64,000 nt of DNA from positions 4,464,001 to 4,528,000 of the forward strand of contig JBLDXI010000003.1 of NCBI GenBank assembly GCA_047495785.1, written 5' to 3'. This DNA is from Lepidodermella squamata (Eukaryota; Animalia; Gastrotricha). Shown here in pieces: positions 1 to 64,000 of this stretch. Position numbers and translations under genes: made by a program. Positions within the stretch are counted from its first letter, which is position 1. Each line of letters begins with the position of its first letter. A model generated the notes under the pieces. That model was given only the letters and a program-made list of their open reading frames with translations. It was not told the DNA's origin and made no database searches.

Positions 1-19
1 TGATTTAGATCCCTAGAGG

Positions 20-853
20 ATGCCGGTTAAGAAGATCATCAAGAAGATCGTGAAGAAGGTTCCGGCGAGCCAACTGGCTGCCGCCCAAGCTGCAGCTGCC
101 GCGGCTGCTAAGAAGGACGCAAAGAAGAAGAGGTTAAACCCTCTCTTTGAGCGCAAGGCTAAGAACTTTGGCATTGGCCAGGATATTCAGCCTAAGCGTG
201 ATGTTAGCCGCTTCGTTCGCTGGCCCAAGTACGTCCGTCTTCAACGCCAGAAGGCTGTTTTGCTGAAACGTCTCAAGGTTCCGCCAGCGATCAACCAATT
301 CAAGCTTACATTGGAGCGTCAAACGACCTCCGAGCTGTTCCGTCTTCTTAACAAGTACCGCCCGGAGACCAAGTGGCAAAAGAAGGCCCGTCAGAAGGCT
401 GCCGCCGAAAAGAAGGTTAGCGGAGCTGACAAGGATGCGTCTAAACGCCCGCCGGTCGTTCGCAGCGGTATTAACACTGTTACCCGATTGGTGGAGCAGA
501 AGAAGGCTCAGCTTGTCGTCATTGCTCACGACGTCGAGCCCGTCGAAATCGTTATCTTCCTGCCTGCCCTCTGCCGTAAAATGGGTGTCCCATATTGTAT
601 CGTCAAGGGCAAGGCTCGCCTCGGCCAGGTCGTCAATTTCAAGACTTGCGCTGCTTTGGCGATCACCAACGTCAACTCGGAAGATCGCTCATCGCTGTCG
701 AAGTTGATCGAAGCCGTCAGGACCAACTTCAATGATCGCTACGAAGACATCCGCAGGCACTGGGGTGGTGGTGTTCTTGGCCTTAAGACTCAAGCTCGCG
801 TAGCTAAGCTCGAGAAGGCGAAGGCCCGTGAGCTCCGCCAGAAGATGGGTTAA
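20..853 (+). CDS. RPL7A: 60S ribosomal protein L7a (eL8), intronless CDS
   Basis: Motifs [65 protein letters not shown]; AATAAA near 926. Confidence 0.98.
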
Positions 854-1005
854 AAAAACATTCAATAGTTTTTTGAGAGCAGAGTTGTATTGTGGTTCTA
901 TCAATACTGTGCGCATGGTGCGATAAATAAAAATTTTGAAAGATTGTGCTGCTGACGCTAAAATATATCCGTTTTTTCTATATCATAGGTATTTTTTACT
1001 CGGAA

Positions 1006-1662
1006 ATGAAGCATTATGGGGTGACGTTGGTTGCACTGACGTCTTATTTGGTGTGCTCGACTGCGATGGTCGTTAAAGATTCATCGAATGCGCAGGTCAT
1101 AGCTACAGCTTCAGCAAATCTTTATCGGGCGAATGAGTACGGAATCTACAGTCACGGCGTTATCACCTTTGAACAAGTAAAAGAGGCTGATTCGATGCAT
1201 GTTAGAATTCGTGGTCGCCTCAAGAGCATCGACCCAGTGGAACAGGATCACGCCTTCACTATACATAATGGACCTGCTTCTTGGGAAAAAGGCTGCACCG
1301 ATCTAGGTGGTCACTTCAACCCTCAGAAAACCAGCCATGGCGCACCAACGGAAGCCGCTACATCTCGTCATGTTGGAGATTTGGGCAATATCTACATTAA
1401 CAAATTTGGATTTGCTGATATTAATACAAATGATAATTTGATTCAACTTGGAACAAAAGATTCTAATTTTGACATCCTGGGCAAAACTCTGGCAATTCAT
1501 TATCTCCCAGACGATTTCGGCCGAGGAAATAACACGCGCTCAGTGCCTGACGCAGGAGCTATTATCGCTTGCGGAAACATCGAAGTAAAAAGCGGCTCTC
1601 CTGCATTTGCTGCTTCACCCGTCTTGATCCTCCTCTTTTTGTTGTATGCACTAATATTTTGA
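1006..1662 (+). CDS. Extracellular, probably GPI-anchored Cu/Zn superoxide dismutase-like protein (catalytic residues substituted)
   Basis: Signal peptide from ATG 1006; GCTDLGGHFNP, HGAP, RHVGDLGNI, ILGKTLAIH, IACG motifs; hydrophobic C-terminus after KSGSPAFAAS. Confidence 0.88.
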   Translation: MKHYGVTLVALTSYLVCSTAMVVKDSSNAQVIATASANLYRANEYGIYSHGVITFEQVKEADSMHVRIRGRLKSIDPVEQDHAFTIHNGPASWEKGCTDLGGHFNPQKTSHGAPTEAATSRHVGDLGNIYINKFGFADINTNDNLIQLGTKDSNFDILGKTLAIHYLPDDFGRGNNTRSVPDAGAIIACGNIEVKSGSPAFAASPVLILLFLLYALIF

Positions 1663-2260
1663 AACAAGTGGCATTTCTCAGACATTTGCAGGCTTTAATT
1701 TTCTTCCGAGTCGTGGGATTTTTTGTAATATGCAACAATTTTATGCTAATGGTTTGTATTGAAAACATTTTGTTTGCCCAATTATTTTATACTCGAAAGT
1801 ACGCTGATGAGAGAAGTTGACACTTGATTATTTGAAATTTCTACGCTGGCGTGAGTAAATTTTATATTTCATTGCTATTGAAGATCGAATCACGGGCGTT
1901 ATTATTTTCCTGTGAGCGTCTCTTCTTTCTCCATCTCTCTCTTACTAGTACGGTTGTGTGCCTTGCTGCTCGCTCTACTCAGTAGAGTTTAAACTGACGA
2001 AAGGTTGTGTTTGTTGTTTTGGATTAGCGCTCAATTTTATCTACACTCTTTGTTACTAATTATAACTGTTGAACAAGAATTCCTAGAATTTGGTGCACTG
2101 CACTGTTGCCAGTCGAGGATGCTTCCAGATTCGAGTTTTTGCAGCGATTAATTGTGTCACTTTCGACAATAACGATGGAATATTAAACAAAGCTAAATCA
2201 ATGCTGAATGACCGGTCTTTTTGTTCATCTAAAAAATAGATATTAAAAGAGATTTGTTTG

Positions 2261-5200
2261 ATGCGGCCCGATCACACAACCTGGTATGAGCTCATCTTAG
2301 ACACGACTGTTCTCAATGAGCAACTAGCAAAATGCTCGCTCGCTCAGAAGGTCGATCTGCTCAATCGACTGCTATATCAGATCTATGTATTGAACCGAGT
2401 GGTCGACCTGCCAAGTGCAGTGCAAGCGGTCGCGGCTCAGAAAAAGCAGGACATCCAGGCTGTTTGCTTGAAATTCGCCAACGACATGCTTTGGGACTTG
2501 GAAACACTGCTTGACAATATTCAGCCATGTCTAATCGAAAATTTGCTCAATTACCTTATTCGCTTCACTCGTGCCATTGATCTCGACCCGGCTGCTATTG
2601 ACCAGGTCACCGACGGACAACTCACAATTCAGCAAACCGCCTTAATTATGTGGCATCTATGGGTTGTATTGGCCTGGATAAAAGGAGCTCAAGTTCGAGC
2701 TGGGGCTAAACCGGACCGACAGCTAGCTCTTCCGAAATTAGCTGTTACAGTGGTTTCGGGGTTAACTAACCCTGTAACAACCTTAGCGAGCAATAACGAT
2801 ATATCGTATTCGGTCATCAACAAGGAAATACAAAATTCTGTCGCAGTTTTGACCAAACTCTGCCAGCGGACGGACATTCTGGCGTTTCTCCTACCGAAAA
2901 CCAGCGCGTTCATAGTTTCGCTGAATGCTGAGAGCGGAGCTGAGTTGGCGAGCCAAGGAGAAAACGGCGTGTCGCCCTGTTTCATCGATAACGATTTCGT
3001 AATCATTCGCTGGTCGGTGCTTCGAGCGAAAATCGCGTTCGTCTTGCTGAAGTACAACTTGATATCATCCAACTACCAAGCCGTAGCATCTTTGCACGGT
3101 TCGTTACACGATTTGATGCACGACCTGCCGGCTAATAACGATTTGTCTGAAAAATTCATTGCCACTATCGATCGCCATTACCTTGAAAATGCCTGGAATC
3201 TCAGCCAGTCTGTTGTTAATAGGTCCAACGTATGGAATTCTTTGGTGGATAACATTCTCAAACGCGAATTCGATGCTGCAGAGCAGCTTTTCGCGAACAA
3301 CTTTTCGAAATTCCCGAGTACATTTTTCTATGAAGAGCTGCAGCATAAATCGTATGATGACGAACAAAAGTTCTTCCTAAAACTCTTCTACGCGATTCGT
3401 GCGATTTTCGAGTGTCAATCCGCTAGTTTTGTTGCGAATTCTTGCGGATTAATGTTCACCCAGTCGGGAAATGGCGAACTGCTGGGGAAAGTTCTCGATT
3501 TTTTCGCGAAGAAATGGGACTCGCTAGATGAGAATCAGCGTAAATCATGCGCGATTTTCGCCGAAAATGCCGCTATGTTGGATCCTTCGTTATTTTGCCC
3601 TGTCATCGTATCTTCTTCACTGATTGACCGAGAGGAGTTCTGCGAGCTGTCAGGATTTGTCAATATGTTCTCGAATCAGAACGAAGATCAAGAAATGATG
3701 GATGAAAGTTCGAAAACTCACGATCAGATTTTGCTCAATCAGGTTTTGAAAAGCACCCCACAGGAACAGTTGAAACTCTCATTCCAAGGGAACGAAATTC
3801 GTGCGTTGCTCAGCAGTTTGAAACCGAGTTCGATCGACGAAATGGCCACTCTTTTGCTGCCTCATTCTTCTCTAGTCCCCAGGCGAATAATCACTGCGTT
3901 GGTTGGAGTCACGCAGATTCCGAATGCTAGTTTCACCTTGGCCTTCACCGTGAAGGGGAAGCAATTGATGGAAAAGGGGTTGTTTGAGGATGCGAGTCAT
4001 TTGCTGAAGGAAGCGCAAGAACTCGCGTCGCAAATGTCACCCAAAATATACAATTACGTGTCATGCCTGTACTATTCGTGTGAATTCGAGCGCGGATCAG
4101 TTGTCGGACTTCCGATACTATTCCAAAACGCCTCCACACTGATAAAGGCAGGGCTTGATTCGGGCGATAGTGAAATGCTCGACTCACCTGATGTCGTGAA
4201 TTTGTACCTTTTAATGGTGAGTGGCGTGTTGAATGCGAAAATGTATTCACATTTGATGCGGAGCCCATTGCAAAGCCCGGTATTTCTATTCGGGCAAGTC
4301 ATGGCGTCACTTCACCTGTGTCTATCAACGCAACAGCAGCAGCAACCGGATTCGGCTATGCCGACATTTGGTGGCGATTTGAAAGCCGTTGCCAAAACCT
4401 ACTTTGACATCATTGTTCAGTTGCATCTGAGTAATGAACAGCGAGAGGGTGATAAACCACGCGGGCCGGATTCGCGGGGATCACGGCCGGACACATCTGG
4501 GTCCCGGCCAGGTGGTTTCCGAGATCGAGCTTCGATGGGTCGAGGAGGGCCCCAAGGCCCCGGTGCTGATGGCTACGATGATCCAAAGTGGAAGCCTCAC
4601 TACGAAATTCGGTAATAATCCTCCTTAACTTTGATCATTTTCCAAAGCTATCAGAATTAAAAAAGGCGTGTCAAGTGCCTATTCCTGAATTGTTCATAAA
4701 ATACTCAGTTTTTCGCCGTCTTTCAAGAAGGCTAACTTTGTATACTTTTTCAGGTTTTGGTGGAGCCTATACAGCCGCCTGACTGACCCGCAACTGTTGG
4801 TCTACCTTATCTCATGTTATGCAAAGCTGTATGCCGGAGTAAAATCTGACCTTGCCTGCGACGTTTATAATCCATACTTCAGCATTTGGCCATCTTCTGT
4901 GTCGAGTAGGTACATTTCAACCTATTAAAATGTATGTGATTTAATTTCGAATTCAGGTCAGCTCGACACTGCTTCAAGGTCTAGTATTGGCGAAACACTG
5001 CATTTTCTCCTGGAGACTTTGGCTAAACTAGCGCCGGAAATGGCAATGGCGTGGCGTTTCGCAGGTGATTCACAGGTGGCAGTGAGTCTGCCTGGCAACG
5101 CTATCGCCTCGTATTGCCGCCTGTTCCACGTAGCATCCAAGTCATTCTCATCGGAACCGGACGCTAGCGTTGTTGACGACACCGTCCTCCGGTCGATCAT

Positions 5201-5564
5201 CCGCTGTTTCACGCACCTGCGATGTCCGATGAAGGTCGCAATCGTCACGCAGTATCTATCGGACCCTGATTATTGCGTGGCGTTTCAGTCGTTGACTGAA
5301 TACTGGACCACGGCAACAGACGCTGACGATGTGCTGTTTCCTTTCGTCATCGACCCGGTACTTCTCGAGTTTTTGATCAATTTCTACGAAACTCGAGGTT
5401 GCGGTGATACAAAGAAGGCATTGCTCATCAAAATGGCTCACCAGACAACGCCAGACATGAACCCGAACAACAACCCGGTCGCCGCTGGCCGGGCGGCTGT
5501 TAAACTCGCTTCGAAGCTGGCATTTTTTAAAATGTGTTTCTATGAGTACTGCTGCTCTACCTGA
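2261..5564 (+). CDS. INTS8: Integrator complex subunit 8 (exons ~2261-4611, 4754-4905, 4957-5564)
   Basis: N-terminal WYELIL resembles INTS8 WFEFLL; C-terminal IIRCFTHLRCPMKVAIVTQYL..DY..AFQSL..IDPVLLEFL matches the INTS8 C-terminus; GT-AG introns keep the frame. Confidence 0.82.
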
Positions 5565-5644
5565 CTCACGAGTCTTTAGTAATATTCTATTCTCTAAAAT
5601 AGTTTTCATTTCTTTGCTAGAAGTTTTTAAAAGACTGATTGCAG

Positions 5645-6311
5645 ATGGGCAGTTGTTTAGGCCGTTTGCTCAATGACGCAGACGGCGACAATGCCGCGCC
5701 GAACCCCGCGCAACCCGCGCCCAGCCAGCGCCAGTCGCGGCGGCAACGTCGGAGCCAGGCGTCTAATAGCCTGAATAACAACCAGGACGACGACGACGTG
5801 CCGTTATTAGCTGGTTCAGGGTCGGACGACCCGCCTGCTGGAGGCTCCAGGCGGCACCGGCGTCGTCACAACCGGTCCTCGCGGTCCGGTGGCGGCGGTC
5901 AATCGAACCCGGCCGCTGCTGGTCACCTACAGTATTTTGTTGGCGCCTCGACATCGGGCGATCCGGCCTCGCTCGACTCGAATGCTGATATTAAGCTGGC
6001 GCAGCGCGTTGGTCTCATCCAGCAACTGCCTCTTATCCGATACGACGAGGAGCGAAAACAAATTGCCAGAGAGTAAGCTTAATTTCTTTCCTATATAGGT
6101 CTATGTAGTAATTGGTGGTGATTTTTCTAGATGCGTGATATGTATGATCGAATTCGAGCAGAACGACATGCTGCGGTGTCTGCCGTGCCTGCATTCATTT
6201 CACGAGAACTGCATCGACCAATGGCTGCTAAAATCACTCACATGTCCTTCTTGCATGGAACCCGTCGACGCCGCGTTGCTAGCCACTTTCGCGACCGGCT
6301 GGTCGAGTTGA
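5645..6311 (+). CDS. RNF11: RING-H2 E3 ligase RNF11-like (exons 5645-6072, 6131-6311)
   Basis: MGSC acylation-type N-terminus; AQRVGLIQQLP; spliced exon 2 reads ECVICMIEFEQNDMLRCLPCLHSFHENCIDQWLLKSLTCPSCMEPVDAALL. Confidence 0.92.
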
Positions 6312-7725
6312 GTCCATCCAATCAGTCGCAATCAGTCAGTCTTTTACAAGAATTCAATATAATATGATTGTTTCACCGCGCTGACTTGTCATGTCTCGGA
6401 TTTTATCATGCACTCGAATCTCCGTGTCACTTATTTTTCTTCGTCTCTCTCTCTGTTTCGGGTGGGTCTTTGTTTTCTTTCTGTGATCCGATTTTTAAAG
6501 AATAGCGAGATCAGTGCTACATAGCGGAACGAGATCCAAAGCGATTTTAGTTACGTCTCCCTTGTTTCACTTATTATCCACGAACTCGGAACTATTTAGA
6601 GGAAAATTGATGATGATATATAAAAAATGAACTCATTATGTACCTTCTTTCTCGTGCTTTTTACTGATAATAATGTCAGCTTGACAATTATATTTTTCGT
6701 TTCATTTTTGTGTGCATAAATTAAAAAGGCTACTAAAACTATCTGTCTTGAACTTGAGCTACTGGTCGTTTGTACACAAAGATAATTATGATTGTTATAC
6801 TTGCAAACTTTACTGGGGCGATTAGACGTTTGTTTTTTACTGGGAAATGCGATGGAGTATCTGCTGCCGGCGGCGAAGTCGCGCGGCGTTTGTCTCAAGT
6901 TTTTCTTCAACTTCTATACAATGAGAATTCCGGCCCGCAAATGTCATGTCTTCGTCTCCTTCACACTTGACGAAGAAGGTGCAGTAAAACTTGGCGAAAT
7001 TACAGTGCGTTGCATGCCATTTGTACGATTGTTTCAGCGTTCGTGTCATCGCCTCACCAAGGGGCTTCATACTTCTTATAAAGCGGATGAAATTTGATTT
7101 TTTTCGAAGTGCGTAGTGAATAGAGCTCTTGTTATACAATAATGACACCGTTTTTTCCACGAAAATGTAATAAAATGCCGACGTTGATTAAAAGGCGATG
7201 TCTTTTTGCAAGTGTTGAAAAGTACACGTGACAAAGTCAGTTTTGGCGAAATCCCGACTTGACGAGATTTCGATATTACTTCCGAAGGCCAATAATCCAG
7301 AAATCATTCGATATCAAAGGGAAGCTAACAGCCATCTCACATATACACCTGCACTTATATGAGTTGCTAAAAAAAACAGGAAATTGTTGAAAAATCATGC
7401 TTGAAAATCGAATCATTTTTCCGTTTTCGTAATTCTCAACAGGGAAATTATTAGAAGGAATGTCTCATACAGGAGAGATTTCCGAAGCAGATGAATTCAA
7501 TAGGTCTGAAATTTGATAGCATGCCTAACGAAAGCTTTTCCATATCGTTCTGAAACTAAGATTTTCCTTCCCTTTTCAAGGGAATGGTGAGGCGTCAAAA
7601 GCTCTGACACTAATTCATAAAAATTAGTGCGACCTCATGTTCAAAGGGAAATGAACTCTGTTTTCGGTCAAGACACTTCTCGCGATGCGCTCGCAAATTC
7701 GCAAAATGTGGATAATTGTCTGTAA

Positions 7726-8154
7726 TACCGTCAACTGGGGTCACTTCAACGTACCAAAATGGGGTGACTTTGGCGTACCAAAAATCAACAATATCAAATA
7801 ACTGTATTACCCCGCGAGTGGGGTACTGTTGGATAGCCCAAGGAAAGGCCAGCATGGATGTGTACAATGAACATCAATGCAGCCCACCTGAGAACATACA
7901 ATAGCAAGTGAAGTTTTGGGAAAATTTCGAAAAGTTTATTTTTTTATTCAAACTTTGGTGACTGCCCAACTGAAGCCGTCTGATCAAAATTGAAATCGTA
8001 TGCCATTTTCAGACTGCATTTCCTCCAGGCTATCCAACGGTACCCCACTCGCGGGGTATTTACCTTACCATCGTTGATATTTGGTACGCCAAAGTCACCC
8101 CATTTTGGTACGTCGAAGTGACCCCACTGCCCAAGTTCACCCTAGTTGACGGTA
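7726..8154. mobile_element. Non-autonomous DNA transposon (MITE), TA-flanked, likely Tc1/pogo-type
   Basis: Left TA|CCGTCAACT..GGGGTCACTTC..GTACCAAAATGGGGTGACTTTGGCGTACCAAA..ACCCCGCGAGTGGGTAC..TTGGATAGCC is mirrored in reverse complement at ~8025-8154, ending AGTTGACGG|TA; no transposase ORF. Confidence 0.8.
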
Positions 8155-8395
8155 CTTTAGGTTTTAGTTTATTCCAGTTTCATCCAAGGGGACGCTATCT
8201 AGAAAATCGATTCGTTTATTTCTATTCAAAACATATATATCGACAGAACACAGTTTAGAGGGCATCAGTATATTCTCGAACAAGGCCGAGGACAAATAGC
8301 ATAAAGTTTTATACACATTTTTTACACAGCAGACTGCAAGAGAGCGACCTGCGAGGCGAGATTCATCGGCGACTTTCCGCTATTGGAAAGAGCTG

Positions 8396-11052
8396 TTATT
8401 GGCAACCGAGTACGGCGAACTTGGCCGTCATCCACCTGTGCTCGGAGCGGGGTAAAAACCGTACATATCGCGCACGCACCGGAGGCCAGATGCGGTTAAC
8501 GACGTTGCTGATAGCATCGCGATTGCCGGGGAACACGCGGTCGACCGGCTCGCTGTTGTCGTTGTTGTTTTTCAGGGTCGACCACACAAGCGGGCGCGAT
8601 GGCGAAGTTGCGATGTAATATGATGTCACCCACTCGTCATTGGCCGGCGAGCCTCGCGTCACAAAGCCGGTTATTTGGCGCTCGTAGCCTAGGTCGATTT
8701 GCAGGAAGGCACCAGGCTCGTGATTGAGCCCAGTCGACCAACAGCATGGCGCATCGGGATTGGCTGACACTCGCGTAAACAGAGCAAGGTATGGGTAGTG
8801 ATTGCGCCAATATGAAGAACCCTGGACTTGCTCGTCTTTGATGGAAACTGTCAAATCAGCGTCGCACATGACATCGCTGGCGGCTGAAGTCGTCGAATAG
8901 CGCAGCTTAAAACCGCGGCTTTGAACGTGAGGATCTGTCTCGAAGCGCAGGAACACACTGCCGCCAGGTATGGTCAGCGAGGGCGGTTGGCCCTTGCCAC
9001 AAAGTGTAGCCACTAACGGCGCGTGGTTGCCTTGGCCTGAATAAATCAGCAATCGGTCGCTCATGCATGAAGCCGAGTCTTCGAGGTCGAAGTCCTCGAA
9101 TTCGATGCGAACAGGAACACCAGGTGGCTGTCGGATCAGCCATTGGCACAGATCGTTCGGGTTGTAGTCACCTGAGCCGTAGTTTGGCGACAAAATGTAC
9201 CCAGTGTCGTCGTTGATCAGTTTCTGCCGACCTTGGCACAAGCTCGATCGGTTAATTTTGATAAAATCGGCAGCTGAAATGGAAAATTATATGAGATTAC
9301 CAAAAAAAGCCGTAAGCCACAGAATATCACGTCTGTTACACAGCCCATAAAAATACTAAACTTAATATCCAAATTGAAAACTTACGGATTTCACTGTAAT
9401 ATGCAGAAAAGCCTGGAAGAGTTTCGCTCGCGTCTGTGATAAATTCCAGAAGTAGAGCATTTTGGGTACTAACAATGTTCCCAGGCAGCTCGGTTCCACA
9501 AAGTTGCGCCAATAACGGAGCCGTGTTCGAGCTGCCGTCATAAATGGTCAATAAATCGCCCGATGTGAGGTCACAACGACCCGATTTAGGCTTGCTCAGC
9601 TGGAAATCTTCGAATGATAAGCGGATCCTGCCAGGCGCAGGCACTGAAATCAGCCACGCACAGAAGTCGTTTGAGAAGTAGAATCCGTTCCCGTAGTTCG
9701 GGGATTCAACACGCCCGCGAACGCCGGTTAAAATTGATCGCTTTCCGTTGCAGCGATCACGCTGACTGGTTATAAATTGCGGTAATGAGCCGGCAGAAGC
9801 ATTAATAGCGGCCATCAGACCGAGCCCATTGTTAGGCTGTGGTTGTTGGAACACATTATTCGTCGGAGCAACAGCAGCAGCTAAATAAAGATAAAGTAAC
9901 AAATTAGCCACACAATTCTGACAACCACACTAAGACAAATGTCTGATTTTGATGTTTGATAAATCTTACGTTCAGACGATATTTTCAGATTGAATCCCTC
10001 CTCTTCCACGTAGCCGTTGCTGATGAACTTGAGGATAATGACATTGTTACTCGAAAGCAATGGCTTGGGTGTCTGAAAGCCGCAGAGACGGACAAGGCTT
10101 GGGTGATGATCGCTCGGCCCATCGATGATTTCGAGCGAATCAGCCATGCACCCAGCACTGTCTTGTAAATTGAACAGCTCGAAGGTAACGCGCAACACCT
10201 GACCCCGATTAGCCGCCATCACCCATGTGCACATATCATTGGGTGGGTAGTTGCCATCGGCGTAGTTCGGCGACACGAGCGTCACCTCTTGTCCGTTGTT
10301 AATTTTCGTCTGGATTGTCTGCCCGCCACACCGATCGCGAGCCATGCCGTTGTTCAACCCGGCCTGAGCTGCCTTCGACCCAGGCACTGGTGGCAACGAG
10401 TCAATAATGTTGTATGTTAATTTGAAGCCTTTTCGCTCTGTCGTTCCGTCGCTTTTGAATTTGAGGTAAACGGTGTTTGAACTGGAAATTATGTCCAAAG
10501 GCCGGAACTCGCCGCAGAATTTGCCGAGCTCGCGAGCTTTATGATCGAAGCCGTCGAATAATTTCAAGTAGTCGAAGCCACAATGATTATCGCCTTCAAC
10601 GTCGAACGTGTCAAAATGAATGAGAATGCGCTTGCCATACGGCGCTTCTATCCGCCAACGGCAGTAGTCGTTTTTCTCGTAGAGGCTGCCGAAGTTTGGC
10701 GACAAAATGACGCCGCTAACGCCGCGCAGCAGAAACAGTTCACCATCGCATTTTTCACAGCTAGAATCGGCTACCAAGCTCCACAGCACTACTGCTAATT
10801 TGGTCACCCACAGCTGAAAGTTGAAGAAAAGCACTTTAGAATGATGACGCGCCAGTTATAGAAAAAAGCGATAGGGAAGCAATTAATCATCCACTGTATT
10901 AGCTCTAACGTAACGTAAGGTGGAATAGAGCACTATACATCGGAAATTCGAACCCAATGATTTACTATAACTGAGAAAATCCACTGATATAAATTAAAAT
11001 GGTGAGAAAGGGTTACTACCAAAGTGTGGGTAGACGTAATCCTCACCTTCAT
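8396..11052 (-). CDS. Secreted protein with four CUB domains and a C-terminal F5/8 type C (discoidin) domain
   Basis: Four C..G...SPN[YF]..Y...D.C.W.I...F..F.[LV]..C..D.L CUB repeats; FA58C motifs LQIDLG..ITGFVTRG..WVTSY..VFPGN..ARYVRFLP..VLGC; a 6-nt first coding exon ATGAAG|GTGAGG (11052-11047) spliced to 10813 gives signal peptide MKLWVTKLAVVLWSLVADS; no TM helix. Confidence 0.85.
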
Positions 11053-11920
11053 GATCTTCGCGATTCGTCACGATTATCTCAATTTTAAATGAGTAACTTG
11101 ACTCGTTTTACATAAACAGTACAGCTACTACCTACGATGATATTATAAAAGTATGTATGTTGTTTTTTCCTTGCGAAGTGACGTTGCCGTAACGTAGTAG
11201 TTGCTAAAAAGTGGTGACGAAGGAAACAGTTGTACTGCAGCACTAAGAAGTCCGGATGTTAATGAACAAAAACGGTAGCAAAAATTTCAACTGACATAGT
11301 CATATTGTGACAGTATGGGCCACAACGGCCGAGCTAATGTTTTCGCTGTGTAGAAACAATGTTAGCTGCAGGTAACTCGGGTTCCCTGATGAACTGATGA
11401 TCAAAGTCGGAGAACAAAAGCTGTTAAGAAATGCAGATGCTAGACTGCACACGCATTGAAACACGGCCGGCCGCTTTTTGCAGCCTGTGCTATCCCGACG
11501 ACGTACCTACTCATTATTAGTGTATCGCGCATCGGCTATAAACAATTCGCAGGTGAATTGATGGTGACACCGAGATGCGCGCGAGGACGCCAGCATTATT
11601 CAAGTACGACGCCGATCGCTTAGCTTTCGTTTGTTGTCGCCTGATGGTTCAAAATGTGGCCTTTTACGTCTCTGTCTAGTTCAGCCCATGGTCCATTGAT
11701 ACAACACGCTTCGGTATCGTTGTTTACAGCAAACCACTGCAAATTTCGCTGAATCACTCAGGTATACCAAAACGCTTAACAAAATTTTGAACCGAACATC
11801 GGTGCGAAAAAACGCGCACCGAGCAGAATATAATGATTCATTAATTGAAGCTAATTTGTAATACAAAGTTATAGGACGCCACCATCCGTGAGTTAATCGG
11901 TGCTTTTTTTGTTCTGAACC

Positions 11921-13302
11921 ATGCAAGCTGTTCTGTTATTAGTAGCACTGTTGCAACTTTGCAGTTGTCTCGAGGTCTTCCGTAGATACCGAGGGGGAGG
12001 CATTTTAGACTGCCGCTATACATATTGCGACCCAAGTTGGCTCGAATCTTGTGACGCGGATCATCCTTGTCGGGACGGCTCATGTTGCTCGTATCGTGGA
12101 TTTTGTGGCAGATCAATAGAGTTCTGCACGAACGGGTGCCAATCGAACTGCCAGTTGTCTAGTCCTGCACAGGAGCCGAGAGCATCAGTCGCAACTGCTA
12201 CATCTGAAGTTCTTCAGGCTGACCTCCCACCGCTGCCGAATCCACCTGAAACTCCAGGGATTTCGGTGCAGCAGCAACTTGACGACCAGTTAGTTGAGAC
12301 CTTTGAAGATCCATATCCTGGAATTGATGATCAAGTCTGCGGAATCGAAAAATTTCCTGGGTCGACTCATGTGCCGTGGCAAGTTCGTTTGTGGATTCAC
12401 AATAAAGACGGTAGCACAACCCAGTGCAGCGGTAATAATAATTTTAAACCACTAAAATGAGAAGGCAAATCAATTTTCAACCGCACACAGGTGCTTTGCT
12501 GAATTCTAGAACTATCGTAACATCGGCGAGATGTGTTCAAGGGCAAGAAAAAACAATTAATGAACTAATTCCTCATAATAAACTGTTGTTGTTTAGAGCC
12601 GAAACTATTCAGGCGCATCTTGGCGATTACGACACGATAAAGACTGACCCATGGGAACGAGTCGTCCTATGTTCATGCCGCTGCAAAATTCATCCTGATT
12701 TCGATGGGCGCAGTCCAGACCATGACGTTGCTCTGTTGACTTCATGCACAGGTGCTCCATGGGTCGAGTATTCCGAACACATCAAACCCGTTTGCCTACC
12801 CGCTTTACTACCCAGCCAAATGCAAGATAAATCGAAAATTCTGCGGAAATATCGAAATGCCACTATCAGCGGTTGGGGCAAGGCGCGGGCAGGGCTGACG
12901 AACTGGTGGGCGTTCCGTATGAGTAGAATCAGGGCTCGTCTACTCATGCCTGACGTGTGCCACGAAATATGGAACCAGCTGAATGTCGGGACAGGTAACT
13001 CGACCCTGTGCACCATGAGCAATTTCTGCCGTGGCGATTACGGAGCGCCGCTTTACGGCTACATCTGGAGCCGCCGCGCTGTTCTCATCGGAATTACTTC
13101 ATTTTTCAACTCTGATTGTGGCAGACCGTGAGTCGAAACTGACAATATTTCACACGTTTTATACTGCGAATATTTTAGGCATGCCCTGACAGCTCTATCA
13201 GATGTCATCAACAATTTAAGCTGGATTCGGAAGGAAGCGAGTGGATCGCTGCATTTTGTCGCCATCGATCAATCGTCAACAACAAGAACACCCATAATTT
13301 GA
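11921..13302 (+). CDS. Secreted hevein/chitin-binding type 1 domain + Pro-rich linker + inactive S1 serine protease homolog
   Basis: Signal peptide; C-x4-CCS-x2-G-F-CG-x4-FC..GCQSNC; PWQV..CSGALL..TSARC, HDVALL, PVCLP, SGWG, CRGDYGAPL, GITSF; exons 11921-12431, 12491-12542, 12597-13127, ~13179-13302. Confidence 0.85.
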
Positions 13303-14085
13303 AGAATGATTTCAGATTTATTGTTTCGTTTTCTCCATTTTTTTCGGTCGAATTACTCTTGTTGTTGTTATTGTTGTTATTTTAAAATTTACAAGAACTA
13401 GTTGTATAATATTGTCATATAAACAAGCGTCAAAAATTTCCCTATTTCAACAACGTGCAGCAGCAGGCCTTCGCTGATGAGTTCAGTAGTTATAAATTTG
13501 TTGCCTCAAAAGTGAGAGTGAGAAATTCACAGTGCACGATGGTTGAATCTTCGTTTTATATTATAGCTTCCAAGTCGTTAGTAATGAGATTACAATAATA
13601 ATAATAATAGTTTAATAAATGCAATAATAATGCTGTTCGTAATAAAAATGTGTTGAGAATAAAACAGTGCATCCGCAGCTATCGTTCGTCGAATTTTTAT
13701 CACAAGATGTGAGCGCGTTTCTCGTGCAGATTCCGCGCCCGAATCAACTACTCCGACATTCAACAACAAAAGACAGCGAGAGATTTCGGTTGAAGAAGGA
13801 AGCAGACGAGAAATGATAGCACTTCCGAACTGTAGTTATTGCATCTTTGAGAAAGAAGATTTTACACAAGGCTACTATGGTACAAAACAACCGTTACACA
13901 TAAACAATGCAACAAGAAACAACAACGCTTCAGTTCAGTAAAAATGTAGGAAGACCCGTTTTTTTCCTCACGATCAAACCAACGATCGCAAGTGTGTCAA
14001 CACAACAAAGTCAGGCAGAGCATTTGACAGCAGATTGATGTTATATTGAACAAATTGTTGAAATAGCTTAATCTTCTCCTCCGCC

Positions 14086-14642
14086 TCAAACGTTGAGGTT
14101 CCGACTGCGCCGTGGCGGGGCGGTTTGCTGCGCGTTCGACGACCGGCGCTGCTGCTGCGGCGGCGCCTGGCTGCGGTGGTTGCTCGAGCCGTTGGCCATC
14201 TGGTTGGCGGAAGACGAGTGCCGCATCGCTTGCTTGCCCTGCTGCGGCCGGTGCACGCCTGGGGGCCGCGACGGCAGCACTGGCGAGGCGTCTTGTTCAT
14301 CGAGCAGGTAGGCGCCCGACGGGTGGGGCCGCACCACCATTTGCGGGTTCGATTCGCCATGCATTTGTTTCCGATGCGCCGCAATAGCCGCTTCTATTTA
14401 AATAAAAAATAACCACGATTCAATGCAAAATCCACCTTGAAAAATTAACTCACTCTTCTGTTTTAACACGTCGCAATAGCAGACAATCATGACGTAGATA
14501 AAATAGATCACAGGGATGCCGAAAGCAACAAAACTGTTCCGAAGAAAAATGAACTAGATAATTCCAGAAAAATTCGAAATAATGAAGCGACTTACACGAC
14601 CCACCATTCTCCAATGTCGAATTGAATACCGTCATCAGCCAT
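14086..14642 (-). CDS. Uncharacterised 144-aa single-pass (type III) membrane protein, 3 coding exons (14642-14596, 14533-14454, 14393-14086)
   Basis: GTAAGT/CAG and GTGAGT/TAG introns of 62 and 60 nt join in frame: MADDGIQFDIGEWWVVFVAFGIPVIYFIYVMIVCYCDVLKQKKAAIAAHRKQMHGESNP...RNLNV*. Confidence 0.75.
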
Positions 14643-15442
14643 AGTAATAGAGATGTGTTGTTAAAATCGAGCTGTTTTATAAGAGCTGATCACGGGATGC
14701 TGCGGAGCAAATGTGTTGTTATTAAATATGTCTAAAAATGAGCGTGGATATTGAAATTTCCATGAATAGGCAGCAAGAAGTGTAGCAGAAAAAACACGAC
14801 CCGCAGCATGTATATAGTCAGTCATACAAAGCACTACTACGAGTAGTGCAAGCGCACGTATTGTGAAAAGCTGCCCGCTGTTATAACTATTTTTCATGTT
14901 ATTACTGCAGTCGCTTATACGTTTAGGCATACGTGTGTGCCGTACAACGATGCAACGTTGCTAGAACACTACAATAGCTAGAATAGTAGCATAGGCTATA
15001 CTTTTCATGCTAGTGAGCACCAGCCAAACATGCTAGTATGGAACATAAGCCGTCGCAGTCGCATTCACGTGCGCGGGACAGACCGTAGGTGGCACCGCCT
15101 CGACTCAAGGCGGCTAATATGCGAGTCGTGCGCTGTCTTTTCGTGACGTCTTTACTTCCTGGCTAACGCGCGCATAGATATTTACCGATGCCAACAATAA
15201 CAGGGCTGTATAGGGTGATATAACCCGCTGCGGAACCACACAAACAAAAGCCGCGTGTTTGTTCGATTGGTGACTGCCGTAGCCATCCATCTTATCCTCA
15301 TTATTAGTAAGACGCGCTGGTGTTTGAGCATTCACTAATATTATGCTTACGGGTCAAACAAATTTAAAACAATCACTTTTAATAAGATTCTGATGAAAGA
15401 TCACGATTACCACAGTTTACAAAATGAACAATCAGCTAAAAA

Positions 15443-17161
15443 CTAGACACCCTCCTTCGCACGTTTACCGTCGCGCTTAGACGCCCTGCCTTCGGCCTTG
15501 TCGGCTTCGCGACGCCGCTTGTTCAGCGGGTTTCGAGGATCAAACATGCTGTAACGCTCTTCGTCAACGCGAACAGCCAGTGGATCAATGACTCTGGTTT
15601 CAGTCGTGTCCAAGTTATTAATATCTTCCTTATCGCTTTTAAAAACGAGCCGACTTCGCATCCATGAAAGATCGTCAGCGCCACTCGGTTCGGCAGTGTC
15701 TTCGCCTTCGCTCTCGCCATCTTCATCGAAATCTACAAGCTTGGTTGTAACAGACTTCAGTTTAGACTGGAATTTCGCCAACAGGTCCAGCGTGGCTTTC
15801 TCGCGTTCGGGACCTTTTGTGACAGTGCTCGGTTTTGTTTGTTGACGGTACCGCTCCCGCTCCTCAGTCCATGACGCTAGGGCTTCATGCTTTGTGTCGG
15901 CCTTCTTCGTTTCTTCCAATTTTGCCGCATCTTTCGCCTTGCTTTGCTGAACAAGCTCTTGCTTCAACTTAGCTATCTCCTCTTTGATGGCCCTTCGCTT
16001 CTCTTTTTCGGCTGAATCTTCTTCGTCTTCGTCTGAAGAATGTTTCCTCGACGTTTTCGATCGTTCCTTACCCGCAGCTCGATCGTCGGCTGCCTTTTTG
16101 AGTGCTCCGGCTAATCTGCTGGTAACGGCTTTCGAATCCACTTCAATTTTTTCGCTTCGATCGGCTTCGTCTTCCGAATCGTTGTCACTGAGCGATTTCT
16201 CTGGAGGTGATTTAATCTCCTCTTCCTTTTGCGGTTTCGAATCGTCAACAGCTGGTATGCTTAGCAATCGAGGATCATTGGCAAGATCGTGACTACTTTT
16301 GCCTTTCTTATGTTCTATTTTCTAAATTTGAACACTCAAAATGCCAAAATTTATATCATAAGAAGCAATTTGCGAACCTCAGTGACTTCAGCAAGTACTT
16401 CATCATCTTCCATTGCTTCTTCGCCAAATGAAAGCAGGGAGAAATTTCTGAGGTGGGATGATAATGACAACAAGAAAGAGGTAAGTCACGAGAAATTACA
16501 TACTTGGTTGCTTTCGCGGAAGAAGATGGTTTTTCCTTACTGCGCTTCTCTTCTTTAGATTTTACAACTCGAGGCGTAACATCTGGAAAAGGATTGCTGA
16601 TGACTTCACTTCGCAGAATTTTATGAGGGTGGTAAGGTCTTTCATCATGATCAACAGCGGGTTCGCCCAAATTTATCATATTGTAAATCGTATCCCCCAC
16701 AACCTGCGAAACAGATGAATAAAGAAATTTTACAAAGATTACCAGTACGCAATTGAAAATCATACTTTTCCGAATATGGTGTTTTTGTTGTTGAGCTCGG
16801 GGCATTTGTCCAATGTGAAGAAAAATTGACTCTTATTGTCATCCGGCTCGTTACTCGCCATCGCAACTAGACCTCGCCTCACAAACCGCAGTCGCGTATG
16901 GAATTCATCTTTAAATGGCTGACCGTAGATGGATTCGCCTCCGTCACCTGTGCCTGTGGGGTCGCCACCTTGAACTAAGAAGCCTTTGGAAACGCGATGA
17001 AATATGGTTTTGTCATAGTATCCATCAAGGCAATGCTGAACAAAGTTCCTGCAAGCCTTGGGAGCTTCTTTCGACCAAAGTTCGATTTCAATTGGACCAA
17101 CAGATGTCTCAAGCAGAACTTTTCCATTGGTTGGCGGTTCCAATATGTATATATTACTCAT
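15443..17161 (-). CDS. CWC27: Spliceosome-associated cyclophilin CWC27
   Basis: MSNIYILEPPTNGKV..ELWSKEAPKACRNFVQ..GGDPTGTGDGGESIYG..DEFHTRLRF; charged C-terminus with FDPRNPLNKRRR. Confidence 0.95.
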
Positions 17162-17320
17162 TCTATACTCAATATATAATTGCTTTGATTCAAGCATATA
17201 TTTAGGCACATAGAACAATCGATTAGTTAATTGGAAAGACGCATAAAAACAATATGTGTAGTCAAAATGACCAGAGGCAGACACGAAAGACGCGTTCATC
17301 TGAAAACTCAATTCTGACTT

Positions 17321-17923
17321 CTGACGTCATATTAGAAAAAGCAAATTTATATTATTAAAAAGAATGCAACCTAGAAGAACAAGATATGGCTGAAAGCGCC
17401 GTTTTTGGCATTACAGGATAGAATGGTTGCAGAATGGTTGGTAATGCGTCAAGTAGCACCAAGCCAACTTCAAAGCCCGCGTAACTGAAAATCTGCGGCG
17501 CAGCTTGAAAAACTTGCGCATACTGCGGCAAATTTAAAAAAAGTTTTACGGAAACATTTAAAAAAGTATGATAACATAGATTTGTCAGGAAATTAAATAG
17601 CAAGTCAAAGTCATAAACTCCATTGCCCGCTAAAAATATTTGAACTGCTCGCTCGAGTTCAGGTTTGGCTTTGAATTGAACGAGCCGGTCCCGACTTGCT
17701 GTATGGCTCCGTTGACTTCTTGAATTCGTGTCCGCATGGAAAGCAGGGAAACCTGTACAGGGGTTGTAAATCGTCATTTTCCACGAGCCGAGACGGCGCC
17801 AGGGTTCCGCCGCTGGTAGAGGGGTGGGCGTGCTACTATCATCAGTGATAACACTGAATGTACTTATTCGATATTTTGTGAAGCCGCTTATGAAAGCCCG
17901 CTCACCAATTTGCTGACGTCATA
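17321..17923. promoter_or_regulatory. Divergent promoter region CWC27/SZT2 with two CRE-like palindromes
   Basis: CTGACGTCATA at 17321-17331 and 17913-17923, one near each divergent gene start. Confidence 0.35.
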
Positions 17924-18110
17924 ATAAGTATACATTTTCGTTCATGTCAGATCTCTGGTTGTGCGATAAATCATCGCGCAAAGGAGAATTTTTGTCTAGG
18001 GATCTCTTTTCTCGGGTCGAATATCCGGACCCTTTCGATTTGCACCTTTCACTTCGAACCTTTGTAGAATTATCATTAACAATACTTTGAATACTTTATT
18101 TAGGTTCAAG

Positions 18111-21100
18111 ATGAGTGGACTTATTGATTTAAGCCGCGATAAATGGGACCTATCTGACACCGAGGCTCATTTGCTCCTTCTACATTTGCTCGAGCCAGCT
18201 AAAGTATGTTTCTGTTCTGGGCATTAGTTTTATTCCAATATTTGTTCATGGCAGGATGAAAACTTGACAGCTCAAGTTCAAGAACTTTCTTTTGTTCATC
18301 ACCATTTCATATTCGTGGTTGATTTATCTCCATCAGTATTTTCAGTGGTACGTTGACGTTTGGGCGAATTAAGCGATTTTTAGCATTTCAATTTGCAGGC
18401 TTCTGATGGCGATTATGTGGTATACGATGGTATCTTAGCATCGCTGTTCCTTACATTGAAGCGCCTTATCGCTTTATCGACTGAGTGGAAAGAATCTGCT
18501 GTAACTCAATCCTCACCGCGGGAAATACGAATTTCCGTCGTGGGCTTTTCAACAGTTCACACGCCTAATGCAAGACAGGCTTTTCTGCTGTGTGCTCCTC
18601 TGACTGAAGAAACGTTGAAGTATTTAATGGAGAAGCTGTCAGAATATGTGAAGCTTGTTGTGCAACAATACGAGCCGATAGCAAAAAACTGGCTGGTTGG
18701 CGATGTAAGATCGTTATAAACCGCAAGCATGTCGCGTATTATTTATTGTTCTATAGAGCGACGATCAGGTGCTACTTATTCCTGGCCTGTTCGAGTCAGA
18801 TGCAAGTGACGAGGATGATGAAATTTCTCGCAGCGAGTTGAAAAAGAACAAGCCAACGCTGGAACTCGGCACAAGTGACATTGCCATGATCGATCAAATG
18901 AGAATTGCTCACCGCATAGCTCAACTGACCGTTGGCAAAGCTAGAACAGGTATTCCCTTCGAAACGTGACAATGTGCTGCTAATTTTATATTTAGTCGCT
19001 GTATTCATCACGGATGGTGTTACTGATTTGCCCACGCCTGCGGTTGTCGATTACTTGATATCACAATTTCGATGCAACTGCATTCCGTGTTGTTTTATCT
19101 TACCATCGTCGACGGAGCCATCCTATCAGCATAAACGAGTCGGACTGGCTCCTTCGACTTACTTTGCTCATGTTGTCAACAGGTCACTGCTTGACACAAT
19201 AGCCGCTGCGACGAATGGCGTTGTTTGTCACGTTGCTCGTCAGCCCAACGGAACATTTGTCCTTAGCGAGACGGTTATCGAACGGCTATTACACGAGAAA
19301 ATTCCCTGCGTCGGCTGTCACGCTTTTGATTCGTCATCACCCACCCCGCAGCTTATTCGCATTCCTTATCGAAAGCTACCGGTGCCTGCAACAGTCACTG
19401 TCTACGCCCTGGTTTCAACCAGATTTTCGCACGGCTTTAAGAAATGCCGATCTACCAGACCGGAATCACCAACTGATGCTAATTTATGCTTGAAGTGGCA
19501 CCCACGAATCACCATCCGTTATTTCATATCACAAACCATTCTTGAGGTGTGGCTCGAAGGAGAACCTGAAATTCTACAGGCTGTTTACCCTATGGATGGC
19601 GAGGTGGACTCTGGTTCTGTCCCTAATATCGAGGAGACCTCTGCCTCGCGACCGCTTCGAGGCAATTCAAGGCAAACAATTGCGACTCAAACCGGCAGAG
19701 ATTTGTTTCGTTACATGAATCGACTTGCTGTAATCGACGATTTGATGATGAAAATCTATAACACTGAAGCCGCTACTATGCCAGCTGATCCGGTGCTTTC
19801 TGCTGTTCCTTTATTCGTTTATATTCCTAAAGACCGCCAACTAGCTGCTCATGAGTCACTGCGCCAGCGTGAAACTGGCGGGAAGAAACCCAGTGCCTCA
19901 GACGCTGAGGGTGAAGTGGAAGATATTTCGGCGTTTTTGTCATATTGGCGAACTGTGGCAACGTTGAACTTGGCGACGATGAAGTTAATTTTCCTGACTC
20001 GCAATATGCAGTATTTTCTAAATTATGATCGACCCTTGCCAAAAGTATTACTTACGGCATCTAGCCCTGGCGTTGGACCCGCCCCTCGCCAAACCTCGGC
20101 CTTAGCCTGCCGCTTGGCTCTCAACAACATTGTAACGTATCTTCGAACGAGTTGGGCAAGCTTGGAGTTGATTGAAAATCGTGCTTTCGTCAAATTCATT
20201 TCCGACCCGCTTTACTGCATCGTTCGACTTTCAGATCGCCATTCTCCCGTTGCGAGTATAAACGTGTCGTTCTTGCGAGGAACTGAGAAAAAGATTATTG
20301 AAGAAGTTCTTGGGGATTTAACGCGGCATTTCGAACAAAGCATTCTATCCTCGACGAAGCATACTGAAATCGCTGCTCTGTATCCGCTTTCGCTTCACCT
20401 TGATTCCTTTCTCGTTGAACCAAATGCGTGGTTGGCGAATTTTACATCGTTGAATATTATTCCCGAGTATCACACGCTTTTGACGTCGATTGAACACAGC
20501 CAGCCGGCCCGAATTAGGCCGATGACCAACGCCACGCTACTTTCACGCATCTATCGTGCAGACAGAGTCGTTTATGAGTTGTGCTTACCTGGCGGAATGG
20601 CTCCTCGAGCTCTTTTCAACCGAGTTCTCCGCGCCTTTATCAAGCGGAAATTAGCGAATGGCTACAGATTTTCCTCTGCTTCGGGCAGTTTTCTTTGCTT
20701 CGGAATGGAAATAGAGGAATCCAGCGACGAATCTGTTGAACAGGCGGAAAATCGTTCGTTTTTAAAGCCGTTCATTCAGTACAATTTGTCATACTCTGTC
20801 GAAGAATATTGCCCTGTTACGAATGGACAGGGCGAAAGTAATGGTAAAAATAGCAATGTTCACAATACTAAGACTGATGGCGAGAAAAGTGATTCAAGGC
20901 CTTTGAGTGCGGCAACGACTATGCAACCACCCCGCAGATTTTCTGTTGCTGTCGGCGTTTCTGGACTAGAAACACTCATGTTTCGTATTGTGACAGAGCT
21001 GTGGGCCCTGCCGGTCGGTGTTAACGATAGCGCCGGGTCGGGTCATAGACTCGACAAAATCATCGTCGAAACTCACAAACAAGACTTCCAACTGATCACA

Positions 21101-24100
21101 AGGCTTTATGCGTATTTTGCATACCGACTGGTCACAATCATTGCGTCTTCGCAGAAGTCGCTAATCGAGAAAAATCCTGGCGGCTTTCAATTGCCGCCTT
21201 CTAATCAGTGGTACTGGAACCCACCCGATTTCCTCGATCTACCTCCAGGGAAGTCATCGGTTCTCGATTTATTGTGCCATCCAGTGTTTACTCTTTCCGG
21301 CCGACCAGACTTATTTCAATTTCTGTCAAGCTGTCAGGAAGTTGTGATTCGGATGCCCTTATTGCGTTGTTCAACTGCTGATAAATCACACCCGGATAAC
21401 GTCGCGACAGCAACTATTCTTCGCGACTTTGTGTTGAAGTCATTATCCGAGCGTTATCCTTATCGAACTATAGTTCGCGGACATTGTCCCAAGCCGAAAG
21501 ATCGCGGTTTCATCACTGGCAATGACGAAAACAAGACACCGATCGAGTGGACAATGTTTGCGATGACTGCTGATCGGCCAGAACATGTTATTCTGATATT
21601 TGTGCCCACTCAAATCGAACCTTGGCTTGGATCAGTTGAAACCAACTCGTCGAGCAGCTTCATTTCGCTCTACCTTTATGTTTCAGTGTTTGATTGGCTG
21701 CTGTCAGAATCACGCGATGTCATCCGAGCGAAACCTTCCGATTTGGTTGTCGATGTTGCCGAGGATATCTTTCCAGACGAAAAATATGACAGGGAGTCTA
21801 AAACGCCATCGAAACGTCGGGTAAATAGTGCTAACAACGACGCGGCTGACCTGCCTCACGATGGCGCCGAATCGGCGTCTTCAGCTGACACCTACTTACT
21901 GGGTTCTGTCCAAGGTATCAAACTGGCTGACACCTTTGCGTCGGTCTACGTCAGTGCAGTTTACCGATGCTTGTGTCAGAAGTTGCCGATCTGTTCGACG
22001 GATTTCGAACTTGCGGTTTCATCGCTTTGTACCGAATCCGTCTGTTCTGAAATTGACTTGAAGCAGTAAGTTGTTTGAGCTTCGCTAATTTTTTGGATTA
22101 TGAATTGTTATCAATTTTTAGACTACTGCTTTTACATGGCACCACATGCCCAGAAGACCAACCATGCGTGTCGTCGGGCGAAGAACGACTCGCTGCGGTA
22201 ATCAGCCAATGGTTTCAACCCGTGCCATGCGCGCCGAACTATTACTTCTACAAAGTGCCAGATCACCCACTGGGTAGCTCGGAAAACGAAAGCGACGACG
22301 AATCGTATCAGCCGCCGGTATCCCTAAATGAGTCGTACGATGCCACACAGTGGCAGCAGCAGCTTACTTCATCACCCGAGCGAAACTTTGATTTAGACGA
22401 GGTTTCGAATTCGGCCAGCGGGTTTACAACAACCTCTAGAACAACCTCCTGCAATGGTTTCGACGACGATTTGCGCGAAGAGGAGGCGAGTTCGATGATA
22501 TCAGACGATTCAGCAATGCCACCGCCACCGCTTTTCCTCCACTGTACTTGTTCGGTGATGGTAAAATCTATCGGGGACCAACCGTCGTCGCTGATCCATA
22601 TCCCCCTTAATAAACTACCTCACTGTTTGCGTTCACTACTGGCCAATTCCGATGATTTCGATCGTTCCCTATCTGCGACTGAACTGGTAAACTCGGTCGC
22701 TTCAGTCACGCTCGATTGCATAGTCATCGCCCCCAATCCGTTACGACTACCCACTTCGGTTTCTTCCACACCAGTTCATCGCAATGCACCGACAGTAAAT
22801 TTGGCAAATGCGATTCCTGCCAGTGACGGAGCTGTTATTGGCGGTAAGCGAAACGCTCGCCGCCGCATGTCATCAGCGATGGTGAAAGACTCGGACGGCA
22901 TGGGTTACTTTCAAACGCTATCACTGCATTCTTCGCAGTATTTGGCCGTATCAGCGCTAGTAAAGCAGTTTCACTGGCTGGTTTTCGACTCGATGATCAT
23001 GTCAGTGCCGTCGAGTGACCTCGATTTAGCACAGCTTGCTGCTCACATTGTCGACACGCTTCGAATCGCAGACATGTCGCCGTTGGATTCTTACGACGAG
23101 ACGCAGTCTTTGCCTCCGTTTTGCCCCCTGGTCAAGCGCAAACGACGTGCTTTAGCTTTCGTTTACGGCAGCGAACAGAGTCAGCCTGTTTTTGCTGAAA
23201 CTCTAACGGGATGGAACATGAAAACAGCAGGGGCAGTAGTTAGACGACTTGGGTCTTCCTTCTATTTCTATTGCGCTATTCCAGTTGCGCCGCTGCCTGT
23301 CACTTTTGACGCGTTGAATCGATCTTCGCTCGGCTCAGGCTTGAGCCAGGCAACTTCAAATCCGGGTTTGAACCAAGTGGCTACGAGCGACCCGCATTCA
23401 CCAGCCCCGATGAGCGCGATTTCTGAGGGCGATCTCTCATCATCAGCTCGAAAGCCAGCGATACATCATCCTGCTTCGCACACATTGTTGCCTCATCTGC
23501 GGCGGCGCCACCAGTCAGCTGCTCCTCTTCTTCCGCTGAGACCGCCGCCAATGCCACAGCTAATTTCAAGGCCTCGTCAGTTGTCATCTTCACGCAGACA
23601 AGTCGAAACAACGAGCCCACCCTTGGGCCTGGCGGCACCCATGTTTCTGAGTCCGCCAAAAAATAGCGTAGCCAACGATTCTATGTCAACTGAAACATCA
23701 TCGCCTCGTTCAATCTTTACTGGACGTGGATATGAATCGGACAGTGAATTGACTAATGAACGAGATGCGGATGATTACCAGCCATTCACCTCTGCCTCGC
23801 CCGTCGCTGTTCACACCTCACAGACCTGCTGGATTTTCTGCAAAATTGGCCACAAGCTGTGCAAATTCTTCCTATACGTACCATGGCTGTCTCGAAATTC
23901 AGACAAAAGTTCAACAGCCTCAGCCTTGATGACGGAGCTTCTCGAGACCGTCGACAAGTGCGTACGTCGCACGAACCAGCAGCTTTTGCTGCGAGAAATG
24001 CATACGTCCCTCATGGCTAGCAGATTAATGCTGCACGTCGATGAAAGCGAGGCGGCTATGCGTTCTTTTGCCGATTTGCCTATGGACTCGAAGCTGGCCG

Positions 24101-27100
24101 ATGAGTTGTCCTTGCCGCCTGAGCATTTCGCGTGTCCAGTGCAGTACACTCATCGATTTCACCTTCACCCTTCTCTTCGGCTTGGTATGACTGCGCATCA
24201 TCTACTACACGGCCCGACTGGCAGACCGAATATACCAACGGCCGGTTTGTCTGATTCGTCAAGTGCGTCGATGACCACGCCAGCAGGGCGGGCCCTGATT
24301 GTTTTCAGGGGTTTCCTGCAAAATGTGGCCATCATGAACCGAAACGACGTATTCACGTATCGCCAAACGCGAGAGACCCCGCTCAGTGACTTGCTTTACT
24401 ATTTGGTTTTCACGAGTGGCCAAAGTGCTTTGGATGATCGGTCTGACACGGATTCTGTCATAACAGCGGCGTCGAGCGGAATCGAAATTTCTCTTGCTTC
24501 CTCGGTAATTCATCGCGATTTATCAACAACCCTCGCCACATCGCTATCGAGGTCGTCTTCCCGGTTGATGGCTATGGTTTCGCAAACAAGTTCTACTGAT
24601 ACGCACTCTACGCTACTCACGCAGTCTTCATCGCAATCGCAACACTTGGCCCAGTCTTACTGGCTCGACATGCACGTCCACGGCTTGGACCCGCCGCATT
24701 TGGGTGAGCTAGAAAAGCTGATTGCTGGACTGCAGCACGCGTTGGATAAAGCAGTTTTGCAAAATTTGCTGTCATCACTTCTGAAAAACCCGATGCATCG
24801 CTTGACACCGCCCGACGTTGACTTCATTCAACACTCGCAGAATCCAGCCCAGATATATTTCGCCTTGCCGTCTTTGGTAGCTCATAGCAGCCCGCAGACA
24901 TGGTTCGTATATTTCCGCCAAATTTTTCTGGCCGGCTACGCACATCTGCCGCACTTTTCACTCGTGCCGGGCGGGCACTTGTCTGCAAATGAAACGATGA
25001 CAGCTTGTCGGTTCCGCGATAATACTGTTTCGCCACCGAGCCCGCTGGATCCCAACAATACCCTACTTTTCTTTACGCGAATGGAATCGGCTCTTTCCGG
25101 CATTGCCTGCGTCAACATCTCGCTTGTCGGACCGAACAGTGAAATAACTACCAGCCCGGTTGATTGGTTGCAGATCCTTCGATCGTCATCGCCAGCTCAG
25201 ATTTTTGCTGAACAATTGAAAGGCTTCCGAAAGTCAGAAGTTCGGGCCGCAAATGACTGGTGTCTGCTAGTTCGAGTTTGGGAGCAAGGCACAGTGCTGT
25301 CCGATTTGATCATAGCAGTTGAACGATGCATTTCTTCAGCAATTGCGGACATGATTACAGAGGGCGTTCTTGCCATGTCCAGTCAGCGCCGAAATGCCGC
25401 TCCGTCGTCGCCTCCCGGTTCGATAGCTGTGGCGGAACCGCAAAATGAAGACATGGTTGCGACCTGGTTGCAACTAAAATCGTTCCTGGATTTTACCAAT
25501 AGCCAGCTAACACCTCCTGCTCCGCTGACCGTTCGTCGATTCGCTATTCCGTTGATGCGTATTCCATTTTGGCTCGACCAGGCGTGCCGCAGCCTGTCGC
25601 CCCCTTCATCGGCACTCTCTTCTTCAGGCAACGTTGCTGAGTTGAGCGGAGCTAGGCTATACAGAGGCACAGCTTCTAGCACTAATAAACCGAGATCGAG
25701 TTCATCGAGCGAGTTCGGCGCTGAAATCACTGGTAAATTTACACTGGTTGGTCTGAAAGACGCTACATCGACTACTAACAGCCACCGTAAACTGTCATCG
25801 AGTCGATGGCTGATTTTTTCTTCTAATCTACCGCAAGATTGGAAAAAGCACAATCCGTCACCACCCCCCGCAGTCGCGTCACGCCAGTGCTTCGCCATCA
25901 TCGATGTCACGCCGAATGGCGTTTCATCATGTATTGCGTCTTGTCTCCTCTACAACGTCATACCTAATAGGATCGATAACGTATTCAACGAGTTGGAGTC
26001 CACTGCCAAGCTGAGTGACTATCAGATTCGTTGCGGGACGGACGTTTCCCTGCAGAAAGCTGGCCTATTCTCGGCTCAGCACATCTGCACCGAGCGTCCG
26101 GGTGCCACGATTTTCGAGATGATGAATGTGCTGAGTGGAAAGCCTGAAATCATCAAACAAGTGACTAGCAAGTCGAGAAATCTGCCGTCGCAAAATCCGG
26201 CCGCGAAGCAAGAGCCGTGGATGCAGCTGCCCTACGGCCGCGTTGTGCTGCGCGATCAGGTCGCTTTGCCTTACAAACTGCCATCAAGCTCGACTTCCAA
26301 CAGCGGGCCCATCACGGATATGTTTCTTGACTTTTGCCGGCAGATTGCTTCGGCTGCTGAAAGTATTCACAGGAGACGCGAGGCAGTCATTTTTGCTGGC
26401 AAGATTGTGCAATCTTTGGAGAATCCAACAGAACCAGACTCAGTATCAAGCGTTGTCAGCCAGTTGCAGCTACAACAGCAGGCGCTTGGGCATTCCGGTC
26501 GCTTATTAACTTCATCGCATCATCACATTGCCACGGCAGCGAAGGCTGCCCGCCATCGTGGTATGCCTAATAAAATGGCTCGGCGGCCAAGCGGCCAGCG
26601 ATTGCAAGCCATTCGATCATCATCAGGTTCCATCGCCACTCTTGACTCCACGGCTATCAATATTCTGCGCCATTCCTCTCGACTTCAGCATTTCGTTTCC
26701 GCCCCTCTGGTGCTCAGTCCCCAGTGGAGAGCAGTGGCAATGGCCCGAGCGGCTTCTACGATATCTCCAGGTCAAACTAAGCCGCTCCAATCTCTACCAG
26801 TCGAAGAACTCGGTGTTTACACGTGGTTTCGCGATGAATATATTGCCTATATTCAGCGGTAAGCGTTACACTTTAATGCAACTCCAGCCTATTTACCATA
26901 TTTGCTATCTCAGGTCACTTTTTCTGTTTGAGCTTGTTGTCGTCAACTTGACTCAGCAATTTGCGAATCAGGGTTACCAGAACCCACCGGTTTTCCAGCC
27001 GCAAATGAGCAATGTCTCCGGTCAAATTCATCCTCAACACACGCAGCCAATGTTTTCATTCATGTCTACACCTGGCGGCCTGTTGCTCTTCCAATGCGAT

Positions 27101-28835
27101 TTGAGAGGAATCGACCTTCATCTGCGGTAATTTTTCCTTTATTTTTTACTTGATTCATTCCTTTATTCAAACCATTTATTGTAGGCTTTACACATGGGAA
27201 CGATACAGGGCTGCTCCAGCAGCGGCGGCTCGGTTTTCAGAGTTGATTGACCGATGCCGAACGATGACACATCTGCATTCGTTTTGCTACGACCAGCACG
27301 TTCGCATCGTTCAGTCGTGGATTTTGGACGGAACTTCTGTTCTGCCCTCGAGCTATGAACACGCCGCCATCTTGCGAGATTTGTGCACCGTGTATCGCCG
27401 CACGCCGCTGTTCGCCGCCTCCTTGGTAGCGTCAGGTCGCACGGACATACCCGGGCTCCGTTTCATGACCGTTCGCGAGCTGATCGAGCGCATGAGATCG
27501 GGTAGATTCGAACGCAGCGATAACGGCTTCGAGTTGACTGTTCGTGAGTTTTCGCAGCCTGTAAAAAGTCTTCAGCAGGACAACGAAACCGTCGTCGAAC
27601 TAATCCTAGCCGGGCGAGAACGCTCAGACAGTCTTGTCATTAGCACCACGCTGACCGCAACCATCAGACCTGTTGTCACTTACCCTGACAACGGTCCCCC
27701 AATCATGTCGGAAACAGACCTTGAGATTTTGTTCTCGGTTGCAACAACGACAAAGCGATGGAAAGAGCTGTTCCCGCTGGAACTTCGTGCTTTGAGTCTC
27801 GACGAAATCCGAGCAATTGATGGGCCGAAAAGTAAAACAATCAAGGATGAACTGAAGGCATTAGCATCCGCTGTGCCGCGTTACCGACCAGCGTCGTCGA
27901 ATGGCGATTACCTCATCTGCCTGACTGCTGCGGCTGCTCTTCGAACACTTGTGCTTGATTGTTACCGGCAAGGGCTAGCCGAATCCCAATGGCGCCGCAT
28001 CACGCATGCCGCTGATATGTTGACGCAGCCGGCTCTCACGCCCGGTACCTCGCGTACCACTGAAGTGCTGACTTGCGCTGACCTGCGCGCCCTTACGAAT
28101 GATGCATCATCGAACAGTGCCGCGGCGTTCATTTCCCGACGTAGCACGCCGGATCAGACGCCTCTTTCAGCAGAAGCCGTGGGTGTTTCAATGGGCTGCC
28201 AGGCCTTGCCTTTGTCGATTGTAGACTCACGGCTTGCCCGACTTCGTCTCGCATCGCCCACCCCAGCTCTTGCAAAGGCGTTGCGTCAGCGCTTCCCGCA
28301 CACTGTGTGGCTGCCTGGCCCGCCCTCGTTGGACGTGAGGCCGGAGTTCACCCTCATCATTCCGCAGGATAAAACTTGCGCTGTTGTAATCGCATGGCCA
28401 TGCTCGCCCGGTTCAACCAACGCCGCCGCTGCGACATCGGCTCCATCTTCGTCAATAAAGCAGCCCTTTTCAACGCCTGTTTCATCGTCAAAAGCTGGAT
28501 TATCTTCGATGACAACTACGCCCGAAATCGCCAGCTCCGGTAATGTGTCTACAACGTCGCCGCAGCCGATACAAGCTAGCTCGTCAGGGAAAAAGTCGGT
28601 GCTAGAGGCGGCTGAATTGTTTTTCCTTTCGCGGCACACAGCTGCGGCGCAATCAAATCTGCTGTCTGAAGCTTCAAAGCCGGGCTCTCCTTCTGATATG
28701 TGTATGCAAGCCCATCTTGGCCATTCTATCTATTCGAACCCGTCGCACCGAGTTTTCACCGAGTCCATCATCAGTTGTCTTGCTGCTGATTACATTCGAC
28801 ATTTATTGGAACGAGCCACGCCAGGAAAATATTGA
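18111..28835 (+). CDS. SZT2: KICSTOR subunit SZT2, multi-exon (5' start uncertain)
   Basis: FVVDLSPS, VAVFITDGV, PPLFLHCTCS, RRTNQQLLLREMH, FACPVQY, SRLQHF, THLHSFCYD blocks in SZT2 order; >3,000 aa total; short GT-AG introns bridge the ORFs. Confidence 0.85.
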
Positions 28836-29252
28836 TTGTTACTGTTTATTTTTTTGCTATGATGATGCGCTGGAAGAAAATTGCTATTTATCTTTTATCT
28901 TACTAGTTAGTTTTTTGTCGAATCAAAGCTGTCAACTTCAACTCGAGTGATGTAATGCGATGATAAGTAATAAATGAATTGGATTTTTCGTTGTTTAGTT
29001 GTGTTCATCATCATTTATAGGGTAGACAAAGGAACAGACGATTGCTGAAATTCCCGATATACGGCGAAACTGTAGAACTAAGATGACACTAAGATGACAC
29101 TGAAAAGGAGATGACACTATTGGTCCTCTTAAAACGTGTGCCGAAATCAATTCTGAGGACATTAGTGCGCTTAGTGCATAGGAAAAGTTTTTGGTTAAGA
29201 AGGTAACTCTTCCTATGACTATAAAACAATGGCCCCATTCAGACGAAGATAA

Positions 29253-29480
29253 TACCGTAATTTGGGGTGACTTTGGTGTGAATTTCAATCAACAAAATCT
29301 TCGCAAATTGACAAGCTGACCCCCTCAATATGGATGTCGCCGGAAAGCCAGTACCTAACGAGTAGAAACTGATAATGCAGTCAAAGTAGCTATCAGGTTC
29401 AAGCATGAATTGTAGTGGACAGGTAACGGACGTCAAAGTCACCCGAAACACATGTTAGATGCTGATGGGGTGACTTTGTA
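29253..29480. mobile_element. Partial element related to the 7726-8154 MITE
   Basis: Begins TACCGTAATTTGGGGTGACTTTGG; inverted CAAAGTCACCC at ~29433 and another GGGGTGACTTTG at ~29467. Confidence 0.5.
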
Positions 29481-31569
29481 CCACTCAAATATCGATTCCG
29501 TATAACGTAGAGACCCCATGAGTGGGAAACCGTTGGATTGCCTGTAAACAGTGGTTCAAAAATGAGATTCGATTTCGATTTCGATCGCATGGATTCCTTT
29601 GGTTAGTAACCCGAATTCTATCGGAAATCGAACTTTCAAAAACAAATTCCCCCTAACTTTACCTGTCATTTTTACCATGCACTCTAAAACTTTACACGGT
29701 TTTCGTTTTTCGGAAGCCGGGCTAAACCCGGGCAATGTTAGAAAAACTAGTCCGAGAACCGATACTCCGATACGCCGGTTTTCAGCCCGACTTAGCCTTT
29801 TCATTCAAGTTTAGTCGAACTCGGAAAACCTGGAACATGAACCGGAATGCGGCTGTAACCAGTGACTGGCCCCACTAAGTGGAGATTTCGCCTACCATTC
29901 GGCATATTTAGTGAAACAGCGAAAAATATTCAACAGAGTGATTTATTATCCTTTCTTTCATATGAACGAAGAACTCAGCCAAGTGTTGCACGATGGAATT
30001 GAAGATCCGCAAGAAACATTATTGCGACGCCACTGTCGCCCATTCTCATTCTCTCACTCGCGCTTGGTGTAACAAGTTTTTGTTCTAAAAGACCGCGGTT
30101 TTGTACACATTCCACACTTAATATCCCATAAACAACAAGCGATAATGAGCTATTCAGTAGAACAGACGCAATTGAACGAATATATTGATTATTGTAGAAG
30201 AGCTGTATAATTAGAAACGCTATTATCGATGGCTAAAATTTCATTCATGATCGAAAACATTGCAGCCAGCGAGCTAGAGCTTTCCGCTATCATTATCGTT
30301 ACAATTCTCGTCGAAGGAAGGGGCCGGAAGGGTTTGCGAATTCAAAATCACAACAATTTGGGATAAGATTCAGTCCGCACAATGAAACAAATGATTGTTC
30401 ACGTAGGCATAATAACGCATTATCAAATTAATTTATTACTATTTCTCACTGATTAATTACAGCATGATTTCAGTTAAGGCCCTCCAAGAAAATTCGACGC
30501 TTCTGCTATAACCGGCAAGTAGTTTTAGTAGTAGTGATCGCCATAATAATAACTGCGGACTTGATAAGAAGCTTAACACGGTAGAAGAGGCAGCAGGTAT
30601 CCTGTGAAAATGTTGCTCATTATTTATATAATAGTAAGCAATAATAGAAGCAATAAGTTAACAGATGAGTTGACGGCACGCGACGCAACGCTGATGTGAA
30701 TGAAGAACAAAGAAAGGGGAGGCCGTAGCTACAGCTAACAAGTGATGCGAATCAATAAGTTGAAGTAATGAGTGGAATTACGCGCGATGACGACGATGGT
30801 TACAATAACAATAATAATATCAACAAAAACAAACAAAACAAAAACCCAACCCGAATCAAATGGTTCGAAATTTCAATACAAAAAGCGAGATAGCAATAGA
30901 ACATATTAGTAGAAGTATAGTAGTAGTAGAGCAATAGGAGCAGTAGGAAACCAACGAATCACCACGACGACCTACCGTCGATCCGACGACGGCAGATCGA
31001 GGTGTGGTAAAGCTAATTCGTCGCGTTGTAATAATGAATTAAGATGGCAAAGTGAGATTGCACATGGCTCGAGCTACACACGCATCATCGTCATTTTTCG
31101 TCACTTAGGCACACAGGGAACGCGATAAGAGCATTTCGTTTGTTTTTCTTCTGTTATTTAGCGCGATAGAGGAACCGAACTAATGTTTTGTTTTTTTCAA
31201 GAACTATACACAAGGAGTGATTAAGGTAGTAGCCGTAATTACACAGGTGATGCACATAAGATAAGAACGCACAAAATGATTCGACAGATACATCATATAT
31301 TATATAAAATCATCATTGTTGTTATAAATGTAGAATATAATTTGCAAATCGATTTTCATGTGGATTTTATAGACTTTTCTGGTATACGCATCTATGATCC
31401 GAACACATTGATTCTTAGCAATAGTACGCAGTATTTTTCGCAGCATCTTCTTTCTCATATTTTAGTTGAATGAAAACACAATTATTATCATTATTATTAT
31501 TATGATCGTGAGCCGTTGGGCACATGAGTAAGAGGCCCACGGCGAGCTACCTTGACAACGTCGTTGTTA

Positions 31570-33391
31570 CTATCTAATTTGAGTGAGCAGATTAAGGCTT
31601 GACGAAGCTCCATTGGCCGCGCCCTGGTCTCGGGCGAAGACGGACCAGAAACGCAAGGTCTCATCGCCGGCTCCGGTGACGATTGACTCACCGTCGGGAG
31701 ACATCGACAAGTACAGCACGCGCTGAGTGTGTCCGGTCAATCGCGCCAGAGGCACCATGTGCGGATACCGCCAAACCAAGATTTGGTTGTGAGAATAGCC
31801 GTGGGTTGAAACAAGTTCAGAGGCGAAACGCGACCAAACTAGGTTGCAAACTTGGCTGCCAGTGTCTCGGCATGTCAGAGGCTGGCCGGTCAGGGTGTTC
31901 CAGAAACGAATACACCGATCAGCCGTTCCGCCACCACTGGCAAGGAGGCCGTACTCCAAGGGCGACCACGCAATTGCCTTGACAGCGGCCCGGTGGTGCT
32001 GAGTGAATGACAAGATGGGCTGTTGAGAGTGGCGACTCCACACGAACAAGCTGTTGTCATTGCCTCCCGAGGCGAGAAGCTGTTCGTCGGGCGACCATTG
32101 AAGACCGCAAACCTCTTGTTTGTGAGCAGACAACCGTCGAGTTGGCACTAAACCAGGTTCTCGCAGCACGTCCCGTTGCAAAATGACTCGATCCCGACTA
32201 CCGGTTGTCAACAAATCAGCAGACCATGCCATCGAGCCCACTCGGCCGCTGTGGCCGTCCAGGGTGGTGAGGAACCTGGGCGAACCTGCCGACATTTGAC
32301 AGTCCCAGACCTGCACACTCCCCGAGGCAGTACCAACTGCCAGATGACTGCCATCGCGACACCAGGCGACGGAGGTCACTTGGTTATTCTCTCGTTCTAG
32401 CTCCGTTAGTTTGACGACGGCGCCATTAGCAGCGTTCCAAAGGTAAACAGAAACGCCGAGGCCGACTGAAAGCATGTTACTTGGAGACCAGTCTACTAGA
32501 TTGAGATAAAAATCATCCTGCAGGTCGGGAGCATCCAACACTTTGTAGGCACTACGAGGAATTTTGCGTGTGGCTCTTCTCGGTGATTGGAGCAGTTTCT
32601 GGCTAGCAGGGGTGAGGGGGCACAATGAAAGAGCTTCGCGGCGTCGAAATGACGATGTCTCGTGGACGACCATTCGAAAATCTAGCAGATTTTCTGTCCT
32701 CCGAGGAGGCGATATCGACGACAAGAAAGGATTCGGTTGCGCTGACTGTTGACCAGAGGATGTGGCACTGGATGCAGCAGTTGCAGCGGCACCAGACACT
32801 GATGTGCCCGCATGAGCCATTACTGATGCGGTGGTAGCTGATGGGCCAGACGAGGCATGCGCTGCATGAGAGGAAGAACTGCTGGACGACGCTTGAGAGT
32901 TGGAATGACGCTGAGGTTGGCGATTTTCTTGATCAGCATGATTGCCCGAGATTGGCGATGGTGGGGGCAAGTCGGTGACTGTTTCAAAATTACCGTCCAT
33001 CAGCTCATTCATCAACAGTCCGCCAAGAAGCTGCTGACGTGTAGCATCTGCTTGATCGCCAAAAGTCAATCTTTCTTCGGCGGTTTTCGGCCTTTGAACA
33101 TACTGTAAGAAAGAACAAACACCATGAATAGGTATATATATATATAGATGCTTCGAAAAGCGTACTTGTTCTAGGTTAAAATTGAGCTGAACTTTGGCTG
33201 ACTCGCGAGTTGAAATGAAACGGTCTCCATATTTGTAGCGATTGACAGGCGAAAAAGTCGAAGCTTTTCGAGGGCTCTATCGAAATTTAAACGGGACATG
33301 ATGCATATAGCAGTTTTCAGTTGTAGAAATTTACCTCTTTCAGAGGCGAAGGGCTTAATTTACACAGCCGCCGCTCGAAAGCAGGATCCAT
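31570..33391 (-). CDS. FZR1: APC/C activator Fizzy-related/Cdh1
   Basis: C-box GDRFISTR in exon 2; SQKLLQSPRR..KIP..YKVLDAPDLQDDFYLNLVDW; WD40 repeats; C-terminal IR tail (LTQIR). Confidence 0.95.
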
Positions 33392-35029
33392 GCTGCTTTC
33401 TAGTAGTTTTCTAGTAAGGATTGAATGAAAAAGTGACCGCTTGCCAAACAATACGTAATTCCTAGCGAAAATAACAGTTACTAAATTCAGCAATTCCATA
33501 GAAGTCACAACAGTGAGATTACACGGGGATTATAACTGTTAAGATGAAACTTTCAGTGAAAAAGATTAAAATTCCAAAAAATATAAACCCCAGCCATGGA
33601 ACCGATGAGCTTTGCTCCAAAAACTGCATCTTGCCTCCCATTAGAAAAACATGACACATTTGATTCCATTTGATTCATCAGTATCAATTACATCGGTTGT
33701 TGGCCATTCATTGAGCAGATGATATTTTCCACCAAAAAATTAGGGTGTAGGGTGTAGATGGCTCCAGTCATCCACAACAATCGAAAAACGTGAAATTTAA
33801 GAGGCCAAGCGCAGGAAAACTGGTAACTGTAAATCCCTAAAAGCTGGACCCTGAATCTATCCCGTAATCTAATTACTATGTTACCGGGTTTTTGGAGCTC
33901 TGCCGATGAGGCACTTACACGCCATTATCAGCAAATGAAACGGACTGCCTCTTCGCGAACACTGAAACTTTCAACAAATTCTCAAACGTTCTATGTCACA
34001 ACCTCCAAGATGTTGAAGTTTACTAAATCCATCTCCCATCTGTGCGACGCCGAGTATTTTACGTAAATAACAAATGCAGCCCACAATAGACGGCAGCAAG
34101 TAGAATCATGGTGCCAGACATTCTTGTCCCCACCATCTCCGCAACTGGGAACTGGGAGGGGGTAGGGACTGGCAAATGATGGCTGACGGCTAACACCAGA
34201 ATCGCATCGACTTCAGAACCCTGGAGAACGATTGTATGATAATTATTTAACAACCAACAATCAATCGATGACAAATTAGAACAAGTAAGCGAATGCGCCT
34301 TGTGAACTCAAATATTGAACTTTACTTTCCACCGCAACACGCGAATTGAATTCCAATGGGCGAATAGCGACTATCGAATATAAGATTCCCGCACCTTTGA
34401 ATGGAGGGAAAATATACCATTTATCTTAATGGTACTGCAGTAGTTTTCGATGTAGCAAACAAGAAGCTGTCAACTAGGCACTAGGCCAATACAAGCATCA
34501 GGCATCGCATCAGTTGCACCGAAGACGTTCCACAAACTCGTAGGAAAGCCAAAACGAAGGAAACAAAACCGGCCAAAATGGCAGACAACTTTCGCAAATA
34601 AAAAATTAAGACTAAAAATACAACAATGTTTTACTTATAAATAGTTTTTATGAATATTATTGATAATAATGACAAGGGCTCGCCGCATTATAATTCGAGC
34701 AGCGGAGCGTGTCTCAACCTTGTCAACCGTGGTGACCAGCACAAACGGGTATCGATGTTACAGTTATTTCATTCAACTGGCTGACCTATTCTAGTTTTTG
34801 TCCGTCTGGCGACACGTCGAGATCAGTTTGGTAGACGGTATTGGTACCGACATGGCTTGGCTTCAATATCGGTGATTGAATATTAAATTTTCTGAGCCAC
34901 GAAGAAGTCTATATTCCGATGCCCCGAAGTCCGTCGCGCGACCGAGAGTCTTGCTCTGACGAAATAGAAACCGCCCGTAGCCCGACCCTTGCATCGCTGA
35001 ACAAGTCACCCAGCTTCACGTCAACACGC

Positions 35030-35940
35030 TGATCAAATCATCGATCAAGAAATTCTTCGCCGACGGTACGAAGCTGTATCATGCTATTCGCTGTCTCGCC
35101 GATTGCATCGAACTTCAGTCAGATCTCGATAAAATCATCAATTGGCTTGATTCACATGGTTTATCCATTATAGTCCGAAAAAATGCGTTGTTCTCCTCAG
35201 CCTTGGAAAGAACACATTTCCCTTTCAGTTCAAAGTGAACGATGTTGAGCTAAACGTTGTCGATTCAGTTAAAGATCTCGGAATTATCGTTGATCGTTGA
35301 ACACCTTACGTTCTCTGAGCACTGCAATGCGTTGTCTACACGTTGCCAAAGGATTAATGGCGTGATATGCAAATCATTCGCATCGAAGTCTCTCCGCTTA
35401 AAAGCGTACAAAACATACACTCTTTCACGGCTAGATTTTTGCCCTTCGGTCTACTCACCGTATCACTTAACAGACATCGATAAGCTGGAGGCTGGAGGCG
35501 CCTGTTGTATAGATGTGACTACTGTTCATCGATTGAAGGTGCCTCGTATTATGAAAGATGTAAAAAACTAGGAACTAGGACTGTGTCCTCTTGAAATTAT
35601 ACACTTTCAACAAGACCTTGCGCTATGCCACAAAATGTACCTAGGATGTGTGGATGCTAGCTTTTCGACATTCATCGAAATATCTTCAAATCCCCGTTTA
35701 CCAGCTCATGCTGTTGTGATGAAACGATTTGAACATCCGAGCTCTCAGTTCAGCTTCACAAGGCGTGTGCGTGCAGCTTGGAACCGGCTGCCCATAAGTA
35801 TTGTCAATAATTCTCATACTGCGTTTCTGCGATATCTTAAATCTAAACCGGATGAATTAGTATATTTTACGACCTCTGAGGTGAGGCGCCGAGAACTAAC
35901 CTATTGCAAGCTGTTGTGAAACAAAATGCATAATAAAATC
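35030..35940 (+). mobile_element. Degenerate 5'-truncated non-LTR retrotransposon (CR1/jockey-like RT remnant)
   Basis: FADGTKLY..LQSDLDKIINW, VKDLG, RLDFCPSVYSPY..DIDKLE, FTRRV..WNRLP spread over frameshifts; YADD-type motif degenerated; AATAAA near 35932. Confidence 0.8.
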
Positions 35941-36106
35941 AGGATCAGAAAAAAACCGTCCCTCTATGAACGCCAAAGCAAGCGGAGCCGAAGCACAACC
36001 AGCTTAATGTAATTACCAATGGGCTCAGGGCTCAGGCTGATGCTCCAAACGTAGTCCTGTGTCCGTCAACATATAGGTATACGTCACATGTTCAAATGGT
36101 TCTATA

Positions 36107-37437
36107 ATGGAAGCTATCAAGACGAAGTCGGCAGATTGGCAACAGCGCTCCAGGCTCCAGGACGACGTCGCTGAAATACAGGCACTTGTGCAGCCCTCAG
36201 CAGCACCGTCGCCTATTTCAAAGCCGAAAAGACAGCCAGCGCAGCAGCAGCAGCAGCAGCAACCACAAGCGACTAAAAAGCCTCTGGCTTAAAGCGCAAC
36301 TGGAGGTACGTCAATCGTCTAAAACTTTCGCTTCCTAAGCCCATCAGCCTGCATCAACTTCAAGCAGCCGGCTGCAATCATCATCATCATGTCATATGTC
36401 ATCAAGTAACAGACTGAACTAGTGCGGATGACTGCTGCGGGATGATGTGCGGGATGCATCCAGCAGTTCATCCCGCGCGTCCCAGTGCGGGACGCAAAGT
36501 TATATTTCCCATTCCAGTGTCTGCCTACCGGTGAATACCGTTTAGGCATCGTGAACATTCAGGGTTCATTCTCGGTTTGCAGGTACTTGCTGCACGGCCT
36601 GTCTCCACATCCGCATTACGAAGGCAACACGAAGCTCGAGGCCGACGGAGAGTTTTCCTGCGCGAAACCCCTGGCTCCGCGTATGCCGCCGACAGTCGCA
36701 TTCCCCGCCTACCTGCTTAAGATGTTGGTGAAAGGCATTGTCTATTCTTCGCCGATATTCGGGACAACGTTGAATCACTCGCCTCACTCAACACGCGAGT
36801 GTGAGGGGCATTCCCGCCCAATTGGAAAGACGTCATCATCTTACAATTGAATCCTTCTAAGCCCTATACAACGGTTGTGCACTCAGTGTATATACCGTCC
36901 CGAGATCTGGGAGCTATTCGCCGGTTGCGTGGACCTCCAGGACCATGCGCGCTGCGCCAAGAAGTGTCTAGGCCTTCCTCAACCGACGAAGCACGACCGT
37001 CTGCGCGACTTTAGCCTGCTGCCTCCAAAAGTGGCATACCCAGTAGCCTGCCTCCGCCACTATTTCCGAGTGAAAGAGGCCGACTCTGATAGCCTGCTGG
37101 AAAACGCCTATACGGCGATGGTGTGGATGGGCGACTCTACTCGGAACCTGGTATTTCGCGCTGATAAGCTACTAAGAGAAATTCATCGTTGCTCGCCTCG
37201 ACTACGCTTGTCCAACGTCAACGTCTACTGTGTGAAGATGTGAAGACTGTCGAATCTATTTCGGCTTACTACTCCTCTGACCATCCGTTCATCGGGCCAC
37301 ATAGGCCGAAAGATGCCGCAGAAATATACTTCAGCCAGCCGCCAATAACTTCTCAGTTGCCAAGCCTCTGCAGATCGGATGGCCCTATTCTGATATCACA
37401 GAAACTCACAATGAGAAATATTAAGAACAATACTTGA
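36107..37437 (+). pseudogene. Degraded coding remnant of unknown origin
   Basis: GC-rich, coding-like; ORFs 36485-36850 and 36875-37243 share a frame separated by one TGA; poly-CAG tract; no recognisable domain. Confidence 0.3.
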
Positions 37438-38477
37438 AGGCCAGCCGGTTGCAAGCTGCGCGAACGAGCCTTGTAAAACAGAACTGGAGCTTCAAATCGA
37501 TTCATTACAACAGTATGTGCTGGTAAACGGGGATTTGAAGATGTTTCGAAGAATTTCGAAAAGTTATAGCATCAACACAGCTTATTATCCTCGGTTATCC
37601 CTCTTTTGTTATCTTCGTATCAAAAGAGATTATGCTTTTTATCAAGATTTGCCAACGAAATCATTATAGAATTACAGAAAATCAGATTGAGGCACAGAGC
37701 CTAGTCGGCATGACCATAGAATAACGCCAAAATCCAGAGACATAAACGATTGAGCCATATTCTATCAAGATGTTTTCGCGAGCAATATCCTGTCTTCAAG
37801 GCGTTCCAGACCCTTCGACATCACTGCCTAGGCAGTAGCCCCTTATATATTGATTTCGACATGTAAAATCGATGCGGCTTGGTGCTTGTTCCTGGTTTGG
37901 ACAACATTGAAAGTTGAAAGGTTCAAATGATAGCCAGTTCAGGATCCCAGATGTGGAGGGCAAATAATAATTGGGACCTGTCGGGGGTGGTTTTCGGGGG
38001 TGGTCGCGGGCGTTTTTTTTGCTGTTTCAGCCGGTTCACAACTGACTCATTAGGTTTGAGACCACGAGTGTCTATACTCGTTATGTTCAGAATGTTACGC
38101 TCTACACAATGTTACGAATATTTTTCAGATATCTGAAATCGAATTCCCATTGAAATTACATCTGAATTTAGCATGCGGCAAACCATTATACATTTCCGAA
38201 ATTAAAATCAAAATATAAGAAAATTATGTTGATTTAGCTGATTTTGGCAAAACCTTATTTTTTAAGTAACTATTAATTAAACGATAAAGTGATAAAGTTT
38301 AATTTTTAGCAGTTGGCCCCCAGATGAGAAATGAGTGGGCGAACATCTTCACACCACTCCCTCGGCGATAATTGCGGTTACCTCTCCTCACAGTCTGTTA
38401 TCAGTTCTGTTATCCATGGAGTATGGGTTCCATTAGGATGCTAAGCGGCCTATCCTTGATGTCTCGTTTTCAACGCA

Positions 38478-40536
38478 ATGTTTTCTAAAGCAAAGCCGAA
38501 CATGAACGTTTCTTCAGATCAGAAGTCACGTGAAAAGTATGTCCCTCTTGTTTCGTTGCCAAGTATTGCATGTAGCCTGTTTTTGTCTAGATTAGCAGGA
38601 TGTGTCTACGAATATCTCCAATTTGTCGGAGCGAAGAAAGCGGCCGAGCAGTTTTTGCAAGAGGTTTTATTTCTCATAATTTTTTTAGCGTGTATGTTCT
38701 GACTGTTCGCGTTACTCCAGGTTCCAATGGATCCGGCGGGCATTAAGCTCAATGAACCTCCTGGTTTTCTTGCCTCTTGGTGGTAGTAAGTTCTGGCATT
38801 ATGATTTTATATTGCACACTTGAATTGTAGACATTTAATGTCAGCATTCAGCATGCCTTTTTGCTACTGGTATTTACGTGTTGTCTTTGTTTTCGCAGTG
38901 TATTTTGGGACCTATACAATGCTGCACCCGAAAGAAGGAGGGAAAATGAACATTCGATGGAAGCGAGAGCTTTTCAAGACTACGTATGCGTATAATTTAT
39001 ACATTGGAGTTATTAGCTGATCATTGTGACATTTTTCAGCTGAATCCAGGGAATCCATATCAAATGGGTCAACCTGGTATGCCTCCGGGCGCCAACATGA
39101 TGGAAGTTCCTCCTAACTTCTACGGGATGGGGGTATGTATGAGGCGGAAGAATTATTGAGCATTATTAAACTACGCAATTTCTAATTAACGGTTCAGCCT
39201 AACGCGATGCGACCCCCTTTACAACAAGCTCAGGGGCCTATGGCTGCTTTTCAGATAGGGCTCAATAATACTGTGGCTCAACAGCAACAGCAGCAGCAGC
39301 AACAGGTCATGATGGGCGGCCCTCGATACGCGCGACCTCCTATGAGGATGGAATTGGCTCCCGGAGTTCCGAATCAACAGCAAAATATGAATCCGGCCAT
39401 GCATCGCGTGAGTCCGGGTGCAGCACGGATACCCGGCCCCGGTGCGCCTCCCAACGCCGTTCCTCCTTATGGTATGCAACGCCCTGGAATGCCTCCTCAA
39501 AATGCTGGTCCAATGCCAATCGGCATGCCCCATAACCAAGGTCCACGACCGTGGCCTCCGATGGGGGGCAACAACGTGGCACCTGGTCCTTCAGCTTACT
39601 CGACACCTCCTCCTGGCTCGATACCTCCAGGGTATCCTCGTTTAACTCCGTCAAATAACGTTCCCTCTCAACAACCCAACGTCAATGCCCAAGGCATGCT
39701 CGCGAGTCCGGTGCAAGACATGCCACCTAATGGTAATGACATGTATACTAACGGCAATAATCAGATGGGCCATCCATTGCAACGGATGCCATCAGCCGGT
39801 CAAATGCAAAATGTGAGTAGCTATATTACTTGTTAGACATTTGTCTCTTTACTAAATCGATCTAGTCTTATATGCCTGGCCAAAACATGGACATGATGAA
39901 TAATCAACAAACCGGTGGTGGCATGTCCCAAGCGCCTACCCCGATGCAAGTATCTCGGGGTGGCCCACAAACACCTCAAGGTGGTATGCAGTTAAACGGC
40001 GATCAAATGGGAGTTATCATAAATGGTAACGGCACGAACGGCGATGGAATGAATGCAATGAACAAGGCTAGTCATAGCAACGGAAAGGGCCACCCGAACT
40101 CTGTGGCAGATCAAAATCAGAGCAATCCGCAGCAGGATGTCATGGGCAATCCTGGTGGTGAAATGCCTTTCAACATGTTTCCCAATGACATGGTTAGCTT
40201 TTTAATTTGGATGGCGATTTACTATGTATGTTAATTGTATAGACTTTTCAGGAAGAAAATGAAGCTATCAAACGGTACAAGCAGCTTCTCCAAGACGATG
40301 TGCAAAAGCAGTTCGAAATAACCCCTGCAACCCGCAATCAGCTGACACCAGGCTCATCCGGTCCAAATTCTGTGCAAGCTCAACAACAACCGGCTACCAA
40401 CGGCGGCGGTGCACCGGGCGGTCTCGAACGGCCACTCTCCTCTGGCGGCGTCAACGGTGGGCCGGCCGACCCCTCACAAGGCGGTGGAATGGGTGGGTCG
40501 TCCGGGCCTCTGGGCGATTACCTGTTCCAGGGTTGA
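38478..40536 (+). CDS. Ssdp: Single-stranded DNA-binding protein Ssdp/SSBP2-4 family (LUFS domain + P/G/Q/M-rich tail)
   Basis: Spliced N-terminus [67 protein letters not shown]; late [16 protein letters not shown] motif. Confidence 0.92.
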
Positions 40537-43500
40537 AGTGCGCTCTCAAATGTGGATATCTGTCTGACTTCCTAGCGTTGATATTACTTGAGCAATTGAT
40601 GATTCCGCCTTGTAAATAGCGCTATTATTTCTAGACGATCTGCGGGTTGCGGCGCGTTTATTTGTTTCGAAAGAGAGTTTTAGTTTTTTTTACACTTTTG
40701 ATGATAATGATGAAACTTTCGGTCGGAGCGCACCCATCTTCTACCTATGCCTAGTTGCAGAACGTACGACTAGTTTACAGGACAAGCGGTTGTTCCACGT
40801 CTTTTCTTTAAACCTTCTTATTTTAATAACTGCGTTATTACGACGGGACAGAACGACGAGAAGACGACGGCGCAGCCGCCGCCACTCCTTGCTGCTTCTT
40901 CATTTTTACGATATGTCACACGTGTACACCTTGAGTATTCACTTCCGGCCAAGCTACGCCTGAAGTGAGACAACTGACATGCTCTGAATACATTATGCAT
41001 TTGTAAATATAAGCGAAATGAAGATGATATTCTCTATTCTATTATCGGGCTGTCAATTGAATGCTGGCATGCGCAATAATAATTTTGTAAAACGCTGTAA
41101 GTATTATATTCTGATAATAATAATACGCGCTGATTTTTTGATCTAAGCGGAGTTTTTGTGGAAATCTCCGCTCCGGCGCTACACGTTCCTCCGAGTCGCC
41201 GCGAGATTTATTGTGCCTTGTCTGACATGCCACCTTGCAAAATTATGATTTGAACTGTTGGAAATCGCGCGTTGGCTTTATCAAGGGGGATTTTATATGC
41301 GTATTATGCCTAGTAATAACATATCTCTATTCTATAAAGTCATCTGTGTATTTCAAGCTGCTTTACTCAAACCAGAAACTGACTGTCTGATCAAAGGAAC
41401 CGATTTTTTTTAAATCAATGGAATTTTTGGAAATGATTGATACTAAACAACGACCACTGATTGACCATACAAAAGTTATACCAGTGTTTTACTGCGTTGC
41501 ATTTCGCCGAGCGACCACTGCCGTCTGATGCCGATGTGTAACTCCATGTGACGTCCTACAAGCCGCAGTCGCATTGCATGCGCGTTAAGCTATAAATATC
41601 TCTTACTTCTATATTTTAAGCGCAGTCTCGTTCAACAAAACAACAAACGATATGCCACAGTCTTTTCGCCGCCATCTTTCTGGTATTTATTGATAACTTT
41701 GTTGTTCTCGTTCTTGTTGTCATAATGTAATTGTATTGATAATAACAACAATTAATAAAACGCCTCGAAGTTCATTTTAAAACTGCGATCTTTTTCAGCC
41801 GGTTTATTTGATGCATATAGTTTTCCAGTTCCTAAAGCACATTGATACAATGTTTACTTGAGTAATTTCAAGTTAATGTTAATATGCTGTCTAAACGAAA
41901 AACCTGACTCAGCCTGAGACACGAGGTATTCGTATACTGCAAGGATTGTACAATTTGTCAAAAGCTAAAGAGGTAATATTAGGCCAGCACAAATCAATAG
42001 TTGTTATTGTGGAAATAAGCCGTTCACCTGTCAACTTGAAAAATACATGGAAACACTGTCCGCATCATGATACGACGAGAGCCTAAATATAATTTACCGA
42101 CCGCGTTGAGCATAACTTGATTCTTGGGTGATGCGCTTATTTCGAAAGAAATGTTGAGGATTTGATTTAAAAGTATTCTTTCATGCACCTTCCAGACATA
42201 TTTATGTCACAAAATATCACAAAATAACCGTTCATACATGTTTTTTCCTTAAAATTGTGTTTGTAGCAAAACGATGATAAGGAGTTGGGGTCAGGGGTTA
42301 GGGTCAAGTCGAGTTTCGGTAATTAGAAAGCTCTACTTTTAGGGCATTTGCGCTTCACAAAGAACCATTTACAAGCGGAAAACAATGACTACGTTATCGG
42401 AACCCGTTTTTGCTTTACATAAACCGAAAACTTGTCATGCGGCGTTTCCTTGATGTTTCCAGATCGAATTAGTTGAAAAAATATGTATGAAAGATTGCAC
42501 CCTTATTTAAATTGAAAAAGTCCATTGAAAGCTGTATTTTATCGTTGCGGGTCATAAAGTAACGTGTGAGCGCCTGTGACCCAGCGATGGTCACCTTTAT
42601 AGGGCGCCTTGCGATTATAAAAAATAGCCCTAAAAGCCGGCTAGTTTTCGTTTTCTATCCTTATTCGGTTGCGACATTTCTGGACATTTCTAGTTCAAAG
42701 GAACGAAAAAAATCCCTGGGGAAAAACGAGACAAAAACGAGGGGAAAGGTTAAGCAAAAAGCCACAACAAAGGAACCTCGTAGATTGGCCGGATTATATT
42801 GCACGCGCCGAAAGACAGCTTTCTTGCATGCTTTTCACACCGAATTAAAACTGAAGATGTTCCGTGATTCCTCCATTAAATTGTTTAATAATTAAGCATT
42901 AGATCATTTATTTTTAAAAGAAAACATAATTTGTCAGCGAGGTGGAGAGATTTTAGCATGAGTAACCAGGCGCTTCCTGCCTAAAAGAAGTTTTATAACA
43001 AGTATCAGCGATATCAGGTCGGAACTTAGGGTTTTCCATATTTTGATCATTTTCTCACAATATCTTACATTGAAAAATCGAAAAGTGAAAAAGGAGTAAT
43101 CAAAATATGAGAACCCCCTTACTGAAAATGATCGAGGTCAGATGATGGTTAAGAATTTTACAGGCTATCCGATGGTACCAATAAATTGAAAACTAAAAAT
43201 ACTATAGGGCAAAATTTCTTTGTCCAAAACATAATCGAATCTGCTTACCTGTTCAACCCATGGAGGAATAAACATTGTCTATTCCTGGTTGAATAGACCT
43301 GCACCTATTCCAGGTGCACTGGTAGGTACGGCGGGAGTGGAGTCAAATTGATCCTGTCCTGAACAGGCGCGGATCAGCTCATGCGAAAAAACCCAGAGAA
43401 CAGAGAAAATACTCAGTTTTGAGAGAAATCGGAAAAAGGGCGATGAGCTCAGTGATTTCTCAGTTGACATTATTTTATAGTCTTGTAATTTTGTGCCGTT

Positions 43501-46307
43501 TGCCACCTTCCTCATTTTCAGATTTTCAGAGAGTGAGGAGGAAACCAAAATATAAAAATGTAAGCTCATTCTGCTCGACTCAAGGTCGAAAACGACAATA
43601 AGCTATTGCTGCAATCATGAGGAATCGAGTGAGGAATCTTCGACAGATATCTGTCGTTTCAATCGAAGTTCAGCATTCGTCTTTCGCATTAACGGTGAAT
43701 TCTTTTCCGTCGTGATAATCTGATGGTGCATCTTTGCAAACAATCGGTTTGGTCTCTCGAAAACGCTTTCAACTGCATGAAATGCCAAGTTGATATGCTG
43801 ATGGGCGAATTGCAAGGTTTGGTGCCAAAAACCAAACGATCAAATGAGAATAATGGTAATAGCATGAAAGCTAATTGTTGCGGTCCCTTGGCAAACAAAA
43901 ATGTAACACCCAGTACAAATAACATTCCAAATATTATTCCAAATGTAACCAAAGAGCTGATGATTGATGTGTTCCATGCTATGTGGCCAAGTCTGATTGC
44001 ACCGAAACATCGAAAAGGCGATCGCAGCAAACGCAAAGAAGGCTGCGATGATTGGATCCACCAAGGATTCTATACACCGGCCGTTGCTATAATAATACGT
44101 TACATGGCCGTTACATGTCGCCTGCCGCGATCTTTGTTCCAACATTGGCACATTACCGTATTTGAAAGAAAAATGAAATATGGATTGAAGAGGAAGAATC
44201 ACGGGCGTCACTAACATTCGGTCATCGGCAGGAGGAGAGACAGAACTGGGGTATCACATGAAATCTATATGTAAATGATTAATCACAAAGCAAATAAACT
44301 CAACAGAACCCGCCTAACATTGCTTTTACCGGCTAATACAACAGATAATACATAATACATATATACGGATTCTACTCACTCACGACGACAGTCATCGTTC
44401 GAATGCTCTTCAGCAAATACCCATTTTGCCTCGCTGAAATCTATCGGCACTCCCTTAGTCTAGTACTGCTCTTTGTACCTGCACCACTTTATTCTTCTTG
44501 GATATTGGCGTTCGAAATTACATCAATAAGTTTATACATGTATTACATCTTCAATGACCGAGTATTGCATATATTTTAATTTTAGCAATACTGGGCAATT
44601 TTCATAATTTAATTGCGGGATTTCGCCGCTGACCAGGCAGTTCCTACTACACTGATTTTCGGTGGTGATGCATTTTCGCCAAAAGCGATATTGCATCTGC
44701 TATAGATGCGAAGTGCACTATTAGAAAATAATGCACTTTATTTTGTTTTACGTCCTTAAAATAAGAAATTAAAATTTCCCGCTTAATTGATCACACACCA
44801 CGGAATGCAGGATAATAGGTATAAATAGGCGAACTCGAGGCGGCTAAGCATTATTTCAATGAGCCGAGACAGAATGTGGCGGTTTCATGTAGCGAAAAAT
44901 GTGTATTCACTCCGTTTGGAAAGGATCTTATCGCCTTTTTCGTTATACAAGCTTCAATTCACTTTTACTCGCCTTGGCTTATACACATACTTTTAGCTTT
45001 AAACAGGTCACGGAATGTGTTTTTCTTGAAAACGTGTTGTGCACTTTTCGAGCTCAAATTTCCCACGCTACATCCGCGCACAGCAATCGTGCAATTCTAA
45101 ACGTAAGCACAGTTCGAAAATAGCGGCACCCACCTGCCCAGCACGCGGGAAGCGAACGAAATATATTAGAGTACCAAACTTCCGATAGACTTATGACGAT
45201 TTCATTTAGCAAATGCAATCCATCAGCGACGGCTGAAATTTCTTCTCAACGTGTTGCTTCCGAGAACAGCGTATTTGTGCCATTCGCTTCACTCAGTTTA
45301 TTATACTTATATTGTTGTATGAATTCATTATCATCGATGAAGCCAAGAGCTACTACATCCATGCGCGTGAATGATGCTCAGACGTCAGATGTCCGACGCA
45401 TTCGGTAGTTGACTCCATAAACGCAGCTGAACAGCTTCATGGGGTTTTCACCAAAATGCAGGTTTGAAATAACCATTAAACGTCATCTGGCACACCCAAC
45501 CACATGGCGGTTTATACGACTGTGTGGACCTTGCTTTTTTAGTTCGTGGCTACTATTTTCTAAAAACAAATATATGTCGTTGGCAGCGCGGCAGAAGTCG
45601 CCACTAGGCTGTTCGAGAACTGGCGGTAACAATTACCGCCAGAGTACTTGAACAACAGGCAACAGGTGCACATAAAAAGCACATAGAAGTCATTTAACGT
45701 GAACTGACATGCGAAAGGTATTATTTGCCATCTTGCAAAGTGCCATCACGTATCTTGCTGCAATATTCCTGATATTATGCTGCTCGCGTGGATTTACTAT
45801 GCTCACCAAATTAAACATGTTAAATGACAAAAAAATAAAAAAAAGCCTAGTGGCGACTTCTACCTCGCTGCCAACGATGTCCTTTCCATATGACTCAAAG
45901 TGGCGAACAGCTTACGAGTAAATAGGTAGATGCACTCTCTGCTGCTATTTATCCAAAAGTTCTTCGAAATTCGTTACCACTAAAAATCCACGATAATTTC
46001 CTAGGGATGATGTTCATATGAGCTAAATGCTATATTCGCCAAGATAGAGCCATATTTCGTTTACGTTGAAGAGAGTGCGCAAGCCTGACTGGCATATCTA
46101 CCAGATACAAACTTTATCCCTTCTATGTTTATAGATTACTTCAAGTTATAGTACTTTTATTTTTCCATCTAAACCACCGCTAACTCACGAGGATTACACT
46201 CATCATCCTCGTTTCTGCGTTTGGCCTTCAGCGCTGTAGCGTCCATATGTTACTTGCATCGCATTACCGAATCAGAATTCACCACCTTACTCGTCGTCTT
46301 CATCACT

Positions 46308-47456
46308 ATGAAAGCCGTGTACTTGATCGGGCGGAGTAATTCTTGCAAATTTTCAGCCGCAATACTCCTTGTGGTAGCCAGCTATCTTGTGACGAGCCTG
46401 CTCTTTCTCGGTGATGTCAGAATCGAGTCGCCGACTGGCGGCGCTGGCGATATCTTGGTGGAAAACACTCCTCTTGCTCGGCTAACGCGAAGGCGGAAAT
46501 CGCCGACGAAAGCGTGCCCCGAACATTCCCCCGATCTTGTCGGCCCTCTCAATATTTCTTTTGATAGCGTGCCAACAATGCAGCAAATTATCGACGAAAA
46601 TCCGGATGTCGAGGCTGGCGGGCGTTTCCGTCCGGCAAGCTGTGTACCGACCCACTCGCGCGTTGCAGTCATAATCCCCTACCGATCGCGCGAGATGCAT
46701 TTACGCGCTTTCCTCAGTCACATGCATCCGATTCTACGACGGCAACAGCTCGACTACGCTATATTTGTTGTCGAGCAGGCTGGAAATACAACGTTCAACA
46801 AGGCAATGCTGATGAACATCGGGTTCAAGGAGTCGTCCGCTGCTGGGCATGGCGACGATGATAGTGCTGATGCATTCAACTGCTACATTTTCCACGACGT
46901 TGATTTATTCACGGAGGACGACCGGGGCATTTACGCTTGCCGCGACAAGCCTTTCCACCTGACCGAATACCTCAAGCATCGGCAATACGAACCCTATTCT
47001 TACATCGATGTGCTTTTTGGCGGCGCCGTTGCGATTCTACGCCGGCAGGTAAAAGCTTTTAAAGTAACTTGTGCAGTTCTATTCAAATTTCATCATAATT
47101 TGTTGTAGTTTGAACTCGTGAATGGCTATTCGAACGTGTATTTTGGCTGGGGTGCCGAGGACGAGGATATGGGCTTGCGGCTAAAATACGCTGGACTGAG
47201 CATAATAAAAGCTTCAGCGGACAGATATCGATATAGGATGTTCGAACACAGGCCAGATCGAGGCAACCCGCTCAATTCGTTGCGTCGTCAATTTTTGGCC
47301 AACGCAACTTTACGAATGCACATCGACGGGCTCAATTCACTTCGATACCGCCTGGTTAGCAAATCAGTACAGCCGCTGTTCACTCACTATCTAGTCGACA
47401 TTGATCCGACCGATGTTTTGCCAACCAGTCTGTTACAACAGATGAATAACAGATAA
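46308..47456 (+). CDS. GT7 beta-1,4-galactosyl/N-acetylgalactosaminyltransferase (exons 46308-47048, 47109-47456)
   Basis: Type II TM anchor; RVAVIIPYRSR..HL, FNKAMLMNIGF, FHDVDL, FGG, NGYSNVYFGWGAEDED. Confidence 0.92.
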
Positions 47457-47624
47457 TGATGATTGGGCGAAACAATATGTGTGTGCCAAAAATCGTGCTA
47501 CTAGCTTTTTTAATTCTTATTTACTGATGAAAATTTTATTGAAAAAAGACGAAGATATCCCAGTTCAAAGCTGAAGAAAAAATGTGTAATTAACGCGAGA
47601 CACGTTCATCACTATTTACAAGTT

Positions 47625-49609
47625 TTACGAGTCGAAAAGGTCATGTGCCTCCGAAGCTGAAGTCATCATCATCTGTTCAGCTTCGAAAATTCGCTTCGAG
47701 AATACAAATTCTGTCTCTCGTGGGATCTTGCGAATCAAGCCGCTGTCATCAGAATCGCTTAGAGCCAGCTTTGATGATGAGGGCGCGAGACCAATGACGT
47801 AGTTCTGAATGAGTCCAATGACGTAGCCGTTAACGAGCAATCGGCTGAACTGCTCACCTAAATTGCATTCAAAACGTTCATTTTTTCCGTATTTCAGTTT
47901 ATTTAAATTCTTACCCGGGCAAGCGCGGCTTCCGAAACCGAAAGGTGCCATGTGGCTAGAATGATCGATTAGCTTTCCGTCGAACGGGTCAATCCAACGA
48001 TCAACGCGGAAGTTCGACGGGTCGCCCCAGTAGGTATCGAAATGAAGGCTGCGATTGGAGCACCAAATCATCGTGTCACCTGGAATCGTGAATCCATTCA
48101 GTTTCATATCGCAATTTGTTTCATGGAGCACGGACAGCGGCAGCATTGATGAATGGCGGTATACCTCATTGAGAAACGCTTCGACGCGAACTAATCGGTG
48201 AATATCCAGACGACCAGGAGATTCAAACGGCTTCAAGTTCTGATAATAAATAGCATCATTAGATGAATTATCGAAAAGATCGAAAGATCAGCTATCATCC
48301 ATCATCTACGCACAATCTACGCATTATACAAATGGCTAGATTTTTATTATACAAGGAATGCTATAAGGGAATTTTTCATTTTAAATGCAAGACAGAGCTT
48401 TTTACCTTCTTTATTTCCTCTTGAAGACGGATCTGTTCATCCGGCATGTGCGCCAAGTAGTACAGCGCCCATAAAATTTGGTCAGGAACACCTTTTAGCG
48501 CCCCCATCATAAGGTCGGTCAGGATGCGAGAAAATGTACAAAAATCCATTGGTTTTCCTGTAAAAATGAAAATAAATTGCAAAATTTATGCAATGAATCA
48601 GCATCTCACCAAGCCTTTCTTGCTCAAGATAGTAGGCTATCATATCGTTTTCTGGCGATAATTCAGCTGACTCGCTGACGGTGAACAAACGAGGTGGAGT
48701 TGGCGTGTCAGACATTGCTCGGCGCGTGCGTCCTGCCTTAACCTCAGGAGTGTGACTTACGACTTGACGTATCTGGCGGTTGCATTCCAACTCCTTCCTA
48801 GTGACGTTCTCCATAATATTCTGAATCGCAAACTCTGGCTCGTTTCCAATTGATAAGAATGCGTGAATTACTGGCATGCGAGACTTGATGGCAAGTGTGA
48901 ACAAGCTGTGATCGAACTGCTCCTCGCTCAAACGGACGATTTCAGACAGGTAAGTTTCGAAATCGTGCTGTGTCGGTCGGCGCCCGAATAACAAGCTGTG
49001 CGTGATCCCGGCAATGCTGAGCAACAACTGGCGTCGAGGATTCCATGGCTCGCCACCATTCTCTTCAACGAGATCAAGAAAGTCACCCAGCTCTTCGTCA
49101 ATTTTCCCCACAGCTGAACCATCGAAAATGCCAAAATTTTTCATCACCTTGGCAACCCATCGACGAATCACTCTAGCCTTATCGCTCGAAGCCAATGCAA
49201 GTCCGGTTTTCGTACCACGCAACAGAGCAAGGTTTTTCGGGCGATCAATTACCGAATGATTGGAACCTGGAAGCAGTGTATTCATTGCATCGACTATGGT
49301 TTCGCGATCCGATAAAACGACAACGCCAGGTTTCGACGAGCCGAAATACAGCGAAACTACATTACCGTAGACATTTTGCAGCATTTTCGCAAGCTTACGC
49401 GACTTGGGAAAACGAAGCAGAATCATTGGAACATTTCCGAATAGCGGTAGGCGAAGCGGACCAGGCGGGTAATTTCGCCGGTATGATACAATCAACGCTC
49501 CAACATACCACGTGAGAAGCAAAGCCAGAAGTGTAGCTGAGACATTCGCGTAGCTCGCAAAGCTGTCAGACACCGCGTAAAACAACCGATAAAATTCAGC
49601 CAAAGCCAT
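47625..49609 (-). CDS. Cytochrome P450 (clan 2-like), 4 exons, atypical I-helix
   Basis: N-terminal TM + PPGP..LPLFGN; ExxR (EVYR); F..DRW; heme motif PFGFGSRACPG|EQF across an intron. Confidence 0.9.
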
Positions 49610-50875
49610 GGTTATTAAGTCGTCTCAAGCTGTAAATGATGAGTGATCGGAAAAATGAAACTAGCCAGAGTTTCCATGCTTTACTGACAAGTTCTTTTGA
49701 TTGCGCAACAAGATCATAACATACTGCCTTCTTTTATTACGTCAATACTCGCGTGTTTTCGTGTTATTCATGTGTAGGATTTGCCATTAATTTGAATTTT
49801 ATTGTCCAACAAATTAATTTTTTCAAAGGTTAAGAATCAGCGTTATTTCAAAAAGGTTTTACGGAGGTTGGTTTTGCTGCTATATATAGGTAGTATACAG
49901 TGTTACGAAGTGAATAGTTGTTCCCTGCGAAGCGATTCTAAAATTTTCGCTTGATTTTTGTCAAACATTCTTGACTAGAATATTATTGACTTTTTATTTA
50001 AATGAAATTTTTGATATTAAACGTAAACTGCTGAGTTCGAAAACTGTTTTCCAACCAGGTTGCCGCAAACCGCGATGCTCAGTGAGTTCTCAGCGGAAGG
50101 AATCCACATTGTTCTATGATTTGCGACAAGCACGTGATTTTTTTCATTTTTTAACGAAAACCTCATAAAACCAAACAGCCAATAAATTGCAGCAGACTTA
50201 TTGAACGATTCTCTATTTACTTAATACGTAGATGCATACAAATTCTTGAAATTGCAATGAAATTTTGCCAGGAAATGTTGCAGTTGAAAAAAATGTTCGG
50301 CTTTTACGCGTTGCTATGCACAATATAATGAAAAAAGTAAAAAGCAAAGGCAGCCAAAATACATTCCTATAAATAATGGTGTTTTTTATAAATTGTTTGA
50401 ACCCCTTGAACTTTATGTCTCATTCTATTCTGTTTTCAAATTATATTTACACTTAGAACAATGAAGAATAACCGTCAGTCAGGAATTCATATTACCTACA
50501 GCAGACGTAACCTACTTATAAAAAATGGACAATACTTTTTATAATTATTGAGTGTTATACATAGACAGTGGACGTAGACGGTAGACATTATAAATCGGCA
50601 AAAGAACGTTTTAGGTCGATCTGATATCTGAAGACGTTCCAGAACAAGCTGATTAAAATTCAGCGCTGATTTCATTCTTGAGCAGTAAGCACACACATAA
50701 AAACCTGCCGCCTGCAGCCCGCAATCGAATACCGAAACGAAGGTAAACAAAAAAATTCACACGGCATGTGCGCGCGGGAATTGCATTTAGCTTTGCAATT
50801 TTACGATAGGTATATATACCGAAATGAAAATAGCTGGCTATACTAATGTTAATTAATAAAGGGGCTGCGCATAAA

Positions 50876-52173
50876 ATGGCAGCGCCAATGTTGCGATTTG
50901 GAACAGTGTTGCTAATCTATGTAAACTTCTTGCGAGCCTCATCAGCTGGCGGAGGTCCGAAATTTCTTCCGATCGATGAAACTGTGAAGCAGCAGATGAT
51001 AAGCAACTGCAGTTTACTTTCGAAATCTCGGCCTGTTGCAAATTATGGCGACGCTGTGGAAATAAAAGTCAATATGCTGACCTACCGCATGCGAGAACTT
51101 GACGATCGACTACAGCGCTTCAGCATCATTACTGAGTTGGATTTGATTTGGCAGCATCCATGTACAACTTGGAATTCGTCTGAGAGGGAAGATGAAGTTG
51201 CGCAGTTTCAAATGCGAGCTGAAGAAACGTGGTATCCACTAATTGAACATATCAATGCTGCGGAGGAGTTCAACATTAAAGCGTGAGATAACAGCCTATA
51301 TTCCAGATTTCGTAAATTGTGATGATGTTCTATAGGGATCTGGAACGAAGTTCAGTTTTCTTCAAGGAGGACGGCGGTGTTCTTATGCCAATCATCACCG
51401 TTTTCACTTCGTTTTGCGAGCTTGAGTTAGTCGCTTCTCTTATAATGGTGACAAAACATTGGTTTTACATACTGCTGTTATCTTTTTTCAGCTTAAATCA
51501 GTTTCCTTTTGACGACGAGGTTTGCACTGTTCAGTTCGAGCCGTGGCAATCAACCGCATTTGTTCGCCTAACAATAAGTGAAAACCTCGATGAAGCCCTG
51601 CAAATTTTCGAAGACGAAAACTCCCCCTTCATCAGTCCGTCCGATGTTTGGCAGCTGCTGAGTGTGAATGCTACAGTTCTTCAAATCAAGTACAAGGACG
51701 AGACAAAAGAATCATCTTACGATCGTGTGGTATTCTACTTCTCACTGCGACGGCGTTTCGCGTTTTACTTGATTAACATGTTTTTCCCTTGCTTTTGCCT
51801 ATATCTCACTCTTCTTTCATCCGGCTTGATGCCAGCCAAGTACCCGGACAGGGCGGCTTTTTGTGTTACTGTACTACTGGCATACGCTGTATTGCAAAAT
51901 TCTGTGAATGATGCAATACCTAAAACTGGGCAAGTCGCGTTGATCGCAACTTTCCTTTCCATGCAGTTGGGAGTTGGAGTTGTTTGCACGCTTTATTCAT
52001 TGTTGGCATGCCACATGGCGTCGATTCCGAAATTGCGGAAATCCTCCTTGAAGGTGTTTGGATGGAAAGTGTCATATCTGCGATTTATTGATCTTATTTT
52101 CTATTTTTGTATTGTTTGTTCTAGTGTTAGTGCTTTCGCCGTGATCATATATCAAATGGCGCGAAAAAAGTAA
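50876..52173 (+). CDS. Divergent Cys-loop ligand-gated ion channel subunit 1 (nAChR-like, non-alpha)
   Basis: Signal peptide, SRPV, spliced Cys-loop CELDLNQFPFDDEVC, pre-M1 RRR..YLIN..PC, four TM segments. Confidence 0.88.
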
Positions 52174-52269
52174 CCCAATTAATGGAAATTACCTTTTTAA
52201 CCTTTATAACATGAAAGAATGTTGTATATTTTATAATACTCTTAGGTCTTTTTAAAGCAGAATATTGTC

Positions 52270-53533
52270 ATGCACTACCTGCTAGTACTATTCTTCTGCA
52301 TCGGCTGTTCGGTGGGCGATGACTTTTCGCCACCGGATGATCGGCTGAGGAATTACCTTATAAGCGAATGTTCCGTTCTATCTCAGTCCAGGCCCGTCGA
52401 GAAGTTTGACGATCCTGCCCAAGTTTTTGTTGCGCTGTTGCCATATCGTTTCCAAGAACTTGAAGATCGCGAACAACGATTCAAACTCATAGCCGAGCTT
52501 GATTTGTATTGGCAACATCCTTGCGCAAGCTGGGATCCATCTGAGTGGCAAAATGTCAGCGAAGTATCTTTCAACGCGCGAGAAACATGGGTACCCATAG
52601 TTCAGCATGTGAACGCTGACTCGGAAATGGAACTGAACCAGTAAAAGGCTTGAAATTGTTTGCAGGAAAGCTGTACATATTTCCATTTAATTTTACAGCT
52701 TGCTCGAGGCTGGCTCGATATATTTGTCGAGTGCTGGCCGGTTCTTTCTGCCTACAACCGCGAGTCTGGACTCATTCTGCGAATCCAAGTATAATTATTA
52801 TCGCATATATTCATAATTTTTCATTTATTCATCCTCATATAGGCTGACAAAGTTTCCTTTTGACTCTTTGCGATGTTCGCTGCAATTCGAACCTTACCAG
52901 CCTTCGGACTTTGTTCAATTAGTAATGCTTAAGGGTGGTAATGAAACAACGGAAGTTCACTCTGACGACAACCGCCTCTTTATCAGCGATGGGGAACTGT
53001 GGAATTTAATTAACATCACGGGCAGCGTCCACCTTATTCACTACGGAAACGATATTTTGGGGGACAAGTACACACGAACTGTGTTCATTTTTGAGCTATC
53101 TCGACGATCGAACAGTTATGCATTCAGCATATTCGTGCCATGCTTTTGCTTGATGGCTGTATTGTTCGCTGCAGGTCTTCTTCCTGCTAAGCATCCAGAC
53201 AGACCGGTCTTCTGCATCACAGTGGTTTTGGCGTATTCGTTCATTCAAAGCACTGTCAATCAGTTGATTCCGAATTCAAACGAGACCGCTTACGTCGTAA
53301 TGTTTTTATCTTTTCAGCTTGGAGTTAGCTCGCTTTGCACCATCTACGCAATGTGGTCTTGTCACTTCTCGAAAACGAAGGACGCTTATAAATTAGTTAC
53401 ATTCGAATTCAAGACGCTTAATATTCAATTTCGTCTCTGCAAAATTAATGCCATGGATTTTGGGTTCTTCTCTGTGGTTTTCCTACTAACGTGTGTAATC
53501 GACTTGATTTTGTTGATACTCATCATAATTTAG
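52270..53533 (+). CDS. Divergent Cys-loop ligand-gated ion channel subunit 2 (tandem paralog)
   Basis: Same intron positions as the upstream copy; Cys-loop CESKLTKFPFDSLRC; four TM segments. Confidence 0.88.
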
Positions 53534-54959
53534 CTAATTTCATAATTTCAATATCCGCAAATAATTTCACTGAACCTCTTCATATCTAATGAAATCTCCG
53601 TAACTGCATTGCTGTTGATTTGAAAAGAGTCACATTTTAATTTTTGAATAACTGGAATCCGGAACATCAATTCCCCAATAATCCAATTATGCAATTCCCC
53701 TGATAAATTTAAATCCAGAACAATAGCGACGACGAAGCCTAGATAGGCAAAGTATATTGCTGAATAAAAATGAGTCATTTGAGTGCTTTGAGTGCTCCAC
53801 TGTCCCGCGATAATTCAACTCTCTATGGTATGCTGATTGGGTTTCACATGGGAGTACATTAAGCGCCCCATATGATTACGGTTAATTTGTCATTGTCGAC
53901 GTAAAATTCAGCACAGATGCCAAAAAACCGGTACTCTAGTGGGTAACATTTGGCAGAAGGGTAAAAAACGAACGATGCTATAATTTCGATACATTTTATT
54001 TCATTCTCAGCTTTCTTTTCAAGTAGAAACAATGTTATAAGTTTTTGTTATCATAATTATCATTTTTTAGAAAACGAATGCTTTTGGCCTCATCATTTGA
54101 CATCATCGTCGTCTCGCCTTGATAGAATATAGCTACAATATTATTACTATTCGTAGAGAGTGATTTGTACAACAACGAGTTTCATCAGTAAAAAGAAAAA
54201 AAGAAGAAATGAAACAACTCTCGTCGCGGCTTTCTCGACTTGAGGTTGGCAACAAATCAGAATCGAGAAGGCCGCAATCATACCATGGCTGACGAATAGA
54301 AATTTTCAACGCGTCGTTGTGCGATTGTGGCGAGTGATGAGAAAGAAGGCCACCGTTGCGCGACTAGATCGAGTAAAAAACAGAAACGCGTTGTTTTTCT
54401 CCTCTCAGATATTGTTCGGACAATCGTAGTCAGATTGATCTATATATTAATAATTGCGAGATTAGAACAGCTCAGCTACGCGAGAAGAAGCAGACCGATT
54501 CGGAATAATGGCGCTCTGCGGAAAGTTCTTTCGAAGTTCATTCAGTTGACAACAAACGAAAAAATTGGCAATAAAACAACGTTCAAGGCAGCCCTGTGCA
54601 GATCCATTCTTTCCAATAAAGTAATCAGAACAAACACAACAGCTAGAAGTTAGGATGGGGCACGACACGGTAAAAGAAATAATTCATATAGCATCAGGTA
54701 GAAAACGCACATGAGAGAAATTATTGAATTTTTCCATAAGAGGATGAACAATCATATAGTAGAGCGAAAAGGCGCGTAAAAAATCATTGTTATATCGAAT
54801 TATTAAAACAGGTATCTTAAAACAAATAAAATCGTTTTTGAGCCAATTTTTGTTGAAGCCGAGAAGGTAGTAGGATTAAAGAAGGAGGAGGAGTAGGATG
54901 GAGCTTCTTGACATGTCTGTATTTACACCGTCCAACAATTGTTCATCAGCTGAAATTCA

Positions 54960-57900
54960 TCACGCGCTCGGGTACTGCTCGAACGCGCTCAGGTAGTCGA
55001 TGGCGGCGCGGTAGCAAAAGGCGTACTGCTCCTCCGTCTGCACCATGAGAGGGCGCTGCGTTCGCAGGGTGCGCACCGTGTTGAAGATGTCGGCGACGCC
55101 ATCGAAGCGCATCTGGTCGAGCAGGATGGAGAGCGCGAGGAAGACGCCGGTGCGGCCCACGCCCGACGAGCAGTGCACCGTGATGGGCCCGTCCTGGCCG
55201 AACTGCTCCTTCGTCTTGTGCACCTGGCCGATGAAGTCGATGAAGGCGTCGCCCGCGCGCGGCGTGCCCTGCTCCGGCCAGTCGACGAAGTGGAACTGCC
55301 GGATGGTGCGCGAGTGCCCGTCCCGCGCGTCCGTGATCTTGAACTCGCGCAGCACGTACTGCGTCATGTTGTACTCGGAGAGCGGCTCGACGGCAAAGTA
55401 CTGGAAGCGCGTCGGACGGTCGGTCGGCCAGTACAGGTGGCACCGTTCGTGGCCCATCTCGCGCAACTTGGTCAGCATGACGACGATGGTCGAGTTTTGC
55501 TCCCACAACATGCGCCAGAAGTCGTCGGTCGTCTCGGCCAGCGGCGCCTGGGACGCGATGTACGCCCGCCGCTGTCGGTACCCGTCGACGTAACTCGCGT
55601 TGACGTAGTCGGACCCATCGACGCCGCGGATCGGCTGCAGTTTCACCCGGGTGCTGTCGTAAGGCAGAATGTTCGCCAGACGATTCTTGAATTTGTTCAC
55701 CATTTGCGATGCGGCGGTGTACCGCAGCGCCGAGACCGCGCGTTGAGCCGACGAGGAGAGGTGCGTGAGTTTCTTGAACTCGAGCTCGATCGAAGTCATC
55801 GTGCCGTCGCTGAGCGACATCGGCTGGATGAGTTTTGAGAAGTGCCCGATGAGGTTGCGCACCGGCACCTCGGTCGCGCCGGTCTGCGCCGCCTCGAGCA
55901 GCGCGTCGTAGATGAAAATGTACTGCTCTTCCGTCTGCACCATCGAGTTGCGCTGGGAGCGCATCTGCAGCACGTGGCCGTAGATGTCGACGGTCTGCTC
56001 GGCTCGGATGCGCTCGAGCTGCGCGTCGATCACGACGTACGCGCCTGTCCGGCCGACACCGGCGCTGCAGTGCACAACGAGGGGCCCGGCGGCTTCGGCC
56101 GGTGGCGTCAGGATGCCAGGAGGCGACGAATTGCCGCCATTCGCCAGCATTTGCGCGAGCGGAGTCGTTGCGGCTCGCACTCTCCGGATGAAATAGATCA
56201 GATGCAACGGGTGCTCAGGCACGCCGTGGTCCGGCCATGCCGTGAACTGAAAGTGCTTCACCTCGCGGCGTTCAGCAGAGCCACGCTAGACAAAAACATG
56301 AGAGTTAACATGGTTTTCCGATAAGTGAGCATCGGTAAAATCCTCCTTATAACGACATAGTGATTTGCACAGCTAAAATTGAGGCCCCAGCACTTTACTT
56401 GAGCTAGTTTGTACATATAAAAATCTTGTAGCTGGCTTCCTAAACTACTGTTATTGAAAATCCGCAATTTGATTACATGGCACACTCCTCAAAAATCCTA
56501 ATTTGTTTGAATTCAAGCAGCAACTTACATATGAAATGTGGAAGGTACGGAGGGTGTAGTGGGCGAATTCGATGACGTCGACGAGGGAGACTTGCATCAA
56601 GTCGTAGATCTCGGTGCCGCGACTCGGCCAGTACTGGTCGCACTTCGCGACCCCGCGCTCCTCCAGCTTCGTCATCATGACAACGGCCGGGCATCGCTGT
56701 TCCCAGACCATGCGCCAGAAATCACCGAAAGTCTCCGGCAGGGGGCCTTGCGTCGCGATGTACGCGTGCCGCCGCCGATATCCATCTATGTAATTCGCAT
56801 TGATGTAATCAGAGCCGGGTAGGCCCTCGATCGCGTTCAGCTTCACGCGAGAGTGGTCGAAGGCGATGATATTGGCGAACCGGTTCTTCGGCTTGTTGTA
56901 CTCGTGAGTTGAGTGGTGGAAGTCGTAGTTCGGCCGCTCGAGCGACTCGAATTCGGCCGAAAATTTGGCGTTGTCGTTTGCCTTCAACCGCTCGACCGCA
57001 TCAGCAAGTTGATGCGTCGGAATCGCCGGATGAAGGGGTGAAACGCCCGGTGTCGCCACCACCGTCGACATGCTCACCTGCGGGGCATGACCGTTGCCCA
57101 TGACTGCATGGCCGTTGCTCATCGTGGCATTCGTCGCACTCACCGTCGTTGAGAAGGCCGCAGCTGCGGTCGTCAGATGACCCGACGAAGTCGTCACAAT
57201 CGTAGCTTGAGCTGTTGTTATCGCTACGACTGGCGGTGGAGTCGGCGCCTGGACAGACGGCGGTGTCACTTTGCCACTCCCAGCTAAATTACCACTGATT
57301 GACCCGTTGATGGAGCCGTTTCCGTTCTCTTTGATGCTAGTCATCGTCGTGTTGTTCGTCATCGACGAACTAGTGTTGATCATTGTGAAGGAAGGCGCTG
57401 AAATTGCGGCCGAGCCGTTCACTCGAGGTGGGTTTGGCTGGGTCGGCGTCGTCGCGGTTGTCGTAGTTTCTGGAATCATCAACCGGTGCGTCATCGTCGA
57501 ATTGTTGTTGTTGTTACTATTAGGCTGGGTTAGAGTGAAGCTGTGAGCAGCCATGCCATTGCCAGCATGCGGCATCTGGTCCATTTCTTGATGCTGCAGG
57601 AGTGGGGTCGGGTCAGGGACTTTGTCCTTCTGATAGGCACGACGTCTGTAAAATAAATAACCACAATTTGAAATTGATATCAAAATAAATGAAATCGCAA
57701 GGTTGTAATTAAAGCCAGTATGACAATGACGAAAAGCTAAAATAATAATGTTACTCGATTGAATAATAATAAAGCGAAATGCCTCTGCTGGCTAAGGGAT
57801 GGATCTGGTTCTAGAAGAGGCTTCAACGGATGACAATATTGAGCAGCAGTACTCGACGGCTCTCCTGTGAAAAGCCGCCGGCAAAGCAGGAAATGTAAGC

Positions 57901-60900
57901 GATAGAACGAAATAGATATATATTTTACGGTAACGTATAAAACACTGTCAGCTAGTCTGAGTTTCTACGAAAAATGCTAGCGAACAGCTGCGTTCGCCTT
58001 CCGCCAACACTGGTAATCTCTCTTCAATCGAAAGTAGGATTAATAGGCAACGAAACAGCACACAACATGAAAGGCGGGAATACGTCAGTAAGGGACTCGG
58101 CAATAACATATCAAATGATAAGTAGGTAGGCAAAAACTCATGTCAAGGACTGTTTAGAGACCTGTTAACGGCGTTAGCAGCGGCGTAATTTTTCGGCGCT
58201 TTCTCAAGGCGTCTACGACTCCTGTATGGTGCCAAAGTATTTCGATAAAGTGTGATGAAATTATCAACAAAAATGATGATAGTGCAAGGCAAATGAAATC
58301 AAATTCTAGTTGCTCAGTGATTTTTTGATTATAGGCCAATTTAAGAGGATGAACATACCTAATGAAGCAGAGAATGAGAACGAGGACGATAAGGATGATA
58401 ATAGCGGCAATGCCTGGGCCAAGAATCCACGGCAACTTCGCCACGAGTTCGTTCGGTACCGGTGTCCCAGTGACTGTGAGCGCCAAAACACCCTCTGTCG
58501 TGAACGGTTCAGACCAGTCCGTCGATTCTTCAAATCGAGTCTGGGTGTAGCCTGGAAAGGTGATGGCACGGACAAAAACACGGTACTGCTTGTCCCGTTG
58601 CAGTCGACGGTTTGCGTAACCATTGTAAACTCGCCCATCACCGACAATGAATTCGATAGGCAAGCTCGACCTGCTGAAATTTGCAGCGGCGTAGACCAAC
58701 GGTGAAGGGTCCTCCGGCCGGTAGTCGTTAGGCTGCCGTAGGCCGGGTGTTACTTCGCCCACAAAGATGATGTACTCGGCAATGGGCCCGTTAGCCTCTG
58801 AGAAGTTAGCGAGGCGGGCTACAACCGGAGCAGCATCCCCGCCAGTGATGATGGTTGGTGGCCGTGATGGCTTGGGCGGTGACTCGTAGTCAGTCCGGGC
58901 CCACACGCTAAAAGGCGTCCCAAGCATGTTGTCGGTCTCCTTAAGTTGAAACGTGAACGTGTAGTTGGTGTTCGGTTTCAGTTCGGTGAAGCGGTACTGC
59001 GGCACTGTAATGCCCTCCAGCGTTGCGAATCGTGGACCGTCCGTCAGGTTTTGTAGCACGTTGTTTTCGAGGTAGCTTCTATGACCCTGGTAGCGGATCT
59101 ACATAAAACAAAAATTGCATTAACATCGCATTCTAATCTTCCTGTCAAGTCTGCAATGACCGAAACGTATGAAAACCACGATACCGCCAGATTCAGGAAG
59201 GCGAGTGATGGTCATACGTATAGTAAAAACGTATAAAAGCGGCGCAAGTCAAAACGAACAAAACGGACGCAACGGATTACGAAAATAAAAAACGAGACAA
59301 CGAAAAGCGTCAGGTTTCTTTTTTTTATATCGGCCTATATAAAAAAAATTATCAGCCCTTCTAAACAGATAACCGAAACCCGTCCGAGGATTTTTTCATT
59401 ATAATCAATCAGGATTATAGAAATCTATCTCCACTCAGCTAACGAGCGGATATCCTTCAAACAGATAACCGAGTTTTTAGCTATCTATATGTTAATTTGA
59501 AGGGTTTTTCGGGCTTTGGGTAATCATTTTTTACGTGTCAACTGCTAGTTTCAGCGTCGACATGTCAGACAAAGCAAGAAATCAAGTGAAGCACATCGAT
59601 AATTATCATCAGCCGTCTGAGTGAAAAGCGCCAGTGCGAGTTGACAAGACAACATAAATGATAGCCAACTAGCCGTAAGAAATTGTGCTTATGAAATTTT
59701 AGTAGTTTCATTTACCATCGCGTTATATTTAGTCTGCCGATTCTGTATACAGAGGAACAATAATAATATTGCAACAGTAGAAGAAATGTGCGTATTTAAA
59801 GGGTGACATCAGATATCAGTCAATTTGCAACAGTTCAAAAATTGCCGTTCTTCAAGTATCAATTTGAAACTGAAATCAATCATGAATGTGTTTGTGTGCG
59901 TTTTGAAATCAAATAGCCACTATCGATTGCTCCGCTAAATTGCAGTATATTTTTGTCATTCTATGGTCATGCGGCACTTGAGAAAGTTTGGTGGTACACA
60001 AGTAAAAGCTATGCTATTTAGTTTTAGAAAATATTTAGTACGTTGTGCGTGGCAATGATAATAATAATAATAATCTTATTATTGTTATTGGGGTGGTATT
60101 TATTGGCCCGATTCGCTTTAATTTTTTATGAGCGTCGCTGGAGGAGGAAACAAACCTGTGTGTTGGAAGGATCAGACACACGTTCCCACGACACAACAAC
60201 CGCACGAGAGCCTTGAGCAACAGCTTTCAAGCCATGAACAACAGCATTTCGAATTTCTAGGAGAAAAAAAATACAATCATAACGGCTACTTGAAGATGAT
60301 CAGAGTGAACCGACCAGCTGATGGTAGTTTGGGTTCCCGCTTGACAACACTCCGGTCGATCTCGCGGTTATTAGCTCCATAGGCAGCAGCGACAACGGCA
60401 TAGGTATCATTGGCGTTGACTGAAAAATTGAGAGAATATTCACATTAATAAATGACAATGATGGAACAGGACAATTACCCAGTATCAAAATAGTAATTGA
60501 GGTAGAAAATAAGCCGATTTTACAAAACATTTGGCGCCAAGTGAAAAAAGGTTCGATACAAAATTACGCCACCATAATTTAGCAACTATTTACGGGACGA
60601 ATGTCGCAGCAAATGATTATCAGATAAAATGTACGAGCAAATAAAAATAACTAGCAAATAAAAAGACGCTTGCTCTGGAGGCAAATAGGGCTGACAGATG
60701 ATTGTGATGCCAATGCTATTATCAGGAGGAGCGGAAATCGGAACCGAGATTGACTCGAAAATAAAAGAGTCTAATGTGCGCGTGTATAGGTATTGGGTAG
60801 AATCTACGTCTCGAATCGAAATTGACTATTAGAAGTATATAAATCGCGAGCGCGTTGTGTATAGTAAATACGTTGGCTGTGTGCTGTCGGGCGCGCGTGT

Positions 60901-63737
60901 GTTTATACGAAACTACGAAGCTTGCTTATTAACGAGCGAAAAATATACGTAGACGGGAGCGAATCGCGTCGTCGCCATCCTCGTCCTACGATGGTGTTTG
61001 AGCAGGCTTTAATCGATCGAAATCGCCATGCTCGTCGCCGTCGTGGCAGGTGCACTCAGGCCTTTATTACACACGCGGATAAGCGTTGTGTCCAAGGTAT
61101 AATGATGCCAATGCGCTTATTATTATTTACAGCAGCGCGCGGAAACGAGAAGAAGCGAGCGCGATTGTAAGTGTAGGGAGCGACGACGAGTGCCGCCGAT
61201 CTTCTTCGTCTCTTTTCGCCCCAAAAACAACCCGCCAGCCAGCAAAACATGCGCTTATATTCTTTCATATACCACCCGAATCGTCCCATCATCGTTATCG
61301 TATTGATAAATCATTTGCGTGAATTATTCACAAGTCACGCCAACAAGCGCCGCCGCAAATGACAATTAGCCGCGCAGGGAGCTGCGTGTCGCAATCGATA
61401 AAGCCAAGTAGTTTTTCCGCCCCATATTTAGAAAGAATCGAGGGCAACTTACCCAGCAACGTAATTTGATTGACCGAACGGTCGGGCACAACGTGCGCTT
61501 TCCATTCGGCTTCCTCGCGGCGGTCCGCCAACTCAGAGTCGCCGATGTACAGGATCTTGTAGTATTCGACATTCATGTCCTGGCTGAGCGCGTTCCACGA
61601 AACCGTTAAACGAGTTTTGTCAGACGGATTACGAGCAAGTTCGATGGGTTCCAGAAGACCCATGGAAGAAACGCGGAAGACGTGTTTGTCCGACCACTCA
61701 GAGAGGCCGGCTGAGTTAGCAGCTGCGACTGAGACGGCAAGGGTGAGCACAGCCGAGTTCGTCTCGTTGACGATGATGTCCACGGCGGGAACGGTGTAAT
61801 TTCCGTCCTCGCGCATGAACTCGTACTTGCCGTCGGGCAGTTTGCGGAAGATGCGGATTCGGTAGAACACGATGGCACCGTTCTGGGTCGATGGCGGTGG
61901 CGGCTGCCAGCTGATTCGAATCTGCGTCCGGTTCACATACTGGTGCGTGATATTCTGCGGCGCTGCGGTCGGACGCTCCTCGGGCGTCGACACAGTTGCG
62001 ACCGCCGACGCTGAGTTGCCATTCGCGTTGAAAGCGACAAGATCGAACCGATATTCCGCGCCTTTGGCAAAATCGCGAAGTGGCAAATCCAACTTAACAT
62101 CGTTCGGCGACAATGTTCGAGGCGACCCCGGAGCACCAGTCATGTTATTCCACGCCTTGTTCCATCGACCATAGGTCAGCGTGTATCCTTCAATGCCGAG
62201 CTGCCAGGAGGGCGCCCCATATGGCAAGTTCGGCCGCTCCCAGGTTATTGAGATCGACCTCTCCGCCTCGACAACTTTGGCATTGAAGTTGACCGGGGCG
62301 CTCGGGGGCCGACCATGAACTTTGACGGTACTAGGTGCTGACCATGCGCCATCGCCAACCGACGTGAACGCCTTCACTCGTACTTGGTACTCGGTGTCAG
62401 CGGCCATACTCGGGATGGTAATCTCCGTGTTTTCGGTAGTCAGCTCTTTCGCGTCGTTTGTCCTCAAGCTGGTCAGTTCAACACGGTAGTAGGTGATAGT
62501 GCCCTTCGGATCACGCGGCGGGCTCCACATCACGTGAATGGTGTTGTCCTTCACGTTCATTCTGATGTTCTCCGGAGAAGAGGGAACTGAAATGATAATG
62601 AAAACAAGCAATGAATAATCATGCGAGAATCATGTTGATCGACGGTTCGGCTACTCGTGTTAATAATCATGGAATTGATACAGTTCAAATGACTAATCAT
62701 ACACTGCTACGCACAGAAAGAATGCTATTCGTACATTTTTCAAATTGTGACACTTGGTTCAGAGTCTATTACCTATAAATACTTTCAGCACATCTTAATA
62801 TAATTGCCGCATTTTGGATGGACTTCGTTCATTTTAAATGTAAACCTCCCGCATAAAGCCCGTCCCTTAATTGCGAAGGTGAAGTGGTAAACAGATGTCC
62901 ATGAAATGGTAAACCCAAGGTAAATGTTTGTGAATATTTCGCCCCATGTTCACTATTTTTCGAATTAATGAGAAATCTTCCCCACTGAGGTTACTGAAGT
63001 TTCCATAACACGGCAATCTGACTTTAAAGATCTAACAACAAAGCAGGGCTGCATCAACCATTAGCTTTCACCTTCATTTAGCCTGTAAATTATTGCACAT
63101 TCTGACGAGAATGGAAACCAAAGAAACACATTAAATTCATGTCGGCTAAATAATGTACGAATTGCAGTCTTCTGGGTAACCCTTGCGAATGATTAGCATC
63201 AACTAATTGATTGCTTGTGCGTTTAATAAATGAAAGAAGAAAGCAAGCAAAATAGAGTTAGAAGCTAAACAGTAACAGGAAAGAAATCTAGAGTAACGGC
63301 ACAACAATGAAAGCAATCAAAATGTTTGTGGGGACTCGGGGTTAGTAGTGTGAGTAGAAGTCGTGATTGATGATGATTGAACTTACTGCCCTCGGACGTC
63401 CGCACAGAAACGGGTGCCGAGGCGGGTCCAGCCCCGGCAGCGTTGTTACCACGCATCCACACGTAGTATTCAGTGAAGTACATCAGCCCACCATCGATTC
63501 GGAAACTCGTAGCGCTTGGATCTCGGATTTCGACTGAGCGAGTAGGAGGTTGCTCGCTTAGAACTGGTTTGCCGGCAGCGTCGCGTTCGAACGGCTCGTC
63601 TGCCAGGGTCCAGAATAGCGTGTACGATGTCAGGTTGCCATTCGCTTCTTTCGCGCCGATCGTGCTCCACACGACGTCGATCTTGGCCTCCTTGGGCACC
63701 GCCTGGGCGCTAAGACCACTTGGAGCAGCGGAAGGTT
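54960..63737 (-). CDS. Lar: LAR-family (type IIa) receptor tyrosine phosphatase, 3' portion (FN3 repeats, TM, D1, D2); the gene continues beyond the window end
   Basis: FN3 repeats; [25 protein letters not shown]; D1 [16 protein letters not shown]; D2 [16 protein letters not shown]; exons near 60417-60315 and 60257-60156 read in frame by manual splicing. Confidence 0.95.
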
Positions 63738-64000
63738 CTAAATTGCACAACGACCAAACGCGAGCGAAGAGAAATTAAAGACAACATTTAGAGTCAAGTC
63801 CAGCAAGCGGCGAAGGTCGGTTTCAGGATGATTTCAGTGTAGGTAAGTACAATTCTCTAGGTTACGTGACTTCGAAGGGGTGGCGTGGTGGTCCGTAATA
63901 ATGGTATAATAAGCAAATCCCAAAAAACATTTAAACATAAAGCGCTAGATTTTCAATGATTCAGAAAATCAATTTTCGACAATCTAAAGGCTCCACTACA

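Follow-up and report, generated by a model that had tools for sequence, protein, structure and literature searches.

Known Systems and Related Architectures

Pseudo-proteases placed behind small recognition modules organise immune and clotting cascades in invertebrates, and the knowledge about them has come mostly from arthropods with clip domains. The arthropod serine protease homologues (SPHs) are secreted, act as cofactors of prophenoloxidase activation, bind rather than cut, and are often immune-related. The reuse of a dead S1 (trypsin) fold as a binding module behind recognition domains is also familiar from haptoglobin, HGF, azurocidin and protein Z.

The combination of a chitin-binding module with an S1 domain in a single secreted chain has been described for Anopheles Sp22D, Drosophila Tequila and Apis SP23, with chitin binding known for Sp22D and induction by infection for Tequila (PMC1761132). 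In amphioxus, BbtPGRP1-3 possess a signal peptide and an N-terminal hevein-like domain fused to a PGRP amidase; the chitin binding of BbtPGRP3, via two Trp residues, has been demonstrated, and horizontal transfer plus domain shuffling was proposed by the authors (PMC4610682).

The gene discussed herein lies at 11921-13302 on the forward strand of the window, i.e., the whole stretch of 64,000 nucleotides that was analysed, and its predicted product joins a hevein (CBM18) domain to a dead S1 domain. Like the clip-domain SPHs (CLIPA) and the crayfish masquerade-like protein, it has a small disulfide-rich N-terminal module, a Cys-containing linker and an inactive S1 domain, whereas hevein/CBM18 takes the place of the clip domain, His57 is lost besides Ser195, and an activation cleavage site is absent. 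Since there is neither a clip domain nor a cleavage site, the arthropod mode of activation is inapplicable here. Sp22D, Tequila and SP23 are hallmarked by CBM14 (peritrophin-A), LDLa and SRCR domains together with an active protease, in contrast with the single CBM18 and the dead protease of this locus, where Pfam gives Chitin_bind_1 only and no CBM14 in exon 1. The amphioxus proteins differ in their active PGRP amidase partner and in having Trp at both aromatic positions, which are occupied by Arg and Phe in the present protein with its pseudo-protease partner. The plant and fungal hevein/CBM18 proteins have the same domain, as judged from the HMM, the arrangement of the Cys residues and the predicted fold, and the short first loop of the domain (C-x5-C) resembles that of many fungal-type hevein domains in the alignment; however, they are constructed as tandem hevein arrays or with glycoside hydrolase or deacetylase partners. 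The vertebrate pseudo-proteases carry unrelated N-terminal modules (CCP, kringle, Gla/EGF) instead of hevein, and no close sequence relationship to them was found.

In this comparison the concept has precedents, and it is less unusual than the initial annotation of this DNA implied. As for the particular pairing, no description of hevein/CBM18 joined to a serine protease homologue or a trypsin fold was found in the literature, metazoans and rotifers included. The combination of hevein and dead trypsin is thus apparently undescribed, in a gene that is real, expressed, conserved and lineage-restricted.

Gene Structure and Expression

The ATG at 11921 on the forward strand opens an open reading frame of 179 codons, and the spliced gene consists of four exons with 1218 nt, corresponding to 405 codons plus a stop and to a protein of about 405 amino acids. 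Its parts are as follows:

11921-12431, forward strand: exon 1, from the open reading frame and its translation, with a GT donor at 12432; contigs of run X2 span 11987-12430
12432-12490, forward strand: intron 1, 59 nt, GT-AG, phase 1, skipped in X2 contig 7 and absent from the orthologue
12491-12542, forward strand: exon 2, including TSARC, in which the catalytic His57 is replaced by Arg (12529-12531)
12543-12596, forward strand: intron 2, 54 nt, GC-AG, skipped in X2 contig 7
12597-13127, forward strand: exon 3, encoding most of the S1 domain with Asp102, NATISGWG and Tyr195
13128-13178, forward strand: intron 3, 51 nt, GT-AG, phase 2, predicted, with an orthologue intron at the same codon position
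13179-13302, forward strand: exon 4, the C-terminal S1 helix (LSWIR), a non-conserved tail and the TGA stop

The reading frame is open through each of the four exons, and the splice sites are standard GT-AG or GC-AG. Within exon 1, a single unbroken frame runs from the signal peptide through the N-terminal extension, the hevein domain and the linker into the beginning of the S1 domain. A 588-nt contig from run X2, which is tagged "RNA?" as a guess, aligns to 12197-12430, 12490-12541 and 12596-12868, with introns 1 and 2 missing. The joint across intron 1 is given as 12430/12490 (cut +1, GT..AG), while that across intron 2 is placed at 12541/12596 with an ambiguity of 1 nt. Because the contig lacks two introns at splice-site boundaries, it must derive from spliced RNA, which shows that the gene is expressed. 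An earlier three-exon model, in which 12543-12596 was taken as coding, fails, since this segment is skipped in the X2 contig; the three-exon reading was possible on paper because intron 2 is in frame and free of stop codons. In the orthologue, a GT-AG intron occupies the codon position that matches intron 2. No second copy of the gene was found within the window.

The Hevein Domain and Its Sugar-Binding Face

The first exon can be divided into five regions, which are listed below with the residue numbers of the translated protein:

11921-11986, forward strand: signal peptide and short pre-region, residues 1-22, core AVLLLVALLQL, read from the translation
11987-12049, forward strand: N-terminal extension, residues 23-43, YRGGGI-DCRYT-C-P-WL-ES, with two extra Cys
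12050-12151, forward strand: hevein/CBM18/Chitin_bind_1 domain, residues 44-77, eight Cys, from Pfam, phmmer against the PDB, AlphaFold2/Foldseek and column counts
12152-12337, forward strand: linker, residues 78-139, rich in Pro, Gln, Thr and Glu, 62 amino acids against 28 in the orthologue
12338-12431, forward strand: start of the S1 domain, with the linker Cys140-Gly, no IVGG, PWQV, and Cys169 (Cys42 in chymotrypsin numbering)

The eight-Cys hevein signature that the initial annotation had read at residues 44-77 was confirmed by translation: Cys residues are present at 44, 50, 55, 56, 62, 69, 73 and 77, matching the pattern C-x(n)-C-x4-CC-x5-C-x6-C-x3-C-x3-C, and little or no variation is seen in these columns among 37 aligned domains. 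The Pfam search for Chitin_bind_1 (PF00187), which had been proposed as a check, gave 29.1 bits with exon 1 and 32.9 bits with the isolated domain, i.e., above, although near, the gathering cut-off of 27.8 bits. Searching the PDB with phmmer placed pokeweed lectin-C first (E 7e-10), followed by about 20 further hevein/WGA entries including lectin-D, class I chitinases, WGA and hevein. Moreover, residues 22-85 were modelled by AlphaFold2 from a 37-sequence alignment with a core pLDDT of 77-87, and the best 22 Foldseek matches of this model in the PDB were all hevein/CBM18 structures (rmsd 0.8-0.9 Å over 30-36 columns); as the input alignment itself consisted of hevein domains, the model serves as corroboration and not as an independent test. 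Judged from its sequence, the N-terminal module is classified as a genuine hevein/CBM18 domain.

The classical contacts of hevein with its sugar ligand, which we take to be Ser19, aromatic 21, aromatic 23 and aromatic 30 (hevein numbering), can be located on a face that reads C-C-S-Y-R-G-F-C-G ... F-C in the window and in the orthologue alike. Three of the four contacts, Ser19, Phe23 and Phe30, are retained, while position 21 is Arg in both species. Among 35 related domains this position is Tyr or Trp in 24, non-aromatic in 11 and Arg in none, and Tyr at position 20 occurs in only one. The caution attached to the initial annotation, that Arg stands where Trp21 of hevein would be expected, was thus correct. 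Given that Arg is found there in both species, chitin may be bound with low affinity only, or another ligand may be preferred. The Tyr-Arg pair, invariant and specific to this family, may reflect either binding of the usual kind in which the stacking residue has shifted or a change of ligand, and the substitution at position 21 is the main uncertainty about function.

The latter option would imply a hevein domain re-tuned to a ligand other than chitin, such as an acidic glycan with GlcNAc (e.g., peptidoglycan), a sugar carrying sialic acid or sulfate, or else a protein; the product would then be a lectin-pseudoprotease of novel specificity. We consider this quite unlikely. The identity of S-Y-R-G-F in both species, together with the rarity of Arg21 and Tyr20 among the relatives, speaks for it, as do the amphioxus hevein-like domain, which raises activity on peptidoglycan (PMC4610682), and wheat germ agglutinin, which binds sialic acid too (PDB titles); on the other hand, position 21 is likewise non-aromatic in 11 of the 35 related domains, and only one of the four classical contacts has been lost.

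The Inactive Trypsin-Fold Domain

The remainder of the protein is covered by the Pfam Trypsin family (PF00089) with 48.3 bits against a cut-off of 20.6. In the PDB search, the domain matched the beetle pro-phenoloxidase activating enzyme PPAE-I (2olg, E 3e-9), and Grass, protein C and further animal proteases were also recovered, so that PPAE-I and Grass, both immune clip proteases of arthropods, are the closest solved relatives, albeit weakly related. No CLIP domain was matched in Pfam at E values up to 10, and a feature search of the ESM Atlas, with scores of at most 0.80, was uninformative, the weak neighbour cluster being 35% CLIP.

Alignment to 2olg revealed the state of the catalytic triad. 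TSARC falls on TAAHC, with His57 replaced by Arg (codon 12529-12531); HDVALL falls on HDIALI, with Asp102 kept (12724-12726); and GDYGAP falls on GDSGGP, with Ser195 replaced by Tyr (13039-13041). The S1 specificity pocket is non-conserved. The disulfide-forming Cys pairs 42-58, 168-182 and 191-220 are present, as are Cys122 and its linker partner Cys140; the Cys at positions 122, 168-182 and 191-220 (chymotrypsin numbering) are encoded by exon 3. An N-glycosylation sequon, NATISGWG at 12856, is conserved as NVTISGWG in the orthologue.

At the start of the domain, only ten residues separate the linker Cys-Gly from PWQV (C-G-IEKFPGSTHV-PWQV), the orthologue having C-G-QMMVKGRV-PWQV. As Arg or Lys followed by IVGG is found in neither species, the protein has no zymogen activation site. 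Both the dead protease and the missing IVGG activation N-terminus had been claimed from the letters of the sequence at the outset; the former claim (Arg57, Tyr195, Asp102 kept) has been substantiated by the alignment to PPAE-I and the latter by the translation. The S1 domain is accordingly assigned, as predicted from these residues, to the catalytically dead non-peptidase homologues.

As for the destination of the protein, the hydrophobic leader, the many paired Cys and the conserved N-x-T sequon suggest that it takes the secretory route.

An Orthologue and the Search for the Same Architecture

When 1.84 billion representative proteins were searched by HMMER with exon 1 as the query, 95 matches were obtained, among which a single cluster (P0001/P0096) is orthologue-like: P0001 has 167 amino acids and 51% identity (E 2e-22), and its precomputed annotation includes PF00187. 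In none of the other matches was a trypsin-like region present. P0001 is located on the metagenome scaffolds ENA ERZ23486787 and ERZ23486764 (L001 and L002) and represents a gene that was cut at its first intron by a prokaryote-style gene caller. The complete gene on L001 is intact, with 371 codons in four exons:

6001-6500 of L001: exon A
6554-6693 of L001: exon B
6753-7137 of L001: exon C
7200-7290 of L001: exon D

Its layout is that of the gene in the window, comprising a leader, the YRGGG extension, the hevein domain, a short linker and the S1 domain. Two of the three intron positions, including that of the GC-AG intron of the window, are common to both species, and each species has one private intron. 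The hevein domain and the first 30 S1 residues are encoded by one exon in one frame in both. According to tblastx, positions 2984-11073 of L001 are collinear with 8387-17161 of the window, the synteny extending over both flanks of the gene.

The triad of the orthologue reads TSAKC, NVDFAIV and GDIGSP, that is, Lys57, Asp102 and Ile195. Both species are thus dead at positions 57 and 195 with different residues, so that the loss either preceded their split or was followed by free drift, while the frame has stayed intact; on this comparison the inactivity is evidently old and the gene has been retained. The similarity is unevenly distributed along the chain. Conservation starts exactly at residue 23 (YRGGG), and the N-terminal extension and hevein domain are identical at 39 of 55 positions (71%); the extension itself is near-invariant between the two species and was modelled with low confidence (pLDDT 47-53). 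The S1 pieces show identities of 49%, 40% and 38%, for which the translated end of exon 1 and exon 2 were placed end to end against the unbroken exon of the orthologue, while the C-terminal exon shows 34% and the linker is unalignable. The lectin module is therefore the best conserved and most constrained part of the protein.

These data also bear on the question of whether the architecture is an artefact, produced by the merging of two genes, by a decaying gene, or by a contig of fungal or plant contamination. The near-threshold Pfam score of the hevein domain, the absence of the genome's own protein from the protein collections and the merely guessed RNA nature of run X2 could be cited in its favour. 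However, in two species a single exon and frame carry the hevein domain together with the beginning of the S1 domain, the four exons are open with standard splice sites and an intron-less contig derives from spliced RNA, and two intron positions as well as both flanks are conserved in the orthologue, with animal genes as neighbours. An artefact is thus largely refuted and very improbable.

Other searches for the pairing were conducted with the gene queried exon by exon in collections that lack the proteins of this genome. A word search gave no match with exon 3 (176 aa) or with the read-through piece of 211 aa, full-length relatives falling outside its length window and the domain being very divergent. 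In the JGI metagenomes, patterns from the hevein part matched nothing. Patterns from the protease part picked up seven JGI loci, which were rejected as ordinary active trypsins (TAAHC, GDSGGP); they are found on contigs with 50-57% GC and without a hevein motif.

Genomic Setting and Origin of the Hevein Domain

One neighbour of the gene encodes a secreted protein of another multidomain type, and the two genes are arranged head to head:

8396-10834, reverse strand: secreted 4xCUB-discoidin gene, head to head with the hevein-S1 gene

The window also carries a Fizzy-related gene in a single open reading frame, whose protein shares 60-66% identity with those of arthropods, annelids, molluscs, a brachiopod and further animals, no named species being clearly closest; the only closer match is a metagenome fragment with 96% identity. 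These identities across bilaterians indicate that the genome is bilaterian. That the hevein-S1 gene belongs to an animal, as initially asserted, is borne out by the 4xCUB-discoidin and Fizzy-related neighbours and by the short spliceosomal introns.

The next-best 20 relatives of the hevein domain were looked up, and 13 of them could be named:

Fungal relatives (6): Dispira, Tieghemiomyces, Dinochytrium, Piromyces, Aulographum, Pyricularia
Land-plant relatives (3): Hirschfeldia (a crucifer), Adiantum (a fern), Ceratodon (a moss)
Other named relatives: one marine protist transcriptome and two metagenome chitin deacetylases
P0220: a longer second Adiantum protein from the cluster of P0041, annotated as a serine/threonine protein kinase

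The fungal genera comprise early fungi and ascomycetes.

No animal protein occurs among the 13 named of these 20, in keeping with the statement of the initial annotation that hevein domains are mainly found in plants and fungi. The distribution fits a hevein domain of non-animal type, with relatives that would point to no single donor, and a horizontal origin of the domain is plausible on these sequence relationships. As the hevein module and the protease are not separated by an intron, no trace of shuffling is left.

Proposed Function

The reading that we favour, with a probability of roughly one half, is that of a secreted, sugar-guided adaptor or recognition protein, in which a hevein lectin would be combined with a pseudo-protease docking platform. 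The hevein module would attach the protein to a GlcNAc-based polymer such as chitin, while the trypsin fold, devoid of catalysis and of an activation switch, would provide a platform for protein binding. By this means the protein could label surfaces that contain chitin, among which fungal walls or other foreign chitin are the most likely, and bring partner proteins there, in a mode akin to that of the arthropod SPHs that act as recognition or cofactor proteins. The ligand, the secretion, the partners and the immune context are all putative. We know of no protease cascade in the lineage of this animal.

The rate of evolution is consistent with such a role. The neighbouring genes are 56-94% identical between the two species, and the hevein-S1 gene is much less conserved; since it evolves faster than its syntenic neighbours, it fits a protein of the host-microbe interface, although relaxed constraint would fit as well.

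The same anatomy would back equally well a matrix protein of the animal's own chitin, in cuticle, jaws, eggshell or gut lining, which would be anchored by the hevein domain, the dead protease being structural or organising, or else protecting it as a shield or decoy from chitinases and proteases of foreign origin. Masquerade-type protease homologues of Drosophila, with their adhesive and developmental roles, lend this explanation some support. Nevertheless, proteins of this kind are usually better conserved than the present gene is relative to its neighbours, and CBM14 is the normal module of animals for their own chitin. We therefore regard it as somewhat unlikely.

A more far-reaching version of the adaptor reading, which is speculative and improbable, would combine several of the elements above. 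A captured hevein domain of non-animal type would have been welded to an already divergent trypsin fold, Tyr20-Arg21, a combination absent from all other hevein domains in the comparison, would have re-tuned it to, e.g., peptidoglycan, and the protein would constitute the recognition arm of a new extracellular defence complex in a little-studied invertebrate phylum, possibly together with the product of the conserved neighbouring 4xCUB-discoidin gene.

The adaptor reading places the hevein-S1 gene under the same design principle as the arthropod pseudo-proteases, realised with a module that is characteristic of plants and fungi. Should the lectin prove to bind chitin or a novel glycan, the gene would offer an entry point to pathogen recognition in a neglected lineage, and it would illustrate clearly how an animal protein can take up a domain of foreign type; should there be no binding at all, its product would be just another secreted protein peculiar to its lineage.

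Sequence Variation

A second haplotype or copy of the gene was detected in runs X1 and X2, each from a study of its own. Over the 141 positions from 12086 to 12226 it shows 9 differences, of which five are synonymous and four non-synonymous, and three of the four non-synonymous changes are located in the linker.

Sequence variation and splicing of the hevein-pseudoprotease gene

Two versions of the segment at 12086-12226, which differ at 9 of 141 bases, were found in both of the public sequencing runs X1 and X2. These runs derive from different studies and different years. For the recurrence of both versions, fixed heterozygosity, a clonal lineage or a recent duplicate seems a better explanation than a chance polymorphism.

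The same gene, in which a hevein domain is joined to a catalytically dead protease domain, also harbors a short intron:

12543-12596, 54-nt intron with GC-AG splice sites, containing no stop codon and staying in frame

This intron was spliced out in the sole contig observed. Its retention would insert 18 additional residues directly after the position equivalent to His57 (chymotrypsin numbering), within the "60-loop" of the protease fold. In the 588-nt X2 contig 7, which skips introns 1 and 2, the initial 29 nt match 12939-12967 on the strand opposite to the remainder of the contig, and this short stretch is probably an assembly artefact.

Neighboring genes and ORFs

8396-10834, minus strand, secreted protein with four CUB domains and an F5/8-type-C (discoidin) domain
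2258-4615, plus strand, ORF of 785 aa
18932-28835, plus strand, three consecutive very long ORFs (1045, 1595 and 561 aa)
31570-33069, minus strand, Fizzy-related (CDC20/FZR) gene, single ORF of 499 aa

About 1.1 kb separates the CUB-discoidin gene from the hevein-pseudoprotease gene, and the two are arranged head to head. This divergent arrangement is also kept on the orthologous metagenome scaffold L001, where the CUB-discoidin gene occupies 2993-4890, and the two genes may have a common promoter or a joint function.

The three consecutive ORFs, located in a stretch of 51% GC with strongly negative GC skew, gave no match in a Pfam search at E 0.001, and may constitute a single giant gene of unknown type. 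A Pfam search with the 785-aa ORF likewise returned no match.

The Fizzy-related ORF shares 60-66% identity with many bilaterian orthologues. A 367-aa fragment in an ENA metagenome is 96% identical to it, and environmental samples therefore contain close relatives of this animal.
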